Shown in pieces: positions 1 to 53,937 of a stretch of 53,937 bases of DNA; position 1 is the first letter of the stretch, and the number at the start of each line of letters is the position of its first letter. Where the stretch lies: the IMG/VR virus record IMGVR_UViG_3300044732_000510. One strand, given 5' to 3'. This DNA is from an uncultured virus (IMG/VR IMGVR_UViG_3300044732_000510) (lineage: Duplodnaviria; Heunggongvirae; Uroviricota; Caudoviricetes). The position numbers and the translations under genes were made by a program. The notes beneath the pieces are model-generated. The model ran no database searches. It was not told the origin of the DNA and was given only the letters and a program-made list of their open reading frames with translations.

Positions 1-1769
1 TCTACAGCATCTTGGAATTGTCCCTTGTAACCTTCCTTCATTAGATTAGGATCAAATCTATCCCAACCTTTCTTTTCATACTCTTGTCTAAATTTGGTAC
101 CTGCACTTTGATCTTTACTTTTTTCTAACTTCTTTCTAGCTTTTTCATACTCAGCTTTGTTTTTTTCTTCAGCTTCATAGTTTTTCTTAGCATCCTTAAT
201 TTCTTTCTTATATTTTTCTAATCCAGCTTTAGTAAAGTTAACAGGTTCAAGATTTTCACCAGGCATACCAAAATATTGACCAGCATTTTTTCCTAATTTT
301 CTAGCTTCATCAGCTTTTGTTTTACCACCTCTTAAGATATAATCAGAAAGTTTTTTACCTTTCTTAGCTGATGCTTTTACTTCAGTAAGATTCTTAGTAC
401 CACTAGCATCATAACCACCATACATTCCTGTATAAGAATCTGCTGCTTGAATATTACCACTACCCCAATTGTATGGTACACATTTACCTAAGGCATCTCT
501 CATCTGTCCTCTAGGACATGGAGCTCCACCTGGCTTAAGTCTATCTAACTTGGGTATAGAAGGATCATTTATTTCTTCTACTACATAACCACCATCTATG
601 TATTTTTGTATTTCTTCTTCAGTAAGATCTACAATAGATCCACCAAGTTCTTGTTTATAAGGACTTTTAAATTTACCCGGATCATTTGGTCCTTTTTTTA
701 AATATAAATTATTAGCAGGGTTTCTTCTAACAATACCGTCAGGCAACATATTTTGATTAGAAAGTTCTAATAAAGTATTTGTCTTATCTCTTGAGTTCAT
801 AGGTAATACACCTACACCAGCTCCAACAGCATTATTAAATATATCTTCTCCTGATTCACCTAATATCATTTTTGCTTTTTCTAAAAAGCCGGGTGCTTTA
901 TTATCAGGGTAAGTATCATCAAACCATCTTGGATCACCAAAAATTGTTCCTAGCTCATGTCCAACACCCATTGCATTTGCACCCCATAAACCTGCTGTTT
1001 GTGGAATACCAGTATATTGAGCCCATTCAGGAAAATAATTCACAATAGCTTCAGCTGCATACCTACCTGCTTGTGGATGTCTAAAATTATCTATTTCATC
1101 TTCATCTTCTCCAACTGTTGCTGCTGCTGATACACTAGCTTTACCCATTGCATCATCTAGTATATTTTTATTAATAAAATCTTCAACAGCATCACCTTCA
1201 AATGATATTTGATTTTTGGGCGGTGTGTACAGTTCTATTTCTTTTATTTGTCTTAGTAATCCTTCTGCTTTTTCTTGATTTGCAAGCAAAGGTGAATTCC
1301 TTAATTTATCATATTGCTCAACCAACTTTTCATAGTCAGAGTTAAATGTATCAGTTTTCTTTTTATTCTTTTTAGCTTTAGCTTTTTTAGATGCAGTTAT
1401 AGTAAACTCTTTAAGATTTTGAATATACTCAGGATTGTAAGAACTTTTTGGAGCTTGCTTAAACTGTTGTAATGAACCATATTTTCTATCACGCATTAAG
1501 TTTAAAAAAGTTCTATCTTCAAGTTTAGCCTCACATCTTTTAGTGTATGGATTATATTGTTGCCCAGGAGGACATGGTTTACCACCTTTATTTAATTCTG
1601 GTATAGAAATATCACCACCATCTTCATACTTGAATTTACCTTTAGGATTATATACTCCGGGTGCTCTCTTCTTTTTTTTCTTTTTAAACAGTGGGTTTTT
1701 TACAAACAGTCTATTAGTAGCATATATATTGCTATTCTGTAATGGACCACCTTTTTTGAAATCTGTCAT
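1..1769 (-). CDS. Partial large virion cargo/ejection-type protein (runs off the left end; not in the ORF track)
   Basis: The ATG at 1769 overlaps the upstream stop (TAATG). Segments translated by hand give MTDFKKGGPLQNSNIYATNRLF...KYEDGG...LNKGGKPCPPGQ...DNFRH...GHE...DIFNNAVG...KQELGG...KYIDGG...LKPGGAPCPRGQ. Its position after the nozzle gene is where crAss-like cargo genes lie. Confidence 0.7.
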   Translation of the reverse strand, partial: MTDFKKGGPLQNSNIYATNRLFVKNPLFKKKKKKRAPGVYNPKGKFKYEDGGDISIPELNKGGKPCPPGQQYNPYTKRCEAKLEDRTFLNLMRDRKYGSLQQFKQAPKSSYNPEYIQNLKEFTITASKKAKAKKNKKKTDTFNSDYEKLVEQYDKLRNSPLLANQEKAEGLLRQIKEIELYTPPKNQISFEGDAVEDFINKNILDDAMGKASVSAAATVGEDEDEIDNFRHPQAGRYAAEAIVNYFPEWAQYTGIPQTAGLWGANAMGVGHELGTIFGDPRWFDDTYPDNKAPGFLEKAKMILGESGEDIFNNAVGAGVGVLPMNSRDKTNTLLELSNQNMLPDGIVRRNPANNLYLKKGPNDPGKFKSPYKQELGGSIVDLTEEEIQKYIDGGYVVEEINDPSIPKLDRLKPGGAPCPRGQMRDALGKCVPYNWGSGNIQAADSYTGMYGGYDASGTKNLTEVKASAKKGKKLSDYILRGGKTKADEARKLGKNAGQYFGMPGENLEPVNFTKAGLEKYKKEIKDAKKNYEAEEKNKAEYEKARKKLEKSKDQSAGTKFRQEYEKKGWDRFDPNLMKEGYKGQFQDAV

Positions 1770-4700
1770 TACCTTAAAGAATATTGATTTTTACTATTGA
1801 ATAACTTAAGTATCATGTTAGTATCTCTTGAGTTAGTTTTACTAAGGTACATAAAGTTAACCATGTGCCGGAATTTTTTTCTCTGCAAAAGAGATTTGTT
1901 ATAGTCTACAGCTGTAGGATTGATAGCTTTTTTATAACCATTAGCTTCAGTAATCCATAACATATTCTCAGGATAGTTTCCTAATAAAGTTGTAGTACCT
2001 GGAATAAGCTGTCCTTGTGGTGGATAACCTGATCCATTAGGAAATTCTCCACGGTCTTTTGTAATATCCCAGAATTGGTTTACTCTGTATTTATTTTCTT
2101 CTTTAGAGAATAAGATATCAAATGAGTTATTGTTTACATTAAGCTGTGGATATAATAAAGACAGTGCTATATTATTCTTAGGGAATACATTAAGATTCAA
2201 GTATCCGGAGATTTGTTCTGAGTTGTGTATAACCAGTCTATCAAAGTTATAGTCTAATACATGGAACTGGTCAGTACAGAATCTCTTCTCTCTTCTATAG
2301 CATTCAAGTACATACTCTATACTTTTTACTGTTGTTACTGTTTGACCTGTACTTACAGGGAACTCAATCTCAAAAGGATATTGTACCCCATAAAAATTAC
2401 AATAGTCACCACAGTTAGCACCATGCTTATAGAATTGATTTGCTCTAGTTGTTATAAAACTATCTTTAGTGGGTATAACAAGATCTGGATGCCAGTCATG
2501 GAATGAAATCCAAAACTGAGACTTAGGGTCATAACTCACTGTCCATGAAGCATCTTCAAATATTCTTGAATCTCCAAGTGCAAGTTTAACAGGTACATCT
2601 GAAGGTTTACCATCCACATAAGGATAATAATTAAAATAACTTTCTTTACCTGAATTTACATTAATCACTCTTCCTGCTAACGGAAAACCATCAGGACCTA
2701 TTTCTTTTAACTTATAATCTTTCTTACAGAAGTAAAGTACAGAGTTATAATTATCAAACACTGCTTGTGTTCCAACACCAGCCACCGGGTTATCAGTATA
2801 AGGGTAATCAGGAAAATCCTCAACTAATTTACATGGTAAGAAATAGTCAAACCACCATTTCATACCAGCTTGAGATACTTCTTGCAACCCTTCACCATAT
2901 GAGAATACTTTACCTTGATCTTGAGATATATAATAGAGTCCTGCCGGAGTAGATATTACTGACAATCTTCCTTGAGATGAACCATACATGTAAGGTCTAT
3001 CTGCTACCACAATATTTTGCGGATCTCTTGCAAATACACCTCCGTCACCTATAATAACTTTAGTTCCTGATCCATCCATCTCAAGTGTATCTACACCTTG
3101 GAATACTATTGGACTATCATTTTTAAATGTAACAAAAGCTCCAGTCTTAGCAAAGTTTTTAACCCCGCTGATTTGACTAACAAAATCTTTTCTATTTAAC
3201 GGCAAGAATATAAACCAACCATCAGTAGATGATGTTTGTGATACAGGTAATGAATATGTAATTGTATTTGGATAATAAGTATAACATAACTCAGCAACTT
3301 CAGGATTATAATACACACTTTGTAAAAATCCAAATGAAGTATATCTGTTTGTTAATCTTGTAATACTTAATGAGTAGTCATACAGATAAAAGTTACCTTC
3401 TGTTGCAGTTAACTTATCCATTCTGAACATAGTCTCTAAGTCTGTGTATCTATATGGATTGTAACATTTTTCATAATCAAAAGTACCAACTTCTCTAAAG
3501 TCATTGATTACATCAGACTCTACAAAAAAGTCTCTTACCCCAGATGCTGATAAATAGAAATATGAGTTCTTTGCATTAGTAAATCCAGGATAACCCCCAC
3601 CTATACCAAAAGGCTTATCTGTTTCTCTTATATAATATTGATTATCTAAATTAAAATAATCATTAGGTAAAAATCCTGTACCTGTAGTAGAGTTATTAAA
3701 TAAAGCAGACCATGCACCAATACTGGTTATGTTAATTTGTGATACATCATATCTTTCACTATTAGCCCAGTATCTAGGCTCAGGTATCATCTGACTATTA
3801 AAGTAGTTATACTCATAACCATTGGGTTCTGTATACAACCAGTTGTAGAAAAAGAACATTGGATTCTTTTCTGTAAATCTTGTTATGTAAGTATCACCAC
3901 CAAATATTACAGGAGTTTCATTAATTCTTTTTTGTACAAGAACTTTATCTATTACTGATATTGGAGTAATTGTAGATGGTAGTGCTGTATAATTAAATTT
4001 TTGCTCACATGGTGTAATTGGAAACTGAGTAATAGTATTTAATTGACCATACTGATCATCATTGTCTATTTTCATAGCACCATAGTGACTTCCTATTCTT
4101 GTGCCAAATTCTATGCTTTTTTTCTTTTCATTAATCTTTGGACCAGTTGGACCTAGTTCATCATCAAACATACCAAGGCTACCAAGTGATATATCTAATC
4201 CACTAGTACCTGTTACTAATAATTTAGGCCCATCTGTCACTGGAGTATTAGCTCTCTCTGTTCTTAGCATTAATAACTGACCTCTCTTGTAGTTATTAAT
4301 AGTGTATTTTTGAAATGGATCATTGGTAATAGTATCATTATAATCATCTATTTCAAATGAGATATTTTTAAATATATAAGATGAATCTGCTATTTTAAAT
4401 CTCTTTGTATCATTTATATTAAATGGGTTAAACTTGTCATATAAACCATGACCAATAAGCTGTAATGCATATTGTCTAAATGGTGTAAATGCATATATTA
4501 ATTCTTGAGCAGCTTGTGCTCCTTCCATAAAATAAAATCCAGATTGTTGTACACCGCTCAATGTATTAAATAAAGCGTCAGTCCATGATGGTAATAAACT
4601 AGCACCAGATTGTTCAACTGTATAAGATGCTGCATTTGTAACACCACCAAGCCTACCTCCTGCAAGATTATTATTTCTTGCAAAAACAGATTGTCCATCT

Positions 4701-7327
4701 GTTCCTGCAAAATAATCTCCTAGTGAACCTCCAGAATTTACATAATTAAAAAAAGAATTTCTACTACCTAAAGTACCTATTTGCCAATTATACCAAAAAT
4801 TATTAGGACCAGGGCTAGGTGTCAAAGTAGTTGCACCCGGAGATTGTGTAAGATTAATACCACCAAATGGCAATGGAGTTGCTGCACTAGGTCCACCATT
4901 ACCACCTCCAGCAAGTAACCAATTTAAACCAAATTGACTGTTAAAACTACTTAATGGATAATTAATTTGTTTTTTACCACTTCTTCTTAATAATGCATCT
5001 CCTAAACCTGAAAGAAGAATTATCCATATAGCATCATTAGTTAATAGTTTAAACTTAGGATGACCTTGTGGTTCTATAAATCTTTGTAAAGCTTCACCTT
5101 CAAGATGTCCATATAGTTTTAATTCTATTGGAGCCAAGTAAGGGTTTCTAAAACTAGTATCTGGTGAATGAAAGCTAATAATATTTTTAGGGACAGTTTG
5201 GTCTAAGAAGTTATTATTAATATCAACAGACTTTATGAATGGATCATTATAAAGAAAGTTATTATCAGCAATGTTGTTATTATTACCTATTGGTATAATT
5301 GTGTTATATGGATAATTAGCATAAAGACCTGTTCTGTTGTTAGCAGGAACTCCAACTCTATTATAAGTTCTAAAGTTGTTTATCATCCCTTTGGCAATTA
5401 TACTTCTGTTGCCATCTCTAGACCCTCTTAAGATTTCATAACCAACAATTCCTGGAATATCATTACCATCATTATCTTTTGGATATATGATATTCTTAAA
5501 CTGTACTGACATCATTCTTATAAACAACGCATTGGTTGCAACACTTCTTCTGAAATGATGGGCAATGTTAGATCCTGTTAACTGTCCTGTAGCTTCATTG
5601 TAAATTACATTTTCAGGAAACTTATGATGTCTAATGGGTAATCCACATAAGTCATATGAATCACTTGGAATTGGTTGGCCGGTAGTAGGATCCCATGTAC
5701 CAGTCCAAAAATACTCACTGGCATTCCATATGTCTGGTCTGTTATCTGGATATTTTTCTGTAGATTCCCAATAACCCATTTTACCAGCACCAATCACTCT
5801 ACCACCATCGGGTAGTGTGTAAGGATAAACTGCAGGGTTTGATGGAAATACTGTTGCCGTATTTATAGTTTGAAATAATCTTGTGTCTCCTGGAAAACTA
5901 TCTGAGTTTGAATAAGGTTCATTCTCAAGAATACCATTTGGTCCCCATGATTCAGCAGCTCTTCCTGGAATGTGGTATGATGCAGACTTATCTCCTGTGT
6001 TGTATACCCATCTTATAAAAAATGTATATACCTCATCTCTCATGAAGTTAGTCTTTGATCCTCCTCTAAAATAATAATTAGAAGGATATTCTACTGACAC
6101 CCATTCTGTTTCAATTAAATTTGCTAATGGTTGGTAGTTAAAGTCAAACTTTGATGTTGGCCCTACTCTAAGCAAGTAAGTATTTAACTGAGCTATTTGA
6201 TCTGACTTTTCAAATACAGGAGTCATCAAAGGTATAAGTGTAATATCTATAGATTCAAAGCTAGGCTTATACTGATCTATAAATATATTTCTAGTATTTG
6301 TAGAATAGTATCCTATTACTCTAGCTACTGTATTTTCATTTATGTTTGCAACAAGTACAAGTTGAAACTCATCAAAGTTTTCTGTATCTGCTTCTACTTC
6401 TAATTGTAATGAACCTTGTACAGAATTCAAAGTATAAACTGGTTGCACATTACTAGCTGCAAAATAATCTGAAACTTTTTCTCCTTTTATTGTGTATGCA
6501 ATAACTGCATAATAGCTACCATTCTCTAATGAACCTGAACCCTCACCAAGTCTTAAATTAAGACAAGGTGTATTCATTAATCTTGCAAGTCTTATTTTTT
6601 CACAGTTAAGAGTATTAATAGAAATACAAGTAATACACCCATCTACAGGATGTCCTATTGGCCATACACCAGGTTCTGTCTGACTTGTATTAGATGAGTC
6701 AGTACATATTTGATTCCATTCTACACCTGGCCAAAGAATATTTGTACCATTACCGTTTGAATAAAAGTTAACAGTTGTGGATCCCGGACCTCCTCCTAAC
6801 CAAACATAATCAGAACTAGGCCAAGTTTTTGGATCACCAACATTTAGGTACCTATCTGGATTTTTACCATCAGCCCAATATACCTGCCAAGAACAATCTT
6901 CTTTTTCTCTTGCTGCTCCGGATATTAGATGTGCTTTACTAAAACCTAAGCATGCATCTTGAACAATTGGTCTATATGTACATGAGGCTTCTTCAAATAA
7001 ACCTATCTCAGACACTCTTGGTAAAATCTCAACAGCACTTGCATGAGAAGCCGTGAATACAATCCACTTATCACTAAACATGTGTATTGCACCTATAATG
7101 TATCTGAATGAAAAAGCATTAGGAATTGTTGCTCCAGCTGTTGCACACAATGCATTTGATGCCTCATTAGATATAGCTCCTACATCACCTTCAATTGTAT
7201 TGTTGACTGCATTCCTAGCATAAGTCCACATACCCTCCTGTATAAATGCAGGATCACTATCTTTATGTAATCCTTTTATGAAGGTGCTAGTCTTACTAGT
7301 ATTTAAATTTCCTTTTTCTCCTGCCAT
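1769..7327 (-). CDS. Tail nozzle/muzzle (tail stabilisation protein, P22 gp10 / T7 gp12-like), 1852 aa
   Basis: N-terminal KGLHKD...YARNA and C-terminal WTVSYD...WISFHDW motifs, beta-rich composition, size, and synteny with ring and IHF-like genes match crAss-like Tstab/muzzle proteins. Confidence 0.75.
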   Translation of the reverse strand: MAGEKGNLNTSKTSTFIKGLHKDSDPAFIQEGMWTYARNAVNNTIEGDVGAISNEASNALCATAGATIPNAFSFRYIIGAIHMFSDKWIVFTASHASAVEILPRVSEIGLFEEASCTYRPIVQDACLGFSKAHLISGAAREKEDCSWQVYWADGKNPDRYLNVGDPKTWPSSDYVWLGGGPGSTTVNFYSNGNGTNILWPGVEWNQICTDSSNTSQTEPGVWPIGHPVDGCITCISINTLNCEKIRLARLMNTPCLNLRLGEGSGSLENGSYYAVIAYTIKGEKVSDYFAASNVQPVYTLNSVQGSLQLEVEADTENFDEFQLVLVANINENTVARVIGYYSTNTRNIFIDQYKPSFESIDITLIPLMTPVFEKSDQIAQLNTYLLRVGPTSKFDFNYQPLANLIETEWVSVEYPSNYYFRGGSKTNFMRDEVYTFFIRWVYNTGDKSASYHIPGRAAESWGPNGILENEPYSNSDSFPGDTRLFQTINTATVFPSNPAVYPYTLPDGGRVIGAGKMGYWESTEKYPDNRPDIWNASEYFWTGTWDPTTGQPIPSDSYDLCGLPIRHHKFPENVIYNEATGQLTGSNIAHHFRRSVATNALFIRMMSVQFKNIIYPKDNDGNDIPGIVGYEILRGSRDGNRSIIAKGMINNFRTYNRVGVPANNRTGLYANYPYNTIIPIGNNNNIADNNFLYNDPFIKSVDINNNFLDQTVPKNIISFHSPDTSFRNPYLAPIELKLYGHLEGEALQRFIEPQGHPKFKLLTNDAIWIILLSGLGDALLRRSGKKQINYPLSSFNSQFGLNWLLAGGGNGGPSAATPLPFGGINLTQSPGATTLTPSPGPNNFWYNWQIGTLGSRNSFFNYVNSGGSLGDYFAGTDGQSVFARNNNLAGGRLGGVTNAASYTVEQSGASLLPSWTDALFNTLSGVQQSGFYFMEGAQAAQELIYAFTPFRQYALQLIGHGLYDKFNPFNINDTKRFKIADSSYIFKNISFEIDDYNDTITNDPFQKYTINNYKRGQLLMLRTERANTPVTDGPKLLVTGTSGLDISLGSLGMFDDELGPTGPKINEKKKSIEFGTRIGSHYGAMKIDNDDQYGQLNTITQFPITPCEQKFNYTALPSTITPISVIDKVLVQKRINETPVIFGGDTYITRFTEKNPMFFFYNWLYTEPNGYEYNYFNSQMIPEPRYWANSERYDVSQINITSIGAWSALFNNSTTGTGFLPNDYFNLDNQYYIRETDKPFGIGGGYPGFTNAKNSYFYLSASGVRDFFVESDVINDFREVGTFDYEKCYNPYRYTDLETMFRMDKLTATEGNFYLYDYSLSITRLTNRYTSFGFLQSVYYNPEVAELCYTYYPNTITYSLPVSQTSSTDGWFIFLPLNRKDFVSQISGVKNFAKTGAFVTFKNDSPIVFQGVDTLEMDGSGTKVIIGDGGVFARDPQNIVVADRPYMYGSSQGRLSVISTPAGLYYISQDQGKVFSYGEGLQEVSQAGMKWWFDYFLPCKLVEDFPDYPYTDNPVAGVGTQAVFDNYNSVLYFCKKDYKLKEIGPDGFPLAGRVINVNSGKESYFNYYPYVDGKPSDVPVKLALGDSRIFEDASWTVSYDPKSQFWISFHDWHPDLVIPTKDSFITTRANQFYKHGANCGDYCNFYGVQYPFEIEFPVSTGQTVTTVKSIEYVLECYRREKRFCTDQFHVLDYNFDRLVIHNSEQISGYLNLNVFPKNNIALSLLYPQLNVNNNSFDILFSKEENKYRVNQFWDITKDRGEFPNGSGYPPQGQLIPGTTTLLGNYPENMLWITEANGYKKAINPTAVDYNKSLLQRKKFRHMVNFMYLSKTNSRDTNMILKLFNSKNQYSLR

Positions 7328-7329
7328 GA

Positions 7330-8370
7330 TTATAATACTCTAGATACACCATTAATTCCGTAAAATGCTCTGTTTGGAGAATAGCTTTTAAACATGTCAT
7401 AATACTTGTTGTACATAGCTTTTCTATTAGTCCACCACATTTGTTCTAGTTCTTTAAAGTTTGGAGTATTGACTAAACTTAATGCTTGATTTCTAGCAGC
7501 TCTAAGTTTTTGTTCTACAAGTTGTAATCTTGCAGAAACATCTTCTCCATTCATAAATAAGTTTTCAAGTAACCTTTGCTTTAATGCATATTCATAATAA
7601 TCATTAAGCAAGTCATGATCAGGTACAAGTAAATTACCAGCCTCATCCTCCATAGCTCCTTGGTAATTAAGATATACCTTACCTGTCTCAAATGTTGTAA
7701 ATAAAAATCCATTTTTTATCCAACCTTGATTAGCTGTGTCATAATACAAGTTAGGACAATCACATTCTATTTCTTGACTTTGTTTCATCCTTAATGGAAT
7801 GAGTCTAGAATATCTTCTTGTAGCTCCGGTATTTAATATTTGAATTAACTCATACTTTTCACCTTTACAGTTCATGAATACCCGTGGAGGTACACATGTA
7901 TTACCATATGGATTATTAGGATCATACTCAGTTGGTATTGGATCTACTATAGGATGATTAAGATCACAAGCTGCTGTATGTTTACATGGGTTAGCATTGC
8001 ATGACCTACAGTTAACTGTAGGAGGTGCACACTGGTTTACTGTTGATGGAGTTTCATGATAAGGCACTTCTTGTATATTGGTTCCACCAGACATTCCACC
8101 ATAACCAACATGGTCTTCATATTCTCCACAGATAAAAGCAAAATTAAATGTATAAAAGTTATCAGGTAACTTTACTTTACCATGACAAACTTCAAGTATA
8201 ACTTCTCTTGTTTGATTTATTCTTAGACCTAGATCATAGTTTATTCTTTTAGCAACTTTAATTAACTGCTGAGGCTCTATCATATTCTCAAGAGCAATGG
8301 TATTCATATCTATTGATACATCTTCTAAGAGTTGATCAAAAGGTCTATAGTGGAGTGTGTAATTGTACAT
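7330..8370 (-). CDS. Tail ring/tubular protein (crAss-like) with a Cys-rich insertion
   Basis: Lies next to the nozzle gene. Carries the G.VYL.Y....DE.G.LLVPD...YYEYALK pattern, plus a central CxxCxxxPCxHxxxC insertion. Confidence 0.6.
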   Translation of the reverse strand: MYNYTLHYRPFDQLLEDVSIDMNTIALENMIEPQQLIKVAKRINYDLGLRINQTREVILEVCHGKVKLPDNFYTFNFAFICGEYEDHVGYGGMSGGTNIQEVPYHETPSTVNQCAPPTVNCRSCNANPCKHTAACDLNHPIVDPIPTEYDPNNPYGNTCVPPRVFMNCKGEKYELIQILNTGATRRYSRLIPLRMKQSQEIECDCPNLYYDTANQGWIKNGFLFTTFETGKVYLNYQGAMEDEAGNLLVPDHDLLNDYYEYALKQRLLENLFMNGEDVSARLQLVEQKLRAARNQALSLVNTPNFKELEQMWWTNRKAMYNKYYDMFKSYSPNRAFYGINGVSRVL

Positions 8371-9066
8371 TTATCTTTGAATTAAATGATTATTAAAAAT
8401 TATTTCTTTTAATATTTGCCTAGGTCTACCATAATAAAATTTATGTATCAAACTGTCTCTTTTTAAATTGAAATAATCTTCAACTTCTCTTTTGCTATTA
8501 AATATAATACAAGTATTAGTATCTAAATTTGTAACCTTAACAATTTTACCTTTACATCTTTTACCTTTATTTTTAGCCATTGTCTCTTTAATAGCTTTTA
8601 TATGTTCAGGTGTATAATTTCTTTTTTGACCTCTAAGTTTAGACATTCTAGCTTCTACCCATTCAGATGATTGTTTTCTACCTTTAAGAGCAGTAGTTTT
8701 ACCTTTTCTTGTCAATGATCTTTTTTCTAAAGCTTCTTTTGTCATGTGTGCTAAATCTTCACCACCTTTTGTAAGATTGTATCCATTTTTTCTTATATCT
8801 GTTCTATGGTAACTTATCCAAAAAATTTCTCTTTCTTTTAAAAATAATTCATCACATTTTTCAACAGGAAAAATAATCATTTTTTGTTTTTTATTAAATG
8901 CATTTTGCAAATAAGAATTAGAATGTCTATTTGCTTTTAAATCATTAACATGATCTCTTACTCTTATTTTATAATGTTTACTTAGTCCAATATACATTTT
9001 TCCTGTATCATAATTTAAAATACAATATATACAAGATTTATCATATGCATTTTCTAAAACTTCCAT
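8371..9066 (-). CDS. GIY-YIG homing endonuclease with NUMOD-type DNA-binding repeats
   Basis: CIYCILN-x5-MYIG, then R..H...L...H.N..LQ, E..WI and GYNLT.GG motifs, with a basic C-terminal half. Confidence 0.9.
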   Translation of the reverse strand: MEVLENAYDKSCIYCILNYDTGKMYIGLSKHYKIRVRDHVNDLKANRHSNSYLQNAFNKKQKMIIFPVEKCDELFLKEREIFWISYHRTDIRKNGYNLTKGGEDLAHMTKEALEKRSLTRKGKTTALKGRKQSSEWVEARMSKLRGQKRNYTPEHIKAIKETMAKNKGKRCKGKIVKVTNLDTNTCIIFNSKREVEDYFNLKRDSLIHKFYYGRPRQILKEIIFNNHLIQR

Positions 9067-9728
9067 TATCTTAATGAGTTTTGACTATCATCAGCACCAT
9101 CTGCTGGCATCTGTGTAATAGTAGTTAATTCTTTTAATACAAACTGTTCAGCCTCTGAAAATAAATAATCAGGAATAGCTAATGGTTGATCCTGTTTTAT
9201 TTGACAATCATCAGTATCACATGTATCTACTTTATTTTCAAATATGGCTTCTATTCTTATTGCATCCCAATCTATATTAGGACAATATATATAACCATTA
9301 AGATACCAGAAATATGGTCTCTTATTATATTTAAATGTACTTGACTTAGTTATAGAAACCCAAGTACCAGGATCTGTCCTAAACATTTCTATGGATCCAT
9401 CAATAGAAGATGCAGTACGGATAATAGGGCCAAACATACCATCTAGTATACTTGGCATTTTATCTTTAGATCTTTTAAAATAACATTCTGAATAAACACC
9501 AATACATCCAGCCTCTACTTTGTCAACATCTATAAGTTCCACATATGGTAAAACTTGAAATATCTGACTCATCTTCATTAACCTGAACTGATTGTCTTCT
9601 CTTTTAATTAATGTCTTTGCATATTTACTAAGAGCAAAATAGATTGTTCTATCAGTTAAGAAAGCATCTTCCTTAACAGCCTTAAGAGCATTTCTTACTC
9701 TTGATATGGCTTCCCCTATTGTTGTCAT
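9066..9728 (-). CDS. Tail ring/adaptor protein (crAss-like)
   Basis: 220 aa, located in the tail module. The C-terminal DQPLAIPDYL...DGADD pattern is typical of crAss ring proteins. Confidence 0.55.
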   Translation of the reverse strand: MTTIGEAISRVRNALKAVKEDAFLTDRTIYFALSKYAKTLIKREDNQFRLMKMSQIFQVLPYVELIDVDKVEAGCIGVYSECYFKRSKDKMPSILDGMFGPIIRTASSIDGSIEMFRTDPGTWVSITKSSTFKYNKRPYFWYLNGYIYCPNIDWDAIRIEAIFENKVDTCDTDDCQIKQDQPLAIPDYLFSEAEQFVLKELTTITQMPADGADDSQNSLR

Positions 9729-10306
9729 ATGTCAAATTCATTATATGTTTTCAATTCCTTTTTTTGTTTCTTGACAACCATATCTATGTATGTTGCCTTT
9801 TGGTATATTAGTCTAAGTTTTGCAGTAGGATCTACTACTACATACATATTCCAATTTTCAGGATAAGCTTTAGCAACTTTTCTTTTAAAGTCTCTACAAG
9901 CAACAAAACTCCAAAACTCTCTATTTCTCATTTTGTGTTTTAGTGCATGACTGGTAAAAAAGATTTTGGCTAACTTTCCATCTGTATCCCAATTTCTATT
10001 TGTTACTGTCATCCCATACTTATGAGACTTTACAAAGTCAATATTTTTCTTTTTACTTTCTTGACATGTTCCAATAAACAACCAACCTATTTGTTCAGGA
10101 AGTTGAACACCATCTCTCTTATCAATCACTGTTTGATAAATTGCATTATTAAACTTCTTAACTATGGTTTTTAATACAACATTATCAATATCCTTATACT
10201 TTGAATATTTTTTCTTAAACTTTTCAAAGAACTCTTTATTTAGAACATTGTGTACATCTGGTCTAAATCTTGGAGCTTTTACATCTGGCTTGTTAAATTC
10301 CTTCAT
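9725..10306 (-). CDS. IHF/HU-like DNA-binding protein
   Basis: Helix followed by DGVQLPEQIGWLFI, resembling the HU/IHF G-x-V-x-L-x2-3-G-x-F signature. crAss-like phages carry IHF-like genes beside tail genes. Confidence 0.6.
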   Translation of the reverse strand: MKEFNKPDVKAPRFRPDVHNVLNKEFFEKFKKKYSKYKDIDNVVLKTIVKKFNNAIYQTVIDKRDGVQLPEQIGWLFIGTCQESKKKNIDFVKSHKYGMTVTNRNWDTDGKLAKIFFTSHALKHKMRNREFWSFVACRDFKRKVAKAYPENWNMYVVVDPTAKLRLIYQKATYIDMVVKKQKKELKTYNEFDI

Positions 10307-10425
10307 GCTATTACTATTAATATACTAAAAATAAATGAGACTAACAAATGTAACTAAAAAACAAAACCCCCACAAGTGTGAGGGTGTTGCCTTGTTGTCA
10401 CAGAAACCAACAACCTGTAACTTCT

Positions 10426-10671
10426 TTAAGGATTGCACAATTGAGCTACTATAACTTGTAAAGCTGTAGCTAAGTTTGTGTTTGTTGCTATTAATACTGC
10501 TTCACCACACATGATGTTTGGACCAGTGTAAATTACACACTGAGCATCTATTACCTCAGAACATGGTTCTGGAGTAGGACATCCTATTGGTGTCGGACAT
10601 GGTGCAGGACTTGGCATGAAGGTATCTTCACATCCGCATTTTTTACATGTATTTGTTGTTGTAGTTGCCAT
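10426..10671 (-). CDS. Small Cys-rich structural protein
   Basis: CSEVIDAQCVIYTGPNIMC matches the N-terminus of the adjacent 554-aa protein (CSPISSNCVIWQGPDIPC). Confidence 0.6.
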   Translation of the reverse strand: MATTTTNTCKKCGCEDTFMPSPAPCPTPIGCPTPEPCSEVIDAQCVIYTGPNIMCGEAVLIATNTNLATALQVIVAQLCNP

Positions 10672-10681
10672 TACTTAATTT

Positions 10682-12346
10682 TTAAGGACAAGAATAATTT
10701 TTAATATCTGTTGTACAAGGATCTAAATATGCAATAAGTCCATCAAGTTCTACCCAACCAAATCCACCAAGATTAGTTTCATCATTAGCATCACAGCTAA
10801 ATGGATATGTTAATGTAGCTGCATAATCTAATTCAACAGGTTGTACACCAGAAGCAGGTGAACTGTTCATTACACTTGTTGCACTTTGATATTGTGGGAC
10901 ATATTCTCCAGATCTTACATGTGATACAAGATTATTTGCAAGAGAAGTGCTGTATGGATTACCCACAGTTGCACCTGCAGATGCTTCATAATCTTTTACT
11001 AATTGAAACATTAATGTTTTATTTGATAAAATATAAGGTTTTAAAAGTGTGGTTAACATTCCACTGTATATTGGTGCAGGGCTTATCTGTATGTATCTAA
11101 ATGCTAATGTGTAATTTAAAGCATAACTATTATCAAAGTTAGTTCCAGTATCAACTATAGAAGTTGGTATAACTGAGTTACCTTGATTAAATGTAATAGA
11201 TCCACCCGGGTTTAATACTACAGATCCAGGACCTGATTGTGATGGAGCAACTGTTGTATTTAGAAAATAAGTATCTGTCAAAGGAGAAGATCCATTATAA
11301 TCCCATATTAATGGTTGATTACCATTTAAAGGATCCTCTAATGGAATCATAACAGTTCCTCTAAAGTGAACAGCATTTCCTATTCTTCTACACTGTGGTA
11401 CTTTTTTATTTGCAATATTAAATGTTCCATACCATGCAAATCCATCTAGATCTACCCAACCAGTATCTTGTATATTTGCAGATAATACTCCAGCTGTCAA
11501 ATCTAAGTTTACACTATTAGTATTAGTTGTACTCACAAGTCCAGTAGAAACTGCAGCATATACATCACATATTACAATCCATGCATTAGTAATACTTTCT
11601 GCAAGAGTTGCTGGAACAGGTGTCCAATTTGGATCTGTTGTTACATCAGTACCGAAAGAACATGCTGGAACCAATGAGTTTCCAATATCTGCTGGTGTTC
11701 CTAATACACCTAACAAAGAACAGTAACCGCTAGCAACACTGTTAATTAATTGATCTAATACAGTATCTATTGCATATGAGTTTCCTAAAATCAAAGTACC
11801 AATATTACATCCTACTATAATTGTTGGTGTTGGTGTTACCGGTGGTGGTGTATTTTCTAATGTTGTTACTCTAACAAGTAAATCTGTAATTTGAATTTGT
11901 AAGTTTATGATCTCATTTATAATAGAAGTAATCTTCTGACCAATCATATTTACATAGTCTACTAACTGCATTGTAGTTTGAGTACCTATAACAAAAGGTT
12001 CTGCAACTGTAACTACACAGTCAGGACATGTTGAAGTAGATCTTCTAGTACCTGCTAATTCTGTTTCATTAATATTTTCAAGAGCACAGACTCTATTAAT
12101 AATTAATTGAATTAGTTTTTGGAAATCATCTGGAGGACATGCTATTAAATTAAAACATGATAAATCATAGTTTGTAATTTTAAGTGTATCCATTATAGCA
12201 CATAGTTCAACAGCTAGTTTATATACTACATCAGATACAGTGTCTCCTGTACATAATTTAATACATGGAATATCTGGACCTTGCCATATCACACAATTAC
12301 TTGATATTGGGCTACATGGTCTATTATCTAAGTTTAATGGCTTCAT
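10682..12346 (-). CDS. Putative tail fibre/collar protein (Cys-rich N-terminus, coiled coil, beta-rich C-terminus)
   Basis: Heptad segment IINLQIQITDLLVRVTTLE and a DTGWVDL...RRIGNAVHFRG motif typical of fibre C-terminal domains. Confidence 0.55.
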   Translation of the reverse strand: MKPLNLDNRPCSPISSNCVIWQGPDIPCIKLCTGDTVSDVVYKLAVELCAIMDTLKITNYDLSCFNLIACPPDDFQKLIQLIINRVCALENINETELAGTRRSTSTCPDCVVTVAEPFVIGTQTTMQLVDYVNMIGQKITSIINEIINLQIQITDLLVRVTTLENTPPPVTPTPTIIVGCNIGTLILGNSYAIDTVLDQLINSVASGYCSLLGVLGTPADIGNSLVPACSFGTDVTTDPNWTPVPATLAESITNAWIVICDVYAAVSTGLVSTTNTNSVNLDLTAGVLSANIQDTGWVDLDGFAWYGTFNIANKKVPQCRRIGNAVHFRGTVMIPLEDPLNGNQPLIWDYNGSSPLTDTYFLNTTVAPSQSGPGSVVLNPGGSITFNQGNSVIPTSIVDTGTNFDNSYALNYTLAFRYIQISPAPIYSGMLTTLLKPYILSNKTLMFQLVKDYEASAGATVGNPYSTSLANNLVSHVRSGEYVPQYQSATSVMNSSPASGVQPVELDYAATLTYPFSCDANDETNLGGFGWVELDGLIAYLDPCTTDIKNYSCP

Positions 12347-12364
12347 ATTATAATATACTAATTA

Positions 12365-14452
12365 TTATTGAGAATTACAAGTCTTAAGTGTAGTATTACA
12401 TCCACACCCGCATGAACTTGGTGGACAACCGCAAGACTGAATAGATTTACATATATAATCAGGGTCAACTAAAGCAGCCAAATCTATTAGCTCTTTTTTA
12501 ATTAACCACTTTTCATCATCTTCAGGACAACAGTTACTTATTCCATATCTGAGTCTCATGACTTCTTTATACAATATCTCTGATGCTCTACAAGTAATCT
12601 TTTCCCACTTATCTATATCACATGTAGGAACAGAGTATCCAGGTTTAATTTTTCTTTTAGGAACAACTATAGGACAAGTGTAAACACCAACTGTATTAGT
12701 TGATTCACATTCTCCAAATATTTCTAATGTATCTGTGTCAGGATAATCTATTGTCCAAACCTTAAGACATATCTTTCCACTTGTTTCTCCTGCTCCTAAT
12801 GTTAAAACTACTGTTTGATCATTACAATCTATATACTCATACTCTTTATTTTGAGTGCTAAAATTTGTCATTTTATTACACATGCACGGAAGTACAGGTG
12901 TACAAGATGGACAATTTACATAAGTATTAGTTATTGTAACAGCTACCGGATTTATTGGTATCTCAACTTCACTTATTTCCCAGCAGCCCTCACAGCCTTG
13001 TACATTAACTATATCATCAAGATAAGTAGAAAGATCAGAACCTGTATATATTGGATCAAGTAAATTATTACAATCTTCTAATATATAATACTGAGTCAAA
13101 CATGCAGTACATGAGTTAAATGAAGTTACTATAACTACAGTAGTTACACTTGGTGGTTGGAAATCTATAAGTTCTACAAAGAAACAACCACAGTCTTCTA
13201 CTTTAACATACTCTCCAACATAGTTAGATAAATCTTGGTAAGTATATTTTATATCATTTGGGTTTTCACAACCTGTAAGTTTATATGCTATTATAGGTAA
13301 ACATTCTTGACAAGATTCATACTCTCTAACTACTATGGCACTAATGGGACAATCACAAAGTTCTTCTGACTCTTTTACAGACCAACATCCATCATAACCT
13401 ACTATTTCAACTACAGTATTAGTATTGGCATATTGAAATAAACTTTGTAGTGTAGAGTACAGTATTTGACCTGTATCACAGTTTTCAAGCTCATAGCATA
13501 CTAATGGGCATTCCCCATCTATACATGCTCCATTATTGATAATTTGATAATTATTAACTATACCATTTACAGTTGGATAGGTTTGTGAACAGAATTTTTG
13601 TAATGGTCCAGGACCTACAACAGTTTGTAAAACACCATTACAATCTAAATATTTTACTTGTTTAAATGTTCCTGTTATCTCATAACATTCACATGGACAA
13701 GGTGTTGGAAAAGTATCATCAATTCCAAAGTCATTAACAGGATTGTCACAAGGTCCTGTATTTTCTAGTAGAAACCAGGTTGATAATTCACCATCTATAG
13801 AGATTACTAGATACTCACCTACTGTGGCATTAGTTTCTAAAAATGGATTTGTACTAAGAAATGATACACCCTCACAATTAATCAGTCTATAACACTTTGG
13901 TTGACAGTCACATATTTCTTGGTATTCAGGATCTGTACACTTTGCTTCAGGATCTGTTGTAATTACTGTAAAATAAGCTAAAGAAGGGGCAGGTCCTAAA
14001 CCAACCCAATTTGAACCTAGATAAGTATTTACTCTATAACAACTATCTGAAAAGCCTGGAAATAATGTAGTAGGTTTTACAAGTGTACCGTAATCTGTTG
14101 TACCATCATATATAAATTCTAAGAAATCAGTATCATCACAACAGCTTGTGAATCTTATTATTTCACGTTCAAACAGTGGTTCACATGCAATACACTGTTC
14201 ATCAGAACAGTTTGAAACAAGTGTAAAATCATTATAACTTGGTGCCTCAGGATAGGAAGCAAAATTAGTATCAACTACTTGTATTGTATAACACTGACTA
14301 TTTTCAAATGATACACCATTAATAATAAAATTAGTTCCATTATATACATATACACCATTAGGTACTGGACCATCAGGTATATGAAAGTTTGTTATTTGAG
14401 TACCTGAGTCAGGACAACATGGTATAATATTATATCTAGGAACTGCAGCCAT
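12365..14452 (-). CDS. Cys-rich repeat structural protein (695 aa)
   Basis: About four repeats of roughly 70 aa with the pattern Y-x-L-x-x-C...L-x-x-Y...V...GC(W/F), within the tail module. Confidence 0.6.
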   Translation of the reverse strand: MAAVPRYNIIPCCPDSGTQITNFHIPDGPVPNGVYVYNGTNFIINGVSFENSQCYTIQVVDTNFASYPEAPSYNDFTLVSNCSDEQCIACEPLFEREIIRFTSCCDDTDFLEFIYDGTTDYGTLVKPTTLFPGFSDSCYRVNTYLGSNWVGLGPAPSLAYFTVITTDPEAKCTDPEYQEICDCQPKCYRLINCEGVSFLSTNPFLETNATVGEYLVISIDGELSTWFLLENTGPCDNPVNDFGIDDTFPTPCPCECYEITGTFKQVKYLDCNGVLQTVVGPGPLQKFCSQTYPTVNGIVNNYQIINNGACIDGECPLVCYELENCDTGQILYSTLQSLFQYANTNTVVEIVGYDGCWSVKESEELCDCPISAIVVREYESCQECLPIIAYKLTGCENPNDIKYTYQDLSNYVGEYVKVEDCGCFFVELIDFQPPSVTTVVIVTSFNSCTACLTQYYILEDCNNLLDPIYTGSDLSTYLDDIVNVQGCEGCWEISEVEIPINPVAVTITNTYVNCPSCTPVLPCMCNKMTNFSTQNKEYEYIDCNDQTVVLTLGAGETSGKICLKVWTIDYPDTDTLEIFGECESTNTVGVYTCPIVVPKRKIKPGYSVPTCDIDKWEKITCRASEILYKEVMRLRYGISNCCPEDDEKWLIKKELIDLAALVDPDYICKSIQSCGCPPSSCGCGCNTTLKTCNSQ

Positions 14453-14453
14453 T

Positions 14454-14645
14454 TTATTTGGTAAATTTCTTCAGGTTTAAATATCTATTTGGTCCCCAAG
14501 TATTTGTGGTTGTAACAGGTTTAGCTGGAGTAACAGTTTTAGCTACTTTGGTAGCACAACTACTACATCCTTGTTTTCCATTTGGAAGTGTTCTTTTCTG
14601 ACATCCACAACTTAATTTGGCTCCGCAATTAGGACAACTACTCAT
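14454..14645 (-). CDS. Small Cys-rich, metal-binding-like protein
   Basis: CPNCG..LSCGCQ...GCSSC; tightly packed in the operon and preceded by an AAAACCAAC leader. Confidence 0.65.
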   Translation of the reverse strand: MSSCPNCGAKLSCGCQKRTLPNGKQGCSSCATKVAKTVTPAKPVTTTNTWGPNRYLNLKKFTK

Positions 14646-14664
14646 TTTGTTGGTTTTAAAATGT

Positions 14665-15207
14665 TTAACAATTAGTACAAGTTAATTTATTTAAAAGCTT
14701 AAGTGCATAATTGTACAAGCTCATTCCTTTCTGAGGCTCATGACAATATTCTACTTTTGCTTTTGCAGCTTGAAGATACATATTAATTAATCTCAAAGCT
14801 TCTAATTTCTTTTTGATTGCTGCTGGCGGATCACATGCTGCAGCATCTACATCACACAAAACTTTATTGTACTTTATTAAAGCTTGTGTAATTCTCATGT
14901 GGTTGTATTCTACATACACCTGATCATTAGGAGATACACTATACTTGATAATATATATCCCGTCCGGTATATCATAGTTTACTGTTCCACAATCTACAGT
15001 TTGTAACTGAAGATCACATGCAGTTATTGTCTCTGCAAAGTTTTCAGTAGTATCTAGCTGTACTGAATATCCAAATCCAGGTACAGTTATATTTAATGTA
15101 GGACAAGTTACCGGAAGTAATGTTGTATAAACACTTGTATCAAATAATTTCATGATACATGAGTTCATTACTGTAGGTACTTCCAAGCTTAATACATGAT
15201 TTGCCAT
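14665..15207 (-). CDS. Putative tail hub protein
   Basis: The L.DTSVY...L.IT.PG...PDGIY.I.YS pattern followed by a helical C-terminus resembles crAss-like hub proteins. Confidence 0.5.
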   Translation of the reverse strand: MANHVLSLEVPTVMNSCIMKLFDTSVYTTLLPVTCPTLNITVPGFGYSVQLDTTENFAETITACDLQLQTVDCGTVNYDIPDGIYIIKYSVSPNDQVYVEYNHMRITQALIKYNKVLCDVDAAACDPPAAIKKKLEALRLINMYLQAAKAKVEYCHEPQKGMSLYNYALKLLNKLTCTNC

Positions 15208-15218
15208 GATGTTTATAA

Positions 15219-15256
15219 TAAAAAAGGGGAGGAGTATTACACTCGGCTCCCCCTTT
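15219..15256 (-). terminator. Intrinsic terminator
   Basis: GC-rich imperfect inverted repeat (GGGGAG.../...CTCCCC) followed by a T run on the minus strand. Confidence 0.65.
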
Positions 15257-15277
15257 ATGTTTATAGTTTAATTCCTA

Positions 15278-16858
15278 TTAATCACAGAACTGTGTTGTGT
15301 TAGGAGTGAAGTTTGTTGTTAAAACTGGGAAGTTATAAACTGGTTCACAAACTGGTTCAACACATCCTTCAACTTCAAGACCTGAACACTGAGAACAAGC
15401 ATCCAACCAATCATTTACAAAGTCTTCAAATTGTACTATGATACCACAAGTAATAATTTCTAACAAGTATTGGTCATTATCAAATGTACTAGTTGGGTTA
15501 TTGAAACGTGGTACATTATGTTGGATAAAGTATCTTGTGTACAATACATTACGGTTGATATAATCAAACACACTGTATCCTTGTGTAATCTCACGGATAC
15601 GGAAGTCTGAGTGGAAGAAGTTTTGTCTGTATTGCTCAGATAAAATAACATCTCTTGCAACTGACTCACCTAATCCCATTACTTGTCTTCCTTCACATTC
15701 TTTAACTACACATACTCCGTTGAACAAACATGGATCACCATTTAAGTCCATTTCAGATACATACAATCTAACTGGCTCTACTTCATAGAAGTCAGTAATT
15801 TGGAATGTACAGTTTTGGAATTTAGTATCTACATAAGCTCCGTTAAGAACTAAACCAGCACAACCATCAGGTGTGTGTCCTGGAGATACATAATGATCCC
15901 AAGTATCAACACCATTAGCAGCTAAGAAAGCAGCACTTGTTCCTGGTGCATACCAAGGAGTACCTGTTTCATCAACTAAGATGATTTGCATGAATGGAGA
16001 GATAACTGGATATCTTGTAATAGCTTCAGCCCATTGTTTGAAGATTAATGTAGAGTCAATTACTACTGGAGCAATTGCACCTTCTGGACAACATCCACCA
16101 TATGCAGAAGCAATGATGTAAGAGTTGTGGTTAAGTAATCTTAATGCAGGAGAACCTTTAACATCAACACGTAATGTATAAGTCTCACCACAGAAAAATT
16201 CTTTACAACAATTAGCACCAACACCAGCTGTTACAACAAATATAGGTTGTGTACCATCACCAACTTCAGGAATAAGTTCAGTTCCTGTTGTAGCTGTATC
16301 AGCTGTTGTCCAATCTGAACCACCATTTACAATTTCTACAAAAGTAACTTCACCACCTACTACAGTGATGTTAGCTACTAAACCAACTCCTGTTGAAGGA
16401 CCAACTGCAACTAATGGAATATCTGTGTATACACCATCAACTAAGTTAGCACCTGGATCACCAGCACCAGCTGTAGATAATGATAATGCAACGCTATCAG
16501 TCCAAGCTGTGTTACCAACGTGTACTACTTCATTTTGTGGTAAACATGGATCTACACGGTAGAATTTGTTTACATACTTAGGATTGATTTCCTTAGATTT
16601 GTTAGATTCTTGGTATCCACCATGGAAAGGACCAATTTTATCATTCTGATAAATTGAACCTGCAGCAAGAATAAGATTACAACATCCTAGTCCACTAGAA
16701 TAAGTTGTTGGTAATACTTGCCAAGTTTTAGGATTAACAAATCCAAATTGACCACCTTGAAAAATATTTCCAGTAGTTCCTAACTGACCTTCTGCAAGAT
16801 CAGTAAAACCATTTGTTCCCACAAAGGTTTTTCTAAAGGCATGATTAAAATAACTCAT
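15278..16858 (-). CDS. Virion structural protein, possibly an auxiliary capsid/decoration protein
   Basis: 526 aa with its own promoter-like motif and terminator. Lies between ring and hub genes and contains a Gly/Thr/Val-rich inserted domain. Confidence 0.45.
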   Translation of the reverse strand: MSYFNHAFRKTFVGTNGFTDLAEGQLGTTGNIFQGGQFGFVNPKTWQVLPTTYSSGLGCCNLILAAGSIYQNDKIGPFHGGYQESNKSKEINPKYVNKFYRVDPCLPQNEVVHVGNTAWTDSVALSLSTAGAGDPGANLVDGVYTDIPLVAVGPSTGVGLVANITVVGGEVTFVEIVNGGSDWTTADTATTGTELIPEVGDGTQPIFVVTAGVGANCCKEFFCGETYTLRVDVKGSPALRLLNHNSYIIASAYGGCCPEGAIAPVVIDSTLIFKQWAEAITRYPVISPFMQIILVDETGTPWYAPGTSAAFLAANGVDTWDHYVSPGHTPDGCAGLVLNGAYVDTKFQNCTFQITDFYEVEPVRLYVSEMDLNGDPCLFNGVCVVKECEGRQVMGLGESVARDVILSEQYRQNFFHSDFRIREITQGYSVFDYINRNVLYTRYFIQHNVPRFNNPTSTFDNDQYLLEIITCGIIVQFEDFVNDWLDACSQCSGLEVEGCVEPVCEPVYNFPVLTTNFTPNTTQFCD

Positions 16859-16924
16859 TGTTTTTTGTTTTTAGTTTATAAATAATATACTATAATATAG
16901 TAAATGTTTTTTAAATATCCAAAT

Positions 16925-17437
16925 TTATTTTAAGAAAAGTAATTTATACTTAGTAGAATTAATAGAATCTTTAACTAAGTCTAGGTTATTTACTATCTCT
17001 GAATAAGGTAACATCCCCTGAAGTTTGTTTATCATAGCATACAGATCTCTAAGATATGATACACCATCAGCTACAGTATCCAATGTTCTTGGTGCTACAT
17101 CTTTTATTGTCAATAGTTTTTCAGAAACTCCTTGATAACCTTCCACAAGTGTATCAGCCTGTCCTGGTAAACCATCATAGAAATCTCCTATTGCTATGTG
17201 AGCAGCATAAGAACCTTCTCCTTTTACTTTTAAATGAAGCTTGTGAAAACTATTTCTAGCATTCATAAGTTCCATTGCACATGCAGCTACCATATTATCT
17301 AATGAGCTACCACCTACACCTGTATCCGAAGTTGGTTGTGGTTTAGCTGATTCTTCTTTAGGTTGTGTTACAGTTACTTCTGGTCTACTGATTGTTCTAG
17401 CAGGTTCAGGATTTCTTTTTAACATTCTTGTTGCCAT
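16925..17437 (-). CDS. Ferritin/Dps-like four-helix protein (DUF5856-like)
   Basis: H..H...SYAAHIAIGDFYD.L...AD.LVE.YQG and a C-terminal INSTKYKL.FLK signature. Confidence 0.75.
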   Translation of the reverse strand: MATRMLKRNPEPARTISRPEVTVTQPKEESAKPQPTSDTGVGGSSLDNMVAACAMELMNARNSFHKLHLKVKGEGSYAAHIAIGDFYDGLPGQADTLVEGYQGVSEKLLTIKDVAPRTLDTVADGVSYLRDLYAMINKLQGMLPYSEIVNNLDLVKDSINSTKYKLLFLK

Positions 17438-17442
17438 TGTTT

Positions 17443-18141
17443 TTAGTTGTTACGTTCTGCAGTTTCTGTACCTCTAGAGAATTGGTTTGTTGACTCAATA
17501 TCTCCAGCAAGTATACTCACTGCCTCATCTATTATTAATTCTATTATATCATCTTTAAATTCACACAGTACTTCAGCTGTAGAAGCTACATTAGTATATG
17601 GATCTACACATCCCTGGATTTGAATTTTAATAGGCTGTCTGTAATACACTAAGTCAGCTTTTTCTATGTCAAATGCATTGTTAGTATATACATTTACTTT
17701 ATTACCTTTTAGAGTAGCAAAAGTTTCTGCCCATTCAAAACTAGGTTTTTTAGCATCATCTCTAAGTAACTGATTTAAGTTACCTTCTTCAGCAAGATAC
17801 ACAGTCATCCTTCTTTTATCACAGCATTCTTTGTTAGCAAAAACATCTACTCTTTTCCACTGAAGATATTCTTGCGGAAGCACAGATTCATAATATATTT
17901 CTTTATCTGTAAGAGTTAGATCATATGTAGATAATAGTACTTGCAAGTCATCCTTTCTTCTAGTAGATTGCTCATCACCTTCTTTAACTAAGTTTATACC
18001 ATGAAGTTGTCTTCTAACCCATTCTACCTGAGCTTTATTAAAGCCTTCTACAATCTGCCAGCACTCAAGATTATCATAATCCTGACTGTCTAACTTATTG
18101 AGACGTTGTTTAATCTTTATGGTAATAGTACTGTTAAGCAT
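17443..18141 (-). CDS. Tail ring protein (crAss conserved gene downstream of the capsid block)
   Basis: LNKLDS...FNKAQ...E....DDLQ.L...YYRQP...IIDEAV pattern. Confidence 0.6.
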   Translation of the reverse strand: MLNSTITIKIKQRLNKLDSQDYDNLECWQIVEGFNKAQVEWVRRQLHGINLVKEGDEQSTRRKDDLQVLLSTYDLTLTDKEIYYESVLPQEYLQWKRVDVFANKECCDKRRMTVYLAEEGNLNQLLRDDAKKPSFEWAETFATLKGNKVNVYTNNAFDIEKADLVYYRQPIKIQIQGCVDPYTNVASTAEVLCEFKDDIIELIIDEAVSILAGDIESTNQFSRGTETAERNN

Positions 18142-18143
18142 TC

Positions 18144-18347
18144 TTATCTGTTTTTAGCCATTTTTTTTAAAGTTCTTGCAAGAGCTTTTCTTTTAGGAGT
18201 ACAAGTAGGTTTTGACATGGGTGTGCAATAACCTTTGTGTTTAGGATTAATTGCATTCTGTATCCAGTTTTTGTCAGTAGATCCTCCCTTTTTATACTCA
18301 CGGTTTGTTTTAATGATTTTATCTAGTGAGTTTTTAACATCTCCCAT
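18144..18347 (-). CDS. Small basic virion core-like protein
   Basis: Lys-rich, with YKKGG and NWIQNAI...RKALARTLKKM motifs. Confidence 0.6.
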   Translation of the reverse strand: MGDVKNSLDKIIKTNREYKKGGSTDKNWIQNAINPKHKGYCTPMSKPTCTPKRKALARTLKKMAKNR

Positions 18348-18349
18348 GA

Positions 18350-19030
18350 CTATTTCTTTTTAACTGCTCCCCCTTTTTTCTGGAATCCCATTTTGTTTCT
18401 TACAGCAGTAGGTAATTTTGATAAACCAACTTTACCTGCCGGTACTGGTTTTAATGAACCACCTGCTTTAAACTTTCTTTCAGCAACACAATTACCAGAA
18501 GCATCTTTAACCATACCTCCACGGCATCCTGGTTTTACTGCTCTACTAGTTGTAGAACCACCTTTTTTAAATCCTAATGAATCTGTTCTACCAGCATTAG
18601 GAATACCATAGATTCCCATTTTAGTATTGTCTCCACCTTTTTGAGCTGGAGCATATCCACCAGTGTTACCACCAGCAGCATATTTCTTAACTGATCCGCC
18701 TTTTCTTTTTTCTTCAGTAGCATTAGAAGCTAGTTGTTTTCTTGCTTCTTTAGTTGTCATAGCTGGATTAGATTTTTTAAGTTCTTTAACAGCCTTTCTT
18801 TTTTTGCTAAAATCAGAAATTATTTTACCAGCTACACCGGCAACACCACTAATTGATGTAGCAAGACCAGCTACAGCTGATGTACAATCAATACACTTTT
18901 TACCATCCCAACATTTATTAACACCAGGACAAGGGTTACTAGAAGACCCACCTTTAGCCATTTTCTTAACAGCAGCAACTTTGCCACCTTCTTTCATTTT
19001 GCCACCACAACCGTATTTACAAGTTTTCAT
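18350..19030 (-). CDS. Basic xxGG-repeat protein
   Basis: About 10 GG motifs (MKEGG, MAKGG, YAAGG, FKKGG, FKAGG...) and a C-terminal LKPVP...GLSKLPTAVRNKMGF module. Confidence 0.7.
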   Translation of the reverse strand: MKTCKYGCGGKMKEGGKVAAVKKMAKGGSSSNPCPGVNKCWDGKKCIDCTSAVAGLATSISGVAGVAGKIISDFSKKRKAVKELKKSNPAMTTKEARKQLASNATEEKRKGGSVKKYAAGGNTGGYAPAQKGGDNTKMGIYGIPNAGRTDSLGFKKGGSTTSRAVKPGCRGGMVKDASGNCVAERKFKAGGSLKPVPAGKVGLSKLPTAVRNKMGFQKKGGAVKKK

Positions 19031-19042
19031 TTTATATATAAT

Positions 19043-19393
19043 TTAACAATTCCATTTTCTTAGTGAAAGAGCCTTTCTTGTAGGTCTTCCTTTTTCATCC
19101 TTCATAGGACCCTTTACTCCAGACATTCTGCTACAAAAGCTCCGTCTTCTCTTAGCATCTTTACTATCTGGATCTAGTTTAGAAGGCTTAGTAGTTACAG
19201 CCATCTTAAGTTTACTTCCTGGATTCTCTCTTCTATAAGAAGCAACACCTTTTGCATTAAGACCTCCTGTCTTATTTTTTCCTTCTGACCTTGTCCATGC
19301 GGGAGTAGAACCACCAGATTTCATCTTAGGTTTTTTACCAGCTTTCTTCATTGAAATAGCTATTGCTGCTTGCTGTGCTCTACTTCCTGCCAT
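19043..19393 (-). CDS. Basic phage protein (DUF6321-like)
   Basis: PAWTRSEGKN..GGLN.KG..SY...RR.SFC.RM.G...SLRKWNC motif. Confidence 0.65.
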   Translation of the reverse strand: MAGSRAQQAAIAISMKKAGKKPKMKSGGSTPAWTRSEGKNKTGGLNAKGVASYRRENPGSKLKMAVTTKPSKLDPDSKDAKRRRSFCSRMSGVKGPMKDEKGRPTRKALSLRKWNC

Positions 19394-19646
19394 TTTTCTT
19401 ACCTTTATATTTATAGTCCGGGTTATCTTTATGCCATTTCTTTGTAGCTGCTACTCCTTGCTTAATTGTTTTTGCTCTTCCTTTTGCAGTTAAGTCTATA
19501 GTATCCCACTGTCCTTTATCTTTGGTAGGATGGTTAACCATTATGTTACCAACCTTTCCTTCACCTTTTTTTGTAGTCTTTTTATATACTACATGTTTTT
19601 CACCACCGGCAGTTACTGTTACTTTCTTAGTCTTTGCCTGTGCCAT
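19380..19646 (-). CDS. Small basic hypothetical protein
   Basis: Lys-rich ORF overlapping its neighbour in the operon. Confidence 0.65.
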   Translation of the reverse strand: MAQAKTKKVTVTAGGEKHVVYKKTTKKGEGKVGNIMVNHPTKDKGQWDTIDLTAKGRAKTIKQGVAATKKWHKDNPDYKYKGKKNGRK

Positions 19647-19648
19647 GA

Positions 19649-19894
19649 TTAAATCTTTTTACCAGCAGCAATGCTGTTAAATTCTTTTGCTTTTTCAGCT
19701 GCCATCTTTTTTACATCTGCCATTAACTTAGCATTCTTTTGAATCTCAGCAGCTCTTTGTAAACAAGACATAGCAGATTCAATTTCCCATTTTCTCATAT
19801 CAGCCTTATTACTTCCACCTAAAATGGAAATACCAACTGAAGAAGTTGATTTCTTAGCTGGTGCTTTTTTAGTTGTTGTTTTTTTAATTGCCAT
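19649..19894 (-). CDS. Small basic hypothetical protein
   Basis: Histone-tail-like N-terminus (KKTTTKKAPAKK); tight operon packing. Confidence 0.65.
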   Translation of the reverse strand: MAIKKTTTKKAPAKKSTSSVGISILGGSNKADMRKWEIESAMSCLQRAAEIQKNAKLMADVKKMAAEKAKEFNSIAAGKKI

Positions 19895-19899
19895 AACTA

Positions 19900-20163
19900 T
19901 TAATGTTTTTTAGATGTTCTTAATCCTTTAGAAGAAGCTTGTCTTCTCAATGAACTTCCTTTTATTACTGATCCACCTTTTTTCTTTACTATAGGACCTG
20001 GTTCTGCAGGTTTATAAGGTGTAGGTATGAACATTTCATTGTTAGGATCATTTGCAGGATTATTTTCTGCAGATCTAAAAGCTGCTTGAGCCGCTTGCTT
20101 TTGTGTCATAGGACCAATCTCTACACCATTTTCACCCTTAATTAATTTTTTTCTTGATTTCAT
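19900..20163 (-). CDS. Small basic hypothetical protein
   Basis: KKKGG motif; tight operon packing. Confidence 0.6.
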   Translation of the reverse strand: MKSRKKLIKGENGVEIGPMTQKQAAQAAFRSAENNPANDPNNEMFIPTPYKPAEPGPIVKKKGGSVIKGSSLRRQASSKGLRTSKKH

Positions 20164-20165
20164 AA

Positions 20166-20504
20166 CTATGCTTTTTTAACTCTTCTTCCCATACCTACTC
20201 TAGACTTCTCAGCTTTTTTAGCAGCTAGTTTAGAAGGAGTTAGTTCATACTTTGTTTTAGGAGTATCCTTTGATACTCTTTTTGTAGGCCGGCAGTATTC
20301 ATTTTTACCACCGGCACCACAAGGTTTTCCTGATTTAGTATCTTGCCATTTCTCTGCTTGCCATCTTTTAAGCTCTGATCCTTCTTTAGTTTTTCTCACT
20401 GTGCCTGAACCTTTACGGCATTTGGCAATAGCTTGAGAAGCCCTTGCTGAAGGGAACACAGCATACCGTGCTTTTACACTATGATAGCAAGAATCCTTTG
20501 GCAT
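20166..20504 (-). CDS. Basic Cys-containing viral protein (DUF5872-like)
   Basis: CY..VK.RY.VFPSA.AS.AI.KCRK...LKRW..EKW...KPCG...YCRPTKRVSK.TPKT signature. Confidence 0.6.
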   Translation of the reverse strand: MPKDSCYHSVKARYAVFPSARASQAIAKCRKGSGTVRKTKEGSELKRWQAEKWQDTKSGKPCGAGGKNEYCRPTKRVSKDTPKTKYELTPSKLAAKKAEKSRVGMGRRVKKA

Positions 20505-20506
20505 GA

Positions 20507-21388
20507 CTATTTTCTCCCTGGTGTAGCTTTTTTAGGAGCAGTAGATGTACCACCTGAACGTCCTCTTGCAACTTTAGAAGCAGTAGCTTTTGCATTAACT
20601 CCAGACTTAACACCTTTAGAACCAGCAGTTGCTGTTGCTTTTAAATTAGCATTAGCATTAACCATTCCACCAGTTTTATATTTAGTAGCACCACCTGTTT
20701 GTTGTTTCTTGTGTCTCCTGTCTTCCATTTTTTTCATTGCTTTCCGCTGTGCTAACTTAGCTCCTTCAGTATGAATTATTAAATCATTTAGTTTAATTTT
20801 TTTTGATTTAGGAGGTTCTGTTGCTGTTGTATTTGTAGAGCCTCCATCTTCATACTTGGTAGCACCGCCTTTTTTCTGCTCTTTAAGTTTTTTGTAAGCA
20901 GCATAACCTCCAAGACCACCAGCAATTGCTCCTAGTGTACCTAGGATGCTTCCTTTAGTTTCTTTAGATTTACCTTTACTTTTAAATGTTTTTTTACATC
21001 TAGGAGGTTTATTTGGTCCAGCACATGACGCTGCTTCTGTCATGCCTCCTACTTCATACTTTTTAGCACCACCTTTTTTTTGTTTATTTAACTGTTGTCT
21101 TTGTTGTTTTTTAAGATCTTGAAAAGAAGCTTTTTTTGCATTAATTGCATTTAATTCTTGTGCTTTTCTAAGAGCATCTGCAGGACTTATTTGTTCTACT
21201 CTTTGATTTTCTCTCATTGCATTTGTAGGACCAATCATTGGTTTATTCATTGGTCCTACCATAGGAGATTGAGTTTTAGGATTTTCTGGTAATGCCATAG
21301 GAGCATGCCAACCACCACCATCACCTTTCTTTTTTAAATATCCACCTTTTTTCATTACTGGTTTTTTAACCATTTTTTTAGTTGCCAT
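20507..21388 (-). CDS. Basic xxGG-repeat protein
   Basis: MKKGG, QKKGG, YEVGG, YEDGG, QQTGG and YKTGG repeats; very Lys-rich. Confidence 0.7.
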   Translation of the reverse strand: MATKKMVKKPVMKKGGYLKKKGDGGGWHAPMALPENPKTQSPMVGPMNKPMIGPTNAMRENQRVEQISPADALRKAQELNAINAKKASFQDLKKQQRQQLNKQKKGGAKKYEVGGMTEAASCAGPNKPPRCKKTFKSKGKSKETKGSILGTLGAIAGGLGGYAAYKKLKEQKKGGATKYEDGGSTNTTATEPPKSKKIKLNDLIIHTEGAKLAQRKAMKKMEDRRHKKQQTGGATKYKTGGMVNANANLKATATAGSKGVKSGVNAKATASKVARGRSGGTSTAPKKATPGRK

Positions 21389-21400
21389 TTTATTTTAAAT

Positions 21401-22417
21401 TTAAGTGTTCCAATACTTCTCACAGGCTAGGTTAAGATCTTTCAAAAGGTCCTCATTTAAAGGGTTTTTCAAGAACTCAACAACATCAGAAACATTTCTA
21501 CCAAGCAAGCTATTAGACTTAGCATGGTATATATATCCATCTGCCTTATTTATAATATACTTAAAAAAAACGGAATCTCTAACAATTGATTTAATTTTTA
21601 GTGTTTCCATATCTAAAGTTGCAGTCTCCATGAAGGATTTTGCAGCTCTTTCTTTGTTGGTTTCTCCACCCTCACCATTAATATGTCTGTCCATATTCTC
21701 ATAGATAATATCCAATGGAGTTGATCTCTTATATTGTGTACTATTGATATCTACAACTTTTGCAATGTAGAATAACTTAGTACTGTTTTTGTCAAATAAT
21801 TTTTGTAATTCTGACAATGCTTTGTTACGGAGTTTTTTGTACTCTGTTCTATACATAACAGTTTCCTCTTCTTTATCTAAGTAGAACTTAGGTGGAACTG
21901 CTTTTGATCTAGCATCATCAAAACTTTTTGCTACAATAGAAAAACCACCTGCTTCAATAGCATGTAATTTAATTCTATCATAAGGATCCTTTGGATCTAG
22001 GAATAATGGATCATTACTACAAGATATAGATATCTTATTCCAAAATTCTGCATTATCTGGTTTAAGTAACTTTACTTTATTCCAGAACTGAGGATCATCA
22101 ATCTCAATAACATTTGCAGCTAGTTCTTTTTCTAGCTCAATTATTGCAGATCTTATTTCTCTTACTCTGGCTTCTCTATCTTCTGGGTTAAGTAACTTGA
22201 TCTCTGGAGCAAATTCATTTAGACCAGTGATATATCTTACTACACCATTGTTTTCTAAACAAGCTAATTGCTCATTGTGAGTTACTCCATCAAAGAGAGA
22301 GATACCATATTCTTCTAATCCCATGTTAGAAGCTGAATTGTCAAAGAACGGGCGGACAGCAATTGTTGTTTGTTTAACAGTTCCTTTTCCTGTTTCCACC
22401 ATTGTGAAATTTTCCAT
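21401..22417 (-). CDS. Conserved crAss-like protein immediately downstream of the MCP (gene 75-like)
   Basis: Synteny directly after the MCP, 338 aa, C-terminal LG....VV.FLKNP.N motif. Confidence 0.6.
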   Translation of the reverse strand: MENFTMVETGKGTVKQTTIAVRPFFDNSASNMGLEEYGISLFDGVTHNEQLACLENNGVVRYITGLNEFAPEIKLLNPEDREARVREIRSAIIELEKELAANVIEIDDPQFWNKVKLLKPDNAEFWNKISISCSNDPLFLDPKDPYDRIKLHAIEAGGFSIVAKSFDDARSKAVPPKFYLDKEEETVMYRTEYKKLRNKALSELQKLFDKNSTKLFYIAKVVDINSTQYKRSTPLDIIYENMDRHINGEGGETNKERAAKSFMETATLDMETLKIKSIVRDSVFFKYIINKADGYIYHAKSNSLLGRNVSDVVEFLKNPLNEDLLKDLNLACEKYWNT

Positions 22418-22452
22418 GTTTGTTGGTTTTTGTTTTGTTGGTTTTAAAATTT

Positions 22453-22483
22453 AAAAAAATAGGGAGGAGTTTCCCCCTCCCTG
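22453..22483 (-). terminator. Intrinsic terminator after the major capsid gene
   Basis: AGGGAGG/CCTCCCT stem followed by a T tract on the minus strand. Confidence 0.75.
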
Positions 22484-22499
22484 TATATATAGATTTGGA

Positions 22500-24116
22500 T
22501 TAGAATGATCCACCAGTGATTGGGTTTCTCATAACAATCTTAAGGACTTTAGTTGGATCCTTAACCCAGATAGCTGGCATTGTTTGAGACATCATCACAC
22601 GGTATCCGTTGAATTGACCAGAAGACTGGAATCCTTGAGAACGGCCCATATAATCCATAGTACCATTTTGATACCACCACTTCAATTGATTATCCCAAGA
22701 TAACTTCAACAAGAAGATGTTGTCATTAGTGTTATCAGTGATATCAAAGATAATGAATGAGTAAGAAGATAATGGGAAACCATCAATGATTGGGTTCTCA
22801 ATATCATTTGTATGAACATTGTCAAATGCTGGGTTAAGTACAAACTTAACATTTGCCAAGAATGGAATTACATATGAAGTATAAGCAAATCCAAAGTTCA
22901 AGTCCATACCTTTACCAGTGATTGCACCAATATCAGCAGCCTGAATAAGTAAACCTGAAGATACAGCCTCACGCTTGATAGCTTCATTTACCATTCTCAT
23001 ACCACCCATACCAGTTTGAACTACTAAAGATCTTTTTGGATCTGGACCTTGGAACTCAACTTTACCATTGAAGAAGTTGTAGATCTCTCCACGGAATAAA
23101 TCTAATGTAAAGTTGTTTTTGTTGTATACTCTTTTGAATGAGTTATCCAACTGCTTCCAAAGACCCACAGATAATCTTAGATCATCTGGACCATCTTGAC
23201 GTACTCTACCTCCTTGTCCCCACATTAAGTAAGTCTCAATGTCAGAAGCAATTTTAGTTAAGTGAGCAGCTTCCATAGTAGTTAAGAAAGTACGTGATAA
23301 GTCTCCGTTATCAAATGCTTTTTTAACTTTATCTTTACCCATTACTTTAACCATGTCTTCCAAAGAAGTGATTGATGGATCAACAGATTTGTCAAATGTT
23401 CTCCAGATCTCAGTTACAGGAACTGTACCATCTGCATTCATACCACCTTTGATCATCAAGTCAGCACGGCTAGAGATAGAATAATGTACGTGAGCTTCAG
23501 CACCACCAACAAAGTTATAGAATTCACGGAATCCTGTTCTTGTTGTGATATCTGAGAATCTTTCACCATATTCTCCACGGGCAGAACCTTTACGGAAAAC
23601 TTTAGTACCATTAGCCAAGTACTTGTTATCCAAGTATTTGAAGTTATCATTGTTTACCAACTGCACTGTATAGATATATGCATCTCCTAATGGAAGAATA
23701 TCTTCAGCAGTAATGTACATCTCAACTCCGTTATATTTGTCATAAGTGATGATATCACCATGTCCAAACTCACGTCTGCTAAGTTTGATACGGAAGGTTG
23801 AGCCTTCAATACCTTTAAAGTTATTGTCTGGTTCAATATCCTCAATGATGTAAGGTAAGTCCACAGACACTGGAGTCTGCCACTTATACTCACCACGAGC
23901 ATTATCAACCATAATTACATTTTTACCACCAAAGCTAGACATTTGGTAAAGAGGCATTTCTACCTTTTGAGCCATTGCCCAAAGGTCCACTGGACCTAAA
24001 TCCATTGGTTCTGCATCCTTCAACATGTTAACCAAGTGGTAAGAGTCTACATGTGACGTAGCATTGTACGCGGTATCTCGTAGAAATATACCATTGTTTA
24101 AAACTGGAGTTGCCAT
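22500..24116 (-). CDS. Major capsid protein (crAss-like, HK97 fold)
   Basis: 538 aa, in terminase-portal-scaffold-MCP order. Motifs GEYKWQ, E..LMWG, GLWKQL, TG.GG and .WVKDP; strong codon bias and own terminator. Confidence 0.85.
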   Translation of the reverse strand: MATPVLNNGIFLRDTAYNATSHVDSYHLVNMLKDAEPMDLGPVDLWAMAQKVEMPLYQMSSFGGKNVIMVDNARGEYKWQTPVSVDLPYIIEDIEPDNNFKGIEGSTFRIKLSRREFGHGDIITYDKYNGVEMYITAEDILPLGDAYIYTVQLVNNDNFKYLDNKYLANGTKVFRKGSARGEYGERFSDITTRTGFREFYNFVGGAEAHVHYSISSRADLMIKGGMNADGTVPVTEIWRTFDKSVDPSITSLEDMVKVMGKDKVKKAFDNGDLSRTFLTTMEAAHLTKIASDIETYLMWGQGGRVRQDGPDDLRLSVGLWKQLDNSFKRVYNKNNFTLDLFRGEIYNFFNGKVEFQGPDPKRSLVVQTGMGGMRMVNEAIKREAVSSGLLIQAADIGAITGKGMDLNFGFAYTSYVIPFLANVKFVLNPAFDNVHTNDIENPIIDGFPLSSYSFIIFDITDNTNDNIFLLKLSWDNQLKWWYQNGTMDYMGRSQGFQSSGQFNGYRVMMSQTMPAIWVKDPTKVLKIVMRNPITGGSF

Positions 24117-24141
24117 TTTATATTTGTTTATTTGTTACTAA

Positions 24142-25404
24142 TTAAAATCTCTTAAACATGTTTGCTCTTGAGATGGTTTTTTGTGGAGCTCTAGTAGTTG
24201 TATTTCTTCTCTCAGGTTCTTCATACTGAGTAGATGCTGTACTTCTTCTAGCCTCTTCTGTTTTCAATTGTCTTACTACTTTTTCTGTAGCTTGTCTTCC
24301 TCCCTGATCTCTTACTCTATTCTTATATCCATTAGGATCAGCAAGTAACCAAAGTGCTTCAGCAATAAGATCATGTCTAGGTTCTACAAACTGATACTTC
24401 TCTAACAAGTGTCCAAGTAAGTTTGTAGGCTTACCAGAAATTGAAGGGTAATTAGGTTGTACTAATCCTGAATAAAGTAAACCTTGTGTTTTCTTATCAA
24501 GTTTAATTCCACCTATGTCACCTGCAGCAAGAGTACTATATACATTATCTGTGTAAGCTTTTGCCGCTGCTTGTTGTTGCTCTTTTCTATCTTCTTGCTC
24601 TGCTAGTTGTCTTGCAATAATTTCTTCTTGCATTCTATCTAGCTTTGGTTTGAACTGGTTAGCTTTTTGTTCTAGCTTATCCATGTCTTGCCAATCTTGG
24701 ATTTCTGATTCTATTTCCTCAGCTGTTCCAAAATTTGTAGCATAAAGATACTGTCTTGCAATTTCAGCTTGATCATACTCATCAGATGGATCAAGTTGTC
24801 TCATTTCTTCTACATGAGCTAAGGTTCTAAATAAACCTTTAAGATCTTGACCACCATCAGCTACATATTTAGCTGCATATTGCAATTCTTCAGGAAGTGA
24901 ATTAAAGAATTCTTTTGGTACATTATTTCTTACTTTGTCTTCTCTTTCTTGAAAGTTAGCTTCAAATAACTCTCTGAAGTCTTTAGTAGTATAATCTTCT
25001 AATGATTTATCATCATCAAAAGGTATTAGACTTCCTTCTTCAATCATTTTCTGTGCTAAATCATAAAGACCAGATTTATCTACTTTAGGTCTTCCTTTAT
25101 TTCCAGCATCTTCTTCTTGTGCAATTAAACCATCAAGCTCTGCAATGGTTTCTTCAACTTCTGCTTTCTTTTCAGCTGCTTCCTCCTTTTCTTTTGGAGT
25201 AGCAGGTGAGTTGTCAAGGAACGTAGTGTCTACATTTTCTTTTGAAAATAAAGACTTAGGTTTATCATCTTCTTTGCCATCTTCTGGAAGCATTACATTT
25301 TCTGCCCCAGGTATTCCAAAGATCTCATCAATATTTACATCTACTTGACCTACCGTTGTAGTGTCTAATGTCTGGGTTTCCCCAGTTTTGGTTGTGTCTT
25401 CCAT
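24142..25404 (-). CDS. Acidic scaffold-like protein (crAss gene 77-like)
   Basis: Very acidic N-terminus and coiled-coil C-terminus, located between the portal and MCP genes. Confidence 0.65.
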   Translation of the reverse strand: MEDTTKTGETQTLDTTTVGQVDVNIDEIFGIPGAENVMLPEDGKEDDKPKSLFSKENVDTTFLDNSPATPKEKEEAAEKKAEVEETIAELDGLIAQEEDAGNKGRPKVDKSGLYDLAQKMIEEGSLIPFDDDKSLEDYTTKDFRELFEANFQEREDKVRNNVPKEFFNSLPEELQYAAKYVADGGQDLKGLFRTLAHVEEMRQLDPSDEYDQAEIARQYLYATNFGTAEEIESEIQDWQDMDKLEQKANQFKPKLDRMQEEIIARQLAEQEDRKEQQQAAAKAYTDNVYSTLAAGDIGGIKLDKKTQGLLYSGLVQPNYPSISGKPTNLLGHLLEKYQFVEPRHDLIAEALWLLADPNGYKNRVRDQGGRQATEKVVRQLKTEEARRSTASTQYEEPERRNTTTRAPQKTISRANMFKRF

Positions 25405-25496
25405 AAGTGTTGGTTTTTTATGTTATACTTCAATATACAAAATAAACTTGATAAATTTAAAAGTCAGCAAAACTTTTTCTGCACTATATAGCTATA

Positions 25497-28247
25497 CTAC
25501 TTTTTATTTTTCACTGAACCACCCTTATCATATTTATTTTTATTTACTCTAGCCACCTGAAGTTGCTTATCAGCTATTTCTCTTTGTGCTTGTATCTTCT
25601 CTCTTTCAATAGCATTCTTGTCTCTATCTAACATGGTTCTAGTAGCTTCTTTATCTCTTTGCAATTGATTTTGGGCCATGTACTGTTCACTTTGTCTAAT
25701 GTCTTTCATAGCATCTTGATAGTCAGAGATTTCATTTTTGTTGACATCAGCCATAGATCCATAACCAGCTGCTCTAATTTCAGCAATAAGAACTTCAGTT
25801 TGTCTATCTTTCTCTTTCTCAGCAGCAGTAGCATCAATCTTCATCTTCTCAATCTCTTGTTGTTTCTGAAGTTGTTGTTCTTGCATTTGCTGTTGTTGTT
25901 GCATTTCTTCTTGTTTTTGTTGCTGTTGTTTTTGCTCAGAAGATTTAAGAGCACTGTTAAGTTCAGCAATAGAATCAGATTGAACAATTTTACCAAGATC
26001 ATAGATACTAGCTCCTGTAGTATTATTCTGCATAGCCATTTGTTTTAACTGTTCTAATACAGCTCTATGATTTGCAGTTGTGCTACAGAAGATATTAAGA
26101 TCTCTCATTAATAACTCAGTACCATTTATCTCAAAGTTTACTTTCTCATCAGCTGTGGTTATATAACTTAACCTGCTTGATGGTTTTGTAGAATGATAGA
26201 ACTGAGCTAGATCAGTACGCATCTGATGAACTCTTGGCATTAAGTAATCACAGTGTTGTACAAAGAACATTTCTGTTTGAGCATATGAAGAAGCTGCTGC
26301 TTGTTCTACTCCGGTAGCAGTCATTTGTGCAATCTGCTGTCCCATTCTTTGTGGAGTTACACCTATTACTTCATAAGCTTGTTGCTTAAAGTGATTAGCT
26401 AACTGTATCCTTGACATTAATCTCTCTGTCTGAGATAGATCTAGTTTTTGGAAGTGCTGGAAGTTTAATGCATTCTCAGTATTTGTAATAGAAGTATCCA
26501 AAGGTAACATCTGGAAATTCTTCATAGCTACATAAGCCTTAGCATAATTTCCTTTTCCCCAATCTTCTCCTAAGGAGTGTCTTGGTAAAGTATTCTGGTC
26601 AAGCATGATTATAGTACCAAGCTCATCTACTAAGATATCCGCTATCTGATTATTTACTATGTTATAACCAATCTGGTATGGCTTCATTAAGTCAATAAGT
26701 GCAGTAGACTTGGTATTCCTGTCTGAGAATACAGATCCTTCTACTGGAAGTTTACATCCATATAGTGAATTGTCACCTTTAAACTGAAACCTTAATGGAC
26801 CTATCTTAGGTTTATCAACACCAATATACATAGGAGTAAATCCACCAGGATTATTCATACCCCAGAATGAAGGAATGTTTGGTCCTATTTTAATACCACC
26901 CCAAACCTCATTAATCCATATCCAGTCTATATGCTCACCATATACTAGATTGTCTTTGCTTTTGTTTTTAAATAACCTAGTATCATATATAGGTTTTGTA
27001 GATATCTTATAGTCTTCATCTACTATATCCATTTCTACTTGGCCATTATCATCTATACTAATAAGGTGTCCAATCTTTCTTTGAGACTTCCAGTATATTG
27101 TAGATACTCTTAATAGATATGCAGTACCTTGATCATAATAATCTTCTCCTTCAGAAAGTATCTGTGTAATAATATCTCCACCCTCTAATACAGCACCACC
27201 CATTGCAGTAGTATATTGTCTGTATGCAAGAGATGGCATGTTTGTATTCCAGTCATGTGATTTAGTACCATCATAAAAGCTACCGTCATTTTGAAGACCA
27301 CCAATAGTATAACCTGCAGATCTGATAGGATAAACAGCTTCAAGTGCTCTTAACTGTTCTTCATCCATTAGATAACCATATCTATCAATAACATCTGCCG
27401 GAGTCATCATATCAGTTTTACCAGCCCAGTTAGCTTGTGATATATATCTTGCATCTGGAGACTTATGATAGAATGAGATAGCTGGATTCCAAAGCTCTAC
27501 TTCATAATCATCCTCCATCATACGGAAATGCCAGAACTCTCTATCTGTAATTAACATGTCACGGAAGCCTCTTTCTTCAAGCTCATCCATTCTAAATCTC
27601 TCTACATCTACTTTATGCTGATGTGTAGCCCACTCTTCTACCATTGATCTGTAGTCTTTTCTAAAGTACATTTCAATTTCAGGAAGAGATTTAAGTTTTT
27701 CTGGAGATGTTTCTTGTTGGAATTCTTCTGAATCAGGTTGAAGACCTTTATCCATAAGTGCAGAAGATACTTTAAGTCTTGCATCTTCTAATAGGACATC
27801 TTCCACCATTTGTCTTTTTTGCTCCATCATCTCATTGTATGAGAACTCATCTACTGCTCTATATGTAAGCTTAGTAGATCTCTTTGCAAATTCAGCTACT
27901 AGAACATTAATAACATTTGGGATAATTGGGTAAAACTTAAGTTCAAGTGCTGATACATCTTCTTTAGTAAGTGTTTCAACTATATCTCTATAGTCATTAT
28001 TCTCTTCTACTATATAATCAGACTTGTCTATTATACCTTTGGCCAGTTTATAATTTTTCATTAGTCTTCTGGCATTTCTCCGGATTTGTTTTAATCCTTG
28101 CCACTCTAACCAATCTAAATTCCAAGCTGCCCACTTTTCATCTTTTTCTTTTTTAGGAATAAACTGTAACGGTTGGGTAATACTACCCATTCTGTTATTT
28201 TCTGTTGTTGCTCCTCCTTTTGCCTGTAAAGCATTTATTATCTTCAT
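25497..28247 (-). CDS. Portal protein
   Basis: 916 aa, after the terminase. YPIIPN.IN.L..E, WINEVW.G.KIG, SL.DLMKPYQ..YN and G.T.QR.G motifs, with a Gln-rich coiled-coil barrel. Confidence 0.85.
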   Translation of the reverse strand: MKIINALQAKGGATTENNRMGSITQPLQFIPKKEKDEKWAAWNLDWLEWQGLKQIRRNARRLMKNYKLAKGIIDKSDYIVEENNDYRDIVETLTKEDVSALELKFYPIIPNVINVLVAEFAKRSTKLTYRAVDEFSYNEMMEQKRQMVEDVLLEDARLKVSSALMDKGLQPDSEEFQQETSPEKLKSLPEIEMYFRKDYRSMVEEWATHQHKVDVERFRMDELEERGFRDMLITDREFWHFRMMEDDYEVELWNPAISFYHKSPDARYISQANWAGKTDMMTPADVIDRYGYLMDEEQLRALEAVYPIRSAGYTIGGLQNDGSFYDGTKSHDWNTNMPSLAYRQYTTAMGGAVLEGGDIITQILSEGEDYYDQGTAYLLRVSTIYWKSQRKIGHLISIDDNGQVEMDIVDEDYKISTKPIYDTRLFKNKSKDNLVYGEHIDWIWINEVWGGIKIGPNIPSFWGMNNPGGFTPMYIGVDKPKIGPLRFQFKGDNSLYGCKLPVEGSVFSDRNTKSTALIDLMKPYQIGYNIVNNQIADILVDELGTIIMLDQNTLPRHSLGEDWGKGNYAKAYVAMKNFQMLPLDTSITNTENALNFQHFQKLDLSQTERLMSRIQLANHFKQQAYEVIGVTPQRMGQQIAQMTATGVEQAAASSYAQTEMFFVQHCDYLMPRVHQMRTDLAQFYHSTKPSSRLSYITTADEKVNFEINGTELLMRDLNIFCSTTANHRAVLEQLKQMAMQNNTTGASIYDLGKIVQSDSIAELNSALKSSEQKQQQQKQEEMQQQQQMQEQQLQKQQEIEKMKIDATAAEKEKDRQTEVLIAEIRAAGYGSMADVNKNEISDYQDAMKDIRQSEQYMAQNQLQRDKEATRTMLDRDKNAIEREKIQAQREIADKQLQVARVNKNKYDKGGSVKNKK

Positions 28248-28252
28248 AGTAC

Positions 28253-30457
28253 CTATTTAATATTTTTAAAAGGGGATCTTGTGATTCCTTTGCTTAATGA
28301 ATTACCAGAACCTCCCATATGTCTAAATGGACTTCTATTTAATTTACTAAAATTTTCAGACTTTTGCAAGTTTTTAGCCACATCATCCATGATTGTTCTT
28401 TTTGGATAACCTGTATTTGAGTGTTGTATTCTCATAAAAGCAACAAGAGCAGCAAAGGCAACTAGTCTATCTACATTGACTCCATCAGCATATTCTCTCA
28501 TTTCTTTCATCAACATTGGATCCGGAATTCTTTCTATACCATATTTAGTTCTTACTATTGTACCATCAGGTTTTGTTTCCACATCTATTTCTTCTTTACA
28601 ATATTCTATAGCATAACTAAGAAGGTGTGCTTTAAAAAGAGTACCTGTATTTTTCCAACCATACTCCTGGAATACATTAGCATTAGATCCAAGATCTTTT
28701 AGAAACATTATCTGACTTTTAGGTACTAGATATTTCTGTTTTTTTCTAGATATCATATACTGGATAAATAGTGAAATATTGTTTTCAATTACTGTCCAGG
28801 CATTATACCACTCAATAATTAGTTCTAGTCTTTGATGTGTTTTATTTATATCATCAAATCTTCCACACCATGCTGCTACTATTTTACCCTGTTCTATATA
28901 ATTTTCTGTTTCTACACCAGTTACTTTAGTTACTTCAATTGGAGCTTTCATTACATATATTGAACATAGTGATTCTGATGTATTAGTTTTTCCCTCTGAT
29001 ACCGGATCTATAGATGCATAGTACATTCTAAATGTTGGATCTTTAACCGGCCTTTCCCATACCACTAATACTCCTGTTTTATCTTCTGTCTTTTTGGATA
29101 TAGGAAACTCTGATATAGGTCTTTTATTTGTAGGCATTACAGCAGGCTTACCATTCTCATCTGTGCTTATATCTAAGAATTCATAACCATATGTCTTATC
29201 TTCTATTCTTCTTTCTTGTGCTGCAAGCAAGTGAGTAGGAAATACAGATACTGTTCTATGATCAAATGCTTCTTTAATATTTCTTGGATGCTGAGATATC
29301 CTTAACTGGTAGTCTTCCGGGTTTAGTTCTTTCTTCCATTTATCAAACTGCTCATCTAATGCTTTTAATGCAGCTTCTACAAGTGAATTACCATATTCAT
29401 CAATATGAGGAGGCATAGACCATTGTTCAGGAATAAATAAACCTGACATACCTTGAGTGCCTTTATCATCTATAAGATCTGTTTCTACTGCATATACATC
29501 TTTAGATAATGGATTAAGGATCATATCTCTTAGTGGATTACACTGAGATAAATCACCCACAGATCCTGCAGCTATAAACATTCCTGTAGTAATAAGTCCA
29601 GATCTCATGGCTGGGCGCATGTACTCATATGTCTGATCCATCTTAGGAGCAATTCCAGCCTCCTCATGGAAGAAGTATTTTACCGGACCTCCTACACCAT
29701 TTGTTGGATCTTTCTCAAATGACATACCTTGTATAGTACCTTTAAGACCAACTTCTGTTTTTCTATCTCCTTTTCTTACCTCAATCTTCTGTTGCCACAT
29801 CATTACCTTATCCGGTGACATAGGTCTGTACCATGCTGTATGTTCATTTAAGAATGCAGCATATTCCTGTAAAAACTTCCAGGATCCTTTCTCATTAATA
29901 TAATCTTTAAGACTAGCTCCTATCTTAAGTGTTACCCCTGCTTCAAACCATTGCTGATTTATAAGTTTACCCATATGATAGTAAGAAGAAGCTATCTGTC
30001 TTTTCTTTAATATTGCAGAGTGTTTATAGTTAAGTTCAGCTAATAGTTCATATAATGCCATATGATACTGAGCATCCCGTATCTTAGCAAACCCAAATTG
30101 TTGCAACTCTTTATCAAAAATTGGTAAAAAGTTTAACCACATGTAGTATTCTCTGGCAATGAACCATGCATTATTACCATCTTTAACTATTACACCTTTA
30201 CGGCATTTAGCTTTTTGGTCATCCCAATATGTTATAAAGTCTTTTGATCTGTAGGGTGCCGGAGTGTATATTCCATCTTTTTTAAATTTTGTTGACTCAG
30301 ATATGAAAACTTTATTTGTAGTTTCATTGAAGTTGTACTTACCTGGTTCTTTAAATATGCTAAAGATAAAGTTGCTGAACTCCTCTCTGGATTCAAAACT
30401 TGTAATTGTCCAGTCTCCATTGTCATAAGTTGGTATGTCTTGATAAATTTCACTCAT
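28253..30457 (-). CDS. terL: Terminase large subunit
   Basis: Walker A-like LKKRQIASSY, Walker B FFHEEAG, nuclease YYASIDPV, IENN and NVDRLVA motifs. The start was moved to the ATG of MSEIYQ (30457). Confidence 0.9.
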   Translation of the reverse strand: MSEIYQDIPTYDNGDWTITSFESREEFSNFIFSIFKEPGKYNFNETTNKVFISESTKFKKDGIYTPAPYRSKDFITYWDDQKAKCRKGVIVKDGNNAWFIAREYYMWLNFLPIFDKELQQFGFAKIRDAQYHMALYELLAELNYKHSAILKKRQIASSYYHMGKLINQQWFEAGVTLKIGASLKDYINEKGSWKFLQEYAAFLNEHTAWYRPMSPDKVMMWQQKIEVRKGDRKTEVGLKGTIQGMSFEKDPTNGVGGPVKYFFHEEAGIAPKMDQTYEYMRPAMRSGLITTGMFIAAGSVGDLSQCNPLRDMILNPLSKDVYAVETDLIDDKGTQGMSGLFIPEQWSMPPHIDEYGNSLVEAALKALDEQFDKWKKELNPEDYQLRISQHPRNIKEAFDHRTVSVFPTHLLAAQERRIEDKTYGYEFLDISTDENGKPAVMPTNKRPISEFPISKKTEDKTGVLVVWERPVKDPTFRMYYASIDPVSEGKTNTSESLCSIYVMKAPIEVTKVTGVETENYIEQGKIVAAWCGRFDDINKTHQRLELIIEWYNAWTVIENNISLFIQYMISRKKQKYLVPKSQIMFLKDLGSNANVFQEYGWKNTGTLFKAHLLSYAIEYCKEEIDVETKPDGTIVRTKYGIERIPDPMLMKEMREYADGVNVDRLVAFAALVAFMRIQHSNTGYPKRTIMDDVAKNLQKSENFSKLNRSPFRHMGGSGNSLSKGITRSPFKNIK

Positions 30458-30459
30458 AA

Positions 30460-31152
30460 TTAAACTCTTTGATAGCAAAACCATTTAGGAGCTTTTGAAT
30501 TTCCATTTAAATAAGATCTAATAGTACTAAATGGTATATTCAAATATTCAGATAACTCTTTACCAGAACCAAATAATTTTTGTGTTTGAGTACATATAAT
30601 TTTTTTAGCATTATAGTGATTACCACCTGATACACTCAATCTTATTTTAACCCTAGTTTCTTCTGAAACTGCTTTACCTAATTGAGAGTTTCTCATTTTT
30701 AATTTAGATTCTTTTGTGTGTGTCTTACCTAAAAAAGTTTGTCTTCCTTTTGCTTTTTTGCTAATTTTTAATTTACTTTCATTTGAATGTGTTTTGCCAA
30801 AAAAATGGTTATTAGAACCTTTAGTATTTTTTATATATTCTGTTCTAATTTTGCAATATGTTTTTGCTGAAGGCTTGAATCTTAAATCTTTTTTTACATT
30901 ACACATATTCCACAATGCTTTATGCATTGCTGGTGAATTGGGATATATTGCAACTAATAACAAATGTGCAATGTAATGTTCTTTTGGTGTTAATAATACT
31001 ATATTAGGGTGGACAGTATTTCTACCATCACCCTTTCCTCCAAATGATTTTGGCTTTATATGATGAGCTTCATAATAAACATCATCAGATCTTTTTCTAC
31101 TTTCTAATTTTGCTTTAATTATAAGCTTGTTATATATTTTTATATAGTTCAT
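30460..31152 (-). CDS. HNH homing endonuclease with NUMOD3 repeats
   Basis: YYEAHHIKPKSFGG...NIVLLTPKEHYIAHLLL, plus FGKTHS.ESK.KI repeats. Confidence 0.9.
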   Translation of the reverse strand: MNYIKIYNKLIIKAKLESRKRSDDVYYEAHHIKPKSFGGKGDGRNTVHPNIVLLTPKEHYIAHLLLVAIYPNSPAMHKALWNMCNVKKDLRFKPSAKTYCKIRTEYIKNTKGSNNHFFGKTHSNESKLKISKKAKGRQTFLGKTHTKESKLKMRNSQLGKAVSEETRVKIRLSVSGGNHYNAKKIICTQTQKLFGSGKELSEYLNIPFSTIRSYLNGNSKAPKWFCYQRV

Positions 31153-31173
31153 AAGTAATTAATTATTAATAAT

Positions 31174-31689
31174 TTATGAATCATACGCAAGCCCCTGCCC
31201 ACCTCTTACTCTGCTTGATTGCTCTTCCTGAAGATCTTTATAGGCTCCTTTAAAAGACTGTCTAATTGCATCATAGTTTTTAGCTGCGCTAATTAGAGAG
31301 TTTATATTACCATCTCTACCTGCAGTAATTGTAGTTACTTCCATATATCTTGCTAATCTATCTAACATGGATGCAATACCTTTATATGCTCTGGATGTTG
31401 GAGTTTCATACATTCTTTCACAGAATTTAAGCGCAGTAAACACAGCATCATCTTCTGTTGAGAACTCACCTTCTATCTGTTGCATGATCAGGTTTTCTTT
31501 ATCTATATCTGGTGTATAGAAGAAAGGATTCATATCTGGATTAGGACATGTCATGTAGAACAGATACTGATATATCTTAAGGTAATCTTCTGGATAATCA
31601 TCCATGATATCTTTCAATGCCTTTAAAGTATAACAATGCTCAGTTGGTATTACTACATTGTTTTGTATTTCAAATAGCTTAACTATCAT
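31174..31689 (-). CDS. Conserved crAss-like protein upstream of terL (possible terminase small subunit)
   Basis: Helical 171-aa protein ending RVRGGQGLAYD, in a conserved position upstream of terL. The TerS role is inference. Confidence 0.45.
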   Translation of the reverse strand: MIVKLFEIQNNVVIPTEHCYTLKALKDIMDDYPEDYLKIYQYLFYMTCPNPDMNPFFYTPDIDKENLIMQQIEGEFSTEDDAVFTALKFCERMYETPTSRAYKGIASMLDRLARYMEVTTITAGRDGNINSLISAAKNYDAIRQSFKGAYKDLQEEQSSRVRGGQGLAYDS

Positions 31690-32519
31690 TATTTCTTTTT
31701 AATTGGGTTGTCTTTCATATAGTGAATAATTGCCTGTACTTCATCTACTAGATAAGGTACTGCAATTGGTTTTACTTCTTTTATTACAGGGTCTCCATTC
31801 TCATCTTTCTTAGTTACAGGATACCCCCAATTATCTTCAGCCTCTACCTCAAACATAACATGGTGTATAAATATTCTTCCTGGTTTTAGCTTAGGATTAT
31901 GCTTCAATATAATATACATATAAATACTCAATTGTAAAGCATAATGATAGAAATGACAGTCATCTAAGTTATCTACTGGTGGTAGCATTTTATCTGGCAT
32001 ACCCTCCCAGTTTACATAAGATTCCATATCTATCTTCTTATTAGTTTTGTAGTCAGTGATATTTACTTTACCATTGACTACTTCAACTAAATCTGATTGG
32101 CCACATAAGCCTGCTGACTTAAGATAGACCATATGTTCTGGATACACGCCTGGTTCTAACTTTTGATTTGGTGCTACTCTTATCCCATTATTCTCACCAG
32201 ATGGTTTAAATACAGGTATAGTAACTCCTTCTCTTTCTAATGAAGCTAAAGAGCATAAGTCATCTTCTCTTTGGTTATGGTACCATGTACCTAAGGTAGT
32301 AGATCTGTCTGCTTCATTAGTCCATATCTGTTGTATTAATACAGGATCAATACCAAACCATTTTGACTTTTTACTCTTGGTGACTTTCTCTGCAGTCTTT
32401 TTTGCATCAAAAGGTTTTTTAAAAGCTGATACTACAGAAGTAACACTAGTCCAACTAATGTTTTCTTCTGAGCTTAAGCTTTTATAGCTATGATCTGCTG
32501 CATTAAATACTATACTCAT
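31689..32519 (-). CDS. PD-(D/E)xK (Cas4/RecB-like) nuclease
   Basis: GTWYH, E, GQSDLV, ITDYKT and YALQLSIY motifs. Confidence 0.85.
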   Translation of the reverse strand: MSIVFNAADHSYKSLSSEENISWTSVTSVVSAFKKPFDAKKTAEKVTKSKKSKWFGIDPVLIQQIWTNEADRSTTLGTWYHNQREDDLCSLASLEREGVTIPVFKPSGENNGIRVAPNQKLEPGVYPEHMVYLKSAGLCGQSDLVEVVNGKVNITDYKTNKKIDMESYVNWEGMPDKMLPPVDNLDDCHFYHYALQLSIYMYIILKHNPKLKPGRIFIHHVMFEVEAEDNWGYPVTKKDENGDPVIKEVKPIAVPYLVDEVQAIIHYMKDNPIKKK

Positions 32520-32767
32520 TTCTTTAATTGTTCTATAGCAAGTATTGCTATGTTAAAATTATCTATGTCTTCTGACCTCAACATAGTTATCAAACTTTTT
32601 GCTGTCTCAGAATCTACTTTACCTCTGCTCTCCATCCACTCTACAAAGCCTACAGAATTTTCTATAGACATGTAATGTGCAAGTTCATCATTAGTATCTG
32701 TAGTATACATAATGTTAGGGCCTTGTGCAGCCATACCATCTGTTTGAAAATGTTCCCAATTATGCAT
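32516..32767 (-). CDS. Hypothetical protein
   Basis: Overlapping operon ORF. Its C-terminus (L..MLRSED..N..IA) resembles the neighbouring gene. Confidence 0.6.
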   Translation of the reverse strand: MHNWEHFQTDGMAAQGPNIMYTTDTNDELAHYMSIENSVGFVEWMESRGKVDSETAKSLITMLRSEDIDNFNIAILAIEQLKK

Positions 32768-33092
32768 TATCTATTATTGATTCAGCTAATGTTCTTGATG
32801 ATTCATCTTCTGCAATTAACATCTTCCGGATATTAGTTACTTCTTCTTGTGTAAATTTACCTTCTATAGATAGAATCTTTAGTCTTAAAAACTTGTTTTC
32901 TGTTTCTAGTTTCCTAAGTCTTTCTTCTATTTGATGTATAGGATTCCATGGATCACTATAGGGTCCAGTATTCATTTGAGAAAACAAACCATTACTAGAA
33001 GCTGTATCCAATGGTATAGTATTAATTACTTGACTGCCATCATTAACTAAAGTTCCAGCTGGATGATATACACTTGGAATTGGTACATTCAT
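32760..33092 (-). CDS. Hypothetical protein
   Basis: Operon ORF with a coiled coil and a C-terminal I..MLIAED.....LA motif. Confidence 0.6.
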   Translation of the reverse strand: MNVPIPSVYHPAGTLVNDGSQVINTIPLDTASSNGLFSQMNTGPYSDPWNPIHQIEERLRKLETENKFLRLKILSIEGKFTQEEVTNIRKMLIAEDESSRTLAESIIDNA

Positions 33093-33096
33093 AATA

Positions 33097-33396
33097 TTAA
33101 TCTTTAAGGTTGTCTAACTCATCTTCCTTCTCTTCAGTAGTAAGTGCTTCCCATTTACCTAATGGGCATTCTGATGATAAAGATCTTGTTTTAAAGTTAA
33201 GTGAGCATCCACATTCATTACAGCATGGAGCAGTACCTTTAACAGCACACTTCTTTCCTTTGTGCTCACAGTCATCACAGATACTATATCTTAATCTAGC
33301 TATTTCTTCCACTGTTTCATCTCTGATAACTGAGTTAGTTATACCTTCAATTATTTGGTTCCTGTTCTCCCAAATTAGTTTTAGTGTGTTTTTCAT
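33097..33396 (-). CDS. Cys-rich Zn-finger-like protein (DUF6171-like)
   Basis: R..IC..C...C..CGC....K.......CP.GKW signature. Confidence 0.65.
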   Translation of the reverse strand: MKNTLKLIWENRNQIIEGITNSVIRDETVEEIARLRYSICDDCEHKGKKCAVKGTAPCCNECGCSLNFKTRSLSSECPLGKWEALTTEEKEDELDNLKD

Positions 33397-33779
33397 AAGT
33401 CTTCTTTATTAAGTTTATATTCTTCTTTCTTCTTTAAAGTCTCTTCTTTTTTTAATGCTACTTTATCTAATTCTTTTTCTATGTGAGCCAAAGCTATTAG
33501 TTTTTTTTCTAGCATCATCTTGTGGTGATAAGCATTAAAGGTAGATGTGTCATGGTTGGTTAATGCCTTTTTATATCTAGGCACCATCTTTCTTACAAAA
33601 CTTTCTTTTATAACAAACTGACCAAGACCATCTACATTTATTCTTAAATGTTTTAAACCTGTTATATTACTTTTTACTTCTTTGTAGTAATACTCAATCA
33701 AATCTTCAACCAGATCAATTGGGATATTTAATTCTTCAGCAACTTCTTTATATAAAGACTTTGACTTCTGTGGTATCAT
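33393..33779 (-). CDS. HU/IHF-like DNA-binding protein
   Basis: L.KEVAEELNIP...VE..I followed by I.V.GLGQF. Confidence 0.65.
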   Translation of the reverse strand: MIPQKSKSLYKEVAEELNIPIDLVEDLIEYYYKEVKSNITGLKHLRINVDGLGQFVIKESFVRKMVPRYKKALTNHDTSTFNAYHHKMMLEKKLIALAHIEKELDKVALKKEETLKKKEEYKLNKEDL

Positions 33780-34135
33780 TTACCTAAAAATTTAAAGTCT
33801 AATAATATGTCACCTTCAGTTTGCACCTTTAGAGCTGGGTCTATAAATACAACCTTTTTATTTGAAGGATCTTTACTTACTAAATTATTCTTCTCACACT
33901 TGTTAATACAGTTTCTTACTGTTTGCTCTGACTTAAATATCTTATGTTCATCAGATGCTTCATAACAAAAATGAGAAAGTTCAATTGGACCAAGTAATGA
34001 TAACAGAGTTAAACATTCCAGATCAGACTCACTCATTGTTATACGGTTAATATAACAATGAGTTAAGATCTGAAACTTAATGATATCATTTTTTGACATC
34101 ACTACTCTTTTCTGTACCTGATTAACTAAAGCCAT
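33776..34135 (-). CDS. Putative winged-helix DNA-binding protein
   Basis: S.QTVRN.I.K..K.NL HTH-like pattern followed by a beta wing. Confidence 0.5.
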   Translation of the reverse strand: MALVNQVQKRVVMSKNDIIKFQILTHCYINRITMSESDLECLTLLSLLGPIELSHFCYEASDEHKIFKSEQTVRNCINKCEKNNLVSKDPSNKKVVFIDPALKVQTEGDILLDFKFLGK

Positions 34136-34137
34136 GA

Positions 34138-34422
34138 TTAGTCTTTCTTAAGCTTTCTTTTTGGAGCTTCTGTTTCTGGATACTCTAAGTCATCTTCTTC
34201 TTCACCATTCTCAGCATTCTTAGCTTCATTCATCATCATAGCATACTGCATCTGAAGACTCATTCTTTTAAACCTTGCTTCATCAATAGCTAGAAGTTTT
34301 TGTTCATACACTAGTTGGGCATCAAGATAAGGTACTGAATCTGTGTAAAATTCAAGCATAGAAGCCTTCTTTTCAGCTAGTTGCTCAGGAGTTAATTCCT
34401 CCTCAAAATGTTGGTTTTCCAT
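34138..34422 (-). CDS. Hypothetical protein
   Basis: ORF with its own upstream TATATTTG promoter element. Confidence 0.65.
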   Translation of the reverse strand: MENQHFEEELTPEQLAEKKASMLEFYTDSVPYLDAQLVYEQKLLAIDEARFKRMSLQMQYAMMMNEAKNAENGEEEDDLEYPETEAPKRKLKKD

Positions 34423-34445
34423 TTTATATATTTTAAAAGTTTAGA

Positions 34446-34453
34446 CAAATATA
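34446..34453 (-). promoter_or_regulatory. Bacteroidota housekeeping-sigma -7 element (TAnnTTTG)
   Basis: TATATTTG on the minus strand, between a terminator (about 34484-34515) and the ORF start at 34422. The same element recurs at 43709-43716, 43813-43820, 44463-44470 and 44543-44550. Confidence 0.65.
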
Positions 34454-34537
34454 CAATAAAAGTTTAAACAAGATATATTTAAAACAAAAAATCCAGGCAT
34501 ACAAAGTACCTGGATTAGTATATCTAGTATATCTTAA

Positions 34538-34792
34538 TCATAGTCCTGGAACTCTTCTTCTTTTTATATACTTCTTCTGTCTGACTTTTCTTTTGCTTCC
34601 TCTACAACCCGGAGGATCACCTGGTCCACCAGTACATTGACTTTCTGCAGATGCTGCATTAGGAGATTGCAAACCTGTTACTCCACCAACTTCATAGCTC
34701 TTCATTGACCTTATCATTGGTGCAGGTCCACCTTTCTGCATTGACTTACAGAATACTGTAGCATCTGTAACTCCTTTTAATCCATGTTTCAT
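34538..34792 (-). CDS. Small basic xxGG protein
   Basis: Likely start MKHGL. Contains MQKGG, YEVGG and a C...P..PP.C module shared with 20507-21388. Confidence 0.6.
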   Translation of the reverse strand: MKHGLKGVTDATVFCKSMQKGGPAPMIRSMKSYEVGGVTGLQSPNAASAESQCTGGPGDPPGCRGSKRKVRQKKYIKRRRVPGL

Positions 34793-34793
34793 A

Positions 34794-35108
34794 TTATCCT
34801 TTTTTATTGTGTTTAGTAACTTTAGTATTATAAGCATACTTAGTTTTAGATGTTAGCTGTCTTGTTTTATCAACTGTTTTTATTTTGTCACCTTTTTTGT
34901 TATAGACATCTACTGTTTTTTCAGCATAACCTGGACGTGGTGCAACAGTACCTGTACTTGGCTTTTCTTTCCAGCCTTCAGTTACTCTTGTTCTGCCAGT
35001 CAAAGGATTAGTAAAAGATTTAGTTTTAGGTGGATCATTTTTTACATTGATACCATTTTGAGCTTTAACCAATTTTTTAGTTTTTGCTTTTTTGATTATC
35101 TTTTTCAT
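34794..35108 (-). CDS. Basic hypothetical protein
   Basis: Lys-rich ORF in the operon. Confidence 0.6.
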   Translation of the reverse strand: MKKIIKKAKTKKLVKAQNGINVKNDPPKTKSFTNPLTGRTRVTEGWKEKPSTGTVAPRPGYAEKTVDVYNKKGDKIKTVDKTRQLTSKTKYAYNTKVTKHNKKG

Positions 35109-35110
35109 AG

Positions 35111-35269
35111 TTATCTATTTTTAATTGTAAAGTTTAAAACAGTAAGTAGATAAAACTCTCTTGATATATCTATCTCTAGTGAGAATATGTCCAAACTAGA
35201 TAATCTCAATCTTACCATCACTTTATCCCACTGCTTCTTTGAATTATTCCAGTTGTTTCTCAGTTTCAT
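35111..35269 (-). CDS. 52-aa hypothetical protein (below the ORF-track cutoff)
   Basis: MKLRNNWNNSKKQWDKVMVRLRLSSLDIFSLEIDISREFYLLTVLNFTIKNR fills the gap between the endolysin and the next gene, with 1-2 nt spacers. Confidence 0.65.
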   Translation of the reverse strand: MKLRNNWNNSKKQWDKVMVRLRLSSLDIFSLEIDISREFYLLTVLNFTIKNR

Positions 35270-35270
35270 A

Positions 35271-36149
35271 CTATAAGCTTAATAACATATCAATTAACTC
35301 TTGCTGCGGGAACATGTCCACTTTACCTCTTAATACATTAGTGTGAGAGTACATTCCTGGTGTAGAATTAGCTCTAGCCAAATCTAATACATCAAATCCA
35401 TCAGCACCTTTTGCTCTTACATACTCTACTAAACCTACTCTAGGATCTATGTTATATTTCTCAGCTACAAATAATATCCATTGTTTTAATGCAGTTATCT
35501 GAGCATCTGAGTATCTGTGCCAGAACTGAAATCCACGGAATGGTTTAGCTAGCTTAACTATTTGGTTAGGATCTGCTGGTGTACCAACATATGTTTTACC
35601 ATTAACTATCTGACCCATACAACATACCTCAATAGCTACAGAGTTTCTATGCATAACAGAGTTACCTGTACCTGTGTGCCACCCATATCCTCCTTCTGGA
35701 AAACACTGAATTAATTCACCGTCATACTTAGTATCTCCATTTCTAACAGACTGTCCTCCTAATACAAATTCAGTGGCTACATTACCTCTGTCATCTCTTG
35801 CCCACATATCAGCAACCTGATAAGGGTCTTCCCATCCTGCTGTGTGGTGTAAGAATATCCAATTTTTTGGAACTGGGCCAGCAAAATAAGTACCCGGGAT
35901 CATGTAATGTTTCTTAATCTCTAGAGCTTTTTCTACTTCTAGATTTTCTGCATTATCTGTATTAAGGATACCCATGTGTGCCCAAGTCTTAGTACCTACT
36001 ATACCATCTGCTACCAGACCATTTTTCTTCTGGTAAGATTTTACTGCAGATTCTGTTTTAGGACCAAAGATTCCGTCAGCTGTAAGTTTTAAGAATTCTT
36101 GAAGAGTAACCACTGATGGTCCCTTGCTTCCTTTCTTTAAAACAGACAT
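35271..36149 (-). CDS. Endolysin: PG-binding domain plus N-acetylmuramoyl-L-alanine amidase (Amidase_2)
   Basis: LKKGS.G..V..LQ...ADGIFGPKT..AV..YQ...GL.ADG.VG..TW, followed by IFLHHTAG, SVAIEVC and YSH...KVD.FP. Confidence 0.9.
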   Translation of the reverse strand: MSVLKKGSKGPSVVTLQEFLKLTADGIFGPKTESAVKSYQKKNGLVADGIVGTKTWAHMGILNTDNAENLEVEKALEIKKHYMIPGTYFAGPVPKNWIFLHHTAGWEDPYQVADMWARDDRGNVATEFVLGGQSVRNGDTKYDGELIQCFPEGGYGWHTGTGNSVMHRNSVAIEVCCMGQIVNGKTYVGTPADPNQIVKLAKPFRGFQFWHRYSDAQITALKQWILFVAEKYNIDPRVGLVEYVRAKGADGFDVLDLARANSTPGMYSHTNVLRGKVDMFPQQELIDMLLSL

Positions 36150-36151
36150 TG

Positions 36152-36454
36152 TTACTTACGGTTAAATTTTTTACTCATCATATGAGCAACCCATTTACCA
36201 ACTCTTTGTAGTACTGGAGTCTCAGCTTCTACTTTAACTGTAGTGCCTTCATCTGTCTTAGTAACTTCTACATCTAATTTTCTAGAGTCTAGTACAAACT
36301 TCTTTTCTTCTTCATTAGCTTTTACTGTAACATCTACTTTAGGTGTATCTACTACTACATCTAAGTTCTTGTCTTTTTTCTTAACACTTACTCTGGTTTT
36401 CTTTACCTTAACTTCAGCATTAATTTCCACTTGTGGTTTTACTTTCTTTGCCAT
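36152..36454 (-). CDS. Hypothetical protein in the lysis cassette
   Basis: Repeated LDV.V/VDVTV beta motif and an amphipathic C-terminus. Confidence 0.55.
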   Translation of the reverse strand: MAKKVKPQVEINAEVKVKKTRVSVKKKDKNLDVVVDTPKVDVTVKANEEEKKFVLDSRKLDVEVTKTDEGTTVKVEAETPVLQRVGKWVAHMMSKKFNRK

Positions 36455-36698
36455 TTTTCTTTTTTTTAGTTATTACTGTTTCTAAATCCTTGTAATCTTC
36501 TACTGTTAATTGGGATAAAGTAGCTGCTACTGTTCCTGCAGTTACTAAATATCCAGCCACTGTTACTACTGTAGCTGGTAATGTTATTGGAGCTGCTATT
36601 ACTACTCCGGCTGCTGCACCTACTGCAATTGCAACCTTTTGTACTTTCTTCCAGAACTTAGGTGTTTTAGCATTCCATCTTTTTTTTAAATTAGTCAT
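36420..36698 (-). CDS. Putative holin
   Basis: Basic N-terminus (TPKFWKK), two hydrophobic segments and a charged tail; located upstream of the endolysin. Confidence 0.55.
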   Translation of the reverse strand: MTNLKKRWNAKTPKFWKKVQKVAIAVGAAAGVVIAAPITLPATVVTVAGYLVTAGTVAATLSQLTVEDYKDLETVITKKKKNGKESKTTSGN

Positions 36699-36966
36699 GT
36701 CTACTGTTTACTATAAATAATTTTACTGCATCTGATAATTCACTTACATTCTTTGCTAAGTTTTTAATTTCAAGCTGTGTAAGTTCTTGTAGTGCTTGAT
36801 ATTTTATTTGACTTTCTTGCTGTACCAATTCTATTTTACCTTTTAACTTACCTTGTTCTTCTGTATTTTTTCTAACATCAGAGTGTATCATTTTTAAAAA
36901 GTATCCAAATATAGCAAAAATTGAACTAGCTACAAAAAGGATGAGTGTCATTAACCAAGTTTCCAT
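36691..36966 (-). CDS. Membrane protein (N-terminal TM plus coiled coil), lysis-associated
   Basis: Single TM helix followed by heptads; first gene of the lysis operon. Confidence 0.55.
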   Translation of the reverse strand: METWLMTLILFVASSIFAIFGYFLKMIHSDVRKNTEEQGKLKGKIELVQQESQIKYQALQELTQLEIKNLAKNVSELSDAVKLFIVNSRHD

Positions 36967-37046
36967 TGTTGTTATGTTATAAATATATATTTATAATATA
37001 CAAAAAATTATTAAACTGACCAAGCAAAATAAGTAAAAATACTTAG

Positions 37047-37280
37047 TTAAACTTCATATTGAGGTAACTGTACATTGTTAACCCAGTCAATGATATCTTG
37101 ATCATTCCAATCTTCAGTATAAGTATAACCAGAAAAGGTTACACCAAATACAGTAGATGGTGTGGTTAATAATACATCAGTACTACATACTTTATCTATA
37201 ATGTTATCTAATACAGTTGTTACTGTTACTGTAGGATCAATTATCTCTACGTTGAATTGAGGGAATTTATAAGTTGCCAT
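37047..37280 (-). CDS. Small acidic fibre-associated protein
   Basis: Directly follows the lectin-like gene; its size and composition fit a fibre chaperone. Confidence 0.45.
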   Translation of the reverse strand: MATYKFPQFNVEIIDPTVTVTTVLDNIIDKVCSTDVLLTTPSTVFGVTFSGYTYTEDWNDQDIIDWVNNVQLPQYEV

Positions 37281-37283
37281 AAT

Positions 37284-37892
37284 TTATGATAATGTTGTTC
37301 CTGTTACGGTGAAAGTTCTTACTGGAAAATAAGTAAAAGCTACTGATGATGTTTTAGCTTGTTGTGTTGTCAAACCTATATTATTAAAAGCATATGCAAA
37401 TGTTGTTGTCCCTATTATAGTTGTTGAACTCCAATAAACTCTACCCGATGAAGATAAATTTAAAGGTGAATAATTTAACAAGTTGTTTTGGTCATTAACA
37501 TAATTAGTTAAATTAAATATCTCTCTAATGTTTGGTAATCTCCAACCACTTGTGAAAGTTCCAACTGAAAAAGCAAGTGAATTGTCTATAGCTTGGTTCC
37601 AAGTATTACCCGTTGCGATGGCTGCCCGTGACAAACCCAACACAGTTGAACCATTATAAGTTGACCAATCAATCACAATGTTATTTGTATAAGTTTGACC
37701 GCCTAATTCATCAGTAAATCTATTCGTGTTTCCAAATGGATTATTACTTGCTAATACTGTGAATGATGTTGCACGCCCAGCCTCAAGATCTCCATCATCA
37801 CCTGTTCTATAACTTATTGTTTGTCCTGTTTTCATTAAAGTAGCTCCAACAGGAGGATCAGATACTGGTTTTATGTCTATTCTTGTACTCAT
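37284..37892 (-). CDS. DUF1566/Lcl-type C-type-lectin-fold protein
   Basis: KTGQT.SY..GDDG...AG, W..A, WRLPNIREI, YWSSTT and C-terminal .PVR motifs. Confidence 0.75.
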   Translation of the reverse strand: MSTRIDIKPVSDPPVGATLMKTGQTISYRTGDDGDLEAGRATSFTVLASNNPFGNTNRFTDELGGQTYTNNIVIDWSTYNGSTVLGLSRAAIATGNTWNQAIDNSLAFSVGTFTSGWRLPNIREIFNLTNYVNDQNNLLNYSPLNLSSSGRVYWSSTTIIGTTTFAYAFNNIGLTTQQAKTSSVAFTYFPVRTFTVTGTTLS

Positions 37893-37893
37893 A

Positions 37894-39138
37894 TTATCTA
37901 CTTATTTCTTCCCAATCTACTGAAGCATAAGCTCCTAATGTACCTCCTGTAGCATCAATAGCCATTTCAATAACCAATTCATATGCTACTCCAGTAAAAG
38001 TATTTCTTTCTAGTTGAGATGCAAATAATGCTTCTTTTAGTATATCCATACTTGGAGAACCCTGATTAGATGAGTTTATATATCCTTGTGCTAATACCCT
38101 ACCTCCAGAAGCAGATGCACCTGTTAAGTTATATTCAACAGCAGAATCAGGTCCTATAGGAGTCCATAAACCACCAGTTATAGTTGCAGATTGAACAACT
38201 CTCCAAGCATAGTTTTTACCATTACCTAATCCTAATATAGATACAGCAGTAAGTATTACAATAGCATCTAATTTAGTTGGTACAAGTCTTACACCTACAA
38301 TAGGATAAAATGTTCCTGCCGCAGCAAATGTTACTGGAGTAAGTATTGGAGTTCCAATAGCTTGTTGTGCTCCTCTTAATTCATAACCACCTTCAGATAT
38401 CACAGTAGAACATACTTGCTTTAATGTAGCTGCAGTTGCTGTTCCTTCATTAGTTATCTCATATCTTAATGGTAATGAAGCTGTAGTAATATAAGTAGAT
38501 GCAATTAAGTTAGCATGATTAAATCTATGGCAAAGTATGAATACTCCATCTATTACAAATCCTATTCTTACAGTTCCTTCACCTAACCACTCAATGTCCA
38601 TAAACATGATTTGAGCTTTAGTTATATCTAAAGTTACTCCTGAAGGTCCATTGCCATCTAGTGTATCCACATTCCAAACAGCTTGAGGCACAATACTTTC
38701 AGTTACTAAACCTGTAACCGCACTTCTTTCTACAAAACTTAAAATATCATCTCTTAACTGAATGTATATACCATTATCTGTTCCATAGTACCCAACTCTT
38801 TGTCTTAATCCTGTTTGGGCAGGAGCCATTACAAATGTATTAAGTACTAATAATGACTTACCTGGTTGATAAGAAAATACTTTTGCAGTCTCTCTTACTA
38901 CTTGAGATCCTCCTGTACTAGTTACATTTAAGTTTACTAATCCTTCATTTGTACTAAATACAGCAGTTCCGCCAAGTGTTGCTAATGTATTCCATAATCC
39001 ATTATCTCTGTATCTATGAGAAGAATCAAATAATGTTAATGGCTGTGCTACTCTTATTCTACCAAATGCATCAGCCAACATTGGATCATTAGCCAATAAT
39101 GATTGGTTAGATCCAGAAGTATTTATAACTATACCCAT
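37894..39138 (-). CDS. Virion structural protein (beta-sandwich, lectin-like)
   Basis: DAFGR.RV..P.TLFDS, YQPGKS, DIEWLG.G, LPLRYEI and ISEGG motifs, seen in many aquatic phage structural proteins. Confidence 0.6.
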   Translation of the reverse strand: MGIVINTSGSNQSLLANDPMLADAFGRIRVAQPLTLFDSSHRYRDNGLWNTLATLGGTAVFSTNEGLVNLNVTSTGGSQVVRETAKVFSYQPGKSLLVLNTFVMAPAQTGLRQRVGYYGTDNGIYIQLRDDILSFVERSAVTGLVTESIVPQAVWNVDTLDGNGPSGVTLDITKAQIMFMDIEWLGEGTVRIGFVIDGVFILCHRFNHANLIASTYITTASLPLRYEITNEGTATAATLKQVCSTVISEGGYELRGAQQAIGTPILTPVTFAAAGTFYPIVGVRLVPTKLDAIVILTAVSILGLGNGKNYAWRVVQSATITGGLWTPIGPDSAVEYNLTGASASGGRVLAQGYINSSNQGSPSMDILKEALFASQLERNTFTGVAYELVIEMAIDATGGTLGAYASVDWEEISR

Positions 39139-39593
39139 TATAAATAATTATGAGCAACTATTAAAGAAGAACCTACATTAGTAGTGGTATCAAAATAGAA
39201 TTTACTACCATCATAATAGTTCATAACTCCACCAGCATCCAAGTTTAATGTTTCACCTGGGGCAAGATCAGTGTAATTTAATCCACCATCTGTAGAAACT
39301 CTAGCATTACCAGTCCCCACACTAGCAAAAGAAACAGATAACACTATTGGGAAACCGCTAAGATCACCATCTGTATTAGTATATTTTCTAAATTGTGCAG
39401 ATATTAAAACATTTGCTTGTTCATTAGATAATACAGTAGAAACTGATTTATCATTATTTTGTTGACCTAATGGAGCTTTAATAGCAACATTAAATGTTGA
39501 ACTAATTATACTCTGAAGTCCTTGTAGAACTTTCCACTGAAATGGTAAGTTGTTACCTTGGTTTCCGGTGTCTTTTAAATTTCCTATTGACAT
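39138..39593 (-). CDS. Putative structural protein
   Basis: Translationally coupled to the next gene; beta-rich C-terminus. Confidence 0.5.
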   Translation of the reverse strand: MSIGNLKDTGNQGNNLPFQWKVLQGLQSIISSTFNVAIKAPLGQQNNDKSVSTVLSNEQANVLISAQFRKYTNTDGDLSGFPIVLSVSFASVGTGNARVSTDGGLNYTDLAPGETLNLDAGGVMNYYDGSKFYFDTTTNVGSSLIVAHNYL

Positions 39594-39656
39594 AGTTATA
39601 ATTTTAATAAATTTTTATTCCTGTATATGATATGAAGTTTAGTATATCTACAGTAA

Positions 39657-40460
39657 TTAGAAATTATAAAGTTCATAATATAAGTAGAAACGGCCCCCAA
39701 ATTGATTAGCATAAGTAGTGTTATCCACTGTAATAGATAAATCATCTACACCACTAGCACCACCTATGTTTGCACCATCAATAACAAAAGTGTCTCCATT
39801 TACATAACCTGTTCCACTATTCACTAGAACAACTGAATTAATTACTCCAGCTCCATCACGTGTTACTGTAAATGTAGCATTACCAACTGATACCCCAACA
39901 TTTGAATAGGTTTGTCCAGCCTCTGCTAAGATTGTTGTTCCTGTACCTGGTGTAAAAGAAGTTATTGCACCAGTCAAAGTTGGATTTGCATTAAAGATAG
40001 CATAATCCGCTCCTGTTGGTGCAAAGCCTGTTGCAATAACATAAGGAATAAAAGAATCAGATATTGCAGGACTGTAGTATACAGAAAACTGCATATATAC
40101 ATTATCTGGATTTGTAAAATCCATTTCTGCATTATTAATACTAAGCGGAACGGCAGTAGCAAATGCTGGTTGTGGATCAACTTCAGGTGTTGCCATAATG
40201 ATTTCAATAACCCCTCTTGAAGTAGTTACATCTACTACAGGTACTAATACCGAGTTTAAATCAATAGTATAGTATCCAGTATTACCTATATTACCCGCCT
40301 GCACTGCATCTTTAAGAGGCATAGCATAAGTCTGATACTGATCATCTCTTCTATTAAACCCTACATTAGCACCTAATGCTACTAGGTCTGTGTTAGGATC
40401 TACAGCTTTAGTTTTAATCAGACCTGCTGTTTTTAAATATAGCCAGTTTAAAATATCCAT
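39657..40460 (-). CDS. Fibre-like protein with an MDILN anchor domain
   Basis: Its N-terminal domain is paralogous to 40485-42110, and it has a Gly-rich insert (V.LVNSGTGY..GDT..I.G). Confidence 0.55.
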   Translation of the reverse strand: MDILNWLYLKTAGLIKTKAVDPNTDLVALGANVGFNRRDDQYQTYAMPLKDAVQAGNIGNTGYYTIDLNSVLVPVVDVTTSRGVIEIIMATPEVDPQPAFATAVPLSINNAEMDFTNPDNVYMQFSVYYSPAISDSFIPYVIATGFAPTGADYAIFNANPTLTGAITSFTPGTGTTILAEAGQTYSNVGVSVGNATFTVTRDGAGVINSVVLVNSGTGYVNGDTFVIDGANIGGASGVDDLSITVDNTTYANQFGGRFYLYYELYNF

Positions 40461-40484
40461 GGTATAAATTTAAAATATTATTAA

Positions 40485-42110
40485 TTATATATATGCAGCA
40501 TGTTCAGTTATACGAACTCTGTCTATAAATGCTTCATCAGCAGCATTACTTAATTGAATAGCAAATAAAATGTAAAGCTGACCTAGGTCTACAGTTGAAT
40601 TTTGTATAGTATTACCTGTATTACTTAAATCACTTGCAGATTGTGTTAATCCATTAAACATTGTAAATACAGTATCTATTTTTTTAACATCTCTAAAATT
40701 TCTTAAATAGGCATTTGCTGCTGCAGGTTGATTTGCACCTGTTGCTATTTTTACAAAAGTACCTGAAAAATCTGATGTATCTGATAAATATACTTGAGAT
40801 TGAACATTTCCTAGTGCAGTAGTTCTATAACAACCCCAAGATATTTCAAGAATTGAATCTGTTGCTAACATACCACTTATATCCTTAAATACTGAAATAA
40901 CAGGAACAGTAGTTCCAGTAACTCCAGCTCCAAAATCAGGATGGTTAAATATAGTTTTAACATAATCAGGTGGTACAGGACCAGCCGGACCAGGAATTCC
41001 TTGAATCCCTTGAGGACCCTGAGGACCAGTAGCACCCTGTGCAGCAAGTAGTGCCCAATTTGCAGTATCAACAGATGGATCTGTAACAGATGGACCTACA
41101 CCAGATGGATTATAACAAAAGAATGATTCACCTGCAAAAGATACAGCATCATTCTCAGCATATGTACCAGCATTAGACCATGCGCCACTCCAGTTTAATC
41201 CTGCTGGACCAACTGGTCCCGGAACTCCTTGTGGTCCTTGTGCACCCTGTGCTCCTGTTGCACCTGTAGCACCATTTGCACCTGCAGGTCCTACGGCACC
41301 TTGTGATGCCAATAAAGCCCAATTTAATGGATCAATATCTGGACTAGTAGTTCCTGATGTTGCTGTTATACAAAAGTAAGATGCACCTGCATAACCAACT
41401 GCATCATCTACATTATATGAATTTCCAGAAACCCACGCACCTTGCCAATTCAATCCAGCAGGTCCTACTGGTCCAGGCACACCTTGTATTCCTTGAGGAC
41501 CTGTTGGTCCCACTGGTCCAAGAGGCCCTTGAGCACCGGTAGCTCCAGTTAAACCAATTGGTCCTTGTATACCTTGAGGTCCAACAGCACCTTGTATACC
41601 TTGTGCTCCCTGAATACCTTGAGGACCTTGTGCACCTTGAGATGCTAACAATGCCCAGTTTGCAGTAGCTAAGTTTGGAGGAGTTGTTCCTGATGTTGGA
41701 GCAATACAGTACCATGAAGCACCATTATAACCAACTGAATCATTTATTGAATAAGATGTACCGGATACCCATGTACCTTCCCATACTAAACCGGCAGGTC
41801 CCACAGGTCCTGGATTTCCTTGAATACCTTGTACTCCAGAAGGTCCTTGTATACCAGCTGGTCCAGTAGCTCCCTGATTTCCTTGAGGTCCGGCAATTCC
41901 CTGAGGCCCCTGAGGTCCTTGTGGTCCAGTTGGACCGGTTGCGCCTGGTGTTATTTGACCTATAAAGTCCTGTACAGTAATTGCTCCTGCCAGATAAGCG
42001 TCATCTCTTCTAGGATCTTTAAGTCCTACTGGTAATACTGTTTTAGCAGGATCTACAGATGTTACTTGTCTGCGTCCTCTTATCCAAGAAATAAAATTTA
42101 AGATATCCAT
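40485..42110 (-). CDS. Collagen-like fibre with three CBM-like repeats
   Basis: G-X-Y triplet tracts alternate with three W.G.W.....Y...D.V...G.S.(Y/F)C...NWALLA repeats. Confidence 0.8.
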   Translation of the reverse strand: MDILNFISWIRGRRQVTSVDPAKTVLPVGLKDPRRDDAYLAGAITVQDFIGQITPGATGPTGPQGPQGPQGIAGPQGNQGATGPAGIQGPSGVQGIQGNPGPVGPAGLVWEGTWVSGTSYSINDSVGYNGASWYCIAPTSGTTPPNLATANWALLASQGAQGPQGIQGAQGIQGAVGPQGIQGPIGLTGATGAQGPLGPVGPTGPQGIQGVPGPVGPAGLNWQGAWVSGNSYNVDDAVGYAGASYFCITATSGTTSPDIDPLNWALLASQGAVGPAGANGATGATGAQGAQGPQGVPGPVGPAGLNWSGAWSNAGTYAENDAVSFAGESFFCYNPSGVGPSVTDPSVDTANWALLAAQGATGPQGPQGIQGIPGPAGPVPPDYVKTIFNHPDFGAGVTGTTVPVISVFKDISGMLATDSILEISWGCYRTTALGNVQSQVYLSDTSDFSGTFVKIATGANQPAAANAYLRNFRDVKKIDTVFTMFNGLTQSASDLSNTGNTIQNSTVDLGQLYILFAIQLSNAADEAFIDRVRITEHAAYI

Positions 42111-42213
42111 GATAATTAGTTTTATAAATATACTATAATATACAAAAAATATTTGATATAAAAAAATCCTTAGCTAAAAAACTAAGGATCTTTTTGTTTG
42201 GAGAGCATGTAGG

Positions 42214-42411
42214 TTAAAACATCAAGCCCATGAAGAATGCAATAAAGAGCATTACTGTCAAGGTTAAATTAGCATATTTCTTTCCTTCTGGGTCTTCTTC
42301 CCAGACATTATGTATCTTATTATACAAAGGCTTACTCATAGCATTGTTTACTAAGAATAAAAAGCCTATGACCATTACACCAAATATAAACAGGATTCCT
42401 TTCAGTATCAT
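42214..42411 (-). CDS. Small two-TM membrane protein
   Basis: Two hydrophobic segments; overlaps the upstream stop codon. Confidence 0.6.
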   Translation of the reverse strand: MILKGILFIFGVMVIGFLFLVNNAMSKPLYNKIHNVWEEDPEGKKYANLTLTVMLFIAFFMGLMF

Positions 42412-42779
42412 AGTGAGTCAATTCTTTTTTGTAAATATACTAAAGCTTTTTGTAAATCTTCCTTTTCAGTCAATTTATTTTTCTTACCAGCTCTAGCAAC
42501 ATACTTGATCACATTACCTAGATAAAAGTCTTTATCAAGTCCCCAAGCCTCTAGTACTTGAAACACTTCATAGGTATTATCCTTACCACCATAGTATTTA
42601 GGTCTTGGTCCTTGATCTAAGTTTACAACTCTTTTACTCCAGTCTATTTCTTCTGCTGTAGGGCAGGGACTAGTAGTAATACTAGTATCCTTTCCATAAA
42701 CATCCTTTGCCATATCTGCATATGGAGAGTATTTATCACCTGGACTTGGAGTATATGTATTATAATTTTTTGTTGCCAT
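42408..42779 (-). CDS. DUF3310 (T7 gp1.7-like) protein
   Basis: P.YY...E......F.LGNVIKYV.RAG.K....EDL.KA..YL signature. Confidence 0.8.
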   Translation of the reverse strand: MATKNYNTYTPSPGDKYSPYADMAKDVYGKDTSITTSPCPTAEEIDWSKRVVNLDQGPRPKYYGGKDNTYEVFQVLEAWGLDKDFYLGNVIKYVARAGKKNKLTEKEDLQKALVYLQKRIDSL

Positions 42780-42782
42780 AAC

Positions 42783-43076
42783 TTACCATACTATAACTAC
42801 GTCACCTTCATTAAGAACAAGTTTGATAGCTCCATCTATTTCTATGCGCTCCATGTGCTCCATATTCAGGGCCCCTGTTCTTACATAAACAACATCACCT
42901 TCTTTGACATCTTCTACTTTATCTCCTATGGCATAAACTGTAAGTCTACTCCACAGCTTTGCAGCTTCTTGCATCATTGCTTCTTCATCCTTGGCAGACA
43001 GCTCAAGTGCTGACTTTTTTCTTTCAGGTACACTTAATAAAATAGTGCGGCCTCTTAATAACTTAAACGGTTTCAT
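42783..43076 (-). CDS. GroES-like co-chaperonin
   Basis: Contains V.AIG..V..VKEGD.V, IEIDG...VL.E.DV and an N-terminal strand typical of Cpn10. Confidence 0.7.
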   Translation of the reverse strand: MKPFKLLRGRTILLSVPERKKSALELSAKDEEAMMQEAAKLWSRLTVYAIGDKVEDVKEGDVVYVRTGALNMEHMERIEIDGAIKLVLNEGDVVIVW

Positions 43077-43078
43077 GT

Positions 43079-43366
43079 TTATTTATTTTTTAGAGTTAAT
43101 ACTTTTACTACTGACATGGATGCATTTAATATCTCACCTAATGCATGGTCAAAGAGCAGACTTTTCAACGGACCTCTTTCATTCTCATAGTCTTTCTTTA
43201 AGATCTCAGCCATTTCAGCTGCTAGTAACTTTACTTTAGTTACTGTGGTATCATCTAGATTATCTGGATCTAATCCCATTAACTGATGTCCAAATGGGAT
43301 GATCTTGTGCTCAAGTACTTCTGGAGCTTGATCTGGTATAGCATATACCGGTTTCTTTTCACTCAT
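43079..43366 (-). CDS. Helical-hairpin protein, possible Acb2/Tad1-like signal sponge
   Basis: The FG....G......D..V..VK...A..A........A..E...A.M.VVK..T pattern is recalled as Acb2/Tad1-hairpin-like; unverified. Confidence 0.4.
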   Translation of the reverse strand: MSEKKPVYAIPDQAPEVLEHKIIPFGHQLMGLDPDNLDDTTVTKVKLLAAEMAEILKKDYENERGPLKSLLFDHALGEILNASMSVVKVLTLKNK

Positions 43367-43384
43367 ATTGTTGGTTTTAAAAAT

Positions 43385-43684
43385 TTACGCATCATACTTT
43401 TGGTTAGTGGTAGTAGAAGATGGTACTTTCTCTACCATAGGAGGATCTTCTGACAAGAGTGTAAACTTAATCTTCTCTAAGATACCTATGATATGTGGAT
43501 TGCCATAAGCACCCTCATTAACTCTTACCTCCAAGCCTCCTTCTGTTTCTGTGATAGAAACAATTACTGTATCTTTTTCCATGTCTAATATTTTTAATAG
43601 TTCATCATAGACCATCCTAGCCTCTAAGTTAGACCCTGTCTTTTCTGCAACAAGCAGCCATAACTTTTTCTGTTCTAGTGTCAT
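43385..43684 (-). CDS. Hypothetical protein
   Basis: The likely ATG start (MTLEQ) lies downstream of a TATATTTG element. Confidence 0.6.
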   Translation of the reverse strand: MTLEQKKLWLLVAEKTGSNLEARMVYDELLKILDMEKDTVIVSITETEGGLEVRVNEGAYGNPHIIGILEKIKFTLLSEDPPMVEKVPSSTTTNQKYDA

Positions 43685-43825
43685 CTCATATAATAAACTT
43701 AGTGATGACAAATATATAAATTTTTTTTGTTTAAACTAAAAACCCCGGAAAATTTCCAGGGCTTCTAGCAAATCAAATCAATTATGTTTATCATTTAGTA
43801 AAATGAACAGTACAAATATAATAAA

Positions 43826-44458
43826 TTATTCTGTATCATAAAACATTCTTTCAGAATCTTCTGTATTCCATTTTTCATAACCCTCACAATTGTAGTAGTC
43901 TTTGTTAACCAGATAGTCAGGTCTCTCAGGAAAAGGCTTAGTAACAAAGCTAGGTTCAGACCACTTAATCCGGTTGTTAGGTTGTAGTGCTATCTGACCA
44001 TTGTCCAGGAGAATAATATGGTGACTCTTATGTTCTAGTGCATCTTCAGCCAGAGACAAGTCTGTGTTCATATCATTACTACCCCAGTTAATAGTAGCAT
44101 AGTAGTTTCCTTTGTGGAACTTTTTATCTTTCATATAAACTTCCACTGGAGTATCATAAAGATATGACAGATGTAACAGAGTAAAGTTATAGGAGAAACA
44201 ATTCCATATCTGTAAGTAGTGAAACGGTAGGTCAGGATCCGGTAGCTTTGGTTCAGTCAGTAATGCATGGGCTGGTAGCTTATCTCTAAGCACTCCATTG
44301 TCTAACAGTACCTGGAACAGTGCAGCTTGACCCGGCATACACCTAACTGAAATGATAACCCCCGGGGTAAATTCTCCTAAACCCTTAGTGTGCTGATACA
44401 TGTACTCATTCCTAACATATACCTTCAGTGGAAAAAAATTGTGTTCTATATATGCCAT
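43826..44458 (-). CDS. Conserved phage hypothetical protein
   Basis: VRNEY, LQIWNCFSY and HKSHH...LDNGQIA.QPNNR motifs. The start was moved to MAYIEH. Confidence 0.7.
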   Translation of the reverse strand: MAYIEHNFFPLKVYVRNEYMYQHTKGLGEFTPGVIISVRCMPGQAALFQVLLDNGVLRDKLPAHALLTEPKLPDPDLPFHYLQIWNCFSYNFTLLHLSYLYDTPVEVYMKDKKFHKGNYYATINWGSNDMNTDLSLAEDALEHKSHHIILLDNGQIALQPNNRIKWSEPSFVTKPFPERPDYLVNKDYYNCEGYEKWNTEDSERMFYDTE

Positions 44459-44931
44459 GTAACAAAGATATAAAAAAATCCCGGACTGTAACACCCGGGA
44501 CTTCTTACCCAGTCCGTTGACCAGGAAACACATATCTTATTACAAAGATATAACTTTAATTAGAATGTGGTGGTATTGTATATAGTAGAATGTGATGGTA
44601 AAATGTTGCACATAAGAGAATGAGGTGGGGTATGCATGGATGAGCCCCACCCTCAGCTGGAGTTGGTGGTACCCCCCGTGAAGAAATGGCAGACAAAAAC
44701 AAATCAAGATGCAATAATATATTTTTATCTGTAGGAAATATGTATGTAATAGCATGATAGTTATCAATAGATATGTTAGATAGTATGATGTATAGTATGA
44801 TGTATATAACCAATGCTTCCTGAAATATCTCAACCAACATGTTATATATCTAACAAGCAGGCAAGCACACACAGTATATGTATATAGTGTATCTCCACTT
44901 TTAAATGATGATAATAAATAAATTAATAATT

Positions 44932-45066
44932 ATGGAAGAGACAACAGAAAAATGGGAAGATGTAATGCTTGCTAAGTTAGAAGAACAAAAGCAAGAGTTT
45001 ATTAAAGCATACATTAAAACATATGGAGAGTATCCAAAGTGTTATGCTCATGAACAAGGGAAGTAA
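44932..45066 (+). CDS. 44-aa early protein (below the ORF-track cutoff)
   Basis: MEETTEKWEDVMLAKLEEQKQEFIKAYIKTYGEYPKCYAHEQGK, between motif copy 1 and a terminator hairpin. Confidence 0.7.
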   Translation: MEETTEKWEDVMLAKLEEQKQEFIKAYIKTYGEYPKCYAHEQGK

Positions 45067-45117
45067 TTCCCTTTTTCTTTTTCCACTTTTAAGTGATAAT
45101 AATTAAATCTATAGAAT

Positions 45118-45306
45118 ATGAATGAGACATTTTACATCTTAAGCTACAAAACTACTATTGGAGGAGGAGACACAGGAGAACCTGAACAAACAATAAAGAC
45201 TACAAGACCTGACCTTACTGCAAGGGAACTTGACTCTTTGCTTTACTCTCTTCAAGAAGGAGACTTTGGAGCACACTTTTGGGACATAGATATAAAGGAG
45301 CAATAG
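45118..45306 (+). CDS. Early hypothetical protein
   Basis: Second motif-ORF-hairpin cassette. Confidence 0.7.
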   Translation: MNETFYILSYKTTIGGGDTGEPEQTIKTTRPDLTARELDSLLYSLQEGDFGAHFWDIDIKEQ

Positions 45307-45366
45307 CTCCTTTATTTTGTGTGTGTTTTTCCACTCATAATATATAATAACAAATACATATAAACC

Positions 45367-45585
45367 ATGCTTGCAAAAATTATTTTTATTTGGTATCTCA
45401 TTACAGGGACTGTAGTGTACCAACATGATGTTGAAGGTAGAAACACTTATGCTCTATTCTTTCCTGATGGGAAGGTAGTTGATTATGCTTATAAGGCAGA
45501 AATCATAGAGTATATAGAGACCGGAACATTTGAGTATGATGAAACTTTGGAAGACAAAGTTACAGATGCAGATAAGGGGGAGTAA
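45367..45585 (+). CDS. Early protein with a hydrophobic N-terminus
   Basis: Third cassette. Confidence 0.7.
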   Translation: MLAKIIFIWYLITGTVVYQHDVEGRNTYALFFPDGKVVDYAYKAEIIEYIETGTFEYDETLEDKVTDADKGE

Positions 45586-45633
45586 TTCCCCTTTATTATT
45601 TTCCACTTTAAATCTAAACTAAATTAATATACT

Positions 45634-45810
45634 ATGAATACATTAGCATTAATCCTTACTTTGTGGGGAACACCTGTTGTCACTAATCAAGCTGACAAAA
45701 CTGTAGTAGAGTTTGAAGACAAGATGATAGTAGTCTTAGACTCTACTAGTAAGATCACTGAGATATATGTACTTGGTGATGAAGATTGGACAAGACTGAG
45801 AGCTGAATAA
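45634..45810 (+). CDS. 58-aa early protein, paralog of 50712-50984
   Basis: MNTLALILTLWGTPVVTNQADKTVVEFEDKMIVVLDSTSKITEIYVLGDEDWTRLRAE; fourth cassette. Confidence 0.7.
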   Translation: MNTLALILTLWGTPVVTNQADKTVVEFEDKMIVVLDSTSKITEIYVLGDEDWTRLRAE

Positions 45811-45859
45811 GCTCTTAGTTTTCTCCACTTTTAAATGTAACTAATTAAAATTATATATT

Positions 45860-46051
45860 ATGGAATCAAAAGAACTATTTGCTATAGCTGATCAGTTAGA
45901 CCTATTGATTGATAGCTTAGAAAACATAGCAAAGACCTTTGAACAGAAATGTGAGCTGTCTGACTTGAAGGCTTATAGAGCACATGTTCAAGAAGGTATT
46001 GAAAGCTTAGTAAGTCAAGCTGAAGACCAAATGAATGAAGGGGGTTATTAA
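45860..46051 (+). CDS. Acidic helical early protein
   Basis: Fifth cassette. Confidence 0.7.
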   Translation: MESKELFAIADQLDLLIDSLENIAKTFEQKCELSDLKAYRAHVQEGIESLVSQAEDQMNEGGY

Positions 46052-46106
46052 CTCCCTTTATTATTTCTCCACTTTAAATTAATTGTAAATTCTAAATCTA
46101 TATACC

Positions 46107-46175
46107 ATGGTAAGTTATGTAATTATCAACGGGATTGTTACCGTTAAGGAATGGGTATTAAACCCTAATGCATGA
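46107..46175 (+). CDS. 22-aa micro-peptide
   Basis: MVSYVIINGIVTVKEWVLNPNA lies between motif copy 6 and a hairpin (46180-46207), with the same spacing as the other cassettes. Confidence 0.5.
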   Translation: MVSYVIINGIVTVKEWVLNPNA

Positions 46176-46282
46176 GATTAAAGCATCACTTTAAATGTGG
46201 TGCTTTATTACTTTGATATATAGATACTTAACCAGAGTGTTTCTCCACTTTTAATAAACTGAAATATTTAAAACTATATATT

Positions 46283-46729
46283 ATGAGCTATTTAGGTTAT
46301 GAATGGGAAAATCAAGTTAGTATACTTGCATCCCGAATTACTCTGTATTTACAGAAAGAAATTAAATTATCTTTCTTGTCTTCAGCTACTGTTAGAACTA
46401 TAGCAGGTTATAGTAAGGACAAAGAAGAATGGACTGTTCAAGGCTTTTGTTTATCCAGATATAATATACCAATGGATGTAGCTGAGGAAATGGTTGCTGA
46501 CTTAAAGTGTATTTATGTAAATAAAAGATACACATATGAAACAGCATTTGCAGTTTGTGCTTATCCTGAAGTTATGCAAGCTTGGTATGATATGATGTGG
46601 GAAGGAACTGTTGCTACTAAACTTATACAAGATGCAGGTGGTATAGATGCAATGTGTAGATTATCTGAAGAAGCACATCAAGCACTTGAGCAAAAGTTAA
46701 AAGCAGAAACAGAAAGATGTTTAGTTTAG
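46283..46729 (+). CDS. Early hypothetical protein
   Basis: Seventh cassette, followed by a GGGGGA-GTAA-TCCCC-T tract terminator. Confidence 0.75.
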   Translation: MSYLGYEWENQVSILASRITLYLQKEIKLSFLSSATVRTIAGYSKDKEEWTVQGFCLSRYNIPMDVAEEMVADLKCIYVNKRYTYETAFAVCAYPEVMQAWYDMMWEGTVATKLIQDAGGIDAMCRLSEEAHQALEQKLKAETERCLV

Positions 46730-46854
46730 AATAAGGGGGAGTAATCCCCTTTTTTTTTAAATGTTAACCATGGTGTCTTTTGTTGTTGCTCCGCAACAAG
46801 GCTTTTTTCCACTCATAATAGAGGGGGATTATTAACCTTTTAAATTTTAGCATT

Positions 46855-47247
46855 ATGAGCAAAATTGAATTTAAGCCGGAAACAACACCGGCAGGAGACA
46901 CAGTATTAGTAGCATCTATTACTGCGGAATTGGTATCTCAAGGTAGCAACCCAATTGCAAACAAAAATGGTAATGAGTTTTATCCCGTTACTATTAAGTT
47001 TGAGAATGCATTGGGTAATCAACAATCTGTACCTGCATTGTTATACAAAGGCAATGCTGATTATGGTGTTGAAAAGGGAGTTAGCTATCTTACAAAGATT
47101 ATTGCTAGTGCAGGTAGTAAACCGTTGTTTATTATGTCTCACTTAGCAAGAGGTACTGAAGCTAGCTTAGCTGACTTGGGCTTGAATATGGAAGACTTCC
47201 AAACAGCAGGAGTTATCCAAGACTTCAACAAGGTACCTAAGAAGTAA
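46855..47247 (+). CDS. Early protein, possibly OB-fold/ssDNA-binding
   Basis: Eighth cassette; beta-rich with an aromatic/Gly pattern. The fold assignment is inference. Confidence 0.5.
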   Translation: MSKIEFKPETTPAGDTVLVASITAELVSQGSNPIANKNGNEFYPVTIKFENALGNQQSVPALLYKGNADYGVEKGVSYLTKIIASAGSKPLFIMSHLARGTEASLADLGLNMEDFQTAGVIQDFNKVPKK

Positions 47248-47256
47248 GGTAATTAA

Positions 47257-47291
47257 GAGCACTCTGTAGAAATACAGGGTGTTCTTTTTTT
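47257..47291 (+). terminator. Intrinsic terminator
   Basis: AGAGCACTCTGTA-GAAA-TACAGGGTGTTCT followed by a T tract. Confidence 0.8.
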
Positions 47292-47821
47292 ATTCAGCTT
47301 GATTACTTAACCTATAGTAGGTATAGTGGCTTTATTTAAATAGTTAACCATGATATTAAATAGTTAACCATGGTTTTTTTCTTTGTGCTTCGCAGGCTTA
47401 TTTCCACTCATAAGGGAGTGGGGAAGATAGCGTGGAATGATCCGGTCAAGTAGGAATAGTAAGTACTATTATGGCTGTTTACACTACAATACACACATAC
47501 TGCATACTAGCCCGGGAATCATTCTGACTCTGAGTATATAAATTGTGCAGGATTAGTATAGAAAAATGTGTAAGAGAGTGTTAAAATGGGTGTTAAACTC
47601 TCCACGGTCACATTAGTAAAAGTAAAAGCTAACAATCTAGAACTAAGCTCAATATTAATATATATGGCTAGAACTAGCTTAATAAATTACACAGACTCTT
47701 ACTAAACTAACTTATTACTATTACTATATATTATTACTATTAAGTAAGAGTGTTGGACAGTAATATCTTCCGGGGATTATTAATCCGGTCAAAATATGAT
47801 TATTAACTTAAATTAAAACTT

Positions 47822-48184
47822 ATGATTATTACAGCTGAACACTTAGAACAATTACCTAATCACCCTAAAGTAGAAGAAATGATTAGGCTACACTATCCTC
47901 ATTTATATAGCAGATATAAATTAGTGAAACTTAAACAATCTCATAGACCGGAATCTAAGAGATTTGAGGGTAAACTTAATGAAAGAAGTAGCACATATGA
48001 AACTAGAAAAAGAACTAGACCATGGGATAACTGTTGGTTTAGTAATAAACCACATATTATTAATCTTACTGTAGAAGAAGCAGTAAGTAGGTATCCGGAT
48101 TATATGTTGTGGTGCTATAAAAACTTAAGTATCAAATGGTCTACACATACTATAAAACTATTTACCACAAGGTTTCAGGCATAA
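47822..48184 (+). CDS. Hypothetical protein
   Basis: C-terminal F..K.....TV.E.....PDY..W motif reminiscent of exonuclease X C-terminal/DUF3820-like modules. Confidence 0.55.
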   Translation: MIITAEHLEQLPNHPKVEEMIRLHYPHLYSRYKLVKLKQSHRPESKRFEGKLNERSSTYETRKRTRPWDNCWFSNKPHIINLTVEEAVSRYPDYMLWCYKNLSIKWSTHTIKLFTTRFQA

Positions 48185-48225
48185 CCTCTCATCCTGTAAA
48201 GCAGGGGTTGACTTGTGGTATATAT

Positions 48226-48368
48226 ACTCTCATCCAAGCAGGTGTATTACCAAGATAAAAGGAATTTAAAGGTGTAACAGTAAGGTTACTGTCTTTTATG
48301 GAGATATATATCAAGGATTGCAACCTTGTACTTATAGTAATATAAGTATCCAATATTTGGATGAGAGT
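48226..48368 (+). ncRNA. Candidate multi-branched structured RNA
   Basis: A perfect 12-bp closing stem (48226-48237/48357-48368) encloses several hairpins, including TACTTATA-GTAA-TATAAGTA. Confidence 0.55.
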
Positions 48369-48478
48369 TTTTAATGCACCATTCCTGATTCCCAAGGTCA
48401 GGCAGTTGTAATCGAAATTAGATGTATGTATATAACACATACTACCTATAGGTTACAACTGAGTGCAGAGGGGTCTTT
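48366..48478 (+). ncRNA. Twister-like self-cleaving ribozyme
   Basis: UAA-UGCA-CC...CCUGA-UUCCCAAGG-UCAGG-[P5 CAGUUGUAA/UUACAACUG]-AG-UGCA-GAGGG reproduces the twister order (U|AA, P2, T2, P4 loop UCCCAAG, P2', GAGGG). P1 is weak. Confidence 0.6.
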
Positions 48479-48526
48479 TAACTAGTAACTTAATTAATTA
48501 TTTATAAATCTCTAAAACCAGAACTT

Positions 48527-49438
48527 ATGAGAAACTTGTCTACAAAAGGGTTGAGCATGTCCCAAGCACAAAGTATTAGTAATCTTTGTAACCAAAATGC
48601 TATAGAAATCCAAAGAGAATTGGATTCTTACAACAACTGTAGTAAATCTATTACAGTTGCCGGTCAGGTATATTCATTACAAGATGGAGTGCCTATGCCG
48701 GATAACATCCTTGACTTATTGAAGAATAAGGGTGACTTACATGCTGCTCAAGCTTTCTTAATGGAAGCTATTAGGAGTAAAGATGCCATGATATCAAGTA
48801 TCAAGAATAGTCAGCCTGATTTATCTCACTTAGTTAAACCTGAGAGAGAGTTAATAGATGACTATGAGGTTGAGTATGGTGTTGAAGAGTCATGGGGTTG
48901 GACTCAGTTATCTGATGCTGAGTATGCTGAGTATCTTCAAGCTGAAGCTTTAGCTTCTCATCTTGGTCAGTTTATCCATAAAAGTGGTAAACTAACTCAG
49001 TTGAGAAAAGAACTACCTAATACTCCTAGTATTGAGTGGTTTGAAGTTGAGGACGGGAAGAAGACTCCAGTGAAGGTGACTAAGCATCATTTAGCTCCGG
49101 TCTTGATGAGTGTTCATGAGAATATTGCTGCAGAGCATAGAGTTCATGAGCAACGTGTAAATTATTACAAAGCTAAGGTTAAAAACTTAGTTAGTGATGA
49201 GAATGCACGCATTCAGAGAGTTAATGCAGACAAAGCTGCTGAGTTCTTAAAGCTTGAGAAAGAAGCTCATGAGAAGTATCAGTTAGCAATGGATGCTTAC
49301 AATGGTGAGATACTGAGACTTACTATGGAGTTTAATAGTCAACGTGAGTTGGATATTAAAGCTGCTGCAGCATTGAGAATCAATGTTGATCCTAGATTTC
49401 AGCATGTAATTGATATGTTCATTACACCTGAGAAATAG
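48527..49438 (+). CDS. 303-aa alpha-helical/coiled-coil protein of unknown function
   Basis: Long ORF with a strongly biased codon set and long helical segments; N-terminal GLSMSQAQSISNLCNQ. Confidence 0.85.
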   Translation: MRNLSTKGLSMSQAQSISNLCNQNAIEIQRELDSYNNCSKSITVAGQVYSLQDGVPMPDNILDLLKNKGDLHAAQAFLMEAIRSKDAMISSIKNSQPDLSHLVKPERELIDDYEVEYGVEESWGWTQLSDAEYAEYLQAEALASHLGQFIHKSGKLTQLRKELPNTPSIEWFEVEDGKKTPVKVTKHHLAPVLMSVHENIAAEHRVHEQRVNYYKAKVKNLVSDENARIQRVNADKAAEFLKLEKEAHEKYQLAMDAYNGEILRLTMEFNSQRELDIKAAAALRINVDPRFQHVIDMFITPEK

Positions 49439-49447
49439 TGTACTAAT

Positions 49448-49753
49448 TAGGTGAGTAAGAGATAGGCACAAGCTGATTCTCTTACTCTTTATACCTAGTG
49501 ACAGGAATCCAGAACAACTAAAATTCAATGGTTGATTACCATTATACAATGAATACTTAATAGTATAAAACCGCTTCTCTTCAAATTATAAAAACTGAGA
49601 TAGAACTCATCATCAGACAGGTTATGCATAAAAACAAAATATGCAATTGGCTGATAACAATGAGACTTAGTATTTGTATTTGTCTTTGCAGAAGAGAAGG
49701 TCTTTGACTTAGTATTTGTATTTGATTTTAGCTATATGTTCCTGTCACAAGGT
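49448..49753 (+). ncRNA. Candidate ~310-nt structured ncRNA with duplicated hexamer tracts
   Basis: Nested stems at 49453-62/49478-87, 49498-507/49739-48, 49518-24/49725-31, 49574-82/49691-99, 49606-10/49660-64, 49612-16/49651-55 and 49625-30/49640-45. A 19-nt direct repeat lies at 49664 and 49706. Confidence 0.7.
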
Positions 49754-49790
49754 GACTATATATATTAATTATTCACTCAAAAATAAACTT

Positions 49791-49976
49791 ATGAAGAAAG
49801 TAACTATTGAGGATCTTATTGTCCTCACAGAAGATTATGCCTTACAACTAGGTGTTTCTCTTGAATCTCTTATACAGGAGAAACTTAAAGAGAATTTCCG
49901 GATTGATAAAGAATTTAACCATCCTGCAGTTGGACAGGTAGTTTACATAGTGAGAGATTATTCTCTTGCTTCTTAA
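49791..49976 (+). CDS. Hypothetical protein
   Basis: ATG after an A-rich leader (MKKVTIEDL). Confidence 0.6.
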   Translation: MKKVTIEDLIVLTEDYALQLGVSLESLIQEKLKENFRIDKEFNHPAVGQVVYIVRDYSLAS

Positions 49977-50003
49977 TTTAGTAATTTATAAAAACAAAAT
50001 AGT

Positions 50004-50237
50004 ATGAATGCAACTATGATTAACAACAGAGAGTTTGTAGAAACTCTGCATGCAAGGGAGTCTAACATTAACTTAAGACTTCTTGTTTCCGCAACAAAAT
50101 TCTATGGAAAGGGATTGGATGACAAAAGCAAACAACAACTATTTGCTCTTCCATTGGAAGATAAACTGTGGTTATTGAATGAGTATGATCAGGAGATTGT
50201 ACCTTATCCACCAGCAGATTTGGATAATATTTATTAA
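50004..50237 (+). CDS. Hypothetical protein
   Basis: Operon ORF with an A-rich leader. Confidence 0.65.
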   Translation: MNATMINNREFVETLHARESNINLRLLVSATKFYGKGLDDKSKQQLFALPLEDKLWLLNEYDQEIVPYPPADLDNIY

Positions 50238-50253
50238 TTACTTAATTTACAGT

Positions 50254-50385
50254 ATGAAAACAATATCAGCAGTAGTTGTATGGTTTGCAGTAGTTACTAC
50301 AATAGCAGTATTATTTGCTAGTTGTGGTACAAGCGGTCATGCATGTGATGCCTATGGTCAGGTAGACACAGAAGAAAGAATTTAG
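50254..50385 (+). CDS. Small lipoprotein
   Basis: MKT, a hydrophobic core and lipobox LFAS-C; mature part CGTSGHACDAYG. Confidence 0.6.
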   Translation: MKTISAVVVWFAVVTTIAVLFASCGTSGHACDAYGQVDTEERI

Positions 50386-50449
50386 TATCTAAGGTACTAA
50401 GAGTTATAGGAGCCGGGGAAACTTGGCTCCTTTTGTATTATTAAATCTT

Positions 50450-50710
50450 ATGATTATGAGTAGACTAGAAGAACTAGAACAAGAAAGAGCAAGATGCCAA
50501 CAAGAATTAGAAGAGCTCCATATTTATGAGCCTAGTGAAGAGTGGTACAAAACAAGAAGACATGAGCTAGAATATACTATAGCTTGTATTGAGGATTGTA
50601 TTGAAGATGAGAAGGATTCAATAAGAGAAAACAACAATGTGAGTGCTGCATTTCTTGTAGTACTATACACAATGGTTGTATTAGGTTTAACAATTTTAAT
50701 ATTTATGTAA
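50450..50710 (+). CDS. Coiled-coil protein with a C-terminal TM
   Basis: Acidic heptads followed by a hydrophobic tail. Confidence 0.6.
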   Translation: MIMSRLEELEQERARCQQELEELHIYEPSEEWYKTRRHELEYTIACIEDCIEDEKDSIRENNNVSAAFLVVLYTMVVLGLTILIFM

Positions 50711-50711
50711 G

Positions 50712-50984
50712 ATGAAAAAGTTATTTATGATTGTGGCACTTATGATTGCCGGAGCTGGTTACTCCCAAAACTTACCAAAAAATTTAACAAGGTCTGAGAA
50801 GAAATTTGTTAAGAATGTAATTGAGCTTACAAATGATGTTTTAGTGAATGTAACTAAAAGAAATGATGGTATCATAGTAGTAGAGTTTTGGAATACTATG
50901 TACACCCTTAATGATCTAGGTTACATTGATGAGATGTGGATCCTTGAAGATGAGGATTGGATAGCATTAGGTAGAGAGTATTAA
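50712..50984 (+). CDS. Secreted protein with a Sec signal peptide
   Basis: MKKLFMIVALMIAGAGYS|Q, consistent with the Bacteroidota Gln-rule cleavage. Confidence 0.65.
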   Translation: MKKLFMIVALMIAGAGYSQNLPKNLTRSEKKFVKNVIELTNDVLVNVTKRNDGIIVVEFWNTMYTLNDLGYIDEMWILEDEDWIALGREY

Positions 50985-50999
50985 TTAAAATTTGTAATT

Positions 51000-51329
51000 A
51001 TGAACTGGTTAGGAAAATTGTTCAAGAAGAAAGAAAAGAGTTACAACACTGATGTTAAGTATAAGCTACTTATCATTGATGATGAAGCTGAGCTGATTCA
51101 TAAGAATCTGGGTATCAATGATGTAAGAGCAGAAGTATTATTAACTGCCTGTTTAGAGTCTTTTGAGAGTAGTAAACGTGTGCATGTTGCAATGGAAAAG
51201 GTTGTTGACATATGCACTCATACTAATGAAGTAGTTTTTGCTACTCTTATGATGGCTAAAGTTATTGAGAAGAATGAGTCACATGAAAGGATTCATAATA
51301 TGCTCAAAAACATGTTTGGCAATGGATAA
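51000..51329 (+). CDS. Hypothetical protein
   Basis: Operon ORF. Confidence 0.65.
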   Translation: MNWLGKLFKKKEKSYNTDVKYKLLIIDDEAELIHKNLGINDVRAEVLLTACLESFESSKRVHVAMEKVVDICTHTNEVVFATLMMAKVIEKNESHERIHNMLKNMFGNG

Positions 51330-51534
51330 GACACTAATTACCTCTGTCTTAGGATTTGATCTTAAGGCAGAGATAGTTGATCTTAACGGTGAAGCTATCA
51401 GAACAGGTTGTAAAGGATGTATTAATCCAAGAAAGAAATCTAGAATCAAGTCTAGAATACTGGATAAAAAGTTCTTTACAAACTATAATGAAGCTCTGTT
51501 AGCTAAAATAAGGGATTTAAGAAACAATATCTAG
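51322..51534 (+). CDS. Hypothetical basic protein
   Basis: Likely start MDKTL, overlapping the end of the upstream gene. Confidence 0.55.
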   Translation: MDKTLITSVLGFDLKAEIVDLNGEAIRTGCKGCINPRKKSRIKSRILDKKFFTNYNEALLAKIRDLRNNI

Positions 51535-51538
51535 TAGT

Positions 51539-51958
51539 ATGAAGATAAGTGTTACATATGATGATACTGATGTAGCAAAAGCTCTCAGTAAGATCATCAA
51601 AGATCCAAATTCAGAGGAGTTTGTTAAGTTACTTACTCCTATGCTATGTAATAATTCTCAAGGTGTAGATCACTTTTTCAAACTTATGATAGGTAATAAG
51701 TTGCCGGATATTATATCTGTTGGTACATTATGCAAAATGGATGCGTCAAATGTTGGATATGGTATAGATAAAGAACTTACTAGACAAAAGTTTGCAGATA
51801 CAGATGACAAAATTGTAGTGACTATAAAAGAGTTTAGAGGTTATCATGAATACAGCCCATATATTGTAGAATATACAGGAGTTGTAGGTACTGGGACTAC
51901 TAAACTTGACACTGTTTACCTTAGAGAAGATCAACTAGAAGTTATAGAAGAGTTTTAA
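51539..51958 (+). CDS. Hypothetical protein
   Basis: Operon ORF followed by a hairpin at about 52000-52024. Confidence 0.7.
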   Translation: MKISVTYDDTDVAKALSKIIKDPNSEEFVKLLTPMLCNNSQGVDHFFKLMIGNKLPDIISVGTLCKMDASNVGYGIDKELTRQKFADTDDKIVVTIKEFRGYHEYSPYIVEYTGVVGTGTTKLDTVYLREDQLEVIEEF

Positions 51959-52108
51959 GAAGTGTATTCTGTGAATATGCTTTTCCTGACCAAATGATAG
52001 AGGGAGTAGAAATGCTCCCTTCTCATTGTTTAGCTATATAATGCTAAATATTATTGGTTTAAACTTTACAGGTATAATTAAAAGTGCTACATTTACTAGC
52101 ATAATTTT

Positions 52109-52387
52109 ATGCCGGTAATGCAATATCAGCTCCCAAATGGGAAAGTAGTTAATCTCTCAATAGAGGAATATCTTGATCTTACAGATGAAGATGTGCAGTA
52201 CCTTATGTCTCTAGACTATGGAGAACATATCTTAGATCCATTCACAGGATCAGCAGTAGAAAAAAACAAACAAGAAAAATATTATGACTTTGATTATCTA
52301 GCAGATGATGAAAGTGATGATGATGTGATATCAGATGATGACCCATTTGATGATATCATAGACTTAACGGGCCCACTGGATACATAA
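52109..52387 (+). CDS. Acidic-tailed hypothetical protein
   Basis: YQLPNGK....S.E.YL.LTDE..Q.L motif and an Asp-rich C-terminus. Confidence 0.7.
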   Translation: MPVMQYQLPNGKVVNLSIEEYLDLTDEDVQYLMSLDYGEHILDPFTGSAVEKNKQEKYYDFDYLADDESDDDVISDDDPFDDIIDLTGPLDT

Positions 52388-52506
52388 TACCTGAATTGCA
52401 ATAAGGTATTTACAACTTATCACTTAGCATGAGTAACTAATGATATAGTAAAAATCTACTCAAAACAATCAATTATTTATTTATTTATTTTTTAAAATTT
52501 AAAGTT

Positions 52507-52989
52507 ATGACAACTAAAGTAACAGTTTTAGCAGACCAAACAACAAATGCAGTTATCAATTCTTCTAGCAATCCTGAATTTGGATATGTAAGAGTATCAC
52601 AGGTAAGACCTATGATTGATGAGAAAAGTGGATTCTTGCGTCCAAGATTAGTAACAGCTTTAATTCCAGGTCTTGTAACAGACTTGCAATTGATGAGCTT
52701 TTATGCAGGTCAACAACTTGATGGTAAAGTAGTTATTGAAGAGTCTTTGACTCCATTTAACAACAAGACTCCGGACCGTGATCTTAAAATTGCAGGAGGA
52801 ACAGGTATAGTATGTACAGTAGAAGGGCAACCAATCTACCGTAGAACTAAGTTCTCTTTTGATATTAATGCACAAGACACTTTTGTTAAACATGACAATG
52901 TTGATCAATTACGTGATGCTTATGCAGCACAATCAGGTACTTCAAGTGCTATAAACAATGCACGTCCAGCTGAAGACTTATCTATCTAA
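52507..52989 (+). CDS. Conserved crAss-like early/middle protein, possibly ssDNA-binding
   Basis: L.GK.VI.ES..PF, K.AG.TG.VC..G.PIYR.T and D....HDN motifs; has its own terminator (about 53014-53043). The SSB role is inference. Confidence 0.5.
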   Translation: MTTKVTVLADQTTNAVINSSSNPEFGYVRVSQVRPMIDEKSGFLRPRLVTALIPGLVTDLQLMSFYAGQQLDGKVVIEESLTPFNNKTPDRDLKIAGGTGIVCTVEGQPIYRRTKFSFDINAQDTFVKHDNVDQLRDAYAAQSGTSSAINNARPAEDLSI

Positions 52990-53057
52990 GATAGTCTAAG
53001 CTATTAGTTAATATGAGAGGGGTAGAAATATCCCTCTCTTTTTATTTATGATTAAAA

Positions 53058-53549
53058 ATGTATAAAATGGAAAAGTTAAAACAGGAAATTAAAAATTATC
53101 AGTTAAATGCAGGCAAAACTTATATGCAGTATGAAACTGACAGATATTCACAGTATCAAAATTATTTGTACAAGAGAGCACTTTATGGTCTAAATGCTCT
53201 TTCTGAACAAGAACTGGCTACAATGTGTAGTAAAAAGAAACAGAGAATTGTTAATGTTTATAAGAGAGCTCAAGTAGTAATCAATAAACTTAAACAGGAG
53301 TTTACTATAAGATATACTAATTTTATCTTTAAGACTTTGTTTCCAAATAGCCCTCTAACTGACTCATTACTAGCATGTACTGAGTTTGATGAGAAGTTTA
53401 AAAATACTTTAACTTTTAAAGATTTAGACATCACAAAAGAGGATATTATTACTATCTTTATAGCAGAAGGGATCTTACCTAAAAACTTTTTAAGTTTAGA
53501 TAAGAACCCAAACCAGCTACCAAGATTAAAACATGAAGTCAAAGCTTAA
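53058..53549 (+). CDS. Hypothetical protein
   Basis: Y.RALYGL and L.FKDL.I.K..II...I..G.LP.NF motifs. Confidence 0.7.
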   Translation: MYKMEKLKQEIKNYQLNAGKTYMQYETDRYSQYQNYLYKRALYGLNALSEQELATMCSKKKQRIVNVYKRAQVVINKLKQEFTIRYTNFIFKTLFPNSPLTDSLLACTEFDEKFKNTLTFKDLDITKEDIITIFIAEGILPKNFLSLDKNPNQLPRLKHEVKA

Positions 53550-53937
53550 AATCTGTGATGGCTGTCAGAAAGAGACAGTCATCTGGAAGAACCATGAGGG
53601 ATTCAAATACTGTAAATATTGCTGGAGTTGCCAAAAAGCCATTAATAGTGACAGTTCACAGAAACCAACTGATTATAAAATCCCTCAGGTTTCTTCTAAA
53701 AGGAAAAAGAAAGACCAAGAGTATCTTAAACTAAGAGAAAAGCATTTATTGGTGAATAACCTGTGTCAGGTAAAGGTGAATGGATGTAGTCATGGTGCTA
53801 CTGATATTCACCATACCTATGCGGGAGCTAATAGAGATGCATTTTATTTAGTTCAAAGTACATTTTTAGCTGTGTGTCGTAACTGCCATTCTTGGGTGCA
53901 TTTGAACCCAGAAAAGGCAAGAATACTAGGATATTTA
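53533..53937 (+). CDS. Partial Zn-binding HNH-type nuclease (runs off the right end)
   Basis: Hand translation gives MKSKLKICDGC...CKYC...LCQV...C...ATDIHH...LAVCRNCHSWVH. Confidence 0.7.
   Translation, partial: MKSKLKICDGCQKETVIWKNHEGFKYCKYCWSCQKAINSDSSQKPTDYKIPQVSSKRKKKDQEYLKLREKHLLVNNLCQVKVNGCSHGATDIHHTYAGANRDAFYLVQSTFLAVCRNCHSWVHLNPEKARILGYL

Follow-up and report, generated by a model that had tools for sequence, protein, structure and literature searches.

Background

GOLLD and ROOL are long-standing orphan RNAs of phages, without known function. Proteins that read repeated sequence in RNA are known from TRAP-type recognition, in which an oligomeric protein reads repeated triplets. According to PMC12286853, ROOL is a large phage RNA with no identified protein partner, and both ROOL and GOLLD assemble as RNA-only cages. 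For the twister ribozyme, helix P1 is described in PMC6101554 as not essential for cleavage. These are among the closest described relatives in kind of the locus analysed here. It lies in a window of 53,937 nucleotides, which is the whole stretch of DNA of the uncultured virus IMGVR_UViG_3300044732_000510. The original prediction treated the locus as one system of four parts, namely an upstream structured RNA, a twister-like ribozyme, a helical protein and a large downstream RNA. Judged from sequence comparisons, it appears instead to hold a new RNA-protein pair and a separate, generic candidate ribozyme. The RNA, of about 313 nt, has a standing similar to that of GOLLD and ROOL. A search of the literature outside subscription journals and bioRxiv supplements found no report on this RNA, the 303-aa protein or the twister variant in such phages.

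Locus organization

The gene and its two spacers are as follows.

48527..49438, + strand: gene (ORF) for the 303-aa protein, an undescribed helical family
48185-48526: gap 5' of the ORF, 342 nt, non-coding
49439-49790: gap 3' of the ORF, 352 nt, non-coding

The spacers thus have the lengths first proposed (about 340 and 350 nt), and the abundance of stems ascribed to them was borne out, as both fold better than dinucleotide shuffles. The upstream flank has a z of -2.94, with 1 of 100 shuffles as good, and the downstream flank a z of -5.10, with none of 100 as good. The claim that genes are otherwise 0-30 nt apart holds for the late-gene block on the - strand, where genes are tightly packed, but not for the + strand arm from 45118. 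The ORF list shows further long gaps of 275, 232, 126 and 575 nt in this arm, and 20 terminator-like sites were found there against 3.4 expected. Long spacers are therefore not unique to the gene at 48527-49438.

Searches for known elements were negative. Rfam gave no match at gathering score in the whole window, and the E<=10 matches in 47200-50100 and 48355-48495 were confined to chance rows of snoRNA and miRNA models. Specifically, neither the GOLLD nor the ROOL model matched at gathering score in the window or at E<=10 in 47200-50100. The same search detected a true GOLLD in locus L102, so it works on such DNA. No tRNA was found by a tRNA scan of the window, and the cultured-phage records of INPHARED, from which near-identical entries may be absent, gave no DNA or protein match.

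A structured RNA downstream of the gene

The flank 3' of the ORF encodes a stable RNA of about 313 nt with an elaborate fold, whose parts are listed here.

49447..49759, + strand: structured RNA, about 313 nt, defined by alignment covariation and a covariance model (CM)
49448-49450 with 49756-49758, + strand: P0, 3 bp, with a pair swap in 7 of 47 sequences
49453-49462 with 49478-49487, + strand: Pa hairpin
49494-49507 with 49739-49752, + strand: Pb long-range helix
49508-49573, + strand: variable region
49574-49582 with 49691-49699, + strand: Pc
49597-49599 with 49606-49608, + strand: Pd
49612-49620 with 49647-49655, + strand: Pe
49661-49688, + strand: tract 1, U-rich repeats, 5' of the Pc 3' strand
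49701-49731, + strand: tract 2, U-rich repeats, 3' of the Pc 3' strand

The large structured RNA proposed for this flank was confirmed by covariation. In a MAFFT alignment of 36 sequences, which was not fitted to a model, RNAalifold found compensatory changes in 26 of 50 pairs. The CM alignment of 47 distinct sequences, which leans to its own structure, had 98.9% of cells paired (43-49% when slid) and double changes in 42 of 48 pairs (17-20 when slid). None of 500 shuffles reached the covariation of this alignment. The window scored 314.6 bits with the RNA model and contains one copy only. No Rfam family matched the RNA at gathering score, or at E<=10 in 47200-50100. A naive all-pairs covariation analysis for extra helices or pseudoknots returned mostly lineage noise, and only P0 looked real. 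A coding reading was also rejected. In the 36 sequences the longest stop-free stretch varied from 39 to 74 codons and indels of 1-2 nt occurred, indicating that there is no conserved frame.

Both tracts are runs of 6-nt units ending in U(U/A)G, nearly invariant and unpaired in the consensus. The TTTG columns are invariant in the 36 aligned RNA sequences; because the tracts do not vary, covariation says nothing about them. Two reduced variants of the RNA, in loci L062 and L190, lack the Pd/Pe domain and retain both tracts. In the L062 variant, a circularly permuted tRNA-shaped domain replaces an arm of the RNA. The U-rich tracts would be the most plausible place for protein binding, and we regard them as candidate sites.

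Contigs containing the RNA are present in lake and river RNA libraries. A 331-nt contig in X2 spans 49412-49724, and a 322-nt contig in X4 spans 49455-49755; in both libraries most of the ORF is little or not covered, and such gaps, like contig depths, carry no abundance information. One contig in X15 bridges the end of the ORF and the start of the RNA (49146-49495). Being contigs, these records are silent on the strand, level and ends of the RNA, and the libraries may contain DNA. The letters adjoining 49412 (X2) and 49755 (X4) we take to be adapter-like; as a sign of RNA ends they are a weak hint at best.

Direct repeats of TTTG-containing units beside the gene of a possible binding protein could also belong to an origin, an iteron array or a promoter cluster that the protein binds as DNA. 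The compensatory changes, however, keep the helices with G-U pairs in 143 of the 2204 cells of the CM-alignment pair table. These cells would be mismatches on the opposite strand, which marks the + strand as the one that folds. Since the helices are kept on one strand only, and contigs from RNA libraries match the element, a role at the DNA level is extremely improbable.

Linkage of the RNA and the protein gene

The RNA is inherited together with the protein gene. Of 65 viral loci, 63 have the RNA 3' of the gene, at full length in 61 and cut by the locus end in 2, as do 4 of 5 loci on MAG contigs. The conservation and co-occurrence proposed as a check on the locus were thus found for the downstream RNA. 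The pairing persists down to 44% protein identity and on contigs of 200-675 kb, and many uncultured lake phages keep the pair together. In a reverse search, whose contigs were in many cases the same as those of the protein-based search, the gene lay directly upstream in 60 of 63 loci with the RNA pattern. Two of the 63 had no RNA by the model, leaving L190 as the one exception among 61 RNA-bearing loci. There, the RNA is a reduced form that follows an unrelated 193-aa gene and stands 4.8 kb from the protein gene, with which it shares the contig. The RNA is thus retained even when detached from the gene.

The surroundings of the pair differ. The gene that follows the RNA varies between loci, and among 95 ORFs neighbouring the pair in 11 distant loci, 16 had Pfam families, none of them recurring beside it. 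No third partner emerged from these neighbours. Of 34 loci, 14 have tRNA genes 0.8-2.7 kb downstream, and 17 have tRNA or tmRNA genes within 3 kb. Peptide deformylase genes were seen nearby in two huge-phage relatives.

In most loci no more than about 10 nt separate the stop codon from the start of the RNA. The RNA might therefore be the structured 3' end of the protein's own message, acting as a stabiliser or an operator for autoregulation and having no role in trans. The X15 contig that joins the ORF end to the RNA would fit such an element, as would the lack of a clear promoter between the two. However, an RNA of 313 nt that has six helices and long unpaired blocks without variation far exceeds what end protection needs. 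The RNA is also better conserved than its protein gene: identity in L007 is 79% for the protein and 94.7% for the RNA, and in L021 the values are 75% and 94%. The RNA of L190 stands behind an unrelated gene, and in L048 a copy of the twister-shaped module described below sits exactly at the 3' end of the RNA, as if releasing it. A purely cis-acting element is thus unlikely.

The RNA might also act alone, for example by self-assembly of the ROOL or GOLLD kind, with the gene linked by a shared promoter or serving an unrelated task. This reading draws on the precedent of ROOL and GOLLD, which are phage RNAs found near tRNA genes and forming RNA-only cages, ROOL with no protein partner identified (PMC12286853). 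GOLLD is carried by relatives of this phage group, and the downstream tRNA genes and the detached RNA of L190 point the same way. Against it, gene and RNA stay adjacent down to 44% protein identity while all other neighbours change, and even in L190, where they are separated, both are still on the contig. We consider an RNA-only function unlikely. Neither the RNA nor the protein matches a described family. Together with their joint inheritance, this suggests that gene and downstream RNA probably work as one RNA-protein unit.

The readings as a type III toxin-antitoxin, a retron, a CRISPR-like system or a TnpB-type guide RNA were rejected. A repeat array with variable spacers is lacking, Pfam detected no reverse transcriptase or nuclease domain in the protein, and the RNA is conserved over its whole length and located 3' of the gene.

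The 303-aa protein

The protein has 2131 relatives at E<=1e-3, all unnamed, and the family comprises 835 representatives of 50%-identity clusters. Its members occur in phages as small as about 80 kb and on contigs that reach several hundred kb, which suggests a common need during infection. Profile searches did not place it in a known family. The best Pfam hit was TPR_8 (E 0.013, below its cut-off), the best PHROG hit was a family of unknown function (E 1.3e-3, not a family match), and the PDB profile search gave nothing below E 0.29. None of 25 distant relatives reached a Pfam cut-off, and Pfam found no TROVE or OapA-type domain in the protein.

The AlphaFold2 monomer is mostly helical (pLDDT 86.5, pTM 0.77), in agreement with the helical protein first proposed. 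Foldseek found no match to this model in the PDB at E<=1e-3. The best hit of the wide VIA-align search (Z 6.7, rmsd 7.8 Å, 138 residues aligned) was a generic helical match. BFVD yielded only an unnamed homologue with 48% identity. The best ESM Atlas match, scoring 0.79, belonged to an unnamed cluster, and nothing there was usable. No recognisable RNA-binding domain or fold was detected by Pfam or the fold searches, which counts against the mechanism proposed below. The family does have invariant basic and aromatic residues at K85, R160, Y213, K215, K217 and K219.

Modelled as an oligomer on its own, as the original prediction had proposed, the protein is predicted to form a symmetric homodimer. 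The score was 0.58 against 0.00 for the best control, where the mark applied is reached by 20 of 30 structures with same-chain pairs and by 1 of 23 single-chain structures. At least 97% of contacts agreed between runs, and the partner pLDDT was at least 88. The model thus supports binding between the chains.

The upstream flank and a twister-shaped module

The upstream flank divides into three parts, and the middle one can be resolved further.

48185..48371, + strand: upstream spacer, mosaic built from short recurring pieces
48372..48473, + strand: twister-shaped module, candidate self-cleaving ribozyme; U|A step 48372|48373
48375-48378 with 48464-48467, + strand: module P2
48384-48388 with 48398-48402, + strand: module P4
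48389-48397, + strand: module L4 loop
48403-48461, + strand: module P5 hairpin
48391-48393 (CCC) with 48470-48472 (GGG), + strand: candidate pseudoknot
48379-48380 (CC) with 48396-48397 (GG), + strand: candidate pseudoknot
48474..48526, + strand: leader from module to start codon, 53 nt

The spacer, proposed as a structured RNA, does not behave as a conserved one. A single-sequence fold does show a 13-bp long-range stem (48226-48238 with 48356-48368) ending 4 nt before the U|A step. When the upstream flank was compared with 65 loci by blastn, only short pieces matched (query 1-59, 37-59 and 119-145), at variable distances, giving no comparative support for one conserved RNA in 48185..48371. 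The whole flank matched only in the identical loci L001 and L002, and only its last 40-50 nt always adjoin the ORF.

The twister-like motif suggested near 48372 is real in the sense that a conserved module occupies this position, with P4, P5 and P2 covarying. The module was found in 129 instances, 110 of them unique, with a P5 insert of 12-255 nt and a minimal form of 54 nt (L080). The model R2 scored 104.5 bits at the window's copy. In 25 aligned sequences of the 110, 92.3% of cells were paired (30-46% when slid). Double changes occurred in all 5 pairs of P4, in 4 of 5 in P5 and in 1 of 4 in P2, with 98-100% of their cells paired, and one further P2 pair changes from C-G to U-A in the second module copy of L048. 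P1 was paired in 60% of cells. The CCC:GGG and CC:GG segments were complementary in 25 of 25 sequences, with letters that are fixed by the search pattern and never vary. The Rfam models twister-P1, -P3 and -P5 gave no match at E<=10 in 47200-50100, in 48355-48495 or in six loci including L080, and the model RF03160 matched none of three records. The module is therefore not filed as twister.

The module's surroundings bear on whether the four parts form one dedicated unit. In the window and four close loci it ends 41-49 nt before the start codon, and 22 of 38 loci have it at some point upstream of the gene on the same strand, as such a unit would have it. Its distance, however, ranges from 41 nt to about 1.8 kb, with intervening genes, and 15 of 38 loci, among them the distant homologues on large contigs, lack it within 3 kb. 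In L048 both copies are downstream of the gene. At least 122 other sites carry the module, many of them intergenic, so it is not specific to the 303-aa gene; it usually stands about 54 nt before some other gene. The next ATG follows at a median of 54 nt, and 61 of the 110 unique instances have an identified ORF downstream. Since the remainder of the upstream flank shows no conservation as one piece either, a dedicated four-part system is largely refuted and very unlikely. The module appears to be a separate, generic candidate ribozyme placed in many intergenic spacers. Two roles considered for it were rejected. In 60 of 60 loci there was no tRNA within 400 nt, as a tRNA-processing element would have, and GOLLD lay upstream in just 2 of the 110 unique instances, too few for a general processor of GOLLD ends.

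Proposed mechanism

We propose that gene and RNA are transcribed together from the + strand. The RNA would fold into a closed multi-helix body formed by P0 and Pa to Pe, and the homodimer would bind it, most plausibly at the two U-rich tracts beside Pc. The resulting phage ribonucleoprotein may then act in trans during infection. The module, if active, would cut at 48372|48373 and give the downstream message a defined 5' end. For this mechanism as a whole, a protein dimer with its co-inherited RNA acting in trans and a separate module, we estimate a probability of about 0.5.

A more far-reaching version is doubtful. In it, a dimer of new fold would read the 6-nt U(U/A)G repeats and, as an unknown phage ribonucleoprotein, act on host tRNA or translation, with a divergent twister-class ribozyme serving as the standard cutter of intergenic transcripts. 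Such a target is hinted at by the tRNA-shaped domain of L062, the nearby tRNA and tmRNA genes, peptide deformylase and the GOLLD of related phages. An active module would also extend the sequence space of the twister class beyond what Rfam detects, and would imply that phages routinely use ribozymes to define message ends.

Comparison with known systems

The arrangement resembles the bacterial pairs OLE RNA with OapA and Y RNA (YrlA) with Ro60 (Rsr), where the gene for a structured RNA is kept beside that of its partner protein. The 303-aa protein differs in having neither a TROVE or OapA-type domain by Pfam nor a fold match, and Rfam places the RNA in neither family. The L062 variant presumably resembles YrlA in its tRNA-like module. 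We take the evenly spaced single-stranded U(U/A)G units beside the gene of an oligomeric protein to recall TRAP in binding mode only; there is no likeness in sequence or fold, and the protein here is a predicted dimer, not a ring.

The twister-shaped module has the same order of parts as twister (PMC5408937), with a U-A step at the 5' edge, a short P2 and a P4 hairpin whose loop is conserved. P2 and P4 are essential stems of twister. The module also has the optional P5 hairpin, and its two candidate pseudoknots between loop and strand would correspond to T1 and T2, which in twister join L4 to L1 and L2. The conserved GC dinucleotide of twister L2 (PMC5408937) is CC in the module, with GG opposite. 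The module also differs in its P1, with only 60% of cells paired, and in matching no Rfam model at E<=10.

GOLLD (RF02032) and ROOL are close likenesses of the RNA. They too are highly structured orphan RNAs encoded by phages; lake metagenomes are among those that contain them, and tRNA genes are often nearby. GOLLD sometimes embeds tRNAs, as the L062 variant embeds a tRNA-shaped domain. Both are longer, at about 580 to over 800 nt against about 313 nt here. Whereas no protein partner is identified for ROOL (PMC12286853), the RNA described here has a dedicated protein gene directly upstream, and this easily expressed 303-aa partner offers a direct experimental handle.

Genomic context of the 303-aa gene

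The window is a section of a tailed-phage genome. Positions 1 to about 45000 carry the late genes on the - strand, among them large terminase, portal, major head protein, tail fibre and endolysin. The + strand arm from 45118 on consists of small genes without assigned function, carries the 303-aa gene, and contains 20 terminator-like hairpins against 3.4 expected. The features considered here are as follows.

47248-47821: non-coding gap of 574 nt, opening with a strong terminator-like hairpin (47255-47286)
48372-48473 (+): twister-shaped module, candidate ribozyme
48527-49438 (+): ORF of the 303-aa protein
~49447-49759 (+): predicted 313-nt RNA

The ORF was found to lie between long non-coding flanks, 342 nt on its 5' side and 352 nt on its 3' side, as the original prediction had stated. 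The lengths stand, but they do not set the gene apart as had been claimed. The ORF list shows further gaps of 275, 232, 126 and 575 nt in the same arm, and long spacers are not peculiar to this gene. The gap at 47248-47821 had no Rfam match and was poorly conserved among relatives. Both flanks of the ORF folded better than shuffled sequence, with z values of -2.94 upstream and -5.10 downstream.

Two other features of the region were noted. Three successive genes share the start context AACTTATG (47813-47824, 48518-48529 and 49782-49793), which may mark translation starts in this group of phages. A 235-aa protein encoded at 43826-44533 (- strand) matches phrog_3704, a PHROG family of ferredoxin-type auxiliary genes, with an E value of 3e-62.

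Conservation and structure of the downstream flank

We fetched 65 loci from viral contigs, each encoding a relative of the 303-aa protein at 100% down to 26% identity. In blastn comparisons, the downstream flank was collinear and directly 3' of the stop codon in about 47 of them, with 72-95% nucleotide identity across ~320 nt; more distant loci gave partial matches. The RNA was 94.7% identical in one locus where the protein was 79% identical (L007), and 94% in another with 75% (L021); the RNA is thus better conserved than the gene. A MAFFT alignment of 36 distinct downstream flanks contained long invariant blocks. RNAalifold predicted 50 pairs from this alignment, 26 of which had compensating changes on both sides.

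A covariance model of the RNA (R1), built from the trimmed alignment of 317 positions, had a single match in the window (49445-49764, 314.6 bits). The original prediction had proposed that homologues be checked for a conserved, covarying downstream element, and this element was found. R1 matched in 63 of the 65 loci, 61 at full length and two truncated by the locus end, including contigs of 200-675 kb where protein identity was only 44-51%. The two loci without a match were L061 and L065, the latter a doubtful homologue. In the R1-guided alignment of 47 distinct sequences, which is biased towards its own structure, standard pairs occupied 98.9% of cells, against 43-49% when partners were slid by 1-3 columns. 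Double changes occurred in 42 of 48 pairs, against 17-20 after sliding, and none of 500 shuffles attained the observed values. Because of the bias of the guided alignment, the RNAalifold result on the MAFFT alignment serves as an independent check. G-U pairs filled 143 of 2204 cells summed across the R1-alignment pair table. The + strand is therefore the folded strand, and the element would act single-stranded rather than as duplex DNA. No conserved reading frame was found in the 313 nt. Taken together, the comparative evidence identifies a structured, conserved RNA in the downstream flank. Its predicted parts are listed below.

Predicted elements of the 313-nt RNA
49448-49450 with 49756-49758 (+): P0, 3 bp; a U-A pair is swapped to A-U in 7/47 sequences
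49453-49487 (+): Pa, hairpin with a conserved apical loop
49494-49507 with 49739-49752 (+): Pb, long-range helix
49508-49573 (+): variable region
49574-49582 with 49691-49699 (+): Pc
49597-49608 (+): Pd, small hairpin
49612-49620 with 49647-49655 (+): Pe, variable at its tip
49661-49688 and 49701-49731 (+): two U-rich tracts, nearly invariant and unpaired, flanking the 3' strand of Pc

Each U-rich tract repeats a 6-nt unit that ends in UUG or UAG. Two reduced variants point to the probable core of the RNA, since both kept Pc and the U-rich tracts. The L190 variant is a reduced form scoring 84.7 bits. The L062 variant (L062:4030-4100) is without the Pd/Pe domain, and its variable region is replaced by a circularly permuted tRNA-shaped domain. 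This domain begins with a T arm, continues with an acceptor stem that a 3-nt loop closes, and then has a D arm; the anticodon stem is open towards the rest of the RNA. The same locus has a tmRNA gene and tRNA-Gln 0.9-1.5 kb further downstream.

Linkage of the RNA and the protein gene

Since the first gene 3' of the RNA varies among loci, the RNA is to be grouped with the 303-aa gene rather than with its 3' neighbour. We also searched in reverse, with a pattern from the conserved block of the RNA. This gave 63 viral loci, many of them on contigs of the protein-based set, and in 60 of these the protein gene stood directly upstream at a near-constant distance. Two others had no RNA according to R1. 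The remaining one, L190, is on the same contig as L061 and is the only split pair found among the 63. Here the RNA (L190:781-1050, - strand) follows an unrelated 193-aa gene, with the protein gene lying ~4.8 kb upstream. That both parts are retained in a split pair speaks against a 3' element acting purely in cis. A set of 185,579 species genomes contained just five loci encoding a relative of the protein, all on MAG contigs; the RNA was behind the gene in four, and the fifth ended inside the gene.

No annotated neighbour of the pair recurred in 11 distant loci, so the two genes look like a self-contained module. Individual neighbours on large contigs were recorded. A cyclic-phosphate-processing receiver domain adjoins an ADP-ribosyltransferase (L052:833-1787), peptide deformylase occurs in two loci (L057:5774-6325 and L058:4506-5057), and an intein with a LAGLIDADG endonuclease was found at L061:420-2738. 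A type IX secretion signal domain in a neighbouring protein (L051:2188-4170) points to Bacteroidota hosts.

The 303-aa protein

The protein is a member of a large unnamed family, with 2131 relatives at E<=1e-3 in a 90%-identity collection. Clustered at 50% identity, the family has 835 representatives, and 543 of these are at E<=1e-10. Nearly all are ~300 aa and no fusions were seen among them. Neither Pfam nor PHROGs gave a significant match, and none of 25 distant relatives attained the Pfam cut-off. A PDB profile search gave no match below E 0.29, and the ESM Atlas no usable match. The invariant residues are enriched in lysine, arginine, histidine and aromatics, as in the block VNYYKAKVKNL.

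An AlphaFold2 model from 24 aligned relatives was confident (pLDDT 86.5, pTM 0.77). The predicted fold has two helix/β-hairpin/long helix repeats, followed by a C-terminal helical hairpin. Foldseek found nothing in the PDB at E<=1e-3, BFVD contained an unnamed homologue only, and a wide structural search returned generic helical matches (best Z 6.7, rmsd 7.8 Å, 138 residues aligned). A two-copy complex model scored 0.58, against 0.00 for the best control. This score was reached by 20/30 proteins solved as same-chain pairs and by 1/23 solved as single chains. Contact agreement among runs was at least 97% and partner pLDDT at least 88. For two copies the model thus supports putative binding. A symmetric dimer facing the two similar RNA tracts would be an attractive fit.

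The upstream flank and the twister-shaped module

The original prediction held both flanks to be structured. Both do fold better than shuffles and the downstream one is a conserved RNA, but the upstream flank is conserved only piecemeal. Its last 40-50 nt alone adjoin the ORF always, and the rest matched other loci as short pieces at variable distances. One of its stretches, 23 nt at 48221-48243 (TATACTCTCATCCAAGCAGG), has a 20-nt core with exact copies in 13/250 of the loci retrieved. Directly 3' of the preceding stop codon (48186-48207) stands a similar unit, CTCTCATCC..CAGG. Possible roles of the repeat include promoter, processing site and small fold at a gene end.

A twister-like motif with cleavage at ~48372 had been predicted, and a compact module with covarying P4, P5 and P2 does begin at the U/A step 48372/48373. 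Its parts are, in order, UAA, P2 (4-5 bp) and a short linker, then a P4 hairpin of 5 bp whose loop is UUCCCAAGG. A P5 hairpin that varies in length comes next, before the second strand of P2 and GAGGG. At least 122 such stretches in viral contigs matched a degenerate pattern. Among the matches listed, 129 instances were extracted, 122 with the 3' half and 110 unique; P5 inserts spanned 12-255 nt and the minimal module 54 nt. In the 25 of the 110 that have a short P5, 92.3% of cells were paired, against 30-46% after sliding, with covariation in 5/5 pairs of P4, 4/5 of P5 and 1/4 of P2. The second module copy of L048 altered one more P2 pair on both sides. P1 was paired in only 60% of cells, and the pseudoknot letters, being set by the search pattern, could show no covariation.

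The loop and 3' strand presumably resemble those of a published plant twister. No Rfam model detected the module at E<=10 in the window or in six loci including the 54-nt form, nor did RF03160 in three records. The review PMC5408937 describes twister as having essential P1, P2 and P4 and optional P3 and P5. According to it, cleavage takes place at a U-A site next to P1, L1 and L4 contain conserved letters, and there are two pseudoknots. The module layout agrees with that description, except that the conserved L2 dinucleotide given there is GC, whereas the module has CC with GG opposite. P1 is reported as non-essential in PMC6101554. Considering the missing Rfam match, CC for GC, the fixed pseudoknot letters and the weak P1, we did not file the module as twister, and regard it as a twister-shaped candidate ribozyme.

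The original prediction joined four parts, including this module, in one system. This was not supported. A covariance model of the module (R2) detected it in 23 of 38 loci, and 15/38 had none within 3 kb, including distant homologues on large contigs. In 22 loci it lay upstream of the protein gene, at 41 nt to ~1.8 kb and often with intervening genes. L048 has two copies downstream of the pair (L048:2420-2544 and 2936-3009), the first beginning precisely where the 313-nt RNA ends on its 3' side (U/A 2428/2429), as if positioned to release it. The 110 unique instances among the matches listed were intergenic, with a median of 128 nt from the preceding ORF end (found for 64) and 54 nt to the next ATG (found for 61). 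No tRNA lay within 400 nt in any of 60 loci. In two of these 110, L102 and L110, GOLLD RNA was directly upstream, so that relatives of the window phage carry GOLLD. The 3' part in L102 (L102:1-391; RF02032, 90 bits, E 3e-23, truncated at the locus start) ends ~10 nt before the module, which possibly trims GOLLD at its 3' end.

The module is thus a generic, separate and widespread candidate ribozyme outside the system of the 303-aa gene. In the simplest reading, it would be a standard transcript-cutting unit, set before genes and sometimes behind structured RNAs. One part of the predicted model is supported, in that the module in the window would define the 5' end of a message for the 303-aa protein and the RNA.

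Signs in RNA libraries

Sequence from 24 runs, mostly of lakes, rivers and other freshwater, matched a small part of this 1.8-kb stretch; 14 of the runs are recorded as RNA. We compared contigs from four RNA libraries of four studies with this stretch. A 331-nt contig covered 49412-49724 (X2) and a 322-nt contig 49455-49755 (X4); both run into letters that we take to be sequencing adapter. A 345-nt contig (X15) ran from the ORF end into the RNA, covering its initial 57 nt. These contigs, uninformative on ends, strand and level and from libraries in which DNA is possible, hint only weakly that the element is present as RNA and may be continuous with the 3' part of the ORF.

Comparison with known systems

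PMC12286853 describes GOLLD and ROOL as phage RNAs of unknown function, often close to tRNA genes. The 313-nt RNA is like them in habitat and setting. tRNA-Arg(TCT) lay 0.8-2.7 kb downstream in 14/34 loci, and some tRNA or tmRNA was present in 17/34; the window has no tRNA. However, the RNA differs from both in size and in its dedicated protein gene, and is a member of neither family. The literature covered, excluding subscription journals and preprint supplements, had no description of the 313-nt RNA, the 303-aa protein or such a twister variant. Although the protein has no domain or fold in common with OapA or Ro60, the fixed partner gene brings the RNA closer, by analogy, to OLE and its partner OapA or to Y RNA and its partner Ro60. 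Overall, the pairing of RNA and protein is real and, within the searches made, undescribed.

Follow-up and report, generated by a model that had tools for sequence, protein, structure and literature searches.

The stretch of DNA described here, which we call the window, runs to 53,937 nucleotides and comes from an uncultured virus. That virus is a tailed phage whose genes for the major head protein, the portal and the terminase all lie in the window. Because the best matches of its terminase are crAss-type phages, at ~25% identity, we infer a host among the Bacteroidota; the hosts named in the 125 records that match the terminase are mostly Bacteroides and Flavobacterium. Two homing-endonuclease-like ORFs lie within the structural gene block (8371-9066 and 30460-31152, minus strand), one GIY-YIG-like and the other HNH-like as judged by eye. 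Elsewhere, at 44894-47410 (+), the word TTT(C)TCCACT(T/C) occurs nine times, mostly right behind a terminator-like hairpin, with a small gene following, and is probably a phage early promoter. Our subject is a module of 1.25 kb made of one gene and one RNA. The gene, a 303-aa ORF at 48527-49438 (+) within a block of small, early-type + strand genes, encodes a protein with predicted long helices and two beta-hairpins. Eleven bases past its stop codon begins a non-coding RNA, which would occupy 49450-49757 on the same strand if its ends are read from the closing helix, GGU/ACU, and from covariation.

The initial annotation had picked out this RNA by its long-range stems and hexamer tracts, and every helix and repeat that it named is present where it was placed. 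The layout is a closing helix, two stems (P0 and P1), a large internal loop, a third stem (P2) in which a CG bulge is conserved and, in the terminal region, an optional arm and the first hexamer tract. GGU at 49450-49452 would pair with the 3' ACU at 49755-49757 and so close a three-way junction with P0 and P1; this helix is conserved, paired in 95.5% of cells and with no change on both sides. P0 (49453-49487) is a 5' hairpin with an internal loop and a small GC(ACAA)GC cap, its 10 base pairs formed by GAGTAAGAGA (49453-49462) and TCTCTTACTC (49478-49487), as had been claimed. The long outer stem, P1, joins 49492-49507 to 49739-49754 and was likewise correctly described (GTGACAGGAA at 49498 with TTCCTGTCAC at 49739, extended by ACCT at 49493 and AGGT at 49750); the covariation alignment places its 3' strand and the terminal ACU at 49739-49757. 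Inside P1, a variable linker (49508-49569) lies opposite the second tract; it often forms a small hairpin of its own and is not conserved. There follows a segment at 49570-49585 that comprises ACCGC with the 2-nt CG bulge (49572-49573), the 5' strand of P2 and AAA. P2 pairs 49574-49582 with 49691-49699 (the annotated inner stem, CTTCTCTTC at 49574 and GAAGAGAAG at 49691), and the AAA pairs with the last UUU of the first tract. It is 98% paired, and in the alignment C134 is invariant and G135 and C136 are at least 90% conserved. The optional arm, P3 (49586-49663), carries at 49595-49603 the T-loop-like word CUGAGAUAG, found in 77 of 111 variants. P3 ranges from 22 to 194 nt and is almost missing in three loci (L062, L066, L109). 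Two of the annotated helices did not carry over to the family: the letters of CTAAAAT (49518) and ATTTTAG (49725) are there and lie outside the consensus fold, as does CTCAT/ATGAG in an apical arm (49606-49664) that is itself present.

Several lines of evidence bear on whether this structure is real. The stretch folds better than its shuffles, with z-scores of -4.14 on the + strand and -6.35 on the - strand. For comparative analysis we used an alignment of 59 homologues drawn from 101 loci, from which duplicates and most near-duplicates had been removed. RNAalifold predicted 46 consensus pairs, 39 with compensatory change. In a 52-pair structure, 43 pairs show compensatory change on both sides, a number reached by none of 500 shuffles, and 94.7% of cells pair against 40-51% in slid controls, a comparison that favours the structure, which was derived from the same 59 sequences. 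Double changes are unambiguous in all 10 pairs of P0, all 15 of P1 and 8 of the 11 of P2. G-U pairs are common on the + strand and A-C pairs rare, and because the former far outnumber the latter, the RNA is assigned to the + strand. We regard a structured RNA on that strand as almost certainly real. Rfam gave no match in the window at the gathering threshold; around the element, Rfam 15 at E values up to 10 returned only a chance snoRNA match touching the last bases, and the element in eight homologous loci had no match either. Covariation in the 59 homologues and the Rfam searches together support the original proposal of a conserved structured ncRNA that belongs to no Rfam family.

The RNA and the gene beside it turn out to be inseparable. 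A search by RNA pattern returned at least 119 loci, 80 with flanks and 39 with flanks too short to judge; among the matches listed, the gene lies upstream on the same strand in 77 of the 80. The other three comprise a locus with the gene 5 kb off on the same contig, a contig end and a chance match. Working from the gene, the core RNA pattern was found in 91 of 101 loci. Six of the remaining ten end early, one is a spurious weak match, two hold visible variants and one has its RNA 5 kb off. The RNA is thus present wherever a locus has enough sequence, at times after an insert or at that distance. Many of these loci are close relatives, and the counts overstate the number of independent events. 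Gene and RNA are inherited together, with this one protein gene as the obligate partner of the RNA. Inserts of 150 nt to 5 kb between the two are tolerated, and action in trans therefore suits. Two loci (L007 and L021) have an RNA nearly identical to that of the window and proteins just 79% and 75% identical, which suggests that the RNA may be exchanged between phages separately from the gene.

The pair persists down to ~25% protein identity and is spread across freshwater-type, jumbo and gut phages, with family members on contigs of up to 675 kb. A distant gut-phage branch, mostly on contigs of 100-190 kb and including two uncultured GenBank records, has rearranged its outer stems and retained P2 and both tracts. 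Two uncultured records are all that distant family members matched in a cultured-phage search, and the window protein matched nothing among the cultured phages of INPHARED. Cellular copies turned up on six GTDB contigs, all from MAGs and probably phage DNA. In the gut clade (L223-L268) a second conserved non-coding block, ended by a terminator, comes after the hexamer RNA, ~300-430 bases past the gene.

The two hexamer tracts lie at 49664-49688 (four units plus a G) and 49700-49737 (five units, 2 nt and then a conserved CUAUA), both on the + strand. An exact 19-mer shared by them, at 49664 and 49706 and so 42 nt apart, had been noted, and in the window it is striking: two occurrences against 0.07 expected, with none in 100 shuffles. 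An exact repeat of at least 19 nt exists in only 4 of the 59 aligned homologues, however, so the duplication is lineage-specific and incidental. What the homologues conserve, along with their compensatory changes, is the 6-nt period, with a unit that reads G-N-(not G)-U-U-U in fixed register.

The tracts had also been called largely unpaired. A single-sequence fold says otherwise, giving them unpaired probabilities of 0.35 and 0.24, with A-rich segments as partners; the comparative evidence restores the claim. The consensus fold grants the tracts just four weak pairs, none with a double change, and the tracts pair equally well with their own or a foreign linker or arm (46-68 of 111 across nine tests), and for these reasons we count them as single-stranded. 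The RNA is thus closed at both ends by covarying stems, which frame two U-rich single strands kept in an exact register of six bases. Single-stranded tracts could in principle serve the RNA itself, as third strands of a triple helix, which the initial annotation had listed among its options, or as self-association surfaces of a ROOL/GOLLD-like cage, with the protein bound elsewhere. U-rich strands in internal loops, A-rich flanks, the conserved bulge and the T-loop-like word would all be in keeping with such tertiary structure. Set against them are the near-chance result of the own-versus-other pairing tests and the missing A-tract partner, none being conserved; moreover, the linker opposite tract 2 and the arm vary several-fold in length and the tracts do not. 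We think it very doubtful that the tracts exist for RNA tertiary structure.

The letters within the units are not all held alike. Among 183 distinct slot-hexamers, a few of whose letters are set by the search pattern, position 1 is G in 135, A in 43 and T in 5; position 3 is C in 99, T in 67, A in 17 and never G; and position 5 is T in 165 and G in 14. Between relatives whose proteins are 70-80% identical, positions 2 and 3 of the hexamer show identities of 0.71 and 0.66, against 0.64 at fourfold codon sites, and positions 1, 4, 5 and 6 show 0.89-1.0, where two letters of positions 1 and 4-6 in one slot are set by the search pattern. Positions 2 and 3 drift at the neutral rate. The length of tract 2, measured with an anchor that leaves the spacing free, hardly varies: its spacer is 26 nt in 90 of 91 loci, not all of them independent, and 27 nt in one (L100), which is off register by 1 nt. 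Tract 2 is shorter by one unit in the most distant clade (L274 and L275), and one unit of tract 1 has been lost in L254 relative to L250. Tract lengths, in short, change in whole hexamers. A metagenome scan for a shorter tract 2 in the main clade gave 11 matches, all chance, lacking both P2 and the gene.

Fixed and variable letters that alternate in an RNA beside one partner gene bring VIPR to mind. VIPR (10.64898/2026.04.26.720920; 10.64898/2026.04.26.720927) too is a minimal phage locus, with one protein and an RNA whose short fixed/variable repeats sit beside structured parts; Vipr protomers oligomerise along the repeats, one per unit (10.64898/2026.04.26.720927), and one protomer per repeat would suit both systems. 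By analogy, our protein might lock UUUG and leave positions 2-3 (or 2-4) exposed for pairing with a target, DNA or RNA, and the likeness to VIPR just described (10.64898/2026.04.26.720920) speaks for such a gapped guide. The resemblance ends there. The VIPR unit has a period of 5 (GGY/NN) and ours of 6 (GNHUUU); its vrRNA has 9-16 GGY/NN pentamers, or a related 5-nt unit, where ours has two tracts of 4-5 units within a 310-nt multi-stem RNA; and its NN is hypervariable, whereas here the variable letters at positions 2-3, ~18 in all, change about as fast as fourfold sites and never include G at position 3. The VIPR protein is a RAMP, with an RRM core, G-loop and thumb; ours has long helices and two isolated hairpins, with no RRM order of elements in the model (pLDDT 92.8) and no glycine-rich loop in the alignment. 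Our RNA is also single-copy, found by pattern once each in three near-complete genomes (G002, G003, G005) and the window, with no array. Matches within these three carrier genomes and the window, contiguous or gapped, did not rise above shuffled controls. The module departs from VIPR in unit, in hypervariability and in fold. A programmable guide is disfavoured by the neutral drift of the variable letters, by the single copy and, in the sequences searched, by the absence of a self target; we hold it to be improbable.

What, then, of the partner protein? Its family is large (2131 clusters at 90% identity and 818 at 50%), and the AF2 model, the one just mentioned, shows helix, hairpin, helix, twice over, followed by a long arm. 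An internal duplication is unsupported, with an hhalign probability of 0.5%. The conserved polar residues are N19, K85, H151, R160, H204, E208, N212 and K215, the last four forming a conserved stripe along one helix, and these Asn, His, Glu and Lys residues may read bases. The protein is not basic; it is roughly neutral, with a median net charge of -3. Searches gave no significant Pfam, PHROG or PDB-sequence match, and for the distant-clade proteins no NCBIfam or PHROG match; Pfam in 124 members found no ToxN, AbiQ or HEPN nuclease, and nor did the fold lists. A structure search of the PDB had no match at E 0.001, and the sole match in BFVD is an uncharacterised member of the same family. VIA fold comparisons returned generic resemblances, to GPCRs for the whole protein (best Z 7.0), to the TolC-type protein VceC (Z 6.1, rmsd 10.7 over 214 aligned residues) and to short helical hairpins for residues 1-236 (best Z 8.3); Atlas matches of 0.79 and 0.77 (MACPF) are at noise level. 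Such weak matches do not prove a new fold. A homotrimer prediction scored 0.05, and we counted it neither way.

We propose that these pieces form a two-part phage module, in which a stable RNA acts in trans together with the product of the gene just upstream. The protein and the RNA probably form a complex. Of the roles first offered for the tracts, that of iterated protein-binding sites fits best with the register, the whole-hexamer steps, the free positions 2-3 and the obligate gene, which the initial annotation had overlooked. The protein would bind the tracts repeatedly, with one subunit or one binding module per hexamer, reading G at position 1 and the run of U at positions 4-6 and leaving positions 2-3 free; the CG bulge and CUAUA may act as register marks. 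We favour one protein per hexamer because the register is fixed, lengths change in six-base steps, the G and U letters are held, the middle letters are free and the obligate partner is a single one. Whether the protein goes on to coat the tracts in this way, so that a ribonucleoprotein results whose size is fixed at about 4 plus 5 units, we put at an even chance. Counting against it are a partner protein that is not basic and is without a known RNA-binding fold, and six-base steps, which units of two codons or a ring protein of the host would produce equally well.

The function of the ribonucleoprotein is the weakest step in our argument. We tentatively favour a scaffold that acts early in infection of the Bacteroidota host. 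On this proposal the RNA would assemble the protein or restrain it, much as the repeat RNAs of type III toxin-antitoxin systems do, and would not be a programmable guide. A bolder version, to which we give somewhat less than even credence, is that polymerisation on a short RNA repeat, here of six bases, has arisen apart from RAMP/Cas7 and Vipr proteins in an all-helical protein whose fold is uncharacterised. The RNA would then be a ruler or display rack that turns the complex either on conserved host machinery for translation or transcription or on a Bacteroidota anti-phage system.

The main rival to a protein coat remains a decoy, in which the protein holds the stems and the U-rich tracts trap a host factor; candidates include the ribosome or its protein S1, Rho and the primary sigma factor. 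For the sigma factor there is a tempting coincidence of letters: UGnnUUUG, read across unit borders, is one letter off TAnnTTTG, the consensus of the Bacteroidota -7 promoter box, and A, the commonest alternative to G at position 1 (43 of 183), gives the exact box. Excerpts from the literature pair TAnnTTTG with Flavobacterium and with promoter. The conserved letter is G, however, and not A. The TTTG and -7 boxes of Bacteroidota promoters are 19-21 nt apart, whereas the 6-nt register puts 16 or 22 nt between them. TAnnTTTG shows no enrichment in the window, with 78 occurrences where 78.7 would be expected, and the unpaired tract has no duplex before it, unlike in 6S RNA. A promoter scan found 8 against 12.3 expected. 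In favour of a decoy are also tract 2, which at ~30 nt has the length of a ribosome footprint, the tRNA genes in 28 of 60 loci scanned, a figure with no control for enrichment, and the position of the module among small early-type genes. Taken together, we consider a decoy unlikely.

We gave thought, too, to the tracts being decoded. A ribosome might read them, tmRNA-style, into an alternating beta-strand tag (VFDLVFVFDFSY), or a reverse transcriptase might copy them, with a K-S/T repeat peptide as the outcome, in the manner of DRT2. Conceptual translation of the tracts yields a striking alternating polar-hydrophobic peptide on the + strand and a K/R-S/T/A peptide on the -. Across 98 tract 2 variants the peptide patterns are conservative in both frames, with wobble positions common to both, and six-base steps would preserve the alternation. 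The linker between the tracts, however, is 12, 13 or 14 nt long (69, 38 and 4 of 111), so the two tracts share no common frame. TGA interrupts the + frame in four variants and in L274, the minus frame is broken by stops in L052 and L119, in one variant of tract 1 and in the gut form, and no stop is conserved past tract 2. Codon use is unlike that of the phage, with TTC at 4 of 72 where 27% is expected and AAC at 0 of 15 where 29% is expected. ARAGORN called no tRNA or tmRNA across the window, and neither it nor Rfam detected a tRNA-like domain in the element. The suggestion in the initial annotation that the tracts are a template fares no better, since RVT_1 occurs in just one of 10 carrier genomes (G006, at 335-919) and there lies more than 50 kb from the module. 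That reverse transcriptase (G006:C1:335-919, L272), from a 192-kb gut phage, has two in-frame TAG codons and is possibly recoded or broken; by position it is unrelated to the module. Decoding of the tracts is improbable, and if the protein does coat them, we treat these peptides as a by-product.

Other known systems provide partial likenesses. Type III toxin-antitoxin and AbiF systems also combine one gene with an adjacent RNA of iterated units and travel on mobile elements. The RNA units of type III toxin-antitoxin systems are pseudoknotted repeats of ~36 nt; ours are 6-nt single strands, and the protein matched no nuclease family. tmRNA, Y RNA with Ro60 and 6S RNA all have paired ends, a bulged helix, single-stranded internal tracts and a partner protein. 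Our RNA shares the architecture, and protein binding is proposed for it here; it has no tRNA-like end, no conserved frame and no Rfam match, and its partner is unrelated by our searches. UG27 (PMC9226505; 10.64898/2026.09.22.753630) likewise resides in Bacteroidota phages and has a structured ncRNA, short conserved words in internal loops and accessory proteins of no known family. It has three genes, including a reverse transcriptase, and arrays of ~150-nt, sequence-diverse units, whereas here there is one gene and one RNA, with no linked reverse transcriptase and no ncRNA array. GOLLD, ROOL and OLE are similarly large covarying RNAs of unknown role; ours is smaller, lacks an Rfam match and has an obligate partner gene and periodic unpaired tracts. 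A survey of periodicity (10.64898/2026.10.21.760802) covers, in its accessible text, periods of 5, 7, 8, 10, 18 and 60-79; that text does not mention 6, leaves some clusters undescribed and is without the terms hexamer, period 6, 6-mer, crAss and coiled.

Our literature search found no description of the RNA-protein pair; the RNA may be an unnamed entry in a viral catalogue of 10,000 candidates (PMC10690425). On present evidence, the module is an uncatalogued phage RNA-protein pair. Neither RNA nor protein matches a catalogued family, and this in a family with at least 818 protein clusters at 50% identity whose members occur in freshwater-type crAss relatives and in jumbo and gut phages alike. 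Widespread two-part phage modules of RNA and protein have repeatedly proved to be new mechanisms, and this one bears on whether repeat-per-protomer recognition of RNA arose a second time, outside the CRISPR/VIPR lineage.

Possible traces of expression come from RNA libraries, whose contigs reveal no strand, level, true ends or single transcript and may include DNA carry-over. Contigs 94-100% like the element occur in the RNA libraries of three studies (X2, X8, X13), one of them spanning 49455-49755, and in a fourth study a contig covers a relative's partner gene. Contigs from X8 and X17 run from the gene end into the RNA. In X2 no contig lies over the partner gene and in X8 just its last 27 bases are covered, which says nothing about relative abundance. 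At 49755 one contig from X2 gives way to adapter sequence; other runs stop elsewhere. In L048, L089 and L090 a ribozyme-like motif starts no more than ~10 bases from the inferred 3' end of the RNA, and the boundary agrees with this start, if the motif cuts.

The motif in question has a counterpart in the window at 48372-48472 (+), 55 bases before the partner gene: a second structured element, whose stems covary and whose loop can pair with a 3' GAGGG, and which resembles a twister ribozyme. Rfam gave no match to it. Its pattern matched 45 times in the 101 loci, 42 of them upstream of the gene and three right after the RNA, in the loci just named. Hatchet ribozymes (RF02678, 81-83 bits) lie upstream of the partner gene in three of eight loci scanned (L045 1422-1559, L089 2493-2629 and L048 712-848); two hatchet words tested in the window were absent. 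Also upstream, an intergenic-looking stretch at 48160-48300 (+) repeats the word CTCTCATCC, is matched by contigs in two RNA libraries and is possibly a further structured RNA. L062 has a phage tmRNA gene (5121-5492) ~900 bases past the RNA, the tRNA near the module in the closest clade is often a lone tRNA-Arg(TCT), and in L098 a tRNA with a TTA (stop) anticodon sits near the module.
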